DNA from: a virus
Lineage: Duplodnaviria; Heunggongvirae; Uroviricota; Caudoviricetes
Reading direction: 5' to 3' (one strand)
Virus record (IMG/VR): IMGVR_UViG_647533159_000003
DNA: 46,723 bases
The translations under genes and the position numbers were made by a program. Positions within the stretch are counted from its first letter, which is position 1. Each line of letters begins with the position of its first letter. The notes under the pieces were generated by a model. That model saw only the letters and a list, made by a program, of their open reading frames with translations, was not told the DNA's origin and ran no database searches. Positions 1 to 46,723 of the stretch are shown one piece after another.

Positions 1-1131
1 TCAAATAACCAGTTTTTTCCACTCCTTACCGCGTGCGTCGTTGTAAATATCGGTCATTTTTTGATTCGAATGACCCAGCAAAATTTTGGTATCAATTCCC
101 TGTTCTCTGAACAATCTTTCTGATAAAGATCTTTGCTCATGGAAAGAGGGTGGAGTGCCATTAGCACGCCAGTTGTAATCCACAGAATCCCGGGCTTTTT
201 TAAATGCAACTGTTAACGTTGCTGGTTTAACCATCCCGCCGCGCTTACCCATCCCCTTAGCGTGATGATGGTGCAATAACCACGGACTAAGGATGTAATC
301 ACGACAGGATGACACCACGTCACCTAGGGTCAGATTTAATTTGTCGCAACGCAGAGCCAGGGGAATGGCTATCCGGGCTCCTGTTTTTTGCTGTTCGACA
401 TGAAGGTAACCATCCCGGATATCCGAAAACTGCATTTTGCAAATATCCGAAAGACGCTGGCCCGTCATCAGTGCCAGCAGCATGCCGCGCTGTAAAAAGT
501 AACCATCCTTTTCCGCTGCGTTATAAATCATCATCCACTCATCAAAAGTCAGTCGCTGTCTTGATATCCGCACTTGCGGTTTTTTTGCCGATTCAGCCGG
601 GTTAAAGCCTGGCGGGACATCACCCGTTTGTTGAGCCTCCCGGAAAACATCGATCAATACCTTCCTGAAAATTTGTCCCATTCTGTTATGTCCCTTTGCC
701 TTGTATTCTTCCAGCACCGATACCACATCTTTTACGGTTATGGCATCTAGCGGCCTGGCTCCAAAACGTTCATCAAACACCCTGAGAGGAGCCGCTTTTT
801 GTTTCAGCGTGCTGAGCTTGATTTCTCCGTTCTCATATCTTTCCTGTTGAATTTTTCTGTAATTATTCAGAAAAATGGAAACGGTTGATGCGCCGCCGGT
901 ATCACTAATAATTTTCTCCTGCAGACTGAGCATTTGCTCCATTTGTTGTCTGGCAAGACGGCTGTTCGCTTCTGCTGCAATGGTTTCCGCCAGTTTCTGG
1001 TCAATACTGCCGAGTCCATGATTTTTACCTGTGATGGGATGCCTGTAACGCCAGTAAACTTTGTTATTTCTTTTGTCAAAATACGGAGATAAACCCGGAA
1101 CATCGGTTTTATATTTTCGCGGGCGCGCCAT
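1..1131 (-). CDS. int: Tyrosine-type phage integrase
   Basis: 376-aa ORF; C-terminal catalytic-type region (HHHAKGMGKRGG ... LLGHSNQKMTDIY); first gene at the prophage edge next to an excisionase-like gene. Confidence 0.9.
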   Translation of the reverse strand: MARPRKYKTDVPGLSPYFDKRNNKVYWRYRHPITGKNHGLGSIDQKLAETIAAEANSRLARQQMEQMLSLQEKIISDTGGASTVSIFLNNYRKIQQERYENGEIKLSTLKQKAAPLRVFDERFGARPLDAITVKDVVSVLEEYKAKGHNRMGQIFRKVLIDVFREAQQTGDVPPGFNPAESAKKPQVRISRQRLTFDEWMMIYNAAEKDGYFLQRGMLLALMTGQRLSDICKMQFSDIRDGYLHVEQQKTGARIAIPLALRCDKLNLTLGDVVSSCRDYILSPWLLHHHHAKGMGKRGGMVKPATLTVAFKKARDSVDYNWRANGTPPSFHEQRSLSERLFREQGIDTKILLGHSNQKMTDIYNDARGKEWKKLVI

Positions 1132-1357
1132 CTTCCAGTATCCTCTTCAAAGCAGGGTGATCTGTGGCGATCACCTCAGGCTTGTTTACCATTCCGACAA
1201 AGCGAGCGCGTGGATCCACTCGCCAGTGCCTTCCTACTTTTTTGGGGAGAGGAAATATCATTCCGGCTTTAGCGTATTTACTTAACGTACCCGGAGTAGG
1301 GACCGGTTCACTGAATTCCTCTTTTGCCCACTCAGTGAGCAGAATAAGTCTTGCCAT
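1109..1357 (-). CDS. xis: Excisionase-like DNA-binding protein
   Basis: 82 aa immediately upstream of and overlapping int; Xis-like motif (IFPLPKKVGRHWRV). Confidence 0.7.
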   Translation of the reverse strand: MARLILLTEWAKEEFSEPVPTPGTLSKYAKAGMIFPLPKKVGRHWRVDPRARFVGMVNKPEVIATDHPALKRILEDGAPAKI

Positions 1358-1421
1358 GAGCGTCGTTCGCTAATCATGGTCGCCGCCACTATAGCTGGTG
1401 GGCGACGACCAGGGTTGAACA

Positions 1422-3896
1422 TTAAAAATCAGCCTGATTCGGGATCAGTTTTTGCCAGATTGCTGAAACGTATTTCGCCTGGTGACGGGCATCATCCAGC
1501 GCATGGTGGCGCACGCCTTCAAATGGAATAACTGTTCTGGCATCGAAGTCGATAGTTTTTCCCAGTTCAACGATTGTACGTACATCGCGATCGTTGTAGT
1601 AACGCCACGGGCAGGGGATGTTCAGGCGTTCGTACGAGGTTCGTAAAATAGTGTTGTCGAAAGTTGCACCATTGCCCCATACCTGAACGAATTTTTCATT
1701 CGAGTACTCATTGATGAATTCCCGAAATTGAATAAGAGCGTCAACCAGTTTTACCTGATCAACTAAAATTGCAGATCTGGCTTCGCTGGACTGAGCAAGC
1801 CACCATTCGATGGTGGAACCATCAGGTACAGCCCCCGTGTCCATAGCGTCAACCAGGCTGATAACGATATAAAATGTTGGCCCGATTTCCCCGGTCTGCG
1901 GATCGAAGAACACAGCACCAATAACCACGATGGGGGCATTACTTTTTTTACCCATCGTTTCAAGGTCGATCATCAGGTGGTACCACACTCTGCTGGTGGA
2001 TGTGCTTTTATGATGACCATTCACATTAATTAAGGGATCTGCCGCCTCACCAGTTTCACTATCGCTGGCGTGGTCCTGAGCGCCGCTAGTGTCCCCCTTG
2101 TGTGGATGTTCAGCGCCTTCCATTTCCTCCGGATCATTTTCCTGAACTTCAACCTGATTCTCTTCATCGAATGTTTCCTGATATGTTGCGTTGCCCATCA
2201 CCGCGCCACAATCAGGGCAGTTGCCGCCACCGCTCTGACCGCAGGCGGTGCAGGTTTTTTCTGGTTCTTGTTGCGCTACTGGTTCGGATTGTTTCGTTTC
2301 TGGCTCGTTTTGTAACGCATTTTGGCTGTTTTGTTCCGCTTTCTGGTCGTTCTGTTCCGTTTCTTGCTGGTTCTGGTACACAGAATCGCGGGTTTCAATC
2401 CCCTTCACCCATTTCGGATCATTCGGGTCGCTAATCCCTGCAACAAATTCTCCGCGAGAGGCAGCAAGCAACTGATTGGCGTCAGGCTGGCTGACTGCCT
2501 GCATAATTTTGTTTACTTCGTCAGCGGTAACTTTTACCGGCTCTGGTTGTGCGGTCGTGTCAGATGCACCAGTATTTTGTTGTGAACCTGAGTATGTGCC
2601 GTTTTTGCGGGCAAAATATTCTTCTTTCGTGATTTCAGTAGCCCCGGCAGCCAGCGCCTTATTCAGACCAGAAAGTTTGTTTGCACGACCATATTTTTCG
2701 CCATCCTTATCGGTGAAGAGGAAGTAGAACGGCCCCTCACGCTCTACAGATGGTTCAGTTTCCAGCGCGCTTTCATTTTTTTTGGTATCAGATACTTCAG
2801 TTTCCACTGCATCAGTTTGTGCTGCTGACGGCTGGAGAATATCAGCAGTGTTCTGGTCTGTTTCTTCATCCTCAAACACGCCCTTTGTCGCCAGGTATTC
2901 AGTGATGTATTTGTTCAGTGCCACGGGATCCTTGTGAATGTCGATCGGACGCTCACGGACAAGGCCAAAAATAGTCTGACGGTCATAGCGAATGGCATCA
3001 GGCTGTTTGCGCATTGATGCGGAAATACGCTTCCAGTCTTCGCGATCGTTCTCGATAACTTCATTTTTTGCCCAGCGATGGATGCTGCCGTCAATGTTTC
3101 CGGCATCAATGTCACTAGGCCACAGAGCGTAGGCCAGTTCATCATCCAATGTTTTCCATGTCTGCTTGTATTCGCGACGAATAACTGCAGTGACAGGGGG
3201 GATTTTTTCTGCTGAGTTTTCAGTGTGCTGTCGGTTGACTCTGGTGCGGGCGAGATCAACAACAGACGTGTATTTTCCAGTCTCTTTGCGCTCCGCGTCC
3301 TGCCGTTTTTTCCAGTTACGTAATTCAGCCTGAATTTCGGGCCATTTGGCACCCGGCTTACATTTGTGTTTACCCCATCCGATAGCGAACAGTTTGCGTT
3401 CCGGATACATAGCGTTAATTTCTGGTGTTTTCATCAGTGCTTCAACGATATGCCCGTCGAATGTCGCCACGTCTTCCTGCAGTAACTCCTGTGCGCTAAT
3501 CACCATATCAACGGTGATGTTTTCACATGTACCGAACTTAACCAGGACCGCGTTCTGTACTTCAAGGGACAGCTTGTCAAAATTGACGTTCATCGGATCG
3601 GATTCTGGTTCGACCGGAATAAAGGAAGCGGATTCCTCATCCCAGCGGTTTTCCTGCATATATTCGGTATCCCAGGAGTCGATAGCAGGGCGGGGCATGC
3701 CGGGTTTATCCTCGCAGACAAGAAATTTATAAGCGCAGTCCTGAGCAGCCGGATATTGCTCCAGGAATTGCCAGGTAAATTTGGCACGGGCGCGGCGTTC
3801 GTCACCGGCTTCAATGGCAGTGGCTACAGCAACTGCACCTTCTTCCTTTATTGCCTGTTCGTCCGGAATGGCGGCGCAAATAAAGACTTTACTCAT
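1422..3896 (-). CDS. Putative exonuclease (C-terminal DEDDh/DnaQ-like 3'-5' exonuclease domain; acidic Q/E-rich linker and Cys4 zinc ribbon)
   Basis: 824-aa ORF in the exo/bet position; C-terminus carries DLETMG ... HHALDDA motifs; central [16 protein letters not shown]. Confidence 0.7.
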
Positions 3897-3976
3897 TTTG
3901 TTTTAACCTCATTACAGATTTAAGGGTGAACAAATCCCTGCCATTGCTGGCATCTAAAAATGAAACCGGATATTAA

Positions 3977-4180
3977 TTACGGTGCTGCTTTAAGTCCTGC
4001 CGGGATTTCGTTATTGTCCATGCGAATAACTTTATCAACCGGATAACAGTTGCCGGGAATTTTCTGTTCCGCTGCGGCAGCCATGCATTCTTTCATTGAG
4101 TCATGTATACCAATAACAAGATCGACTGGTTCGCCTGTATTAAGAAAAACTGTCAGAACGAGTGCAAATGCTGTATTCAT
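3977..4180 (-). CDS. Small protein with hydrophobic N-terminus (putative secreted/membrane), unknown function
   Basis: 67 aa from ATG 4180 (MNTAFALVLTVFLNTG...); SD-like AAGGACG upstream; 2-nt spacing to the upstream gene. Confidence 0.4.
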   Translation of the reverse strand: MNTAFALVLTVFLNTGEPVDLVIGIHDSMKECMAAAAEQKIPGNCYPVDKVIRMDNNEIPAGLKAAP

Positions 4181-4182
4181 TG

Positions 4183-4365
4183 TCAGCGTCCTTTTTGCAT
4201 CAGGCGTAAACGGGCCAGCATTGAAACAATGCATATTTGATTTAATAGCTCCCGTTCGTGTTTTCTCTTATTAATGGCATCTTCAGTAAATACAGGGTTA
4301 CTGATTCTGACACCAATTTCAAAACAACCTTCAGACGTATTGACGTTTGGTAATAACGTTTCCAT
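4183..4365 (-). CDS. Small hypothetical early protein
   Basis: 60 aa from ATG 4365 with GAGGA SD 8 nt upstream; coupled to the downstream small gene. Confidence 0.35.
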   Translation of the reverse strand: METLLPNVNTSEGCFEIGVRISNPVFTEDAINKRKHERELLNQICIVSMLARLRLMQKGR

Positions 4366-4544
4366 TATCGCGTCCTCAACAATGAATTTTGTGATGCGGT
4401 GCCTGGTGCCTCCAGGTGACGTTAACCAGTTAATAATTAACGCCGGATACAGAGAACCCACCCATAAGAACCAATACGGAAGTCAACTGGCCTTTTTAAC
4501 TGTTCCGCGTGCGCTGAGCCGCATTCACCGCATCACAAAATTCA

Positions 4545-4591
4545 CTTTAAAAAGGGCGGGTATCACGGGGAAAACAAAACGGATACCCGCC
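4545..4591 (-). terminator. Hairpin plus T-tract (minus strand), putative early-left terminator
   Basis: 10-bp inverted repeat GGCGGGTATC/GATACCCGCC (4555-4564 / 4582-4591) followed on the minus strand by TTTTTAAAG. Confidence 0.4.
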
Positions 4592-4932
4592 AAAAGGTAA
4601 TCAACATGGGTTGTTGTGGCGGGGTTGTCACTCAGGCGTATGGTCAACCTGACAACCCGGTGCCACTAATGGGGTAAGGATAACCCCGCCATACTTACCG
4701 CCGCGCCATTTCGCGGATTGCCACAACCGGAAGCGCACGGTCGAATTAAATTTAACGACACCGTACAGACAGAAGAACTTCGCCGTGCGCTTTCGCGTTA
4801 TGCCCTGACTTTTCAGGGATATATCCTTTCAGTAAACTGTCAGTGCCGGATTCTTATCCGTGTCCGGCGCACGACTACACGTGGCAGCGTGTTGGTCTCC
4901 ATTTTTAACCCAGAACCTCAATGGAGGATAAA

Positions 4933-5142
4933 ATGCCAAACAGACCAATACATCCGCTTATTGAAAAACAGATTGAATGTCTGGTTAATCAACTCAGGCA
5001 ATCAGGGTTATTAAAAAACCATTCAGAGTTAAGGCTCACGAAATCAGCATTTGACGATAAATTAAACAATGTGCTTTATAATGGCATCATTGATTACAAT
5101 CGTGGTGTTGGTCGTCGTGGCCCTGCTGGCACCGCCCTGTAA
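4933..5142 (+). CDS. Hypothetical 69-aa protein, convergent partner of the 212-aa gene
   Basis: ATG 4933 preceded by GGAGGA (4923-4928); AT-rich; stop codon abuts the stop of the minus-strand gene. Confidence 0.35.
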   Translation: MPNRPIHPLIEKQIECLVNQLRQSGLLKNHSELRLTKSAFDDKLNNVLYNGIIDYNRGVGRRGPAGTAL

Positions 5143-5781
5143 TTACCAGTCAATCCAGAGCGGATAGTGTTCAGCGTAAATATAGCTGTATACATCAAGG
5201 TTGTATTTGTGGTCTGCTTTTAACAGGTCACAAATACATGTTGCTGCTTCCAGGGCTGAAGCTCTGTTACTGAACATCCACGTCGCAACATTCCAGCTAT
5301 TCTCTGTATCCCATTCTTTCGCAAGAGTTGACACTCTGAAGGATCCGTTGGCGTTGCCATCAAATACTTCTGTTTCCAGGTTCTTAAGCAATGCCTGATG
5401 AACTTTTGTCAGGTATTCAGCCGGAATCTTGCCACGGATTCTGATGAGATTGTCATAAACAAACATATTTCCCGCGTATGGCGATTTTTCTTTCTTGTTT
5501 TTTAAACCAGCATCATGAGCAAACTGATCAATTTCTTCTTTCATTGGTTTCGTATTGATGTTTTGCGCTGTCGTTTCTGCAATTTTCTTTGCCACACTCT
5601 CTGAGTCGTGTTTATTTACAGACGAACAGAAATACAATCCGGTAAACGCATCGCGCACATTACGAGCCATATTATCAATGTCTTTCTTCGTTGCAGATTC
5701 TAATTCAACTTCGGACAGACGTTGACAAAGTGCATGCGCTGCAATCACCTTGATTTCTTTTGGTAACTCTTTAAATTCCAT
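5143..5781 (-). CDS. Hypothetical protein, 212 aa (accessory gene in early-left operon)
   Basis: Long clean ORF, AT-rich relative to its flanks, no motif recognised. Confidence 0.7.
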   Translation of the reverse strand: MEFKELPKEIKVIAAHALCQRLSEVELESATKKDIDNMARNVRDAFTGLYFCSSVNKHDSESVAKKIAETTAQNINTKPMKEEIDQFAHDAGLKNKKEKSPYAGNMFVYDNLIRIRGKIPAEYLTKVHQALLKNLETEVFDGNANGSFRVSTLAKEWDTENSWNVATWMFSNRASALEAATCICDLLKADHKYNLDVYSYIYAEHYPLWIDW

Positions 5782-5792
5782 CTATAACCCCG

Positions 5793-5921
5793 TTAGTCGA
5801 TAGATTTTGCCGAACTGGAAAGCGCCTGTTTAAACTCACTGAAGCTGAGAGCTTCTTCGCCTTCGGCAAGGCCTTCGAAGTATTCTTCGTAAGCCTTTTC
5901 CATGATTGTGTCGAAATCCAT
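5793..5921 (-). CDS. Small acidic hypothetical protein (42 aa)
   Basis: MDFDTIMEKAYEEYFEGLAEGEE...; AGGTGA SD; ATG lies 1 nt after the stop of the upstream gene (GGTGAGTGATATG). Confidence 0.4.
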   Translation of the reverse strand: MDFDTIMEKAYEEYFEGLAEGEEALSFSEFKQALSSSAKSID

Positions 5922-5922
5922 A

Positions 5923-6078
5923 TCACTCACCTGAATTTCTTTCCAGCCAGCGACGTGCGCCAGATTCGGTTTTAAACGTTTTGCTTTTGGTATACGTCAT
6001 CGCGGTGAATGTGCCGTCCTGGTTGGGAAACACGCCGTATACCAGAGATTCGTTGTTGCCAAGATCGATAGTATCCAT
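5923..6078 (-). CDS. Small protein resembling the Rac-prophage YdaF/DUF1391 family (51 aa)
   Basis: MDTIDLGNNESLVYGVFPNQDGTFTAMTYTKSKTFKTESGARRWLERNSGE; GAGGT SD 6 nt upstream; first gene downstream of the PL-like promoter. Confidence 0.55.
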   Translation of the reverse strand: MDTIDLGNNESLVYGVFPNQDGTFTAMTYTKSKTFKTESGARRWLERNSGE

Positions 6079-6151
6079 GCTGACCTCATTTCCCCTTAAC
6101 GCCGGGGTGGCGGAACTAAGACCTGTCGCACCGTTGTGCTTTGATGACTGA

Positions 6152-6179
6152 ATGATACTACCTGAAGTAGATGTGTCAA
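6152..6179 (-). promoter_or_regulatory. PL-like sigma70 promoter (leftward) with operator-like TGTAG/CTACA repeats
   Basis: Minus strand reads TTGACA-16 nt-TATCAT; flanked by CTCTAC/CATCTAC/GGTAG motifs that recur at the PR-like promoter. Confidence 0.5.
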
Positions 6180-6232
6180 CACTAAAAGTAGAGTTTATTG
6201 TGTTTTTGTCTACATAAAGTTGTTTTTTAAGG

Positions 6233-6258
6233 CAAAAAAAACCCGGCAATGCCGGGGG
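6233..6258 (-). terminator. Rho-independent terminator after the repressor gene
   Basis: Minus strand: CCCGGC-ATT-GCCGGG hairpin followed by an 8-T run. Confidence 0.75.
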
Positions 6259-6274
6259 TTGTTAACAGATAAAG

Positions 6275-6763
6275 TCACTCAGAAGGTGGTGGGGTGCTGG
6301 CGTATTTCTCGTAGAAATCGTAAAGTTTCTTGAGTCTCATCTCAAAAGCCAGAAGCATATTCCTGGCTTCAACTGGCGGAAACTCCCGAAACGTTCGTAT
6401 CAGCCGCTTTTCATCTTCACTTAACTCAGTAAATTCGCCATTGCTATTGGCACCAGATCTTTGTGTTACAAATGAATCTTCTGCTGGTTCAATTCCTTTC
6501 TCTGTTGGCTGACCGTATTCCAGCCATGCAGGTTCAACTCCCAGAAATTCTGCTATTCGTTCGAGTTTTTCGTCGCGGGGTTTAGCTGTACCTAGGGTGT
6601 AGCGCCGCGCCATTTCGTATGTGACGCCCGTAGATAAGCTTAAGTCTTTGATGGATTTGTTTTTTCTATCCATTTCTGACTTAAGTCTTGTTGCGAATGC
6701 GTGATGTTTATGTGCGTTTTCTACCATATGTAGAAGATTAAAGCAGTTGCCTTGATTCGTCAT
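6275..6763 (-). CDS. Phage repressor, HTH XRE family (cI/RacR functional analogue)
   Basis: HTH region AFATRLKSEMDRKNKSIKDLSLSTGVTYEMARRY; divergent from a Cro-like gene. Start uncertain (ATG 6763 or 6727, possibly leaderless); the 6784 TTG overlaps the PR -35. Confidence 0.8.
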   Translation of the reverse strand: MTNQGNCFNLLHMVENAHKHHAFATRLKSEMDRKNKSIKDLSLSTGVTYEMARRYTLGTAKPRDEKLERIAEFLGVEPAWLEYGQPTEKGIEPAEDSFVTQRSGANSNGEFTELSEDEKRLIRTFREFPPVEARNMLLAFEMRLKKLYDFYEKYASTPPPSE

Positions 6764-6778
6764 TTCTATTTTGTGTAG

Positions 6779-6806
6779 TTGCAAATTCTACTTTATGTAG
6801 TATTAT
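6779..6806 (+). promoter_or_regulatory. PR-like sigma70 promoter (rightward) overlapping palindromic operator motifs
   Basis: TTGCAA (6779-6784)-16 nt-TATTAT (6801-6806); GTAGTTGCAAATTCTAC and TACTTTATGTAGTA partial palindromes overlap it. Confidence 0.55.
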
Positions 6807-6833
6807 TCTCTCGTTCTTGAAATGGAGCTAACG

Positions 6834-7118
6834 ATGAGCACTACATACAAAAACATTACAGAAAAGGCAGTTATGGCTATTGGTTCTCCCTCTGCTGTAA
6901 GTCGCATGTTTGGTTTCAAATCGCCTCAATCCATTTTTAATTGGATTATCAGGAACAGGGTTCCTAGTGAGAGGGTTATTAGGCTTTGTGAGCTTGGGGA
7001 ATGGATTGTTACTCCGCATGATCTCCGGCCTGATTTGCACCCTACTCCAGTTAGTGGGATTCCAGAAGAAGTTATCAGATCCAAAAAAATAGGGTTGATT
7101 CATGAAAATCAAGCATGA
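6834..7118 (+). CDS. Cro-like HTH regulator, YdaS family
   Basis: GGAG SD then ATG 6834; HTH ...SAVSRMFGFKSPQSIFNWI... and HDLRPDL motif; first gene of the rightward operon. Confidence 0.75.
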   Translation: MSTTYKNITEKAVMAIGSPSAVSRMFGFKSPQSIFNWIIRNRVPSERVIRLCELGEWIVTPHDLRPDLHPTPVSGIPEEVIRSKKIGLIHENQA

Positions 7119-7527
7119 ACACATCCGCATGGCGATGAATGCCTGGGCGCATCCGGACGGTGAAAAAGTTCCGGCAGCTGAAATAACCCGGGCTTATTTT
7201 GAGCTGGGTATGACGTTCCCGGAGCTATATGACGACAGGCATCCGGAAGCCCTGGCTCGCAATACTCAGAAAATTTTCCGCTGGGTGGAGAAAGACACCC
7301 CTGATGCGGTTAAGAAAATTCAGGCGTTGTTACCAGCTATCGAAAAAGCAATGCCGCCTCTGCTGGTGGCCCGAATGCGCAGCCACAGTTCAGCCTATTT
7401 TCGGGAGCTGGTGGAGACGCGGGAACGACTGGTGAGAGACGCTGATGATTTTGTCGCAGTGGCGATCGCTGGTTTCAACCAGATGAATCGTGGTGGCCCG
7501 GCGGGAAATATTGTGGTTGTGCATTGA
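7102..7527 (+). CDS. YdaT-like protein (reported CII functional analogue / toxic when derepressed)
   Basis: N-terminus MKIKHEHI..., 141 aa, directly after the YdaS-like gene. Confidence 0.7.
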   Translation: MKIKHEHIRMAMNAWAHPDGEKVPAAEITRAYFELGMTFPELYDDRHPEALARNTQKIFRWVEKDTPDAVKKIQALLPAIEKAMPPLLVARMRSHSSAYFRELVETRERLVRDADDFVAVAIAGFNQMNRGGPAGNIVVVH

Positions 7528-7598
7528 CTGACAATATTCATACCGGATCGCTTCCGGCAATTCGTGAATAAAAAGATTCGGTATCAGAAGAGGTGAGT

Positions 7599-8546
7599 AT
7601 GGCTAACGCCTGGCTCAGATTATGGCATGACATGCCAAATGATCCTAAGTGGCGAACAATTTCCAGGGTGTCAGGACAGCCAATCGCAACAGTGATGGCT
7701 GTGTATATCCACCTTCTGGTGAGCGCGTCACGAAATGTCACGACATGTCACGGCGTGTCACTACGTGGTCACATTGATGTCACGACGGAAGATTTAGCAA
7801 GTGCGCTTGATGTGACGGAAGAAGTAATTGATTCAATTTTACAGGCAATGCAGGGGCGGGTACTTGATGGAGATTTAATCTCTGGATGGGAAAAACGCCA
7901 GGTACTGAAAGAGGACAATGGCAACGTTTCACAAACCGCGAAATCCCCGGCAGAGCGCAAGAGAGCGCAGCGCGAGAGGGAAAAATTACGAAAACAGAAT
8001 GAGGGGGGTCATGACGAGTCACGCATATGTCACGACATGTCACGACGAGTCACGACAGATAAAGATACAGATAAAGAATTAAACCCCACACATAACGCGC
8101 GCGTGTGCGAGAGTGCTCCGACCAGTGAGTCGAATGGCGTGCCGTTGCAGGCAGCGGAACCTGATTACCTGGAAGGCCTGAGCGAACCCATCGGGAAATT
8201 TCCGATGACTGATGGCTGGCATCCGTCGCCGGATTTTCGACGGCGGGCAGCTCTGTGGGGAGTGGCTCTGCCGGAGCCGGAATTTACACCAGCTGAACTT
8301 GCCGCCTTCCGGGACTACTGGGCAGCGGAGGGCAAAGTGTTCACGCAGGTTCAGTGGGAGCAGAAATTCGCCCGTCACGTAAATCACGTCAGGGCGCAGG
8401 TTAAACCAGTCAGCAAGGGGGTAAACCATGCAGCAACGCCAGGTGGCACCGCATCACGGGCAGTTCAGGAAATTCGGGCAGCACGTGAGCAGTGGGAACG
8501 TGAAAACGGATTTATCAGCGACGGAAACGGCGTGGAAGCTGTGGGA
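7599..8546 (+). CDS. Replication initiation protein (DUF1376-type N-terminus, DnaT-like C-terminal region); 3' end lost in N run
   Basis: MANAWLRLWHDMPNDPKWRTI... N-terminus; iteron clusters embedded in the gene; AGAGG SD before ATG 7599. Confidence 0.7.
7724..7788 (+). repeat. Iteron cluster 1 (about 6 copies of a GTCAC(G) motif), putative ori
   Basis: gtcacgaaatgtcacgacatgtcacggcgtgtcactacgtggtcacattgatgtcacgacgg. Confidence 0.6.
8008..8056 (+). repeat. Iteron cluster 2 (about 5 copies of GTCACGAC-like motif)
   Basis: gtcatgacgagtcacgcatatgtcacgacatgtcacgacgagtcacgac, about 220 bp downstream of cluster 1. Confidence 0.6.
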
Positions 8547-9391
8547 NNNNNNNNNNNNNNNNNNNNNNNNNNNNNNNNNNNNNNNNNNNNNNNNNNNNNN
8601 NNNNNNNNNNNNNNNNNNNNNNNNNNNNNNNNNNNNNNNNNNNNNNNNNNNNNNNNNNNNNNNNNNNNNNNNNNNNNNNNNNNNNNNNNNNNNNNNNNNN
8701 NNNNNNNNNNNNNNNNNNNNNNNNNNNNNNNNNNNNNNNNNNNNNNNNNNNNNNNNNNNNNNNNNNNNNNNNNNNNNNNNNNNNNNNNNNNNNNNNNNNN
8801 NNNNNNNNNNNNNNNNNNNNNNNNNNNNNNNNNNNNNNNNNNNNNNNNNNNNNNNNNNNNNNNNNNNNNNNNNNNNNNNNNNNNNNNNNNNNNNNNNNNN
8901 NNNNNNNNNNNNNNNNNNNNNNNNNNNNNNNNNNNNNNNNNNNNNNNNNNNNNNNNNNNNNNNNNNNNNNNNNNNNNNNNNNNNNNNNNNNNNNNNNNNN
9001 NNNNNNNNNNNNNNNNNNNNNNNNNNNNNNNNNNNNNNNNNNNNNNNNNNNNNNNNNNNNNNNNNNNNNNNNNNNNNNNNNNNNNNNNNNNNNNNNNNNN
9101 NNNNNNNNNNNNNNNNNNNNNNNNNNNNNNNNNNNNNNNNNNNNNNNNNNNNNNNNNNNNNNNNNNNNNNNNNNNNNNNNNNNNNNNNNNNNNNNNNNNN
9201 NNNNNNNNNNNNNNNNNNNNNNNNNNNNNNNNNNNNNNNNNNNNNNNNNNNNNNNNNNNNNNNNNNNNNNNNNNNNNNNNNNNNNNNNNNNNNNNNNNNN
9301 NNNNNNNNNNNNNNNNNNNNNNNNNNNNNNNNNNNNNNNNNNNNNNNNNNNNNNNNNNNNNNNNNNNNNNNNNNNNNNNNNNNNNNNNNNN
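8547..9391. other. Run of 845 N (assembly gap or masked sequence)
   Basis: Uninterrupted n characters; length not a multiple of 3, so the reading frame is not preserved across it. Confidence 0.99.
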
Positions 9392-9540
9392 CATCGCTGC
9401 ATATGGCAAACCGCGAACTGCGTCGGGCGAAAAGTCATGTCCAGAAGTGGGAGCGAGTCTGCGCCGCGCTGCGGGAGCTGAATAAATATCGCGATATTGT
9501 CGCCCAGCTTTGCCAGGAGGAAACCAGTGAGCAACATTAA
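9392..9540 (+). CDS. 3' end of a gene truncated by the N run (or an independent 45-aa ORF from ATG 9403)
   Basis: In-frame ...SLHMANRELRRAKSHVQKWERVCAALRELNKYRDIVAQLCQEETSEQH ending at TAA 9538-9540. Confidence 0.3.
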
Positions 9541-10171
9541 TTACCAGGCACTGCGAATGGCGGCAGAAAATGCAACCCCTGGCGAATGGTGTTCTGATGA
9601 CTACTATGGGGTAATTGCTGATTCCGGAATGAATGGCAATTACTACATAGCATTATGCTCAGGACCAGATAAGCGCGCCAATAAGCGATTCATAGCAGCA
9701 GCCAATCCGGCTACCGTGCTGGCACTGCTGGATGAACGGGAAGCCCAAAGCAAACGCATTGCAGAGCTGGAGGCTAATCTTGCTGCGCTTGCGGCGGAGA
9801 ATGCGGGGCTGAATAAATTTATCGTACAGAGTTGCTACGTGTTTGATGGCGAGCAGGATGAACTATCTGATGCGTATATCTGCGCAATAGACGGAAGGAT
9901 GCCGCAAACCCCAGCCACCGACGCTTTCTTGGCTGAAGTGAAGACTGAAGCACGCAAGGAGGGCGCTTACTTTGTGGCGAACAGAATGCTGGCTGCCTGG
10001 GAAGCTGGTTTTATTGATGATACTGCGAAGAACGCCGCGGATATTGCCCGGATGATTCTTACCTCTACTGAGTTTATGGCTAATGCGCCGGAAGGCGATT
10101 TTGACCGCTCATTCTCTGATGGCGTTCTCGAAGATATCGCCGAACAGCTTCGAAAAGGAGGTAAACAGTGA
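9527..10171 (+). CDS. ead/Ea22-like family protein
   Basis: AGGAGG SD 6 nt before GTG 9527; N-terminus ...NYQALRMAAENATPGEWCSDDYYG typical of this family. Confidence 0.6.
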   Translation: MSNINYQALRMAAENATPGEWCSDDYYGVIADSGMNGNYYIALCSGPDKRANKRFIAAANPATVLALLDEREAQSKRIAELEANLAALAAENAGLNKFIVQSCYVFDGEQDELSDAYICAIDGRMPQTPATDAFLAEVKTEARKEGAYFVANRMLAAWEAGFIDDTAKNAADIARMILTSTEFMANAPEGDFDRSFSDGVLEDIAEQLRKGGKQ

Positions 10172-10422
10172 GTGAGCCAAAATGCCAAATTAATGGCAAC
10201 AAGATAGAACCATGTGCAGCACTGGCAAAATCCCTTGAGCATGATGCTGAATACACGACGCGAAAAGGTCTGCTGATATACAAAATCTGGAATGAGAGTT
10301 TAACTCGCGGCCCTGATTTGGTGATGTTGCGTTCCGGTGAATTTTCTAAATCACCAGTGCGGGTTTCATTTTGTCCGTTCTGTGGTGAAAGTCTGAAAAC
10401 GTGGGAGAACAGAAATGAATGA
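10168..10422 (+). CDS. Hypothetical protein with C-terminal CxxC (84 aa)
   Basis: AAGGAGG SD, GTG start overlapping the upstream stop (GTGA); C-terminal CPFCGESL. Confidence 0.5.
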   Translation: MSEPKCQINGNKIEPCAALAKSLEHDAEYTTRKGLLIYKIWNESLTRGPDLVMLRSGEFSKSPVRVSFCPFCGESLKTWENRNE

Positions 10423-10720
10423 AATTAAAGAAATACCAGTAGTACGTGATGAATATGGCTGCTGGACGCATCCTGAATATGAAAAATTCTGTGATGGTAG
10501 AGAACTTATTTCAACGGAAGAGTTTAACGCCTGGATGGAGGAAAATAATCTTCAATGGACCATCAGAACTATGGATGAAGATGATTTTAATCTGGACGCG
10601 GATGGTCCCGATATTGCCTCCTGGAAACCGGAGCGCCCGGAAGGTGAAGGCTGGTTCATTGGTTCCATTCATGACACTGAAGATGGTCCTGTTTGTGTAT
10701 GGCTGAGAAATAAGGCTTAA
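10415..10720 (+). CDS. Hypothetical nin-region protein (101 aa)
   Basis: GGGAG SD; ATG 10415 overlaps the upstream gene by 8 nt; acidic protein. Confidence 0.55.
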   Translation: MNEIKEIPVVRDEYGCWTHPEYEKFCDGRELISTEEFNAWMEENNLQWTIRTMDEDDFNLDADGPDIASWKPERPEGEGWFIGSIHDTEDGPVCVWLRNKA

Positions 10721-10853
10721 GCATAAAGGCGATAAACCACCTGACAACAAAACACTGAAAATTTAAATCAGAAGTGATTTTTATTAAATCCTTAACCGGA
10801 GGGATTCCTGCACCCTCAAATCATCAGGAGGCCGCCCGAAAGGGCGGTAATGA

Positions 10854-11072
10854 ATGGTCACATTATTCAGAAAAAAATATCCACGAAAGAGTAGAACAAC
10901 AGAATTCCTGTTTCTCATTCTGTTTATCGTGTTGATGATACCGATATCCCCGTTAATCCTGGTCTGGGTAATTGGAAAAATAATTGAACCAGTTATTGAG
11001 TTATATACCGATGTGACATGGGAACCATTCAGGGCGCTACACAATAAATTTAATCCGTATAAGGAAAACTGA
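10854..11072 (+). CDS. Putative small membrane protein (72 aa)
   Basis: Single strongly hydrophobic segment (FLFLILFIVLMIPISPLILVWVIG); AGGAGG and a GNRA hairpin precede the ATG. Confidence 0.3.
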   Translation: MVTLFRKKYPRKSRTTEFLFLILFIVLMIPISPLILVWVIGKIIEPVIELYTDVTWEPFRALHNKFNPYKEN

Positions 11073-11073
11073 T

Positions 11074-11361
11074 ATGACCACTATTACCAAAGAACGTATT
11101 GAATTGTTCATTAAAAATCCGCTTGAAAACGGGCTTACTCGTGGCGAACAAATGGAACTGGCACGAATTGCACTGGCATCACTGGCAGCAGTATCGGATG
11201 AACGAGCAGCCTATGAATTATTTATGGAGAAGCGTTTCGGGGAATCTGTAGATCGCCGCAGGGCAAAAAATGGCGATAGAGAATACATGGCATGGGATAT
11301 GGCGCTTGGCTGGATTATCTGGTGTCACCGCGCCGCAATGCTTAAGGGAGATAAATCATGA
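11074..11361 (+). CDS. Hypothetical protein (95 aa)
   Basis: AAGGAAAA SD-like before ATG 11074; start 2 nt after the upstream ORF's stop. Confidence 0.5.
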   Translation: MTTITKERIELFIKNPLENGLTRGEQMELARIALASLAAVSDERAAYELFMEKRFGESVDRRRAKNGDREYMAWDMALGWIIWCHRAAMLKGDKS

Positions 11362-11723
11362 TTAATCGAACCAAACTGGAACACATTCTCGAATATGCCA
11401 GGCAGCAGAGGCGCTTTGGTCAGCATTGCAAAATTCCGCCAGGAGATATGGTTGAAATCGTGGAGATTGCCATGCGCAAGGCTGGCAACTCTCCGGTAAC
11501 TCCGGATGGTTGGATAAGCTGTAGTGAGCGAATGCCGGAAAAGAACCAGAACGTGCTTATTTCGGTGAATTTCGATAGCTCTCTGGTTGAACCGCTAATA
11601 TGCTCCGCACGCTATACAGGAAGCACATTCCGGCGAGGAGAAGCAACGATTAAGCCGGGTAATGGTATTGAGCAGGCAACTCACTGGATGCCGCTACCGG
11701 AGCCACCGCAGGAGGTGAACTGA
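11358..11723 (+). CDS. DUF551-type phage protein
   Basis: C-terminal ...THWMPLPEPPQEV signature; start overlaps the upstream stop. Confidence 0.6.
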   Translation: MINRTKLEHILEYARQQRRFGQHCKIPPGDMVEIVEIAMRKAGNSPVTPDGWISCSERMPEKNQNVLISVNFDSSLVEPLICSARYTGSTFRRGEATIKPGNGIEQATHWMPLPEPPQEVN

Positions 11724-12118
11724 TGAAAAATGAAGTCGACAATGTTATCACCCTCGTACAGCCAAAATCAGAGGAGGAAGGACTCCTCAACGTTGTGATA
11801 ACCGACAGAAAAAGCGGCGAGCAAAAATGCTGTCAGCATATTCGTACAACAATTTCAGAAGTGAATCGTACGATTACCTGCAAACGGTGTGGATTAGCTT
11901 TAGATCCGTTCGAGTTTATTCTCGACCGTGCGAGAAACGGTGAAAACATCGTGTCTGAGATTAAATCACTCTATGCAAAGCGGGATGCTCTTCGTGAAGC
12001 TGTGGCAAAACTTGAACGTGAAGAGAAAAACGCCAAAGCCCGGTTACGAGCAGCCAGGACAGCAATACTGTATGCGGAAAATGACCTTAAAAATATTGAG
12101 CAGGAGGTGAATCGATGA
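11723..12118 (+). CDS. Hypothetical protein with zinc-ribbon-like Cys pairs and C-terminal coiled coil
   Basis: CC...C..C pattern (KCCQHIRTT...CKRCG); C-terminal K/E/R-rich heptad region. Confidence 0.5.
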   Translation: MKNEVDNVITLVQPKSEEEGLLNVVITDRKSGEQKCCQHIRTTISEVNRTITCKRCGLALDPFEFILDRARNGENIVSEIKSLYAKRDALREAVAKLEREEKNAKARLRAARTAILYAENDLKNIEQEVNR

Positions 12119-12198
12119 CCTGGCCTGAAGCATTCACAACGGTAGGAATTGCAATGGCGGCGGCGCTGGTGGTGTATTCGATTTGCCGCTGGATGTAA
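12115..12198 (+). CDS. Small hydrophobic peptide (27 aa), translationally coupled
   Basis: AGGAGG SD 7 nt before ATG 12115, which overlaps the upstream stop (ATGA); MTWPEAFTTVGIAMAAALVVYSICRWM. Confidence 0.4.
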   Translation: MTWPEAFTTVGIAMAAALVVYSICRWM

Positions 12199-12360
12199 GG
12201 TATTAAAAAAACGCCCCGCATACAGACGTTGAGCGCCTGAGATGTGGGGATAGGGAGTTAGTTAAATAGTTATACAACAATACCTGATTTTATATTGAAG
12301 CAAGAAATAGGTTGCTACATATTGAATCATGCGCGTGTACGTCAAATATGGGAGGTCATC

Positions 12361-12450
12361 GTGCTGGTTCTGAAATGTGCGCTGGCTGTTGCGGCAGTAA
12401 TGGCAATTTATTGTCTTGTTATCGTTCTTATGAATCACCTTTCTGATTGA
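12361..12450 (+). CDS. Small hydrophobic peptide (29 aa), possible type I toxin-like membrane peptide
   Basis: GGGAGG SD 5 nt before GTG 12361; VLVLKCALAVAAVMAIYCLVIVLMNHLSD. Confidence 0.3.
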   Translation: MLVLKCALAVAAVMAIYCLVIVLMNHLSD

Positions 12451-12663
12451 TTTCATATTGGCGAGGTGATGGGAGTTAAGTAGAATTGCTGCGGGTGCTT
12501 GAGGCTATCTGCCTCGGGCATGAACACCAACGGCAGATAGAGAAAAGCCCCAGTTAACATTACGCGTCCTGCAAGACGCTTAACATTAATCTGAGGCATA
12601 TCTGTATGCGACACATAAAGATTAGCCTCTTAACAGTAAGAAATCAACTAACAGGGGGCTGTA

Positions 12664-12809
12664 ATGCGAAGGAGCTATGTGTTTTGTCTGGTGGTGGTTT
12701 GCATCACCATTCTGATATTTGTCTGGATGGTTCGCTATGCGAGCTGCACATCAGGCAGGGAAACACAGAGCTTTCAGCGTATTTAGCCTACGAAGTTGAA
12801 AAACGTTAA
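12664..12809 (+). pseudogene. hok/gef-family type I toxin gene with an internal frameshift (mok-like overlapping frame 12606-12809)
   Basis: Frame from ATG 12664 gives MRRSYVFCLVVVCITILIFVWMVR (Hok TM-like); the Hok C-terminal signature SLCELHIRQGNTELSAYLAYE continues in the adjacent frame. Confidence 0.55.
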
Positions 12810-12876
12810 GAGCTACGGCGGGGAGCAATTCCCGCCACTCTTTAAGTTGTCAGGTATCCTCAATGCACCCGCACTT

Positions 12877-12897
12877 AACCCGCTTCGGCGGGTTTTT
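12877..12897 (+). terminator. Rho-independent terminator (copy 1 of a repeated 21-mer)
   Basis: aaCCCGCttcgGCGGGttttt. Confidence 0.7.
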
Positions 12898-13023
12898 CGT
12901 CGCATTATGAGGTTGTAATTTTAGCTACCATTAGACTATCCTAAGGATCTCAAACAGATCTATTTTGCATCAAATTTGGTGCATGGCTTTGCCAATAATC
13001 GGAAAACAAAAGGACTCATTAGT

Positions 13024-13203
13024 ATGAGCTGCCCACTCAAAAAACACACGCGGTTGAGTATTCCGCCTCGCGATAAAAGCGTTGTGGCAGTCCCTCGCCC
13101 AGCGATTGATGAAAACTGCGCACATCGTGAACAAGTGAAAAATGCTTTTGACTTCGGTTTTTCTCGTTATGAGAAAGCCATGGAAGACCTCTCTAAAGTG
13201 TAA
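13024..13203 (+). CDS. Putative antitoxin partner of the Doc-family toxin
   Basis: 59-aa ORF ending 3 nt before the toxin start; no family recognised; alternative TTG start at 12976. Confidence 0.4.
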   Translation: MSCPLKKHTRLSIPPRDKSVVAVPRPAIDENCAHREQVKNAFDFGFSRYEKAMEDLSKV

Positions 13204-13206
13204 TAG

Positions 13207-13707
13207 ATGGGGCTGTACTCCATGGCTGAGATTGTTGAAGGTGTGCATTACCTTACGGTTGATGATCTTGTTGAAATCAATTGTTCCCTAATTGAATTAC
13301 AGACGCCAGATGAGCCCGTTGGTGTTCTGAGTCCAGATAACTTAAGTTCTTCTCAGGCCCGTCCCAGCATGGTTCGATGGTATGAACAGATCAATGACAT
13401 GTTTGTACTGGCATCGGCATTGATTGAAAGTCTGATTCAGAATCATCCGTTTGCTAATGCGAACAAACGAACAGCTATGATGGCTGGTTACGTCTTCTTG
13501 TTGTTGAATGGCTATGAGTTAACAGCACCAGGCGATGAAATCGTGGAAATGGCAGAGGGACTGGCCTGCAAAACCTATACTCGAGAAGATCTCGAGAACT
13601 GGTTGTGTTATTGGTCTCGCGCGTATGACAGCCGGGAATTATGTAAAACAGGCGCAACTATTGTTTTGTATGAAACTATCAAGCTAAAAATAGAACAGCA
13701 AAACTAA
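13207..13707 (+). CDS. Fic/Doc-family toxin (Doc-like motif HPFANANKR)
   Basis: Motif ...NHPFANANKRTAMMAGYVFLL... fits the Doc signature HxFx(D/N)(A/G)NKR. Confidence 0.7.
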   Translation: MGLYSMAEIVEGVHYLTVDDLVEINCSLIELQTPDEPVGVLSPDNLSSSQARPSMVRWYEQINDMFVLASALIESLIQNHPFANANKRTAMMAGYVFLLLNGYELTAPGDEIVEMAEGLACKTYTREDLENWLCYWSRAYDSRELCKTGATIVLYETIKLKIEQQN

Positions 13708-13723
13708 AGGTGCTTCCAATGAA

Positions 13724-13745
13724 AACCCGCTTCGGCGGGTTTTTT
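13724..13745 (+). terminator. Rho-independent terminator (copy 2 of the same 21-mer)
   Basis: aaCCCGCttcgGCGGGtttttt, identical to the 12877-12897 core. Confidence 0.75.
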
Positions 13746-14169
13746 GTTGTTTATTTTCGGTGAGTATGATGCATCTGGTTGTACTGATGTGGCTGGCTGA
13801 TTCTGTTATTCAGGTGGCTTATTGCTGTTGATTGGTATGTCTTCACGGCTAGAATCGAGGATCTTAAGTAGCGCGCAGGGAGAAGAGGGATGGACCCCTT
13901 AAGGGGAGGTGTTTAAAGTTCACGGGATTTTGGTTATGAACGATAAGGAATTAATTGCTGCGCTCTCTGTACCTGGTAATTATGAAGTAATAGTTCTTGA
14001 GAATGGTGAATTTATCGTAATGCCATTGCCACCCGATGTTATTCTGATCACCAAAGAATCGCATGCGGATTCGGTCAGTCACTTCAGCATTAAGAAAGAC
14101 TAGATTATAATGCCGTAGTTAAAGCCAGCCTGAACAACTGGCGTCTGTCGCACCATTACGAGGATAGTA

Positions 14170-14448
14170 GTGGTGCATTACAAGAAAATTAACAATTCTG
14201 ATAATACAGCCGTCTTTGCCAGCAGGCACGGGCGGCGTTCTCATGCATTTAAATCTGACTGGTTCCAGCATGATCCATGCACTGAAGAACAGGCCGAATG
14301 GCTGATTCAGAACTATCGCAGACGTGGGTATGAGTTTAGGAAAGCCCTCAGCCTCGATTATCGTCACTGGATAATCTACGTCAGGCTCCCTTATTCCGAA
14401 CGCCCACCACGCCCGTCCCGCACATTCCAGCAACGGATCTGGAGGTAA
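14170..14448 (+). CDS. Hypothetical protein (92 aa)
   Basis: GTG start with GAGGA upstream; stop lies 1 nt before the DUF968 start. Confidence 0.4.
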   Translation: MVHYKKINNSDNTAVFASRHGRRSHAFKSDWFQHDPCTEEQAEWLIQNYRRRGYEFRKALSLDYRHWIIYVRLPYSERPPRPSRTFQQRIWR

Positions 14449-14449
14449 C

Positions 14450-15496
14450 GTGCGGGTATTACTTCGACCTGTTCCGATACCGGAACTCGGGCTGGTGGTC
14501 CTTAAACCAGGCCGTGAATCCATGCAGGTATTTCATAACCCTCGAGTGCTGGTGGAGCCGGAACCGAAAAGCATGCGAGGTCTGCCATCCGGAGTCGTTC
14601 CTGCCGTTCGCCAGCCGCTGGCGGAGGATAAATCATTACTGCCATTTTTCAGCGATGAGCGGGTGATTCGTGCTGCTGGCGGCGCTGGTGCACTGTCTGA
14701 CTGGCTGTTGCGTCATATCAAATCCTGCCAGTGGCCTCATGGTGACTACCACCACAGCGAAACCGTCATACATCGTTACGGTACCGGCGCGATGGTGTTG
14801 TGCTGGCACTGCGACAACCAGCTGCGTGACCAGACTTCCGAATCACTCGGGCAACTTGCTCATCGAAACCTGTCAGCATGGATGATTGACGTCATACGCC
14901 ATGCAATGAACGGCACGCAGGAGCGGGAACTGTCGCTGGCTGAATTATCCTGGTGGGCGGTCCGCAATCAGGTGGCGGACGCGCTACCGGAAGCGGTATT
15001 ACGTCGTTCGCTGGGGTTGCGTGCGGAAAAAATCCGCTCAATGTACCGTGAAAGCGACATAGTACCGGGAGAGCAGACCGCCACCAGCATACTGAAGCAG
15101 CGCACAAAAAATCTTGCGCCGCTGCCTCACGCCCACCAGCAAAACCCGCCACAGGAAAAGACGGTGGTCAGCATTGCCGTTGATCCGGAGTCTCCTGAAT
15201 CTTTCATGAAGCGACCTAAACGTCGCCGTTGGGTAAATGAGAAATATACGCGCTGGGTAAAGACACAGCCGTGTGAGTGTTGTGGTAAGCCAGCCGACGA
15301 TCCCCATCACCTGATTGGTCATGGTCAGGGCGGAATGGGAACAAAATCCCACGATATTTTTACGCTACCGCTGTGCCGGGAGCATCACAATGAACTTCAT
15401 GCTGATCCGCTGGCATTTGAAGAAAAGCATGGTTCCCAGATTGATTTAATTTTTCGTTTTCTTGATCACGCCTTTGCAACCGGCGTGCTCGGGTAA
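14450..15496 (+). CDS. DUF968 family protein (YdfU-like; C-terminal HNH-like Cys/His cluster)
   Basis: GGAGG SD then GTG; C-terminus CECCGKPADDPHHLIGHGQGG...CREHHNELH. Confidence 0.75.
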   Translation: MRVLLRPVPIPELGLVVLKPGRESMQVFHNPRVLVEPEPKSMRGLPSGVVPAVRQPLAEDKSLLPFFSDERVIRAAGGAGALSDWLLRHIKSCQWPHGDYHHSETVIHRYGTGAMVLCWHCDNQLRDQTSESLGQLAHRNLSAWMIDVIRHAMNGTQERELSLAELSWWAVRNQVADALPEAVLRRSLGLRAEKIRSMYRESDIVPGEQTATSILKQRTKNLAPLPHAHQQNPPQEKTVVSIAVDPESPESFMKRPKRRRWVNEKYTRWVKTQPCECCGKPADDPHHLIGHGQGGMGTKSHDIFTLPLCREHHNELHADPLAFEEKHGSQIDLIFRFLDHAFATGVLG

Positions 15497-15508
15497 AAGA
15501 GGTTACTG

Positions 15509-15868
15509 ATGCGTATAGAGTTTGTTTTGCCTTACCCACCGACAGTGAACACCTACTGGCGGCGTCGTGGCAGCACATATTTTGTATCAAAAGCCGGTGA
15601 GCGTTATCGCAGGGACGTTGCGCTTATCGTTCGTCAACTGCAATTGAAATTAAATCTGTCCGGAAGGCTGGCGATAAAGATTATTGCAGAGCCGCCGGAT
15701 AAGCGCCGTCGTGACTTGGACAACATTCTGAAAGCACCACTGGATGCACTGACGCATGCGGGGCTTCTCATAGACGACGAGCAGTTTGATGAAATTAATA
15801 TTGTGCGCGGTCTTCCTGTTCCTGGTGGTCGGTTGGGGATAAAAATCACAGAACTGGAGTGCGCATGA
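15509..15868 (+). CDS. rusA: Holliday junction resolvase RusA
   Basis: 119 aa; ...DKRRRDLDNILKAPLDALTHAGLLIDD... matches the RusA family. Confidence 0.85.
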   Translation: MRIEFVLPYPPTVNTYWRRRGSTYFVSKAGERYRRDVALIVRQLQLKLNLSGRLAIKIIAEPPDKRRRDLDNILKAPLDALTHAGLLIDDEQFDEINIVRGLPVPGGRLGIKITELECA

Positions 15869-16554
15869 ATAACCAGTATTTACAGTTTGTTCGTGAGCAG
15901 CTCATTATCGCCACCGCCGATTTGAGTGGGGCAACAAAAGGCCAGCTTGAAGCCTGGCTGGAGAATGCCATGTTCGATACAGGGCGTTACAGGCGTAAAA
16001 AAATCCGGTACCGCGATGAAGTGACTGGAAAAATGATCACGCGGGATAATCCACCAATCCCGGGGAAACAATCGCTGGCAAAGGGGACGTCAATTCCTCT
16101 GGTAAGTCAGGTTGAGTTTTCGACATCATCATGGCGACGGGCAGTTCTGTCTCTTGAAGAACACCATAAAGCCTGGTTGCTGTGGTGTTACAGCGGCAGC
16201 ATTTGCTGGGAACACCAGATTGCGATAACACAGTGGGTGTGGAATGAATTTAACGCCCAATCCGGTACCAGAAAAATTGCAGGGAAAACGCTGGAGCGCC
16301 TGAAAAAATTAATCTGGCTGGCGGCACAGGATGTGAAGAGTGAGCTGGCTGGGCGTGAAACTTATGAATATCAGGAGCTGGCATTACTGGCGGGAGTAAC
16401 AACAAAAAACTGGTCCAAAACATTTACTGGTCACTGGGTTGCAATGAAACACATTTTCCACCGTCTGGATAGTGAGGCTTTATTGTTTGTGATGAGAACA
16501 CGTTCAGAACAAAAGGCGGCATTTTCAAAGCAAAGTGTTGCAAAAGTAGATTAA
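15865..16554 (+). CDS. Putative late-gene antiterminator Q
   Basis: ATG overlaps the rusA stop (ATGA); sits directly upstream of a strong promoter plus terminator (PR'/tR'-like). Confidence 0.6.
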   Translation: MNNQYLQFVREQLIIATADLSGATKGQLEAWLENAMFDTGRYRRKKIRYRDEVTGKMITRDNPPIPGKQSLAKGTSIPLVSQVEFSTSSWRRAVLSLEEHHKAWLLWCYSGSICWEHQIAITQWVWNEFNAQSGTRKIAGKTLERLKKLIWLAAQDVKSELAGRETYEYQELALLAGVTTKNWSKTFTGHWVAMKHIFHRLDSEALLFVMRTRSEQKAAFSKQSVAKVD

Positions 16555-16566
16555 AAGGCATATATT
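16538..16566 (+). promoter_or_regulatory. Late promoter candidate (PR'-like)
   Basis: TTGCAA (16538-16543)-17 nt-TATATT (16561-16566), overlapping the Q stop codon. Confidence 0.55.
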
Positions 16567-16616
16567 TCGTGCAAATCTGATATTTTGCCGATTTTGTACA
16601 CGATGGCAAAGCAAGC

Positions 16617-16644
16617 AAAACCCGCTGCCGAGCGGGTTTTTTTA
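16617..16644 (+). terminator. Rho-independent terminator about 50 nt downstream of the late promoter (tR'-like)
   Basis: CCCGCT-gccg-AGCGGG followed by TTTTTTT. Confidence 0.75.
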
Positions 16645-16878
16645 TGTCCGCAAAATGGCGTGGAAGAAAAAATTAATCAGATTGTAACTGAGATAAAAAA
16701 CAATCGTTAAATATGCATTTAATAATTTCTTTATTTCATAAAAAATAAAAACATATATGTATATTTACAAATCTTGATGTGATTTTCCATTGAAAAGAGA
16801 GCTGGTATTATTAATATCGGTCCCCGGTTCCGAAGGGGATGTAAGCGCGGTCATTTTTATTTCTCTTGAGGAACCAGT

Positions 16879-16954
<76 letters not shown>

Positions 16955-16957
16955 TAT

Positions 16958-17032
<75 letters not shown>

Positions 17033-17299
17033 TAGTAGTAAGGCGAGATTGTGTTATGCACTGACACATTATATATGTGGGGATGGTTTTTGGCCTCTTT
17101 ATCCACGTCCCGTTCTGTAATGAGTGATACCAATTGCAGTCCAGTGCTATTTTTTTACACCATCGGAATGGTGCATCATTGGTAGAGATTTGCAATATCT
17201 CTGGCAGGGTCGGTGATGCATCATCCCGATGTTGTAAACATCGCTAAACGTGACATTGAGATTAATCATATACTAATCAAAATCTGGTAATACATCCTT

Positions 17300-17326
17300 A
17301 ACCGCCGTACCAGGCGGTTTTTTTTA
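17300..17326 (+). terminator. Rho-independent terminator downstream of the tRNA pair
   Basis: CCGCC-gtacca-GGCGG followed by 8 T. Confidence 0.7.
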
Positions 17327-17345
17327 TTCACAATACTGTTTCTTA

Positions 17346-17370
17346 TGGCTCGCTACGGCGGGCTTTTTTC
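17346..17370 (+). terminator. Second tandem terminator
   Basis: GCTCGC-tacg-GCGGGC (one G-U pair) followed by TTTTTT. Confidence 0.6.
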
Positions 17371-17430
17371 ATGTATACCCTGGCGGTTATTATGACGGCT
17401 TGTTTTTTTGTTCATAAGAGGATTGATACA

Positions 17431-17934
17431 GTGGTCACTTATGCGGATATCAGGGCGAAACAAGCCGAAATTCTGAAAGCTGAGCAGGAATACATTCAGC
17501 GGTTGCGGGATACAGCCAAAAGGCTGGTCAGTGTTTATGAAGACTCACTGGAATTGCCAGCTTCACAGTGGCGCGATATTAACGGCAAAGAACGTCCGTA
17601 TGTTTATATTTTGTGGAATGGGCACAATACAAAACCTGAGGATTTGCGAGTAGAGCTTCAGGATGGTGTCGCATTTGATTTGTGGACTGTCGTTGATGAT
17701 AACCCTCGTCAGTCTGCAAGCGTGAAGGTTGCGGTAAAGATTGTGTTGCTTGATGGCGATAACATAACGATTTCGGTTAATGGTTATCAGGTCAGAACAT
17801 TTTCGCACGTAGATTCGCACGCAAAATTTAACGAGGTATGCGAGTTCATCAAAGACAGTATTTTAATGTCGATGAATGATGTGAAATTTGGCAAAGCATC
17901 TCTTCCGAAGATAGAGGGCTGGAGCCGAAAATAG
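17431..17934 (+). CDS. Hypothetical cargo protein (167 aa) at the Q-lysis moron locus
   Basis: AAGAGGA SD 8 nt before GTG 17431 (the in-frame ATG 17371 abuts a terminator, so is unlikely to be the start). Confidence 0.6.
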   Translation: MVTYADIRAKQAEILKAEQEYIQRLRDTAKRLVSVYEDSLELPASQWRDINGKERPYVYILWNGHNTKPEDLRVELQDGVAFDLWTVVDDNPRQSASVKVAVKIVLLDGDNITISVNGYQVRTFSHVDSHAKFNEVCEFIKDSILMSMNDVKFGKASLPKIEGWSRK

Positions 17935-17956
17935 TTCGAAAATCTCTGAATCACCA

Positions 17957-17982
17957 GGCTACGCATTTGCGTGGCCTTTTTT
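17957..17982 (+). terminator. Rho-independent terminator after the cargo gene
   Basis: Imperfect hairpin GGCTACGC/GCGTGGCC followed by TTTTTT. Confidence 0.6.
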
Positions 17983-18118
17983 GTATCCGCGCCACGCCCG
18001 GCGCACATCAAAAACCACAGAGCCTTTCAGGGGTGAGCTTACGGGATGGTCAGTGTGACTTTCTCTGTGGGCTGGTCACCCCCGGGCGCAGGCTCACCCA
18101 CTAAAAGGAAAAGTCACG

Positions 18119-18544
18119 ATGTTTGGTATTTTCAAAAAGAAAACCCGCAAGGCCATTACTGAAGTAAAGAAAATGGAGAACCGCGACGCAGTGGAGGCGA
18201 CCGTCTGGGGTGCGTATTCCATCGCATTCGCCGACGGCACCTGTGATGCGAAAGAAATCGCGGTGCTGGAGAAAACCATTGCAGCACTTCCTGCTTTTGC
18301 GCCGTTCTCCGGTGAGATTGCACAAATGAGTGCAAATATCCGCGCCCGTTATGAAGCGTCGCCGCGTTCTGCCAATGCCGAAGCTCTTCGTCAGCTGGCT
18401 GATGTTGCCGGTACTGATGATGCAGTTAATGTGCTGTGCCTGTGTCTGGATATCGCTGACCAGGATGGCATTGGTCCGGATGAAGAAGCACAGCTCAAGA
18501 AAATTGCTCAGGCGCTGCAGTTGCCGCTGGAGCAGTACCTGTGA
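18119..18544 (+). CDS. TerB-like (tellurite-resistance TerB domain) protein
   Basis: 141 aa; two repeats of the pattern I(A)xADGxxDxxE...L (SIAFADGTCDAKEIAVLEK...; LDIADQDGIGPDEEAQLKK). Confidence 0.55.
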   Translation: MFGIFKKKTRKAITEVKKMENRDAVEATVWGAYSIAFADGTCDAKEIAVLEKTIAALPAFAPFSGEIAQMSANIRARYEASPRSANAEALRQLADVAGTDDAVNVLCLCLDIADQDGIGPDEEAQLKKIAQALQLPLEQYL

Positions 18545-18693
18545 AAAGTGCGCGCCTTGTGTTGGCTGCCATCCTGCTGTTTCTGGTGGTGGCGGTGGAT
18601 TTCACCGGACGGCTGATGTCGGTGCTGGCAGATGGTGTGCTGGTGGCGATGGCGCTGGTTGTGCTCCGGCCTTTACTGCGCAAATCTGAATAA
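18541..18693 (+). CDS. Putative 50-aa two-TM membrane peptide coupled to the TerB-like gene
   Basis: GTG 18541 overlaps the TerB stop (CTGTGA); VKSARLVLAAILLFLVVAVDFTGRLMSVLADGVLVAMALVVLRPLLRKSE. Confidence 0.3.
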   Translation: MKSARLVLAAILLFLVVAVDFTGRLMSVLADGVLVAMALVVLRPLLRKSE

Positions 18694-18741
18694 CATCACA
18701 CAAAAGGCATCTGCGGGTGCCTTTGACGGGGTGTTTTTTAC

Positions 18742-18763
18742 GGGCCGCTGGTGGCCCTTTTTT
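18742..18763 (+). terminator. Rho-independent terminator closing the TerB-like cassette
   Basis: GGGCC-gctggt-GGCCC followed by TTTTTT. Confidence 0.65.
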
Positions 18764-18783
18764 ATTTACAGGAGAAAAAAAGT

Positions 18784-19176
18784 ATGTCTGAACCCTTATC
18801 CGGTTCCGGCACGGCTGCGGCGCTCGGCGGGGCGACGGTATTCGGGCTGTTTACCGGAACGGATTTCGGGATTGTGTTTGGTGCGTTCGCCGGGGCGTTA
18901 TTTGTGGCAACAATTCCGCAGGCGCTTTCAGCCTGGCGTGTGGCGGCGCATTTTCTGGTGTCGTTCATTATCGGCGTGCTGGGGGCAGAGGTTCTGGCAT
19001 CCTGGCTGGTAAAGCACACAGGGTTTGACGGTGCACCTGTCGACGCATTGTGTGCAGTACTGGTGTCAGTGGTGTCGGTGAAGATTCTCTCGTTCATCCA
19101 CCAGCAGGATATTGCATCACTGGTGTCCGGCCTGTTCTCCCGCCTGCGGGGTGGAGGAGGCGGCAATGTTAAGTAA
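18784..19176 (+). CDS. Putative holin (Gly-rich multi-TM membrane protein)
   Basis: AGGAG SD; three hydrophobic segments; directly upstream of the endolysin block. Confidence 0.5.
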   Translation: MSEPLSGSGTAAALGGATVFGLFTGTDFGIVFGAFAGALFVATIPQALSAWRVAAHFLVSFIIGVLGAEVLASWLVKHTGFDGAPVDALCAVLVSVVSVKILSFIHQQDIASLVSGLFSRLRGGGGGNVK

Positions 19177-19441
19177 CCTTCCCGGATTACTGAATGTGGC
19201 GTTATGCACGGTTATCGTGCTGACGCTCTTTTTTTATCGTCGTCGTGACTCCAGACACAAACCGCTGATGTCATGGCTGGCCTGGCTGCTGATGCTGCTT
19301 TATGCCTTTGCGCCCCTCAGCTATCTGTGTGGTCGCCCGTTAGCGGCGAACTGGCTGGCGGTGGGGCTTAATCTGCTGTTCTGCGTGCTGGTGATACGTG
19401 CACGCGGGAACGTTTCAAAAATTCTTTCATTCCGGAGGTGA
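19166..19441 (+). CDS. Putative second holin/antiholin-type membrane protein
   Basis: GGAGGAGG SD; overlaps the preceding ORF by 11 nt; 2-3 TM segments. Confidence 0.45.
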   Translation: MLSNLPGLLNVALCTVIVLTLFFYRRRDSRHKPLMSWLAWLLMLLYAFAPLSYLCGRPLAANWLAVGLNLLFCVLVIRARGNVSKILSFRR

Positions 19442-19443
19442 GT

Positions 19444-19821
19444 ATGTCGGGTAAATTCAGATTCAGCCGTCGCAGTGAAAAAAATCTGGAGGGCGTTAAA
19501 CCACAGCTGGTTGCTGTAGTTCGCCGTGCGCTGGAGCTGACGGAGGTTGATTTCGGTATTACGGAAGGGCTGCGCACGAAAGAACGCCAGAAACAGCTGG
19601 TTGCAGAAGGTAAGAGCCGGACCATGAACAGCCGCCACCTGACCGGTGATGCGGTGGATGTTGTGGCCTACATTGGCAGCCAGGTGTCATGGGACTGGCC
19701 TCTGTACGAGAAAATCGCGCAGGCATTTAAGCAGGCTGCCGCAGAGCTGGGAACTGCCATCGAATGGGGCGGGGACTGGAAAACACTGAAAGACGGGCCT
19801 CACTTTCAGTTGAAACGCTGA
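19444..19821 (+). CDS. Endolysin, peptidase M15 family (L-alanyl-D-glutamate peptidase, T5 Lys-like)
   Basis: GGAGG SD 5 nt before ATG 19444; zinc-site-like HLTGDAVD and DGPHF; N-terminus resembles T5 endolysin. Confidence 0.8.
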   Translation: MSGKFRFSRRSEKNLEGVKPQLVAVVRRALELTEVDFGITEGLRTKERQKQLVAEGKSRTMNSRHLTGDAVDVVAYIGSQVSWDWPLYEKIAQAFKQAAAELGTAIEWGGDWKTLKDGPHFQLKR

Positions 19822-19853
19822 TAACCAGGTGTGTTATGAGCAGAAAACACTGG
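19752..19853 (+). repeat. 102-bp direct repeat, copy A (endolysin 3' end plus first 18 nt of the next gene)
   Basis: Identical to 20418-20519. Confidence 0.95.
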
Positions 19854-20417
19854 NNNNNNNNNNNNNNNNNNNNNNNNNNNNNNNNNNNNNNNNNNNNNNN
19901 NNNNNNNNNNNNNNNNNNNNNNNNNNNNNNNNNNNNNNNNNNNNNNNNNNNNNNNNNNNNNNNNNNNNNNNNNNNNNNNNNNNNNNNNNNNNNNNNNNNN
20001 NNNNNNNNNNNNNNNNNNNNNNNNNNNNNNNNNNNNNNNNNNNNNNNNNNNNNNNNNNNNNNNNNNNNNNNNNNNNNNNNNNNNNNNNNNNNNNNNNNNN
20101 NNNNNNNNNNNNNNNNNNNNNNNNNNNNNNNNNNNNNNNNNNNNNNNNNNNNNNNNNNNNNNNNNNNNNNNNNNNNNNNNNNNNNNNNNNNNNNNNNNNN
20201 NNNNNNNNNNNNNNNNNNNNNNNNNNNNNNNNNNNNNNNNNNNNNNNNNNNNNNNNNNNNNNNNNNNNNNNNNNNNNNNNNNNNNNNNNNNNNNNNNNNN
20301 NNNNNNNNNNNNNNNNNNNNNNNNNNNNNNNNNNNNNNNNNNNNNNNNNNNNNNNNNNNNNNNNNNNNNNNNNNNNNNNNNNNNNNNNNNNNNNNNNNNN
20401 NNNNNNNNNNNNNNNNN
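19854..20417. other. Run of 564 N flanked by identical 102-bp sequence
   Basis: n characters; flanks are exact duplicates, suggesting an unresolved contig join or a masked insertion. Confidence 0.99.
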
Positions 20418-20519
20418 AACTGCCATCGAATGGGGCGGGGACTGGAAAACACTGAAAGACGGGCCTCACTTTCAGTTGAAACGCTGATAACCAGGTGTGT
20501 TATGAGCAGAAAACACTGG
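20418..20519 (+). repeat. 102-bp direct repeat, copy B
   Basis: Identical to 19752-19853. Confidence 0.95.
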
Positions 20520-20684
20520 ACACACAGAATGCCGCGAACGGCGGCGAAATGGGCACTGGTAGTGATACTGGTGCCTTTTTTATTGGTGGGATGCGTCAGC
20601 CTGGATAAGGCGCGCCAGCTTTTCGATACGGCTTCTCAGGTCTGCCAGCTTATCGATGGCGTTCGGCAGTGTCTGCAGAACTGA
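20502..20684 (+). CDS. Small putative lipoprotein (60 aa; signal peptide plus lipobox LLVGC)
   Basis: AGGTG SD; MSRKHWTHRMPRTAAKWALVVILVPFLLVGCVSL...; not proline-rich, so not a typical Rz1. Confidence 0.45.
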   Translation: MSRKHWTHRMPRTAAKWALVVILVPFLLVGCVSLDKARQLFDTASQVCQLIDGVRQCLQN

Positions 20685-20855
20685 TCGCCTGTAAGAGCAG
20701 AATATTTTGCTGAAAAATGAAGGGTGCGCCAGCGTCCGGAAAGCATGAAATTCTGTGTTTGTGGCTACTCAATAAAATAAATTCTTTCTGTCGCCGCGAA
20801 TACTCAAATGTTGATCAGTGCCCGGTGCGGCGACGGGCTTCGATATCAGGAGACG

Positions 20856-21155
20856 ATGATGGAAAAAACAGAAAACAAACCGATTGTAATTGGTGCTGAT
20901 GCTGCTCCGTTTAAGTTTGAGTTGTCTCAACTGGTGGAGATGCGCATCAGTGATGAATGGGGTGAGGTTAAAGCCCGCGCGCAGTATGCGTATGGCGAAA
21001 ACCAGTACTTGATCCACTACAAAGCAGCTGATGGTCGCGCCACGACGGAGTGGTTTGGTGAGTCAATGCTGGAAGCAACAGAAGATGATCGCCATCCGGG
21101 CTGTCCGGTATTTGCCGGTATGAAATTACCGGAAGGCGCAGTTGTTACTGAGTAA
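20856..21155 (+). CDS. Hypothetical protein (about 99 aa)
   Basis: AGGAG SD before tandem ATGs 20856/20859; followed by a hairpin region. Confidence 0.5.
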   Translation: MMEKTENKPIVIGADAAPFKFELSQLVEMRISDEWGEVKARAQYAYGENQYLIHYKAADGRATTEWFGESMLEATEDDRHPGCPVFAGMKLPEGAVVTE

Positions 21156-21253
21156 CAGGCATTACAGCAGCCCTTCAGTGAGGGGCTGCGATAATGCTTG
21201 TTGTAATTAGTTAATAAGAAATGAAAATGCGCCCTGACAAGGGCGCAAAGGCA

Positions 21254-21451
21254 TTACGGATATGGATCTTCTTTTGCATCACCCTGGCCGCTTAAAGCAG
21301 TCCATGAGTTTTTCGTATGCTCCTTAACGTTTCTGTTTGGGCAAGGTGGGAGGGATGTATTGGAGGATTTTGTAAAAGTGTATCCGCAATCATCACAGGA
21401 GTACGTCCCAGAAGATGTATCACTTCCATATGGAATGCCTGTTTTTTTCAT
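21254..21451 (-). CDS. Small Cys-containing hypothetical protein (65 aa, possible zinc ribbon)
   Basis: AGGA SD on the minus strand; CDDCG...CP pattern; hairpin plus T-rich tract downstream. Confidence 0.4.
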   Translation of the reverse strand: MKKTGIPYGSDTSSGTYSCDDCGYTFTKSSNTSLPPCPNRNVKEHTKNSWTALSGQGDAKEDPYP

Positions 21452-21644
21452 AAAAATATCCTGATTAAAACATCACAACATTGTGACCATACGAACATTG
21501 TGGTTTTGTGCGCGTATTTCAATATTGCTTTATTGATATGTGTGTGATTTACCTCACGTTTTACGGGTCCTTTCCAGAATCTGAAACACCGAGGGTCATA
21601 GCACGCGCAAAAACGCGCTATTTATGAAAATTTTTCAGGAAAAA

Positions 21645-21757
21645 GCATGTCGGTACTTCTCGCGCATAACTATTTGTTTTTTCTGACATCACATCAGTAA
21701 AAGGTCCGACATGAAAACACCCGAAAAAGGGCATTTTAAGCGTTTTCATGTCGGACC
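21645..21757. promoter_or_regulatory. cosB-like region: three copies of a 12-16 bp element, two forming a perfect 16-bp inverted repeat
   Basis: ggtccgacatgaaaac (21703-21718) and its exact reverse complement (21742-21757), plus partial copy gcatgtcggtac (21645-21656); just upstream of the small terminase gene. Confidence 0.5.
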
Positions 21758-21781
21758 CTGTATTTGATAGAGAAATGTATT

Positions 21782-22330
21782 GTGAAAGTTAACAAAAAGA
21801 AACTTGCTGAAATTTTCAACGTGGATCCGCGAACGATTGAACGCTGGCAGTCTCAGGGGCTATCTTGCGTCTCCGGAGGTAGCAAGGGTGTTGAATCGGT
21901 GTTTGATACCGCGATGGCAATTCAGTGGTACGCGCAGAGAGAAACTGATATCGAAAACGAAAAGCTCCGCAAAGAACTGGAAGATTTGCGTGCGGCTGCA
22001 GAATCAGATTTACAACCCGGCACCATTGACTATGAACGCTACCGGCTCACCAAAGCACAGGCTGACGCACAGGAGCTGAAAAATGCCCGTGAAGAAGGGC
22101 TGGTGCTGGAAACGGAATTGTTTACCTTCATTCTGCAACGTGTGGCACAGGAGATTTCGGGGATACTTGTACGTGTGCCGCTGACATTACAGCGTAAATA
22201 TCCGGATATTTCACCATCACACCTTGATGTGGTGAAAACTGAAATCGCGAAAGCCTCCAATGTTGCAGCTAAAGCCGGTGAAAACGTGGGCAGGTGGATT
22301 GATGATTTCAGACGCACAGAAGGCAGCTAA
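21782..22330 (+). CDS. Terminase small subunit (lambda Nu1-like)
   Basis: From GTG 21782: [12 protein letters not shown]...[46 protein letters not shown], closely resembling lambda Nu1. Confidence 0.85.
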
Positions 22331-24218
22331 TGCAGCCGGTGCGATAGCTACAGGGCTTTTATCTCTCAATATTCCGGTTCCACTGACGACGGTTCAGTGG
22401 GCTGATCAACATTATTATCTGCCGAAAGAATCTTCATACACTCCCGGACAATGGGAAACCCTGCCGTTTCAGGTTGCCATTATGAACAGCATGGGAAATG
22501 ACCGGATCCGCACCGTTAATCTGATTAAATCGGCGCGCGTTGGTTACACCAAAATGCTGTTGGGGGTGGAGGCTTATTTTATTGAGCATAAATCCCGTAA
22601 CAGTCTGCTTTTTCAGCCAACAGATTCTGCGGCAGAAGATTTCATGAAATCTCATGTTGAGCCAACGATCAGGGATGTCCCTGCATTGCTGGAGCTGGCT
22701 CCATGGTTCGGAAGAAAGCACCGCGATAATACACTCACCCTGAAGCGTTTTTCCTCCGGCGTGGGGTTCTGGTGCCTGGGCGGTGCCGCAGCTAAAAACT
22801 ACCGTGAAAAATCTGTGGATGTGGTCTGCTATGACGAACTCTCCTCGTTTGAACCGGATGTGGAAAAAGAAGGCTCGCCGACGCTGCTTGGCGATAAACG
22901 TATCGAAGGCTCGGTATGGCCTAAATCCATACGTGGCTCAACGCCGAAAATTAAAGGCTCCTGTCAGATTGAGAAAGCCGCGAATGAATCTGCGCATTTC
23001 ATGCGGTTTTATGTCCCTTGCCCTCATTGCGGGGAGGCCCAGTATCTGAAGTTTGGCGATGATGCGACGCCGTCTGGCCTGAAATGGGAGAAGGGTAAAC
23101 CGGAAACGGTGTATTACCTGTGTGAACATAATGGCTGTGTGATCCGGCAGTCGGAACTTGACCAGACCGACGGACGCTGGATTTGTGACAATACCGGGAT
23201 GTGGACGCGCGACGGCCTGGCATTTTACAGCGCCGGTGATGAGGAGATACCGCCACCGCGCTCAATCACGTACCACGTGTGGACAGCGTACAGTCCGTTC
23301 ACCACCTGGGTGCAGATTGTCTACGACTGGCTGGATGCGCTGAAGGATCCGAACGGCGTCAAGACGTTTATTAACACCACGCTCGGGGAGCCCTATGAAG
23401 AGGCTGTGGCAGAAAAGCTGAGTTTTGAGTTGTTACTGGAAAAGGTCTGCCACTATGGTGCGCAGGTTCCCCTGCGGGTGGTTTACCTGACCGCAGGGAT
23501 CGACTCCCAGAAAGATCGCTATGAAATTTATGTCTGGGGCTGGGCTCCCGGCGAAGAAGCCTTTCTGATTGATAAGCAAATTATCATGGGGCGACCGGAA
23601 GACGAGGACACCCTTAAACGTGTTGATACGGTGATCCGGAAAAAATATCGTCATGCTGACGGTACTGAAATTTCCATTTCCCGTGTCTGCTGGGATACCG
23701 GTGGTATCGACCAGGACATTGTGTATCAGCGTTCCAGGAAACACGGCACTTTTTTTGTGCTTCCCATAAAAGGGGCATCGGTGTACGGCAAGCCGGTGAT
23801 CACCATGCCCAAAAAGCGCAACCAGCGTGGTGTGTTTTTGTGTGAGGTGGGCTCCGATACCGTCAAGGAAATGCTGTACGCCCGTTTTGCCCTGCCAGTG
23901 GTCTCTGCCAGTGAAGCCGCCCCGTACACCTTCCGTTTTCCGGATAACCCCGACATTTTTTCGGAAGAAGAGGCGCGTCAGATCGTGGCGGAAGAGCTGG
24001 TGGAGAAGGTGGTTAATGGCAGGGTGAAACTGCTGTGGGATAAAAAAGGACGACGCAACGAAGCCCTCGACTGCCTGGTATATGCCTATGCTGCCCTGCG
24101 TATTTCAGTTCAGCGGTGGCAGCTGGATCTTGAAGCACTGGCCCGTGCCAGAAGAGATGAGCAGGACGACGATGAGATGAGTCTGGAAGAAATCGCGGCT
24201 GCACTGAGTGGAGGATAA
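22302..24218 (+). CDS. Terminase large subunit (lambda A-like)
   Basis: AGGTGGA SD then ATG 22302; collinear similarity to lambda gpA ([12 protein letters not shown]..., ...[19 protein letters not shown]...). Confidence 0.9.
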
Positions 24219-24221
24219 AGA

Positions 24222-24431
24222 ATGGTTTATACGCATGAAATGCTTTGTGATGCCCGTCGGGCATTACATGAACTGATGATCGGACGTGCTGTGGTTTCCG
24301 TCAGCAAGGACGGGCGTCAGGTTCAGTATTCGCGGGCGACGATTGGTGAACTGCGTCAGTATATTGAAGAGCTGGAAAGTGCGCTGGGTGTATCCGGACG
24401 GCGTCGCGGCCCGGCAGGAGTGGGGCTGTGA
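24222..24431 (+). CDS. Head-tail joining protein (lambda W-like)
   Basis: 69 aa; ...DARRALHELMIGR...RRRGPAG resembles lambda gpW; GGAGG SD. Confidence 0.8.
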   Translation: MVYTHEMLCDARRALHELMIGRAVVSVSKDGRQVQYSRATIGELRQYIEELESALGVSGRRRGPAGVGL

Positions 24432-25999
24432 ACGGGGAACTGGTGGATCTTCACGGGCAGCCACTGCGGCAGAGTATGGGGTATTCCGGAGGGGGTACCG
24501 GATTTGGCGGGCAGCTTGCGGAATGGCTGCCTGCACCGGAAAGTGCCGACGTGGCGCTCTTACCTTCCATTCAGCTGGGTAACGCCCGTGCGGATGATCT
24601 GGTCCGCAATAACGGTATTGCCGCAAACGCCGTTGAAATTCATAAAGACCATATCGTCGGACACATGTTTCGTCTGAGTTACCGGCCCAACTGGCGCTGG
24701 CTGGGGATGTCGGAAGCCGATTCACATGTCTTTATTGAAGATGTTGAGGCAGCGTGGATGGAATTCTGCGATCCGGTGTTTGGTTCGATGGATGTGGAGG
24801 GGCGTCGCTCGTTTACCGAATTTATTCGTGAAGGGGTGGGCGTTCATACATTTAACGGTGAAATTTTTGTCCAGCCCGTATGGGATACGGAATCCACGTC
24901 ATTATTCCGGACGAAATTCAAGACCATCAGCCCGAAACGTGTCAGTACACCCGGTTATGGTACCGGCGATCGTTTTATGCGTGCCGGGGTGGAAATCAAC
25001 CGGTACGGAAAAGCACTGGCCTACCATGTTCAGGAAGATGACTGGCCCGGTTACGGTGTCAGCAACTGGACGCGGATTGCGGCGACGCTGCCCTCCGGGC
25101 GACCGGGAATGATCCATGTGTTTCAGCCGCAGGAGGACGGGCAGACGCGCGGGGCCAACCAGTTTTATTCTGTCATGGAGCGTCTCAAGATGCTCGACAC
25201 ACTGCAGGCCACGCAACTGCAGTCGGCGGTGGTGCGGGCGATGTATGCCGCGACGATTGAATCCACGCTGGATTCGGAAAAAGCATTTGAATATATCGCC
25301 GGGGTGGGAGATGGCGGTAAAAATCCCCTGAACACCATCATGAAAGGCTACGCGCGTTATTACGCCACCAATACGGTAAAGCTGGGTGGGGTCCGTATTC
25401 CGCATCTTTATCCGGGGGATTCACTGAATCTGCAGACAGCGCAGAATGCAGATAATGGTTTCTCTGAACTGGAAAAGGCGCTGTTACGTTACATCGCTGC
25501 CGGACTGGGGGTGTCCTATGAACAGCTTTCCCGTGATTATTCACAGGTCAGTTATTCCAGTGCCAGGGCATCCGCCAATGAGTCGTGGCGGTATTTTATG
25601 GGCAAACGAAAATTTGTGGCCAGTCGACTGGCATCACAGATGTTTGCCTGCTGGCTGGAGGAAGCCCTTATTCGCGGTGTGATCCGCCCGCCGAAATCCC
25701 GTTTTTCATTCTGGGAGGCCCGTTCCGGATGGTGTCGTGCCGAGTGGATTGGTGCCGGTCGCATGGCGATTGATGGCCTTAAGGAAGTGCAGGAAGCGGT
25801 GATGCGTATTGAAGGTGGTTTAAGCACGTACGAGAAAGAGCTGGCCCTGATGGGCGATGACTATCAGGAGATTTTCCGTCAGCAACTGCGTGAAAGCCAG
25901 GAGCGACAGGCAGCGGGTCTTCCCCGCCCCATCTGGATTAAGGACACGTTTCAGCAGCAGATCCGACAGACAACGGGAGAAAAAGGCGATGCGTCGTAA
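24428..25999 (+). CDS. Portal protein (lambda B-like)
   Basis: 523 aa; ...GGGTGFGGQL...NARADDLVRNNG...WDTGGID... similar to lambda gpB; start overlaps the W stop. Confidence 0.9.
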   Translation: MNGELVDLHGQPLRQSMGYSGGGTGFGGQLAEWLPAPESADVALLPSIQLGNARADDLVRNNGIAANAVEIHKDHIVGHMFRLSYRPNWRWLGMSEADSHVFIEDVEAAWMEFCDPVFGSMDVEGRRSFTEFIREGVGVHTFNGEIFVQPVWDTESTSLFRTKFKTISPKRVSTPGYGTGDRFMRAGVEINRYGKALAYHVQEDDWPGYGVSNWTRIAATLPSGRPGMIHVFQPQEDGQTRGANQFYSVMERLKMLDTLQATQLQSAVVRAMYAATIESTLDSEKAFEYIAGVGDGGKNPLNTIMKGYARYYATNTVKLGGVRIPHLYPGDSLNLQTAQNADNGFSELEKALLRYIAAGLGVSYEQLSRDYSQVSYSSARASANESWRYFMGKRKFVASRLASQMFACWLEEALIRGVIRPPKSRFSFWEARSGWCRAEWIGAGRMAIDGLKEVQEAVMRIEGGLSTYEKELALMGDDYQEIFRQQLRESQERQAAGLPRPIWIKDTFQQQIRQTTGEKGDAS

Positions 26000-27605
26000 T
26001 TTATCGCATATTGCCGCCATGGCATTTAATGAGCCGCTTTTACTGGAACCCGCCTATGCGCGGGTTTTCTTTTGCGCGCTGGGTAAAGAGATAGGGGCCG
26101 GCAGCCTTGCCGTTCCTCAGCAGGCTGTTCAGCTTGATGCTGATGGTATGCAACTGGCGGTGACTGACTATATGGCGGGCGGTCAGCGTCCGGCAAAGAG
26201 TTACCAGGTGAAGAATGGCATTGCCATTCTGCCGGTGAGCGGCACGCTGGTGCATAAACTGGGTACCCTGCGGCCTTACTCCGGCATGACAGGCTATGAC
26301 GGTCTGACTGCTCGTCTTCAGATGGCGGTGAATGATCCGGATGTGCGCGGCATTTTGCTGGATATCGACAGCCCGGGCGGTCAGGCTGCCGGGGCGTTTG
26401 ACTGTGCTGACATGATTTACCGTCTGCGGGAACAGAAGCCCGTGTGGGCGCTGTGTAATGACATGGCCTGTTCAGCCGCCATGTTGCTGGCGGCAGCCTG
26501 TACCCGTCGGCTGGTCACGCAGACGGCAAAAATTGGTTCGATTGGCGTGATGATGGCGCACACCAGTTATGAGAAACAACTGGCACAGGAAGGGGTGGAC
26601 ATCACGCTGATTTACTCCGGGCAGCACAAGGTTGACGGCAACAGTATTCAGGCATTGCCGGCAGGTGTGCGTGCAGATTTTCAGCGCCGTATTGATGAGG
26701 CCCGCCGGATGTTTGTCGACAAGGTGGCGCTTTATACGGGGCTGAGTTCAGAGGCAGTGATGAATACCGAGGCTGCCGTTTATGACGGTCAGGCAGGCAT
26801 TGATGCAGGCCTGGCTGATCAACTGATTAATGCTGCAGATGCCGTTGAAGTGATGGTTTCTGCACTGAATGACTCTGTTACGAAGGAGAATGCAATGACT
26901 GTTAAAAATCTCACCGTTGCTGAAGCGGTGGCCCAGGAAAATCAGCGCGTGATGGGGATCCTGAATTGTCAGGAGGCGAAAGGGCGCGAGCAACTGGCGC
27001 AAATGCTGGCAGGTCAACCTGGAATGACGGTTGAGCAGGCGAAAACGTTGCTGGCTGCTGCGCCGGTTGCCGGTACTGACAGCACGGGTGATCAGATTAT
27101 GGCGCTGCCGGAAGCAAAGGGGCGTGAACAACTGGCACAGATGCTGGCAGGTCAACCGGGGATGACGGTGGCGCAGGCGAAAGCGTTTCTGGCGGCAGCC
27201 CCTGCTGCCGGTGCTGCAGGCGCAGGCGATCAGATTATGGCGTTACCGGAAGCAAAAGGGCGTGAACAACTCGCGCAGGCGCTGGCTGAACAGCCGGGAA
27301 TGACCGTTGACCAGGCCAAAACGTTACTGGCGGCGGCACCGGTTGCGGGCTCTGCAAGTGTCGGCGATCAGATTATGGCGCTGCCGGAGGCGAAAGGGCG
27401 CGAACAACTTGCACAGGCACTGACAGAACAGCCAGGAATGACGGTGGCGCAGGCGAAAACGCTGCTGGCAGCCGCGCCGGCGGCATCGCAACCGTCACAG
27501 GAAACACTTTTTGATCGCTTTATGGCACAGCATGCTGCCAGTGCGGTTTCCGGTGGCGGAACTGCCGGGCGCGGGGAGGAAGACCTGCTGATGAGTATGC
27601 CGTAA
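25989..27605 (+). CDS. Head maturation protease/scaffold (lambda C/Nu3-like, S49 family) with four C-terminal tandem repeats
   Basis: N-terminal ...LSHIAAMAFNEPLLLEPAYARVFFCAL... matches lambda gpC; C-terminal 46-aa unit repeated four times. Confidence 0.85.
   Translation: MRRNLSHIAAMAFNEPLLLEPAYARVFFCALGKEIGAGSLAVPQQAVQLDADGMQLAVTDYMAGGQRPAKSYQVKNGIAILPVSGTLVHKLGTLRPYSGMTGYDGLTARLQMAVNDPDVRGILLDIDSPGGQAAGAFDCADMIYRLREQKPVWALCNDMACSAAMLLAAACTRRLVTQTAKIGSIGVMMAHTSYEKQLAQEGVDITLIYSGQHKVDGNSIQALPAGVRADFQRRIDEARRMFVDKVALYTGLSSEAVMNTEAAVYDGQAGIDAGLADQLINAADAVEVMVSALNDSVTKENAMTVKNLTVAEAVAQENQRVMGILNCQEAKGREQLAQMLAGQPGMTVEQAKTLLAAAPVAGTDSTGDQIMALPEAKGREQLAQMLAGQPGMTVAQAKAFLAAAPAAGAAGAGDQIMALPEAKGREQLAQALAEQPGMTVDQAKTLLAAAPVAGSASVGDQIMALPEAKGREQLAQALTEQPGMTVAQAKTLLAAAPAASQPSQETLFDRFMAQHAASAVSGGGTAGRGEEDLLMSMP
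26950..27500 (+). repeat. Four tandem copies of a 138-bp (46-codon) unit inside gene C
   Basis: Unit starts about 26973, 27111, 27249, 27387 (exact 138-bp period); encoded peptide (D)QIMALPEAKGREQLAQ.LA.QPGMTV.QAK.LLAAAP.AG. Confidence 0.9.
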
Positions 27606-27643
27606 GCGATATCCGGAATTCAGATAAATCAGGAGGCTGAAAA

Positions 27644-27979
27644 ATGATTAAAACCACCACGGAAAAGCGCGCGGATGTGCACATTTTTGCCGGAAACGAT
27701 CCGGCGCATACCGCAAAAGCCACCAGTGGTATCAGTGCCGCCATGCCTGCACTGACGCCACTGATGCTGGATGACGCCACCGGTAAACTGGTGGCATGGG
27801 ATGGTCAGAAAGCCGGAACGGCAGTGGGCGTGCTGGCTCTGGCGCTTACCGGGACCGAGTCCATGCTGACGTACTACAAAAGCGGTACATTTGCCACTGA
27901 GTCGCTGGTCTGGCCTGATTCTGTGGATGCGGTGAAAAAAGCCAACGCATTTGTGGGAAGTGCCATCAGCCACGCCTGA
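27644..27979 (+). CDS. Head decoration protein (lambda D-like)
   Basis: 111 aa; ...DPAHTAKATSGISAAMPALTPLMLD...KLVAWDG...YYKSGTF... resembles lambda gpD. Confidence 0.85.
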   Translation: MIKTTTEKRADVHIFAGNDPAHTAKATSGISAAMPALTPLMLDDATGKLVAWDGQKAGTAVGVLALALTGTESMLTYYKSGTFATESLVWPDSVDAVKKANAFVGSAISHA

Positions 27980-28003
27980 TGGTGAAGTGATTGACTGAAA
28001 AAA

Positions 28004-28031
28004 CGGGTCGCGATGCGGCCCGTTTGTGTTT
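28004..28031 (+). terminator. Terminator-like hairpin after D
   Basis: CGGGTCGC-gat-GCGGCCCG followed by TTTGTGTTT. Confidence 0.45.
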
Positions 28032-28048
28032 CTGAAGGAAAATAAATT

Positions 28049-29077
28049 ATGGGGTTATTTACCACGCGTCAGTTACTCGGGTACACCGAGCAGAAAGTGA
28101 AATTTCGTGCGCTGTTTCTGGAGCTGTTCTTTCGTCGCACGATCACTTTCCATACTCAGGAAGTCATGCTGGATAAAATTACCGGCAAAACACCGGTTGC
28201 GGCGTATGTGTCTCCGGTGGTGTCAGGCAAAGTGCTGCGCAGCCGTGGTGGTGAAACCCGCGTGTTACGTCCCGGTTATGTAAAACCAAAACACCGCTTT
28301 GATTATCAGCAGGCAGTGGAACGTCTTCCGGGGGAAGATCCGTCCCGTCTTAATGACCCGGCCTACCGCCGCCTGCGTATTCTGACGGACAACCTGAAAC
28401 AGGAAGAGCAGGCGATTGTGCAGGTGGAAGAAATGCAGGCGGTCAGTGCCGTTCTGCAGGGTAAATACACCATGAGCGGCGAGCAGTTTGAGACAGTGGA
28501 AGTGGATTTTGGGCGTTCTGCCGCCAATAACATTACGCAGGCTGGCGGACGCGAATGGTCAAAGCAGAATGCTGACACCTTTGATCCGACGCATGATCTG
28601 GATGCGTACTGCGATTTTGCTTCCGGCACCATCAATATCGCGATTATGGACGGCACGGTCTGGCGTATGCTGAACGGTTTTAAACTGTTCCGTGAAAAAC
28701 TGGATACCCGCCGTGGCTCCAAATCTGAGCTGGAAACGGCACTGAAAGACCTGGGTTCCGTGGTTTCCTTTAAGGGCTGGTACGGCGATCTGGCTGTCGT
28801 GGTGGCGAAGACAACGTATGTTGACGAAAACGGGGATGAACAGCGTTATCTGCCGGAAGGTACACTGATTCTGGGAAACACTCAGGCGGAGGGCGTCCGT
28901 TGCTATGGCGCAATCCAGGATAATCAGGCGCTGAGTGAAGGGATCACCTCTGCGATTCGTTATCCGAAACACTGGGAGGAAGTGGGGGATCCTGGTTGCG
29001 AATATACCATGACGCAGTCTGCGCCGTTGATGGTGCTGCCGGATCCGGATGCGTTTGTGGTGGTTCAGGTGAAATAA
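28049..29077 (+). CDS. Major capsid protein (lambda E-like)
   Basis: 342 aa; ...PGYVKPKH...VEEMQAVSAVLQGKYTM...KLDTRRGS..SELETA.KDLG... collinear with lambda gpE. Confidence 0.9.
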   Translation: MGLFTTRQLLGYTEQKVKFRALFLELFFRRTITFHTQEVMLDKITGKTPVAAYVSPVVSGKVLRSRGGETRVLRPGYVKPKHRFDYQQAVERLPGEDPSRLNDPAYRRLRILTDNLKQEEQAIVQVEEMQAVSAVLQGKYTMSGEQFETVEVDFGRSAANNITQAGGREWSKQNADTFDPTHDLDAYCDFASGTINIAIMDGTVWRMLNGFKLFREKLDTRRGSKSELETALKDLGSVVSFKGWYGDLAVVVAKTTYVDENGDEQRYLPEGTLILGNTQAEGVRCYGAIQDNQALSEGITSAIRYPKHWEEVGDPGCEYTMTQSAPLMVLPDPDAFVVVQVK

Positions 29078-29080
29078 GAC

Positions 29081-29108
29081 GGGGCGGGATATACCCGCCT
29101 TTTTCTTT
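29081..29108 (+). terminator. Rho-independent terminator after the capsid gene
   Basis: GGCGGG-atata-CCCGCC followed by TTTTTCTTT. Confidence 0.7.
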
Positions 29109-29127
29109 ATCGCACGGGAGAGATGTG

Positions 29128-29493
29128 ATGACAAAAGAGCAGATGACGGAACGCCTTCAGGCGCTGGCAGTGATTCTGGGGCGTGAAGCAGATATTTCAG
29201 GTTCAAAAGCCGATCTTGAGCAGCGTCTGGCGGAATGGGAGGAGGAGGCCGCCGGATTCGATGGGGAGGAGACGGGGAAGGAAGAGGTGGGCAACGATGC
29301 ATCCGGCGACGGAATGCATTCTGAGCAGGGACTCGCCCGGGTGCGTATGCTGAAAACGGCGCATATGCCAGCCTGTGATGCTGTGACGGGAAAAATGTTG
29401 ATGTTTGCCCGGGCCTTCAGTGTTGTGCTGGTTAATGAAGCCACAGTTCCCGCGTTGCTGGCAGACGGTCTGGCAGAAAAAATCCGGGAGTGA
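29128..29493 (+). CDS. DNA-packaging/head assembly protein (lambda FI-like)
   Basis: GGGAGAG SD then ATG 29128; MTKEQMTERLQAL... resembles the lambda FI N-terminus. Confidence 0.6.
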   Translation: MTKEQMTERLQALAVILGREADISGSKADLEQRLAEWEEEAAGFDGEETGKEEVGNDASGDGMHSEQGLARVRMLKTAHMPACDAVTGKMLMFARAFSVVLVNEATVPALLADGLAEKIRE

Positions 29494-29897
29494 TGATGTT
29501 CAATAATCTGTTCGATCAGGCCATGAGTGATGCGGATGACATCATCCTGGATACGATGGGGACGGAAATCAGCATATATCCGGGCGGCACGGAAAGAAAA
29601 ATCCGTGCCGTTTTTGATGCCCCGGCAGATAACACCGGGATTAACACTGGCAGCGGCGAAATTCGTGATACTGCGCCCGTGTTATTTACCCGGAGCGCAT
29701 GGGCCGCCGGTCTGAAAAAATATGACAGGGTCATGATCCACGGCGAACCCTATCAGGTAGTCGATCCCGGCTGGGATGAGTCAGGCACTGCGGGTCAGGG
29801 GGTGATTACCATCACCCTTGCGCGTGGAGAGCCGGGGAGAAATACACCTGCTGCCCCTGTCCGACCGAGTAAACGTTATGGCAGTCAGAGAGCATGA
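29493..29897 (+). CDS. Head-tail connector protein (lambda FII-like)
   Basis: ATG overlaps the FI stop (ATGA); ...FNNLFDQAMSDADDII..TMGT... resembles lambda FII. Confidence 0.7.
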   Translation: MMFNNLFDQAMSDADDIILDTMGTEISIYPGGTERKIRAVFDAPADNTGINTGSGEIRDTAPVLFTRSAWAAGLKKYDRVMIHGEPYQVVDPGWDESGTAGQGVITITLARGEPGRNTPAAPVRPSKRYGSQRA

Positions 29898-30600
29898 ACG
29901 AAGCAGTGCCCGGCAGCGACGGCTGGCACGAAACCTCGTCGTCGATATTGATGAAGATGAGGTGCTGAAAATTATCGCTAAACTGGGTGGGTCAAAAAGT
30001 CAGATCCGTAAAGCCTGGGGCGTGGCGCTGAAAAGAGCCGCGTCTGCACTGCGGATGAAGGCTATGGCAGAGTTTAAAAAACAGGTTGCCCCACGCAGTC
30101 AGAAAATGATCAAAAAGCGTGTTCTGCATAATTTTATCATTCGTCGTAACGGTGATGAGTTTGATGAGGCGAAGGTATGGTTCGGTCTGAATGCCATCAA
30201 AGTACGCGATCTGCGCGGACGCATCAGTGGGGGGCGACGCGGCGAACGCCATCAGTTGCGCGATGAGCGGGGGCGTTTTGCACCAGCTTCCAGCCGCAGG
30301 AAGGCTCGGGAGATCCGTTTTAAACCTGCCGGGGAATCCCTGCCTGTCACCACCTGGTCAACGGATGATGCCTTTATCAACCAGTTCGAAGCGGAAAATC
30401 GTAACGGACGTATATCAAAAAGGAAAACGATACTGATCCGACAGGCATCCGGACGACGGAGGGTGCGTGAAGCGGAAATTGATATTTATGAAGCCATGCT
30501 GAACCGTATAGAGGATTTTGTTTTTCCGGATGCGGAAGCACTGATCCTGAAAAATTTTGAGCATGAACTGAAATTCCGGGTATTTAAGGGGCTGGAGTGA
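29878..30600 (+). CDS. Putative tail completion protein (lambda Z-like)
   Basis: Basic protein after FII in the Z position; start uncertain (ATG 29878). Confidence 0.5.
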   Translation: MAVREHERSSARQRRLARNLVVDIDEDEVLKIIAKLGGSKSQIRKAWGVALKRAASALRMKAMAEFKKQVAPRSQKMIKKRVLHNFIIRRNGDEFDEAKVWFGLNAIKVRDLRGRISGGRRGERHQLRDERGRFAPASSRRKAREIRFKPAGESLPVTTWSTDDAFINQFEAENRNGRISKRKTILIRQASGRRRVREAEIDIYEAMLNRIEDFVFPDAEALILKNFEHELKFRVFKGLE

Positions 30601-31163
30601 TGGAGCCATTGATGATGGGCGCCTGGCATCAGGCGGTGATTGACAGTCTGAAACAAATTCCCTGGGTGGAAGATGCCGATGAGTACCCGGAAAAAGTGAC
30701 GCAACTGGTGACGCCTGCTGTGTTTGTGGATGTACCGGGCTGGGACAAGGCTCATTTTGCTGACGGGCAAACGCGGGTCACGCTGAAATGTGATCTGTTT
30801 GTGGTGACAGACCGGGCCGGGAAGACGGAAAACGTGCCAAAACCGCAGATTTTTGCCCGTTGTCTGGCGATGGATTTATCTGACTGGATTGAGGGAGCCA
30901 CGTTCGGGCTGGATAACGTTGATCCAGCGGTTTTTATCGATGCTGAGGTGGATACCTTCGACCGGCTACTGGACGACTACATCGTTTTCCGTGTCTCTTT
31001 TGAACAGGACATTCCGGTCGGCGAAGATCCGTTTGCGGTTCCGGCAGGTGCGCCGTTACAGGAAGTCTGGCTGGGTAAAGTACCGGAAACCGGCAAGAGA
31101 CATGAGCAGGATTATCGTCTTATCTGGAAATCGGAGGGCACCGGTGATGAGTCTGGCGGATGA
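30600..31163 (+). CDS. Putative head-tail connector/tail terminator-type protein
   Basis: 188 aa, acidic; between the Z-like gene and baseplate V; ATG overlaps the upstream stop. Confidence 0.45.
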   Translation: MEPLMMGAWHQAVIDSLKQIPWVEDADEYPEKVTQLVTPAVFVDVPGWDKAHFADGQTRVTLKCDLFVVTDRAGKTENVPKPQIFARCLAMDLSDWIEGATFGLDNVDPAVFIDAEVDTFDRLLDDYIVFRVSFEQDIPVGEDPFAVPAGAPLQEVWLGKVPETGKRHEQDYRLIWKSEGTGDESGG

Positions 31164-31770
31164 AGTGGCAGAGTTACGCCGCAGGGTGGCGGACATGGTC
31201 CGGCGTGGTGTAGTGGAAGAGGTGATCCCGGGTAGTCCGGTGATGGTCCGGGTGGATATCGGGGATGTGCTTTCGCCGCCGTTGCCCTGGATTCAGGTAC
31301 AGTCCGGGCGCTACATGCAGGTCAGTAATTATCCGGCCCCCGGAGATGCCGTTACAGTGATATCGGAGGCGGGCGATCTGCGTAACGGTCGGGTGTATCC
31401 GGGGCCCAATATTGACGCCATTCCTGTCCCTGAGGGCAGTGAATACGAACATGTTATTTTGTTTGATACCGGAACGGAAATCCGTTACGACCGTCAGGCT
31501 AATGCCCTGTCCATCGCGCTGGCTGAAGGCGGCAGCTATAAAATTACCGGCAGGGGAACCCTGGACGGTCCGGTAGAAATCACAGATACCCTGACCGTAC
31601 AGGGTAAAGCAACCATGAATGCTGAGGCGGTGGTTAAGGCGGATCTGATGGTCGGTGGTGAGGTTTCTGATTATCACGGAACGATGAGTCAAATCAGAAT
31701 TGTCTATAACGGTCACAATCACCGGGGCGACAGTGGTGGCAGCACCGGACAGCCTGGTCAGCAAATGTAA
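31147..31770 (+). CDS. Baseplate spike/assembly protein V (P2 gpV-like)
   Basis: 207 aa; C-terminal ...VYNGHNHRGDSGGSTGQP motif typical of gpV-type spikes. Confidence 0.8.
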   Translation: MSLADEVAELRRRVADMVRRGVVEEVIPGSPVMVRVDIGDVLSPPLPWIQVQSGRYMQVSNYPAPGDAVTVISEAGDLRNGRVYPGPNIDAIPVPEGSEYEHVILFDTGTEIRYDRQANALSIALAEGGSYKITGRGTLDGPVEITDTLTVQGKATMNAEAVVKADLMVGGEVSDYHGTMSQIRIVYNGHNHRGDSGGSTGQPGQQM

Positions 31771-31803
31771 TCTCCTTTCAGTTCTTTTTCCGGAATAAAC
31801 AAC

Positions 31804-32160
31804 ATGATTGGTATTGATTCAGCCACCGGCAGATATCTGCACGGTAACGAACATCTGCGCCAGTCCGTCACTGATATTTTGTCAACACCGGTCGGCAGCC
31901 GGGTCCTGCTCAGGGAATACGGCAGCAGACTTTTCAGTCTGCTTGATAACCCACAGGATGATTTCACGCGGGTGAGAATTGTTCGCGAAACGGTAACCGC
32001 CCTTGAACGCTGGGAACCCCGCCTGACTCTCCGGCGGGTGGAAGTGACGTGGACAGGAGAAGGAAGCGCGTGGCTGACGCTTGTCGGGGTGAATAACGAA
32101 ACTCAGGATACGATTCGACTCGAGGAGATAAAAATTGGCAACGTCTCAGGCAATTATTGA
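31804..32160 (+). CDS. Baseplate protein W (P2 gpW / T4 gp25-like)
   Basis: 118 aa; small baseplate wedge protein pattern immediately after V. Confidence 0.8.
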   Translation: MIGIDSATGRYLHGNEHLRQSVTDILSTPVGSRVLLREYGSRLFSLLDNPQDDFTRVRIVRETVTALERWEPRLTLRRVEVTWTGEGSAWLTLVGVNNETQDTIRLEEIKIGNVSGNY

Positions 32161-33049
32161 TCTGTCTGCGATACCGGTACCGGATGCGGTGGAGGTGCCG
32201 GACACTGCTGTGCTGGTCACTCAGATAGTGACGAAGTATCAGGAGCTGGACACGTTGTTTTCGGCCCTGGTGGAATCCGATCCGGCGTATAAATGGGCAG
32301 AGGCGCTGGCTTTTCGCGTGGCGCTGATGCGCCAGCTGGTCAATGATGCTGTCCGGGGTGTATTGCTTGCGAGTGCCCGGAGGAACGACCTGGATCAGAT
32401 TGGTGCGAATTTTCAGGTGCAGCGTCTGGTGATTACCCCGGCAGATGACAGCACCATTCCGCCCACGCCTGCGGTGTATGAAGATGATGACGCTTTTCGC
32501 GAACGTATCCAGTTGTCATGGGCACGGCTGAGCACCGCCGGCGCGAAAAATGCGTACCACTATTTTGCGCAAAGTGCTGATCCTGATGTGCTGGATGTGA
32601 AGGCTTACGGGCCGGAAACGCATTCACAGGAAGGGCGTGTTTTTCTTTATGTGTTATCCCGGTCCGGAAATGGCACTGCATCACAACCCCTGCTGGATAA
32701 GGTGGCAGCATCAGTCTGTGATGATGAAACCCGTCCCCTGACGGATTTTGTCAGTGTCCGGACGGCAGAAATTATTCCCTACGATGTGGTGGCGGATATT
32801 CATATTCCCTACGGACTGGATGGTGAACTGGTTATGGCAAATGCCCGCAAGGCGCTGCAGTCATACACTGACAGCGTCCACCGGATTGGCTCGGTGGCAT
32901 CCCGTTCTGGCATGGATGGTGCCCTTCACCAGACCGGGGTGATTACGGTGAATCTGACCTCTCCGGGCAGTGATATCGTTCCTGCGATGGGGCAGGCACC
33001 GTGGTGCCGTAAGGTAACGCTGAATAAGGTGGAGACAACTGATGAATGA
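32135..33049 (+). CDS. Baseplate assembly protein J (P2 gpJ-like)
   Basis: ...AIIDLSAIPVPDAVE... and ...ITPADDSTIPPTPAV... match P2 gpJ; start codon uncertain (TTG). Confidence 0.8.
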   Translation: MATSQAIIDLSAIPVPDAVEVPDTAVLVTQIVTKYQELDTLFSALVESDPAYKWAEALAFRVALMRQLVNDAVRGVLLASARRNDLDQIGANFQVQRLVITPADDSTIPPTPAVYEDDDAFRERIQLSWARLSTAGAKNAYHYFAQSADPDVLDVKAYGPETHSQEGRVFLYVLSRSGNGTASQPLLDKVAASVCDDETRPLTDFVSVRTAEIIPYDVVADIHIPYGLDGELVMANARKALQSYTDSVHRIGSVASRSGMDGALHQTGVITVNLTSPGSDIVPAMGQAPWCRKVTLNKVETTDE

Positions 33050-33632
33050 CGATATCAGGAGCATACTGCCGGTCAGTGCCAGCCGGGCAGAGCGGGTGGT
33101 GGACTGTGTCGCCGGAGATATGCTGTCAGACATAGCGGTCTGCCTGATCCGCTATGTGAAAAATCCCGATTTATGTCCTGCTGAATTGCTGCCCTGGCTG
33201 GCCTGGGAAATGGCGGTGGACACCTGGAATGAACACTGGACGGAGGCGGAAAAAAGGTCTGCGATAAAACGTGCTGCATACATCCACCGCCACAGAGGGA
33301 CTAAAGCGGCGCTGATGGCATCGCTGGCTGAAAGTCCCTTCCGGTCGCAGATTGTTGAGTGGTATGAGCAGACCCCACCCGGGGAGCCGTATACCTTCCG
33401 TCTGAACGTGGAGCAGAAGGATTTACCGGTGCTGATGAATGATCATCAGGATCTGAAGCATGCGGTGCTCCGTGCCAAAAATCTGCGCAGCTGGTTCAGT
33501 ATTCACGTTTACGGGAACAGCACAGGGCGTGGATTTGGTTACGGCTATGTGATGGCGACAGAAAAAATCAGAAGTACCGGTGTGACAACAAAGACAGTGC
33601 CCACAGGCGGGCAGAGTGAGGCAGGTGTATGA
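33042..33632 (+). CDS. Baseplate/tail protein I (P2 gpI-like)
   Basis: 196 aa, position and size as P2 gpI; overlaps the J stop. Confidence 0.7.
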   Translation: MNDDIRSILPVSASRAERVVDCVAGDMLSDIAVCLIRYVKNPDLCPAELLPWLAWEMAVDTWNEHWTEAEKRSAIKRAAYIHRHRGTKAALMASLAESPFRSQIVEWYEQTPPGEPYTFRLNVEQKDLPVLMNDHQDLKHAVLRAKNLRSWFSIHVYGNSTGRGFGYGYVMATEKIRSTGVTTKTVPTGGQSEAGV

Positions 33633-34858
33633 ATGGACTGATTCTGACAACGTCCGGCGCTGCAGAAATTGAAGCAGCATATCAGAACGGGCAAACCGTG
33701 ACCGTCCGGCATGTTCTGCTTGGTGACGGGGGCGGGCGGGCATTGCCATCCACGCCGGATGAAATGGCAGCAATGACATCGTTGTACGGCGAATTCGGGC
33801 AGGAACCCTTTTCCGACGGTGCGGTGGAGGAGGGCTTCATCAGCGGGGATATTGTGATTGACTGTAAATCATACCCCGGTAAAACCCTTCGAGAACTGGG
33901 GATGATCAGCGACAGAGGTACGCTTATCGCGTACGGACGTTATCCGGACACCTTTTTACCAGACCAGACGGACTCCGTTATCAAGGAAGTTATTCTGACG
34001 CTGGTTCTTGGGCTGACGCACGCACAAAACGTGGTGCTGGAAGTTGATCCGGACAGGGCCATTATTACTCAGGAAATCGGAGACAGACGCTATCTGCAAC
34101 GAAAAAAGAATCTTTCGGATGTGGAAGACAAGGATGAGGCTGTTGAAAACCTCGGATTAAAACCCACGGTGGACAAGGCAAAAAATGCCGTTCAGCGTGA
34201 TGGCGACACCATGACAGGAAAGCTGACGCTGCCCCAGACCTCCGGATTTGGTGTTAACACTGACAATACCCTGGGAGGTAACTCAATTGCTTTCGGGGAT
34301 AACGATACAGGTATAAAACAAAACGGCGACGGCATTCTGGATGTTTATGCGAATGGACAGCATGTATTTCGTTTCCAGAATGGTGTGGCGATAGCGTTAA
34401 AAAATATTCAGGCCGGAAATGCTAAAAAATTCACGTTATCCAGCGCCAACAACTCCACGAAAAACGCAACGTTTAATTTATGGGGTAATTCATCCCGACC
34501 TGTAGTTGCAGAGCTTGGTGATGATTCCGGCTGGCATTTTTACAGCCAGAGAAATACCGATGGCAGTATCACATTCGCTGTAAACGGACAGATGACCCCA
34601 TCAAACTATGGAAATTTCGATGCCCGTTATCAGCAGCGAAATGGCGGCGTGCAGGATGTGCGTTATGGTTCCGAAATGTATTACAACCCGGGAGGTAACC
34701 AGGTATCCTGGACATTTCGCTCACCTTCAGGCCACGGGTTATCCGGTATTAATGTGCAGGAAACCGGAAGTAATTCGGCAGATAACATCGGCGGCGTGTA
34801 TTACCGTCCGCTTCAGAAACTGATCAACGGCACCTGGTATAACGTGGCGAGTGTTTAA
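33629..34858 (+). CDS. Tail fibre protein (P2 gpH-like C-terminal receptor-binding region)
   Basis: C-terminus ...GDNDTGIKQNGDGILDVYANGQHVFRFQNGVAIA.KNIQAG... near-collinear with the P2 H C-terminus. Confidence 0.8.
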   Translation: MNGLILTTSGAAEIEAAYQNGQTVTVRHVLLGDGGGRALPSTPDEMAAMTSLYGEFGQEPFSDGAVEEGFISGDIVIDCKSYPGKTLRELGMISDRGTLIAYGRYPDTFLPDQTDSVIKEVILTLVLGLTHAQNVVLEVDPDRAIITQEIGDRRYLQRKKNLSDVEDKDEAVENLGLKPTVDKAKNAVQRDGDTMTGKLTLPQTSGFGVNTDNTLGGNSIAFGDNDTGIKQNGDGILDVYANGQHVFRFQNGVAIALKNIQAGNAKKFTLSSANNSTKNATFNLWGNSSRPVVAELGDDSGWHFYSQRNTDGSITFAVNGQMTPSNYGNFDARYQQRNGGVQDVRYGSEMYYNPGGNQVSWTFRSPSGHGLSGINVQETGSNSADNIGGVYYRPLQKLINGTWYNVASV

Positions 34859-34860
34859 CA

Positions 34861-35403
34861 ATGTTGCATTTAAAAAATATTACTGCGGGCAATCCGAAAA
34901 CCGCAGAACAATATCAGATGACAAAAAAATATGATGTTACCTGGCTTTTTTCGGAAGACGACAAAAACTGGTATGAAGAACTGAAGAATTTCGCCAGCGA
35001 CACAATAAAAATAGCTTACACCGGAGACGGGCGCGTGGTGTGGGTCGGTAAGGATGTGACAGGTATTGAACCCCGTAACGCCAGTGTTATTGAAGTTCCT
35101 GATATTACCGCTAACCGCCGCATTACCGCACCGGGTTACTGGTTCTACCGCAATGATGAATTTGTTTTTGACTACAAACTTAAAGCGGAAGATGAGCGTG
35201 ATGCACTGTTAAAACAGGTCAGCATCATGACCAGCGAATGGGGAAAAGACCTGCTGCTGGGATTAATCAGTGACGAAGACAGGGAGAAACTGAAAGCGTA
35301 CCGCATTTACGCGAAATCGCTGCAGGCGATGGATTTCAGCGCTATTACGGATAAGACCACTTACAACAATATTAGCTGGCCTGAGCAGCCACAAAATACC
35401 TGA
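34861..35403 (+). CDS. Tail fibre assembly chaperone (P2 gpG / Tfa-like)
   Basis: 180 aa immediately after the fibre gene; Tfa-family-like C-terminus. Confidence 0.7.
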   Translation: MLHLKNITAGNPKTAEQYQMTKKYDVTWLFSEDDKNWYEELKNFASDTIKIAYTGDGRVVWVGKDVTGIEPRNASVIEVPDITANRRITAPGYWFYRNDEFVFDYKLKAEDERDALLKQVSIMTSEWGKDLLLGLISDEDREKLKAYRIYAKSLQAMDFSAITDKTTYNNISWPEQPQNT

Positions 35404-35422
35404 AAAAGAAGTTAATCATCTG

Positions 35423-35446
35423 ACCGCCTGAGGGCGGTTTTTTTAT
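35423..35446 (+). terminator. Rho-independent terminator after the fibre/chaperone pair
   Basis: ACCGCC-tgag-GGCGGT followed by TTTTTTT. Confidence 0.75.
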
Positions 35447-35457
35447 GGGAGAAATGT

Positions 35458-36933
35458 ATGTCCGGATTACATGGTGTTGAAACCATTGAACTGACGACAG
35501 GCACGGTTGCCGTGCAGACCATCTCCACGGCAGTGATTGGCCTGGTGGGGACAGCGCCGGACGCCTCTGGTGGTGTATGCGCTTCCGGCACAGCCGGCTC
35601 CTGGCTGCTGGGAACGGCGCTGGATTTCACGGCGAAACAGGAAGGTCGGGCCGGTAATAAGATTTCGGTTGTTGCTGTGGCTGCCACAGAACAAAACGCG
35701 CAGACAGTGGCCTCGCTGAAAGGTACGACCCTGACGATAACACTGGGGACGGACGAACACAGCCAGGTTAACGCCAAGGCGGACCGTGTGACTGAAGTGG
35801 TGAATGCGCTGGGGGATTCGCCTGTGACGGCGGCTGTCAGCACCCTGAATGCAGGAAGTGCTGAAAATAATGTGGTGTTGCCGTTCAGCCTGACGTTATC
35901 CGGCGGAGAAGATGAGGCGTTCCCGGTCAATACACCAGTGGTGGTGGCAGGGGCCATTACTCAGGCAGGGAAACTGGGCACAGCCGGAACATTATACCCG
36001 GCCCTGCGAGATATTTTTGACCAGACTGGTGCGCTGGTGATTGTGGTGCGCGCAGAAAGTAAAACAAAGGCGAAAGAGGCTGAACAGCGTGTGGCGGTGA
36101 TTCAGGCCATGGAGGCGCTGACAGAAAGTAAGGGCGTGACAGGCTATCAACCGCGCATCCTCATTGCCACGGGGTACAGTGAGGATGATGGCGTGGCAAA
36201 GGCGCTGGAAACGTATGCCGCGAAGCTGCGGGCTGTGGCCTATATTGACTCGCCCTCAATGGCAACGCCGCAGGATGTGGTCCAGCGGCGCGCGTCATTT
36301 GGTGGGCGTGTGGAGCTGCTGCGTCCGCGCGTGTCAGTGACGGATGACAGCGGGCAAACGATATTTCGTCCATATTCGGCTCGTGCTGCCGGGCTGCGTG
36401 CCCGTATTGATTACGAAAAAGGGTGGTGGTGGTCCAAATCAAACCAGGACGTGATGAATATCACCGGTCTGGAGCAGGTGGATACGTTTATTCTCGGGGA
36501 GCAGAACTGCACGGCAAACCTGCTGAACATGGAAAATATCTCCACCATTATTCGCCATGACGGTTTTAAACACTGGGGTAACCGTCTGTGCACATCCCAC
36601 AGTCAGTGGCGTTTTGAGCCGGTACGCCGCACTGCAGATGTGATTGAGGACAGCATCCAGGAGGCCATGCTGCCTTATGTCGATCGTCCGCTTGATCGGG
36701 ATGTGGCAGACGACATTCTTGGCAGCATTAATGCCTATATGCGTCAGCTTAAAAATCTGGGCGCGATCCACGGTGGCAGTGCATGGCTGAACGATGAACT
36801 GAACACTGCAGAAACCCTGGCGGCAGGGCAGTTGTATATCGATTATGACTTTGGGCCGAAGTCACCACTGGAGCGCCTGACACTGCGGGCAATGATTAAC
36901 AATAAACTGGCGCTGGAGGAACTGACGGTATGA
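35458..36933 (+). CDS. Contractile tail sheath protein (P2 FI-like)
   Basis: 491 aa; position before tube and chaperone; sheath-like size and sequence character. Confidence 0.8.
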   Translation: MSGLHGVETIELTTGTVAVQTISTAVIGLVGTAPDASGGVCASGTAGSWLLGTALDFTAKQEGRAGNKISVVAVAATEQNAQTVASLKGTTLTITLGTDEHSQVNAKADRVTEVVNALGDSPVTAAVSTLNAGSAENNVVLPFSLTLSGGEDEAFPVNTPVVVAGAITQAGKLGTAGTLYPALRDIFDQTGALVIVVRAESKTKAKEAEQRVAVIQAMEALTESKGVTGYQPRILIATGYSEDDGVAKALETYAAKLRAVAYIDSPSMATPQDVVQRRASFGGRVELLRPRVSVTDDSGQTIFRPYSARAAGLRARIDYEKGWWWSKSNQDVMNITGLEQVDTFILGEQNCTANLLNMENISTIIRHDGFKHWGNRLCTSHSQWRFEPVRRTADVIEDSIQEAMLPYVDRPLDRDVADDILGSINAYMRQLKNLGAIHGGSAWLNDELNTAETLAAGQLYIDYDFGPKSPLERLTLRAMINNKLALEELTV

Positions 36934-37448
36934 TGACGGGTGAAAAAAAACTGTTGCGCGCATGGGCGTTATTTCTTCCTGGCGGGATCCGCCTTCAGGG
37001 GGCACATGAATACACGCCACCTGCCATTAATATCACGACAGTGGATATCAAAACCGGCGCAATGGATGCACCGGTGGCAGTGGATGACGGCATGGCAGCG
37101 CTGACCTGTTCGTTTAAGATTTATGGTTATGATGTTGCCATGCTTACGCTGCTGGGATTACAGGCCGGGCTTTATTCGCCGGAGATCGTTGTCCGCCAGG
37201 CTTACCAGGTGGGGAATGCGACCAGCGGACAGGTGGAAACCCTGCAGGGGATGATCACCAGTATCACGCCGGATGCACGTCCCGCAACGTCACAGGCAGA
37301 GGCTTCGGTGACGGTGGAAATGTCACTGAGTTATTACCGTCAGGCTGTTGACGGTGTGGAAACCATCTGCATTATTCCGGAGGAATTTGTGCGCCGTATT
37401 AACGGCGTTAATGTTCTGGCGGATCTGAAAAAAATCATCCGGGTTTAA
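36930..37448 (+). CDS. Tail tube protein (P2 FII-like)
   Basis: 172 aa directly after the sheath; overlaps its stop. Confidence 0.8.
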   Translation: MMTGEKKLLRAWALFLPGGIRLQGAHEYTPPAINITTVDIKTGAMDAPVAVDDGMAALTCSFKIYGYDVAMLTLLGLQAGLYSPEIVVRQAYQVGNATSGQVETLQGMITSITPDARPATSQAEASVTVEMSLSYYRQAVDGVETICIIPEEFVRRINGVNVLADLKKIIRV

Positions 37449-37468
37449 TCCGGGGATCCTGTCATTCA

Positions 37469-37494
37469 GGCGGCTCAGGCCGCCTTTTCTTTTT
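37469..37494 (+). terminator. Rho-independent terminator after the tube gene
   Basis: GGCGGC-tcag-GCCGCC followed by TTTTCTTTTT. Confidence 0.7.
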
Positions 37495-37507
37495 AAAGGA
37501 GATGCTT

Positions 37508-37810
37508 ATGTCGGAAAAAAACAGTGTTCCTGCCAGCAGCGTGGAAATTGTGTTATCCGTGCCGTATGTCACCGCATCAGGACAGACGATCACGCACGTC
37601 ACTATGCGTGCGCCCACTGTCCGCGATCGTCTGTTGCATCGCCGGAGTAACAAACCGGAAGCAGAGGCTGATCTGGATATGATTGCCGGTCTGTGTGGGA
37701 TGGACGCGGCAGACATGATGAACATGGAAGCGTGTGATTACCTGGCCCTGGAGCGTCAGTTTAATGTTTTTTTGCTGCCGCCGGTCCGGCGGAAGAAGAA
37801 AGCATCCTGA
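37508..37810 (+). CDS. Tail assembly chaperone (P2 gpE-like), zero-frame product
   Basis: AGGAG SD; 100 aa; ends ...LERQFNVFLLPPVRRKKKAS; contains the slippery heptamer. Confidence 0.7.
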   Translation: MSEKNSVPASSVEIVLSVPYVTASGQTITHVTMRAPTVRDRLLHRRSNKPEAEADLDMIAGLCGMDAADMMNMEACDYLALERQFNVFLLPPVRRKKKAS

Positions 37811-37947
37811 CAGCGATACGGCGTGCCGGTGCCTGGTTCGGGTGGTCTCCCGGAGATGTGATGGCGCTGCCGTATACGGATTTTGTGGCAATGATGCTGG
37901 CGGAGTCGGAAGAGAGGAAGCGATGTTATGGCAACGGTGGGCGATAA
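37508..37947 (+). CDS. Tail assembly chaperone, -1 frameshift fusion product (E+E'-like)
   Basis: Shift at T_TTT_TTG (37768-37774) into the -1 frame, which stays open to TAA 37945-37947 (...FFAAAGPAEEESILTAIRRAGAWFGWSPGDVMALPYTDFVAMMLAESEERKRCYGNGGR). Confidence 0.55.
37768..37774 (+). promoter_or_regulatory. Programmed -1 ribosomal frameshift slippery heptamer
   Basis: T TTT TTG in the chaperone zero frame; conserved feature of tail chaperone genes upstream of tape measure genes. Confidence 0.55.
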
Positions 37948-39580
37948 CCTTAAAGCGAATATCCGGATCGGAGGCACGATAGATCCGTCGTGGAAAAAAT
38001 CGGTTGATGGGTTGAAGCACGGATTATCAGGGGCAACACAGGAAGTGGCTCGTCTGACACGCCAGCAGGACGTACTGAAACGAAAAATTCAGGCTGGCGT
38101 TCTGGCTGGACAGGATATTACTGATCTGCGAAAGCAGTATGAAAAGCTGGGTAAAAAAATTCATGATGCCACCGGAGAGCAGGACAAATTTAACCGTAAG
38201 CTGGCGCGCGCGGAACGTCTGGCTCGCTGGAAAGGGTGGGCCGGGACCGTTCTTAAGACCGGGCTGGGGCTTTCGGTTGGTTCCGGGCTTACGCTGGCAG
38301 CAGGTGCAAGTGCGGTACTGAACCGGAATTCGGAAACAGCAGAGCGTGCAGGGATAGCGCGGAGCTACGGGGTGGACTATGAAACCTATGCGGCGTGGGA
38401 TTCACTGGGCCGTCAGATGGGGTTAAACGGTGAAAACATCGGTGATCTGTTTGAGGAATACCGGAACAAGGTTTTTGACGATGATAATGGTGCCACGGAC
38501 AAAGGAGCCATTCAGGAGGTATTCGGTAAACTGGGGCTGAAAGCGGGCGTAATGGCCGGAAAAAGTAACCAGGAGCAGGTCGAATTTTTATTTGATCGCT
38601 TACTGCAGGTAGAGAATGAACAGGTGGCAGCCGGGATGGCAGATGCGTTGTTCGGTGGTGAGGCCAATAAAATTCTGACCTGGATGCGTCTGTCAGGGAA
38701 AACTTACCGGGAGCTTATCAGTGAGCAGAAACGCTATAACCTGGTGACAAAGGCAGGGGCTGATGGCGCAGTTCAGGGACATGTGGCACTGTCAAATCTC
38801 CGTAATGTTCTGAGTTCTTCCATTGATGAAATCAGCGGGCAGCTGGGTAATGAACTTGCCCCACATATTCAACAGGTGACGGATGACCTTGCGGCCTGGT
38901 TTAAGAATGGTGGGCTGGAAAAAATCCGGGCATTTATTCGTGATGATGCCCTGCCGGCGCTGATCGACATGGCTGCCTGGATGTGGAAATTTGGAAAAGT
39001 TCTTGCCGGAATTACACAAAAAGCCATTGAGTGGGGGCTGGCGGATGATCCGCGAGAGGACCGACGGGAAGTGCTGGAGTATCTGGCAAAAATGGGGTCG
39101 CCGGAGCTGGCGAGAGCAGTGGCGCAGAAAAACGGTCAGGGTGAATGGTTTGATGAACTGCTCAGGCAAAATCCTGACCTGACAAAACAGGTTGTACAGG
39201 CCTATAAAGACACCCGCGGTTATCTCCCCTGGAATCATGACGATAAAAAGTTTGATGCATTTCTCGACCCTCTGCTGGGGCCGAAAGAAGAACCTGATTT
39301 TAAGGCGATAAAAGAGAAATCCCGCACCTATATTGACGGACTTCCTGCAGCAGTTCAGGGGCAGGGTAATTCGGATCCTCTCTCGGCTCTTCAGTCTACC
39401 CCCGGCAGTGTCAGCCAGGTGGAAGTAAAACCCACCTATCAGATACGGGCGGAATTTAACATCACTCAGAAGCCTGGCGAGGATGCCGGACAACTGGCTG
39501 ACAGGGTAACGAAAAATCTGGGAGATATTCATTTTGGTCAGCGTTCCCGCATGACCGATGGCGATGCATTCTGGGGGTGA
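37928..39580 (+). CDS. Tail tape measure protein
   Basis: 550 aa, immediately after the frameshift chaperone; helical, Gly-rich hydrophobic stretch. Confidence 0.75.
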   Translation: MATVGDNLKANIRIGGTIDPSWKKSVDGLKHGLSGATQEVARLTRQQDVLKRKIQAGVLAGQDITDLRKQYEKLGKKIHDATGEQDKFNRKLARAERLARWKGWAGTVLKTGLGLSVGSGLTLAAGASAVLNRNSETAERAGIARSYGVDYETYAAWDSLGRQMGLNGENIGDLFEEYRNKVFDDDNGATDKGAIQEVFGKLGLKAGVMAGKSNQEQVEFLFDRLLQVENEQVAAGMADALFGGEANKILTWMRLSGKTYRELISEQKRYNLVTKAGADGAVQGHVALSNLRNVLSSSIDEISGQLGNELAPHIQQVTDDLAAWFKNGGLEKIRAFIRDDALPALIDMAAWMWKFGKVLAGITQKAIEWGLADDPREDRREVLEYLAKMGSPELARAVAQKNGQGEWFDELLRQNPDLTKQVVQAYKDTRGYLPWNHDDKKFDAFLDPLLGPKEEPDFKAIKEKSRTYIDGLPAAVQGQGNSDPLSALQSTPGSVSQVEVKPTYQIRAEFNITQKPGEDAGQLADRVTKNLGDIHFGQRSRMTDGDAFWG

Positions 39581-39582
39581 AT

Positions 39583-40071
39583 ATGGTGGATTTGCTGGGC
39601 TGGGGTGTAAACCGGCTTGAGCGCGAAGCATGGGACGCGGTGGGCTCATTAACGGATGTCGCCTCCCGCGTCATGCTGTCGTTTGGTGAGTTTGAATTCA
39701 GTATTGATACTGCTGCATATAACGCCATGAAGCGCACGATGGAATGGCGATGGGATGAACAACAGCTTATCGGAAAAAACGACCTGCTGCAGTATACCGG
39801 TAAGGGGGCCAGAACAATAACCCTTGAAGGTATGGTGCATGCGGGATTTCGTGACGGTGTGGGAATGGATGCCCTTGATACACTGGTTCAGATGGTGGAT
39901 GGCAATCCGGCCCCGCATCTTCTGGTCTCGAGCACAGGTGATGTGATGGGGTATTTCGTGGCAACCGCCTATTCAGATAACACCACGTCTTTTCTTCCCG
40001 GCGGTGCGCCAAAGAACAAAACGTTCACACTGGAGCTGAAATACTATGGCGAAAAACTGGCGGACCACTGA
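39583..40071 (+). CDS. Tail protein U (P2 gpU-like)
   Basis: GGGGTGA SD then ATG 39583; size and position as P2 gpU. Confidence 0.7.
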   Translation: MVDLLGWGVNRLEREAWDAVGSLTDVASRVMLSFGEFEFSIDTAAYNAMKRTMEWRWDEQQLIGKNDLLQYTGKGARTITLEGMVHAGFRDGVGMDALDTLVQMVDGNPAPHLLVSSTGDVMGYFVATAYSDNTTSFLPGGAPKNKTFTLELKYYGEKLADH

Positions 40072-40264
40072 CGGCGATATGCTGGATGACATCTGCCAGA
40101 GACATTATGGCAGTGCCGGGCTTAACCAGTCACTGGCGGCGGTACTGGAAGCCAATCCCGGGCTGGCTGACTTTGGTCCGGTGTATCCCGCCGGGGTGGA
40201 AATCGTGTTGCCTGACTGGACATATGAACCGGAAATGAAGGAGACGTTTCAGTTATGGGACTGA
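40046..40264 (+). CDS. Tail protein X (P2 gpX-like, LysM-type)
   Basis: ...GDMLDDICQRHYG...VLEANPGLADFGPVYPAGVEIVLPD... matches P2 gpX. Confidence 0.8.
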   Translation: MAKNWRTTDGDMLDDICQRHYGSAGLNQSLAAVLEANPGLADFGPVYPAGVEIVLPDWTYEPEMKETFQLWD

Positions 40265-41343
40265 ATGAATATCAGCCGGATTTCAGTCTGACAGCGGAAG
40301 GTCAGGATATCACGAAGGCAATAAAACGTGGGCTGGCTGAACTGCGATATACCGATAATGGTGCTGGCACAAAGCGGTCCGATGAACTGATGATAACGCT
40401 GTTCAGCGAGACGCTGGCGTTGCCACCGAAAGGCGCGGTGCTAACGCTGGGACTGGGGTTCAACGGAAATCTGGTCAATAAAGGCAGTTTTACCGTCTGT
40501 CAGGTGGCAAGCGGTGGTCCTCCCCGCCGGCTCACCATTTATGCCACCGCAGCCCCCATGAATGCGTCAAAACATGGCGCAGACGTGACCGCACTGAAAA
40601 CCCGGGCTTTCAGCGATATCACACTGGGCGACCTGGTGAAAACCATCGCCACTGAAAATAATCTGGTGGCGCGCGTCTCATCGGTGCTTGCTGATATTCA
40701 TATCCCGTGGGTGATGCAGTCATCAGAATCTGATGCTGCCCTCTTATCCCGCATTGCAGGTATGTACGGCGCCACCAGTAAACCGACCAATGGCTACTGG
40801 TTATTTCTGGAATATGGGGCATCACAGAGTACGGGGGGCAGAAATGCGCCTGAGATAACCATTACGCCGGGTATGGTATCAGACTGGGATTATCGTGAAG
40901 GTGAGCGACAGGGCGCTGCGGGTGGTGCGAAGGGGGATAAAAAGAGCGGGAAAGTTGGGGTCCGGTATTTTGATGCCCGTGACGGACGCACACGTGAAGT
41001 TAAAGTTGACGTGGAGTCAACAGATAAGCGGCATCCGTTTACCCAGCCTGACCAGGGCACCGCAAAACACTGTGCAGAGTCGAAGGTTAAACGTGTGCAG
41101 AAAGCCGGACGCCAGATGACGATAACGTTGCCCTGCAGGCCGGAACTGCTGAAAGCAGGGGCGGAGATGCGTTTTGTCACGCAGGGATTTGGTGTGCGTG
41201 AGGACCATCACTGGCAGGCTGAGTCTGTGGAGTTTTCACTGGTACCGGGACAGGGATTTACGCTGAATCTGTCACTGACCACGGATATTTCTGCAAAGGG
41301 GAAAGCCAGTGGCAAGAAAAAAGGCGTCAATTATTTTGGTTAA
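40255..41343 (+). CDS. Tail protein D (P2 late control gene D-like)
   Basis: 362 aa, position and size as P2 gpD. Confidence 0.75.
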   Translation: MGLNEYQPDFSLTAEGQDITKAIKRGLAELRYTDNGAGTKRSDELMITLFSETLALPPKGAVLTLGLGFNGNLVNKGSFTVCQVASGGPPRRLTIYATAAPMNASKHGADVTALKTRAFSDITLGDLVKTIATENNLVARVSSVLADIHIPWVMQSSESDAALLSRIAGMYGATSKPTNGYWLFLEYGASQSTGGRNAPEITITPGMVSDWDYREGERQGAAGGAKGDKKSGKVGVRYFDARDGRTREVKVDVESTDKRHPFTQPDQGTAKHCAESKVKRVQKAGRQMTITLPCRPELLKAGAEMRFVTQGFGVREDHHWQAESVEFSLVPGQGFTLNLSLTTDISAKGKASGKKKGVNYFG

Positions 41344-41367
41344 TGTTTTCTGAATCAGGAAATAAAC

Positions 41368-44050
41368 ATGTCTGTATTAATTTCGGGTGTGCTGACGGAT
41401 GGCACGGGACTCCCCATGTCCGGATACCATATTATTCTGAAAGCCCGACAGAATACATCCGCAGTGGTTATGAGAACGGTGGCAACAGTGGTGACGGGGC
41501 CGGCAGGAGAATATGCATTTGAGGCTCAGACCGGAAGATATGACGTTTATCTTCGGTCATGTATTGAAAGAGAATATTGTGTTGGTGATATTTCGGTTTA
41601 CGACGATTCAAAGCCCGGCACACTGAACGACTTTCTGACCGCCCTTGATGAAGGCGATTTAAAGCCGGATGTAGTGAAACGCTTTGAGGAACTGGTGGCG
41701 CAGGCGCAGCAGAGCGCGGAAGCGGCAGCGGAAAGCGAACGACAGGCCGGGCAACATGTCGCTGATGCGCAACAAATCAAGAGCGACTGCGAGACGCTGG
41801 CGGATAACGTACAGCAGAATGCAGAAGCCGTTGCCGAAGATAAAAAGCAGGTGGCACAGCTGGCATCATCTGCCACACAGGATGCCGCCCGCGCAGAGCA
41901 GGCTGTCAAGGATGCTGNNNNNNNNNNNNNNNNNNNNNNNNNNNNNNNNNNNNNNNNNNNNNNNNNNNNNNNNNNNNNNNNNNNNNNNNNNNNNNNNNNN
42001 NNNNNNNNNNNNNNNNNNNNNNNNNNNNNNNNNNNNNNNNNNNNNNNNNNNNNNNNNNNNNNNNNNNNNNNNNNNNNNNNNNNNNNNNNNNNNNNNNNNN
42101 NNNNNNNNNNNNNNNNNNNNNNNNNNNNNNNNNNNNNNNNNNNNNNNNNNNNNNNNNNNNNNNNNNNNNNNNNNNNNNNNNNNNNNNNNNNNNNNNNNNN
42201 NNNNNNNNNNNNNNNNNNNNNNNNNNNNNNNNNNNNNNNNNNNNNNNNNNNNNNNNNNNNNNNNNNNNNNNNNNNNNNNNNNNNNNNNNNNNNNNNNTAT
42301 TACACCTTTTCCACGCGAACGGAAGAAACCACCGGGGATAACAGAAATTATCTGGCTGGATAATGGCTGGGGCGACAAAACCAGCCAGACAGCAACAAAG
42401 CTGGTTCTGTTCTTTGGAAAAGACGGACGGATTCTTATGACCGTTCGTGGCGATAATATCTCCGCCCCGGTCACCTGGACGAATCTGACGCCACAACTGG
42501 GCAATGCAGCACAAAAGGATGCGCAGGAGAATATTTACGACCGCACCGAAGGCCGCCTGGCGATTCCTGGCATGTTCGGTTTCGGGAAAATATTTTCCAG
42601 TAGCGACAGAACTGAATTTAAATCAGGGACTGATTTTCTCAGGTGGGTAAAAACAGCAAAACCCGGTCGTTATACCGTATTTGCGGACACAAATGTGGTG
42701 GTACCTGGCATACAGACAAACGGTGTTATTGAAATTATCTGGCCACAACCTAAAACCAGCCCGAATGATGAGTATGCCTATAAGATAATTATTTATTACG
42801 GTGTTAATGGTCATATTTATTATAACCGTTGCGCGGTGTCATCAGATGGTGGTTATCTGGTTGGCTGGGAAAACCTGAAGGTTGATGAGGCTTCACTCAG
42901 GGCACTGATTGAAGCCCGCGCACCACTGAAAAGTCCGGCACTGACCGGAACTCCGACAGCACCAACACCGCCGGATGATGCAGCAGGTAATGAAATAGCC
43001 AATGCGGAGTTTGTCCGCAAACTGCTCGCTGCGCTGGTTGACTCATCACCTGAAGCCCTGGACACGCTGAACGAGCTGGCAGCGGCGCTGGGTAATGACC
43101 CGAACTTTGCGACAACGGTCACTAATGCACTGGCAGGTAAACAGCCGCTTAATGACGTGTTAACGGCTGTCAGCCAGATAATACCGGAAGAAAACACGCT
43201 GCCTTATTTCAGTGAAGAGGGCCGGATTTTACTGGCGCAGCTGTCAGAAAAAGCCCGCGCATTACTGGCACTGGACACACCTGAAGCCATGCGCACGGAG
43301 CTTGAGCTGAAAGCGGCTGCGACGATGGAATCCCAGAGCGATATCCGCGACCGTACACCGGGCAGGCTGGCGCTGTCCGGCATGTACGGATTCGGTCAGG
43401 CATTTACCAGCACCGACGCTCTGGCGTTTGACGGACAGGCTGATTTTGCTGAATGGCTGAAAGAGGCCACGCCGGGGCGTTATGCGGTCAGCATTGCGGA
43501 CTCTTCCACGCTGCTGGTTGGCACAACGAAATTTAACGGCATCATTGATGTAATGTGGTCGCCCTTTGATAACGATGAGTCGGACACAACGCGCAAATTC
43601 AAAACGCTGCTGTGTTTTAACCAGTATTACGAAGGTGAGCACAGTATTCATCGCCTGACTTATCGCTGGAGTGGAAACAACTGGAATGCAACAGTAAGCC
43701 CTGTCATTTACGATGGCGATTCGCTGGCGTTCCTGCTGTCCCGAACGGCAGGCTCAGGCTCATATTTCAAATACCCGGCAGTGGGTGTTCCGGTGCTTGC
43801 TGTTTATCGCGGAACAACGTCCGGGGATAAAGAAATCAAAATTGGCCTGGGTGATGTGGTGCCAGGGTCACAACTGGGCGGAGTTAATCTTTCGTGCACA
43901 ATATCTTCTGCGGGGGCTGGCTCCTACGGTTCCACACCGAGTGCAGGAGCTACAGGGTACACTTTTCCGGGGCGTTATATGGCGTTATCCGGGGTCAGGG
44001 ACTCTTACGGAACAAGCGGTCGTATCTGCCTGTTTGTGCGCATCGAGTAA
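41368..44050 (+). CDS. Side tail fibre (lambda Stf-like N-terminus, P2 H-like central collar), interrupted by an N run
   Basis: N-terminus ...ISGVLTDGTGLP...ILKARQNTSAVV...VYDDSKPGTLNDFL... resembles lambda Stf; after the gap ...APLKSPALTGTPTAPT...LNELAAALGNDPNFATT.TNALAGKQP... resembles P2 H. Confidence 0.7.
41918..42297. other. Run of 380 N inside the fibre gene
   Basis: n characters; length mod 3 = 2, which explains the apparent frame change of the fibre ORF. Confidence 0.99.
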
Positions 44051-44064
44051 CGGGGAAATAAGAC

Positions 44065-44643
44065 ATGAAAATCAGAGCGGTAAAAGGCATCAGAAACGCG
44101 CATTATCTCGAAAATGGTGCGGTTGACTGCGAGGTGTTATTTGAAGGTGAAAGGGAATTCGTCCCGTATACCGCCATGCAGGACGATACCGCAATGACAG
44201 GCCAGCGCATCTGGGAAGAGTTACAGAGCGGCAAGTGGGGGAAAATCGCCCCATTCACCGTCACGCCTGAACTTATCGCAGCGGCAAAAGATGCCAAACG
44301 CCAGGAAATCGAAGCCTGGCGCACAGAACAGGAGGCGCAGCCGTTCACGTTCGAATGGAACGGTCGCACCTGGAATGCTGGCCCAGACTCACTGGCCCGT
44401 CTCTATCCGGTGGTAATGGCTGCAAAATCTGATACGGCACGAACCGCCCTTGTGTGGGGCGACGCTGATAATCAACAGGTGAAACTGTCGATGCAGGAAC
44501 TTGAAGAACTGGCGGCAGCACTGGCGCAGGCGCAGGTCAATCGCAACGACGAGATTTATCGTCGGCAGCGGGAGATGAAAGAAGAACTGAATAACTTGGA
44601 TGATTTGCGCTCAATTAGAGCGATTGCAATTAGCAGTAATTAG
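44065..44643 (+). CDS. Tail fibre assembly protein (Tfa-like)
   Basis: 192 aa directly after the Stf-like fibre; its last about 24 codons recur as a remnant at 46046-46123. Confidence 0.65.
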   Translation: MKIRAVKGIRNAHYLENGAVDCEVLFEGEREFVPYTAMQDDTAMTGQRIWEELQSGKWGKIAPFTVTPELIAAAKDAKRQEIEAWRTEQEAQPFTFEWNGRTWNAGPDSLARLYPVVMAAKSDTARTALVWGDADNQQVKLSMQELEELAAALAQAQVNRNDEIYRRQREMKEELNNLDDLRSIRAIAISSN

Positions 44644-44682
44644 CTCAGAAAATGCAAATAACAAGTTGTCATATCATAGAGT

Positions 44683-44704
44683 AGTGAGGGGGGCGCCCCT
44701 CACT
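44683..44704. terminator. GC-rich 9-bp-stem hairpin between convergent genes (bidirectional terminator candidate)
   Basis: AGTGAGGGG-ggcg-CCCCTCACT followed by ATTTATT. Confidence 0.5.
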
Positions 44705-44709
44705 ATTTA

Positions 44710-45255
44710 TTACCACCAGCTATCAGCTTTACTCTCTCGTGCTTTTCCCTCACTTTGCAACAATTCTTTGGTACCAGTTGAAATATTACGCCGAGCATCC
44801 GCTTCTGATTGAATAACGTCAGTTTGTGCAGCCCGCTCCTTGAGTTCTTGATCCAGAAAATCGTTTGCTCTATTTACCCTGGCCCTTTTAGCTTCGAGTT
44901 CGAGTTTTCGGTTTTCTAGCTCAAGTTGGCGTAATTGATCTTCATAATCTTGATCGCGTTTTTTATCTGCCGCCATCTCCGCTTCGAGCTTAGCTTTACG
45001 CTCAAACTCAGCCGCTCGTCGTTGTTTTTCTTTTGCTGCTGCCATAGCCGCTGCTTTCTCTTTGCGAATCCTTTCCGCATTGGCACGTTGGCGCTCTTGT
45101 TCTTTACGTGCATCTTCAATACGTTTTTCTTCGGCTTTACCTTCATTTTCGGCTCGCGCAATAGCCGCTAATTGTTCCTGTAAAGAAGACGCGTTAACGT
45201 AAAAAGTGCTTAGGCACGGCAAAGCTAATAGTATATATAAAGCAAGACGTGTCAT
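44710..45255 (-). CDS. Secreted coiled-coil protein (signal peptide plus K/E/R/A-rich helical region), cargo
   Basis: MTRLALYILLALPCLSTFYVNA signal-like N-terminus; AT-rich; strong charge periodicity. Confidence 0.6.
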   Translation of the reverse strand: MTRLALYILLALPCLSTFYVNASSLQEQLAAIARAENEGKAEEKRIEDARKEQERQRANAERIRKEKAAAMAAAKEKQRRAAEFERKAKLEAEMAADKKRDQDYEDQLRQLELENRKLELEAKRARVNRANDFLDQELKERAAQTDVIQSEADARRNISTGTKELLQSEGKARESKADSWW

Positions 45256-45267
45256 CTGAAATGGCCA

Positions 45268-45780
45268 TTATTTATTATCAGGGCATGTTGCATTTGGTTG
45301 AATACGTGTTTCGTTTTCTTTAGTTGAAATCATGGCTGCTAATCCAGGTGCAAATTGGCAAGCTCTACCAACTTGAGTCGATGTATAAACTTTTGTACCT
45401 TCTTTGTATGTTAGAGAAACGCCTTCAACAATTGTTTTATCTTTGACTAATGAACCAGCGGCTGCACCAAGTGCGGTTCCACCTACAGCCCCTGCGGTGG
45501 TTGCCAGTTTCGAACCACTTTTGGTGTTATGTCCAATTACTCCTCCAGCAACGGCACCAACTACAGCACCGAATGTTTGTGCTGCTTCTTTATTTTCTTT
45601 GTTGTCCACAGCAATTTTTGCAGGAAGAACCGAAATGATAGTTATCATTTTGGTTTCTTGTTTGGAATTAACCTGAGTGGTGTCATAAACATCTGCAGCA
45701 AGATGTTCTGCAGTAGACTGACACCCACTTAATGCAAAGACAGCTAATAAAGAAATGGTTGCTTTATTTAATTTCAACAT
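45268..45780 (-). CDS. Outer-membrane lipoprotein with glycine-zipper motif (SlyB/PCP-like), cargo
   Basis: Lipobox LSGC; glycine zipper GAVVGAVAGGVIG...GAVGGTALGAAAG; AT-rich. Confidence 0.65.
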   Translation of the reverse strand: MLKLNKATISLLAVFALSGCQSTAEHLAADVYDTTQVNSKQETKMITIISVLPAKIAVDNKENKEAAQTFGAVVGAVAGGVIGHNTKSGSKLATTAGAVGGTALGAAAGSLVKDKTIVEGVSLTYKEGTKVYTSTQVGRACQFAPGLAAMISTKENETRIQPNATCPDNK

Positions 45781-46045
45781 TTTACTTGCTCTCCTAGTTT
45801 CTGAGAAACTGCAAATATATTTACCTGAGCTTTTGTGTCAATATTTTTGGGGCTGTTTTGTTGTCTTTAATCAAAAAAAGTATCCTGCTCATATAGTTAT
45901 GTTTAGTGTTTTTATGTTTTTTAATAAATTTCATAAATAGCTGAATTTATTGATATCAATATATAAACTTATCGTGCATACATTGCCCAAAATACAGTTT
46001 CAGAAGGGGGCTGGTTGTTGTTGGGGGCAATGTTATCAGTGGGAA

Positions 46046-46123
46046 ATGCAGGATGAACTGAATAATCTGGATGATTTAAGCTCAATCAGAGAGATGACGA
46101 TTAGCGGCAATCACGCTCGATAA
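46046..46123 (+). pseudogene. Remnant of a tail-fibre-assembly gene 3' end (duplicate of the tfa C-terminus)
   Basis: Encodes (M)QDELNNLDDLSSIREMTISGNHAR versus the tfa C-terminus EELNNLDDLRSIRAIAISSN; about 80% DNA identity to 44585-44643. Confidence 0.5.
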
Positions 46124-46129
46124 AATTAA

Positions 46130-46152
46130 CCCCGGTGATCATCCGGGGTTTT
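46130..46152 (+). terminator. Hairpin terminator (possibly bidirectional)
   Basis: CCCCGG-tgatcat-CCGGGG followed by TTTT; A-rich tract on the other side. Confidence 0.55.
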
Positions 46153-46159
46153 GCATTCA

Positions 46160-46723
46160 TTAAAACCGCATCAACCGTTCCACCAGTTGTTCTTTACGGG
46201 CAACGATCCAGCCGTGTTGCTCCAGATAAAATTTAAACCGCTCCAGAGTGCATACCATCGCATCGGCGGGGACTTTTTCCGTGAACTCGACCTGACCGTG
46301 TTTATCGAAGTGGATCAGTAATGCGAATCCATCATTTTTGGTGGCGGAGTTTTGTGCTGCTGGTGGTTGTTTTTGGCTGAAATAACAGTCTTCGAGTTTT
46401 TCGAACACTTCCCACGCCTGATCGGTTTCGAGCATTTTTGCGTGGCGAGCTGCCCCGCGTTCTGTCCATAGGATGAGGGAGCGGGCTTTGGGAGATATGG
46501 GGTTTTGTGACTTACTTAAAGTAAGTCGCAAATTTTTTAATTCTTCACCCGATGCTTTAAAAAAGTGCTTTCCTTCGACAAAACGCTCTTTGTTTCTGGT
46601 GAAGTTAACCTGGATATTCAGAATTTCGGTGCCATAAAGCTGCGCCAAAAGTTCGGTGGTAATAACAGGGATCTGGTTATGGGTGATCGGGGAGAGAGTT
46701 TCAACAGAGATTTGAGTGGCCAT
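46160..46723 (-). CDS. Phage regulatory protein with ORF6N/antirepressor-like N-terminal domain
   Basis: N-terminal ...NFTRNKERFVEGKHFFKASGEELKNLR... pattern; the window ends exactly on its start codon, so the upstream region is not visible. Confidence 0.55.
   Translation of the reverse strand: MATQISVETLSPITHNQIPVITTELLAQLYGTEILNIQVNFTRNKERFVEGKHFFKASGEELKNLRLTLSKSQNPISPKARSLILWTERGAARHAKMLETDQAWEVFEKLEDCYFSQKQPPAAQNSATKNDGFALLIHFDKHGQVEFTEKVPADAMVCTLERFKFYLEQHGWIVARKEQLVERLMRF

Follow-up and report, generated by a model that had tools for sequence, protein, structure and literature searches.

A tail fibre-adjacent island in a phiP27-like prophage carries a diverged copy of the host yfgH-yfgI operon and is a probable outer-membrane-stabilising moron

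The window analysed here (the whole 46,723-nucleotide stretch) belongs to a phiP27-like prophage with lambdoid regulation and a P2/Mu-type contractile tail, a close relative of which is integrated at ompW in E. coli 52F4. Judged by sequence, the two-gene island that stf and then tfa directly precede is a diverged paralogue of yfgH-yfgI, a core operon of the host, and the two genes are called here yfgH' and yfgI'. The best explanation, to which we give a probability of about 0.6, is that this cassette is an accessory two-gene operon, a moron expressed in the lysogen that stabilises the outer membrane. The original prediction had favoured an uncharacterised exclusion or envelope-remodelling system; this proposal was not supported as stated, as the pair is a paralogue of a host operon whose lipoprotein already has a described role. 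Since the pair is a copy of yfgH-yfgI, the cassette is probably a fairly ordinary moron and not a new type of exclusion system. It also indicates that a conserved host envelope-homeostasis operon, whose lipoprotein was characterised only recently, circulates on temperate phages. Selection has kept these diverged phage copies in P27-like prophages of E. coli and Salmonella as well as in P7-like phage-plasmids, and they provide a natural gain-of-function tool for the study of YfgH and YfgI and a testable case of outer-membrane robustness or phage exclusion conferred by a prophage.

The two genes, which encode proteins of 170 (YfgH') and 181 (YfgI') amino acids and are separated by a 12-nt spacer, are present as open reading frames exactly where a tight minus-strand operon had been described (Table 1). 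The island is also AT-rich, as had been noted: the GC content of positions 44644-46036 is 40.3% compared to 50.7% in the remaining window, and that of the intergenic region upstream of yfgH' (45781-46036) is 30.9%. The Stf homologues contain the phage_tail_N and Phage_fiber_2 families, and the window stf includes a masked run of N at 41918-42297. The right-hand neighbour of the slot is an ORF6N-domain gene whose start codon forms the end of the window. A scan of positions 44000-46723 against Rfam detected no RNA family at E ≤ 0.1.

Table 1. Features of the island and of its flanks in the window.
Feature	Position	Strand	Evidence
Stf-like side tail fibre	41368..44050	+	ORF list; 52F4 homologue annotation; Pfam families at homologous loci
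Tfa, tail fibre assembly protein (DUF4376)	44065..44643	+	Pfam DUF4376 E = 3e-17; PHROG 1141 E = 7e-89
Direct repeat copy 1, 3' end of functional tfa	44566..44653	+	blastn vs 46037-46126
GC-rich palindrome GTGAGGGGGGCGCCCCTCAC between convergent tfa and yfgI'	44684..44703	.	Sequence; scan site 44688-44701
yfgI' (DUF5384)	44710..45255	-	Pfam PF17358 E = 1.9e-42; PHROG 1094; AF2; alignment
yfgH', predicted SlyB-family glycine-zipper 2TM lipoprotein	45268..45780	-	Pfam PF05433; SlyB 7ojf; 67% to K-12 YfgH
Shine-Dalgarno AGGAGA, 10 nt upstream of yfgH' ATG	45791..45796	-	Sequence
Near-consensus sigma-70 promoter TTGACA-16 nt-TATATT, 11/12	45814..45841	-	Consensus scan
Direct repeat copy 2, left over from another tfa allele	46037..46126	+	RM9088 match; C-terminal peptide type
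Terminator-like hairpin AACCCCGGATGATCACCGGGGTT, common to tfa remnant and ORF6N gene	46128..46150	.	Scan
ORF6N-domain anti-repressor-like gene	46160..46723	-	Pfam ORF6N E = 1.4e-21; PHROG 2379 E = 1e-91

The yfgH-yfgI operon is found in 5420 of 5426 complete E. coli genomes, and the island pair is approximately 70% identical to it at the nucleotide level, YfgH' and YfgI' being respectively 67% and 48% identical to their K-12 counterparts. Among species-representative genomes of Proteobacteria, 79 of the 80 species loci hold both genes, which are adjacent and on the same strand in 78, and the window shows the same arrangement, with the DUF5384 gene directly downstream of the lipoprotein gene. 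No homologue of tfa, ORF6N or gpD was found near the chromosomal pair in any of the 80 loci. The resemblance to E. coli YfgH-YfgI (b2505-b2506; srgI-srgL in S. Typhi) covers the two protein families, the gene order, the short spacer, the protein lengths (170 and 181 amino acids versus 172 and 179 for the chromosomal proteins), the lipobox, the glycine zipper, the two C-terminal cysteines and the conserved C-terminal half of YfgI. By contrast, the island pair is carried by a prophage, has a GC content of 40% compared to 47-49% for the chromosomal operon and possesses its own promoter region. YfgI' moreover groups with P7 Upf50.0 (71% identity) and with copies found at a second chromosomal locus (ldhA-hslJ...ydbK) of other Enterobacteriaceae, one of which (P0006) is 67% identical. 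Chromosomal YfgH has been described as stabilising the outer membrane, and deletion of yfgH leads to SDS/EDTA sensitivity and to the loss of outer-membrane proteins (2025 preprint, bioRxiv 10.64898/2025.12.22.696046); ring formation by this protein is a prediction only. The sole reported phenotype of YfgI is nalidixic-acid sensitivity (PMC3536626).

The description of the first gene product as a SlyB-like glycine-zipper lipoprotein was confirmed over its full length. YfgH' matches SlyB (PDB 7ojf, chain A) in a phmmer search (E = 2.2e-9, residues 12-162 versus 10-154) and in a profile search (E = 1.4e-9), and SlyB is again the top Foldseek match (E = 5.8e-8, TM 0.52/0.61) of an AF2 model whose pLDDT of 62 is modest. 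The glycine zipper corresponds to the Rick_17kDa_Anti family (PF05433, residues 71-109, 26.9 bits for a cut-off of 24.2), whereas NCBIfam gave sub-threshold matches only (PRK11280, YiaD family). A lipobox, L-S-G-C20-Q, was read from the sequence and not obtained from a lipoprotein predictor; in 36 homologues Cys20 is invariant and Gly19 nearly so, and G71, G79, G101 and G105 of the zipper as well as the two other, C-terminal cysteines are invariant. As the residue that follows the lipobox cysteine is a glutamine and not an aspartate, we infer sorting to the outer membrane. YfgH' is thus assigned to the SlyB-family glycine-zipper 2TM outer-membrane lipoproteins, with lipidation and sorting being predicted.

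YfgI' belongs to DUF5384 (PF17358, 145.2 bits for a cut-off of 25). By inspection, without a predictor, its signal peptide ends at V-N-A|SS, leaving a mature protein of about 159 amino acids. The AF2 model (pLDDT 86; helix 2-180) predicts one continuous helix of approximately 24 nm. The earlier description as a coiled-coil protein with a signal peptide stood as regards an exported, all-helical protein, but the heptad analysis fits a coiled coil or a single charged helix and does not separate the two. Conservation lies in the C-terminal half, where the DUF5384 motif DKKRDQ.YED...TDVIQS.AD is present, and the protein terminates in SWW; R100, R129, T145, D146, Q149 and D153 are invariant in the alignment. 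Sequence and profile searches of DUF5384 against the PDB returned either chance coiled-coil matches or none, NCBIfam gave no match for this protein and no paper on DUF5384 was found in the literature.

The lipoprotein SlyB, which combines a glycine-zipper hairpin with a C-terminal beta domain, forms rings around outer-membrane proteins and lipid (PDB 7ojf, 7ojg). Despite the full-length similarity in sequence and fold, YfgH' is only about 22% identical to SlyB in the structural alignment, and SlyB lacks a DUF5384 partner. The genetic suppressors also differ, being in the Mla pathway for SlyB and in clsA for YfgH (bioRxiv 10.64898/2025.12.22.696046). TraT offers an analogy and not a membership: it is a ring-forming outer-membrane lipoprotein with a helical membrane barrel, from a chromosomal family that mobile elements have recruited (PMC11733297). 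Assignment of YfgH' to TraT itself was rejected, as PF05818 scored 25.2 bits for a cut-off of 31 and the Foldseek matches to the TraT decamers had a TM of about 0.3 (E = 0.07-0.3). TraT is moreover about 225 amino acids long with an extracellular ring domain, compared to 170 amino acids for YfgH'.

The island displays the features of a moron, namely a putative promoter with hairpins, a deviant GC content and a slot that is without the cassette in relatives. It should be noted that promoter-like sites are no more numerous in the intergenic region than expected from shuffled sequences. The cassette and the late operon of the window are transcribed towards each other, and the palindrome that lies between tfa and yfgI' is likely a bidirectional terminator. 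The upstream region, with its 31% GC, could be subject to silencing by H-NS. Transcription would start from the sigma-70 promoter of the cassette, opposite to the late operon, and from this antisense orientation we propose expression in the lysogen. YfgH' would then be lipidated and sorted to the outer membrane, where its glycine-zipper hairpin would insert and the protein would assemble into SlyB-like rings around outer-membrane proteins and lipid patches; such rings may steady a stressed membrane, an effect reported for SlyB and for the chromosomal YfgH. After secretion, YfgI' would form a periplasmic helix about 24 nm long and may cooperate with YfgH' via its conserved C-terminal half, the net result being a tougher envelope of the lysogen.

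P7/P1-like phages carry pairs of this type, as do several P27-like prophages of E. coli and Salmonella. The P7 pair, upf50.5/upf50.0, whose annotation already records a likeness to E. coli proteins, is 71% identical to the island pair in both proteins, and the YfgI-like proteins of both end in SWW; it differs by the type of phage and by its genomic slot, flanked by the c4/icd/ant region and the late genes tub/sit, away from the fibres. Compared to the E. coli and Salmonella prophage copies, both genes have dN/dS values of 0.02-0.09, with dS up to 1.5 and beyond, which demonstrates strong purifying selection on both. The present variant of the cassette occurs in 1 genome only among the 5426 complete E. 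coli genomes. Comparison of the slot across sister prophages agreed with the view of the island as AT-rich cargo, since these sisters are without the cassette: RM9088 has nothing in the slot, SC407 has different cargo there and Stx2e/ETEC prophages have Rha.

The island had been proposed to be bracketed by two copies of the tfa 3' end and inserted by recombination between tfa homologues. The duplication is real and slightly wider than first delimited (Table 1), the two copies being 77.8% identical over 90 columns (blastn, E = 4e-15), and no second match of this kind was found elsewhere in the window. Their translations end in ...EMKEELNNLDDLRSIRAIAISSN and ...EMQDELNNLDDLSSIREMTISGNHAR, the functional Tfa terminating in ...RAIAISSN* and the remnant in ...REMTISGNHAR*. 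The remnant is contiguous with the ORF6N gene, as in sister prophages: window positions 46037-46723 match the tfa 3' end and ORF6N gene of RM9088 at 97%, and the C-terminal type of the remnant adjoins ORF6N or Rha in two further loci (L002 and L025). The right junction of the imported block is therefore the recombination point 46036/46037. This part of the proposal was retained, whereas the idea of a simple insertion into an empty site was refined, because a Salmonella prophage has the order tfa-yfgI'-yfgH'-ORF6N at approximately 75-78% nucleotide identity, which points to an old arrangement. Other tfa alleles are present in the "empty" sister prophages, and their comparison fixes the direction of neither gain nor loss. 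The cassette may instead have been brought into the slot by a swap of the stf-tfa module, with the right-hand crossover inside the resident tfa, the last ~87 bp of which would have been left behind.

Small envelope proteins such as Cor, Llp, Lom and Bor are encoded beside receptor-binding genes and are expressed independently of the late operon. By analogy, YfgH' rings might act on a receptor from within the periplasm, enclosing or distorting it in the way Llp acts on FhuA, and so block adsorption or DNA entry of competitors or spare the progeny dead-end adsorption to debris. Such receptor masking or superinfection exclusion is weakly disfavoured and we regard it as unlikely, although at least four prophage lineages, from E. 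coli and Salmonella, have the cassette immediately after stf-tfa, chromosomal YfgH co-purifies with the classical phage receptors OmpC/F/A, LamB and TonB-dependent transporters, and a second, diverged copy in a yfgHI+ host suggests specialisation. The case of TraT, a ring lipoprotein of distant similarity that plasmids took over from chromosomes and use in surface exclusion (PMC11733297), points the same way. Yet nothing found ties the cassette to the receptor of the fibre. Between E. coli and Salmonella prophages, the cassette (85-86% identity) is more conserved than Tfa (65-74%) and the Stf tip (42-64%); an identical YfgI' stands beside two different Stf tips (42% and 64% identical to that of the window), with a YfgH' 86% identical to that of the window in both; many ETEC and Stx2e prophages have a 90%-identical tfa but lack the cassette; and the P7 cassette is not fibre-adjacent. 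In addition, neither protein matched a defence family in PADLOC, no sequence or profile similarity to Cor, Llp, Lom or Bor was found in Pfam and PHROGs, these proteins differing from the cassette with its chromosomal counterpart and helical partner, and the very low dN/dS bears no arms-race signature. The match to a host housekeeping function, which had been set beforehand as a refuting outcome, further weakens the exclusion idea. E. coli hosts nearly always already carry yfgHI, and this redundancy with a phage copy of only 67% and 48% identity could point instead to a specialised, phage-related role. A broader and quite doubtful extension, drawn by analogy with plasmids and TraT, is that phages would have repeatedly captured and specialised YfgH/YfgI as envelope armour or as an exclusion device, the rings caging receptors or stopping the passage of DNA across the envelope and YfgI' acting as a strut across the periplasm that connects the rings with the cell wall or with the inner membrane.

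A role in the lytic cycle, in which late reinforcement of the outer membrane would delay or synchronise lysis or guard against lysis from without, would fit the known stabilising activity of the family and the position of the P7 cassette just upstream of the tub/sit late operon and in the same direction. It is nevertheless improbable for the window operon, which faces the late operon head-on and is preceded by a sigma-70-type promoter sequence of its own, and the 52F4 lysis genes (holins, M15 peptidase) align to window positions 18761-19853, far from the island. Functionless DNA hitch-hiking on the recombinogenic tail fibre module, which the physical linkage to the mosaic stf-tfa block and the rarity of the variant might suggest, is very improbable: both reading frames are intact and under the purifying selection described above, the lipobox, the two other cysteines and the glycine zipper are invariant, and promoter-like and Shine-Dalgarno sequences have been kept. 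Barely credible is a two-component spanin of the Rz/Rz1 type, in which an outer-membrane lipoprotein and a periplasm-spanning coiled coil would fuse the membranes at lysis. The likeness of architecture is superficial and the PHROG matches to spanin families are weak (E = 0.03-0.04), whereas the pair is a core operon in E. coli and a chromosomal operon, away from any tfa, ORF6N or gpD homologue, in 78 of the 80 species loci described above, the island lies outside the lysis cassette and the fold of the lipoprotein is that of SlyB, including a transmembrane hairpin; this candidate was rejected on chromosomal distribution, location and fold. The order of the genes, with that of the lipoprotein coming first, and the cleavable-looking signal peptide of the helical protein, which by inspection has no membrane anchor, also speak against it.

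Phage TL-2011b was considered as an independent phage instance of the pair and discarded: as its copy shows 100% identity with K-12 yfgHI, the record most likely includes flanking host DNA. Database noise also affects PHROG 1277, which carries the label 'DNA methyltransferase'.

The AT-rich island (44644-46036) lying between the two 3' ends of the fibre assembly gene tfa holds two genes, yfgH' and yfgI', which form a minus-strand pair at exactly the coordinates of the original prediction and are separated by 12 nt according to the ORF list. The compositional claim was also confirmed, as the GC content of the island is 40.3% compared to 50.7% in the remaining window; that of the intergenic region upstream of yfgH' (45781-46036) is 30.9%. 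The predicted tfa 3' duplication was recovered with slightly wider limits, 44566-44653 and 46037-46126 sharing 77.8% identity over 90 columns (E = 4e-15), the sole match of its kind within the window. The operon is oriented against the late operon. Its putative expression signals are consensus matches, and the count of promoter-like sites in the region was not above the shuffled expectation.

Features of the yfgH'-yfgI' cassette in the window
Feature	Position	Strand	Product	Basis
yfgH'	45268-45780	-	170 aa	ORF list
yfgI'	44710-45255	-	181 aa	ORF list
Candidate promoter, TTGACA-16 nt-TATATT (11/12)	45841-45814	-		consensus match
AGGAGA	10 nt before yfgH' ATG	-		read from sequence
GC-rich palindrome, between convergent tfa and yfgI'	44684-44703

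The YfgH' N-terminus, MLKLNKATISLLAVFALSGC-Q, is a predicted lipobox with the lipidated cysteine at residue 20 and glutamine at +2. YfgH' scored above the Pfam cut-off for the glycine-zipper 2TM family (26.9 vs 24.2 bits) and under that for TraT (25.2 vs 31 bits). It aligned over its full length with the SlyB chain 7ojf_A (E = 2e-9; profile search, E = 1.4e-9), and SlyB was the only significant Foldseek match in the PDB for its AF2 model, itself of modest confidence (pLDDT 62; E = 5.8e-8, TM 0.52/0.61), the TraT decamers being far weaker matches (E = 0.07-0.3). YfgI' clearly belongs to DUF5384 (E = 1.9e-42), with a signal peptide read from the sequence as ending in VNA, before SS. Its AF2 model is one unbroken helix from residue 2 to 180 (pLDDT 86). 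Charged residues account for 46% and alanine for 18% of the mature protein, whose approximately 159 aa would measure about 24 nm as a single helix, a predicted length similar to the periplasmic width. Alignment of YfgI-type proteins revealed a conserved C-terminal half (DKKRDQ.YED...TDVIQSEAD...SWW) and a variable N-terminal half in which Glu, Lys, Arg and Ala abound; their C-terminal ends are aromatic (SWW, SWF or GFF).

A 'distant' search with the island DNA gave matches of about 70% identity in 5420 of the 5426 complete E. coli genomes, which correspond to yfgH and yfgI, annotated as core genes and located beside guaA. Together with the protein identities to K-12 (67% for YfgH and 48% for YfgI), these matches mark the island as a diverged paralogue of the host yfgH-yfgI operon. 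The cassette is thus a phage-carried member of a known family and not the uncharacterised kind of system that had been proposed.

Together, yfgH and yfgI form a long-established chromosomal unit. In a survey in which each species was represented by a single genome, 80 loci were recovered, from Enterobacterales, Pasteurellaceae, Pseudomonas, Aeromonadaceae, Photobacterium, Nitrosomonas, Paraburkholderia and Rhodospirillales. A YfgH-like protein was encoded at 79 of these, the sole exception being a 336-bp contig, and its gene was directly upstream on the same strand at 78, while no Tfa, ORF6N or gpD homologue was found nearby at any of the 80. The further contexts inspected were plainly chromosomal too. 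The nearest non-phage relatives of YfgI' include a protein with 67% identity (P0006) and are encoded in other Enterobacteriaceae at a second chromosomal locus (ldhA-hslJ...ydbK). Such second-locus pairs occur in some Enterobacteriaceae (L026 and L027; the upstream gene of L026, called at just 123 aa, is possibly truncated), and the phage copies are closer to this lineage than to the guaA-linked one. Escherichia sp. E1V33 carries two copies of the pair on separate contigs (L044 and L060).

Within the phage collection, P7/P1-like phages and TL-2011b were the only carriers of the lipoprotein. The P7 pair bears the annotation upf50.5/upf50.0 and is flanked by the c4/icd/ant region on one side and the tub/sit late genes on the other, with no adjacent fibre genes. 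The TL-2011b copy (JQ011317.1, 2355-3425) was rejected as a phage instance: its proteins are 100% identical to K-12 YfgH and YfgI and it is therefore most likely host flank within the record, so that PHROGs 1277 and 1094 mix host and phage sequences. PHROG 1277 is mislabelled 'DNA methyltransferase'. About 190 plasmid matches, P1-like elements among them, were obtained in E. coli genomes. The variant of the window is present in a single complete E. coli genome, 52F4, and draft genomes carry it in prophages at three further sites: adjacent to yecD/aspS (L014-L019), adjacent to pphA (L028), and in a Salmonella prophage whose gene order is likewise tfa-yfgI'-yfgH'-ORF6N (75-78% nucleotide identity). 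Strong purifying selection acts on both genes: dN/dS is 0.02-0.06 in comparisons with the prophage copies of E. coli and Salmonella, and 0.09 for YfgH' against P7 and K-12.

Deletion of the chromosomal yfgH renders cells sensitive to SDS/EDTA, with a leakier outer membrane and a loss of outer-membrane proteins under stress, and YfgH overexpression compensates for the knock-down of genes for outer-membrane biogenesis; the protein co-purifies with BamA, LptD, OmpF/C/A, LamB and TonB-dependent receptors and is predicted by AF3 to form SlyB-like rings (December 2025 preprint, 10.64898/2025.12.22.696046). The sole phenotype reported for a yfgI mutant is 7% survival on nalidixic acid (PMC3536626). 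The orthologous operon of S. Typhi, srgIL, is regulated by SdiA (PMC11619404). From these findings, we propose that a lysogen would gain, with the phage pair, a second outer-membrane stabiliser that forms rings, together with its helical partner.

An exclusion function, as originally envisaged, would agree with the position of the cassette beside the fibres in several prophage lineages, with the classical phage receptors among the YfgH partners and with the precedent of TraT, a ring lipoprotein recruited from chromosomes for exclusion (PMC11733297). We nevertheless consider it unlikely, since selection is purifying and not diversifying, no defence family was matched, the P7 cassette is located away from fibres and the same tfa type is found without the cassette. 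Moreover, between the window and Salmonella, YfgH' and YfgI' retain 86% and 85% identity whereas their neighbours are less conserved (Tfa, 65-74%; Stf tip, 42-64%; ORF6N, 74%), and two different Stf tips adjoin identical YfgI' proteins, with YfgH' 86% identical to that of the window in both cases. The cassette offers a naturally occurring, diverged form of an envelope module that has hardly been studied, and a testable case of envelope robustness conferred by a prophage.

The boundary between tfa and the ORF6N gene was compared in sister prophages at ompW. In RM9088, ORF6N directly follows tfa, whereas in SC407 the slot holds two unrelated plus-strand genes, neither of which matched any known family; this different cargo designates the slot as a cargo hot-spot. 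The SC407 genes (L003, 3734-4436) encode 89 aa with a weak MarR-like helix-turn-helix (E = 0.014) and a coiled-coil-like protein of 142 aa. In Stx2e/ETEC prophages, a tfa 90% identical to that of the window is followed by Rha. In one of these, E. coli O139:H1 W13-16 (L025, 2548-3863), Rha and ash-family genes follow directly in place of ORF6N; this Stx2e prophage, located at ompW, is degraded, its terminase and fibre genes being truncated. In the 'empty' sisters, the cassette was either never present or lost.

Window positions 46037-46723 are 97% identical to the tfa 3' end and ORF6N of RM9088. The remnant tfa peptide ends in REMTISGNHAR*, the type adjoining ORF6N or Rha in sister prophages, while the intact one ends in RAIAISSN*, shared with the yecD-side prophages. 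These data suggest that an imported block (stf tip, tfa, yfgI', yfgH' and promoter region) was fused at 46036/46037 with a tfa already resident there, and the direct repeats now permit loss of the island as well as its transfer. As the Salmonella order is identical at about 75% identity, the tfa-cassette-ORF6N arrangement is old. In L014-L019, homology to the window spans the cassette and ends at 46080, a point that falls within the tfa remnant and coincides with the prophage-host junction; the block thus already included the remnant when it passed from one prophage lineage to another.

The window represents approximately one whole prophage, from the integrase gene to the ORF6N anti-repressor-like gene. 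A close relative, the 52F4 prophage (L024), is integrated at ompW, shares 91-96% identity with it and combines lambdoid regulation genes with a P2/Mu-type contractile tail. It carries two fibre sets, a P2-like one within the baseplate cluster and, after gpD, a Stf-Tfa pair of lambda-Stf type, with a tfa similar to that of phiP27. Its genes for lysis, which encode two holins and an M15 peptidase, align to window 18761-19853, distant from the island. Three N-runs of the window (8547-9391, 19854-20417 and 41918-42297; 1789 bases in total) look like deliberate masking rather than biology, the second coming after the lysis genes and the third breaking stf. Genes for tRNA-Thr(TGT) and tRNA-Gly(TCC) lie at 16879-17032 and are also present in 52F4. 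The 52F4 prophage further contains ISEc12 beside the lysis genes and the hokD toxin gene (features 29089-31391 and 37742-37897); ISEc12 is missing from the window, where the alignment skips from 31476 to 28895 of L024.
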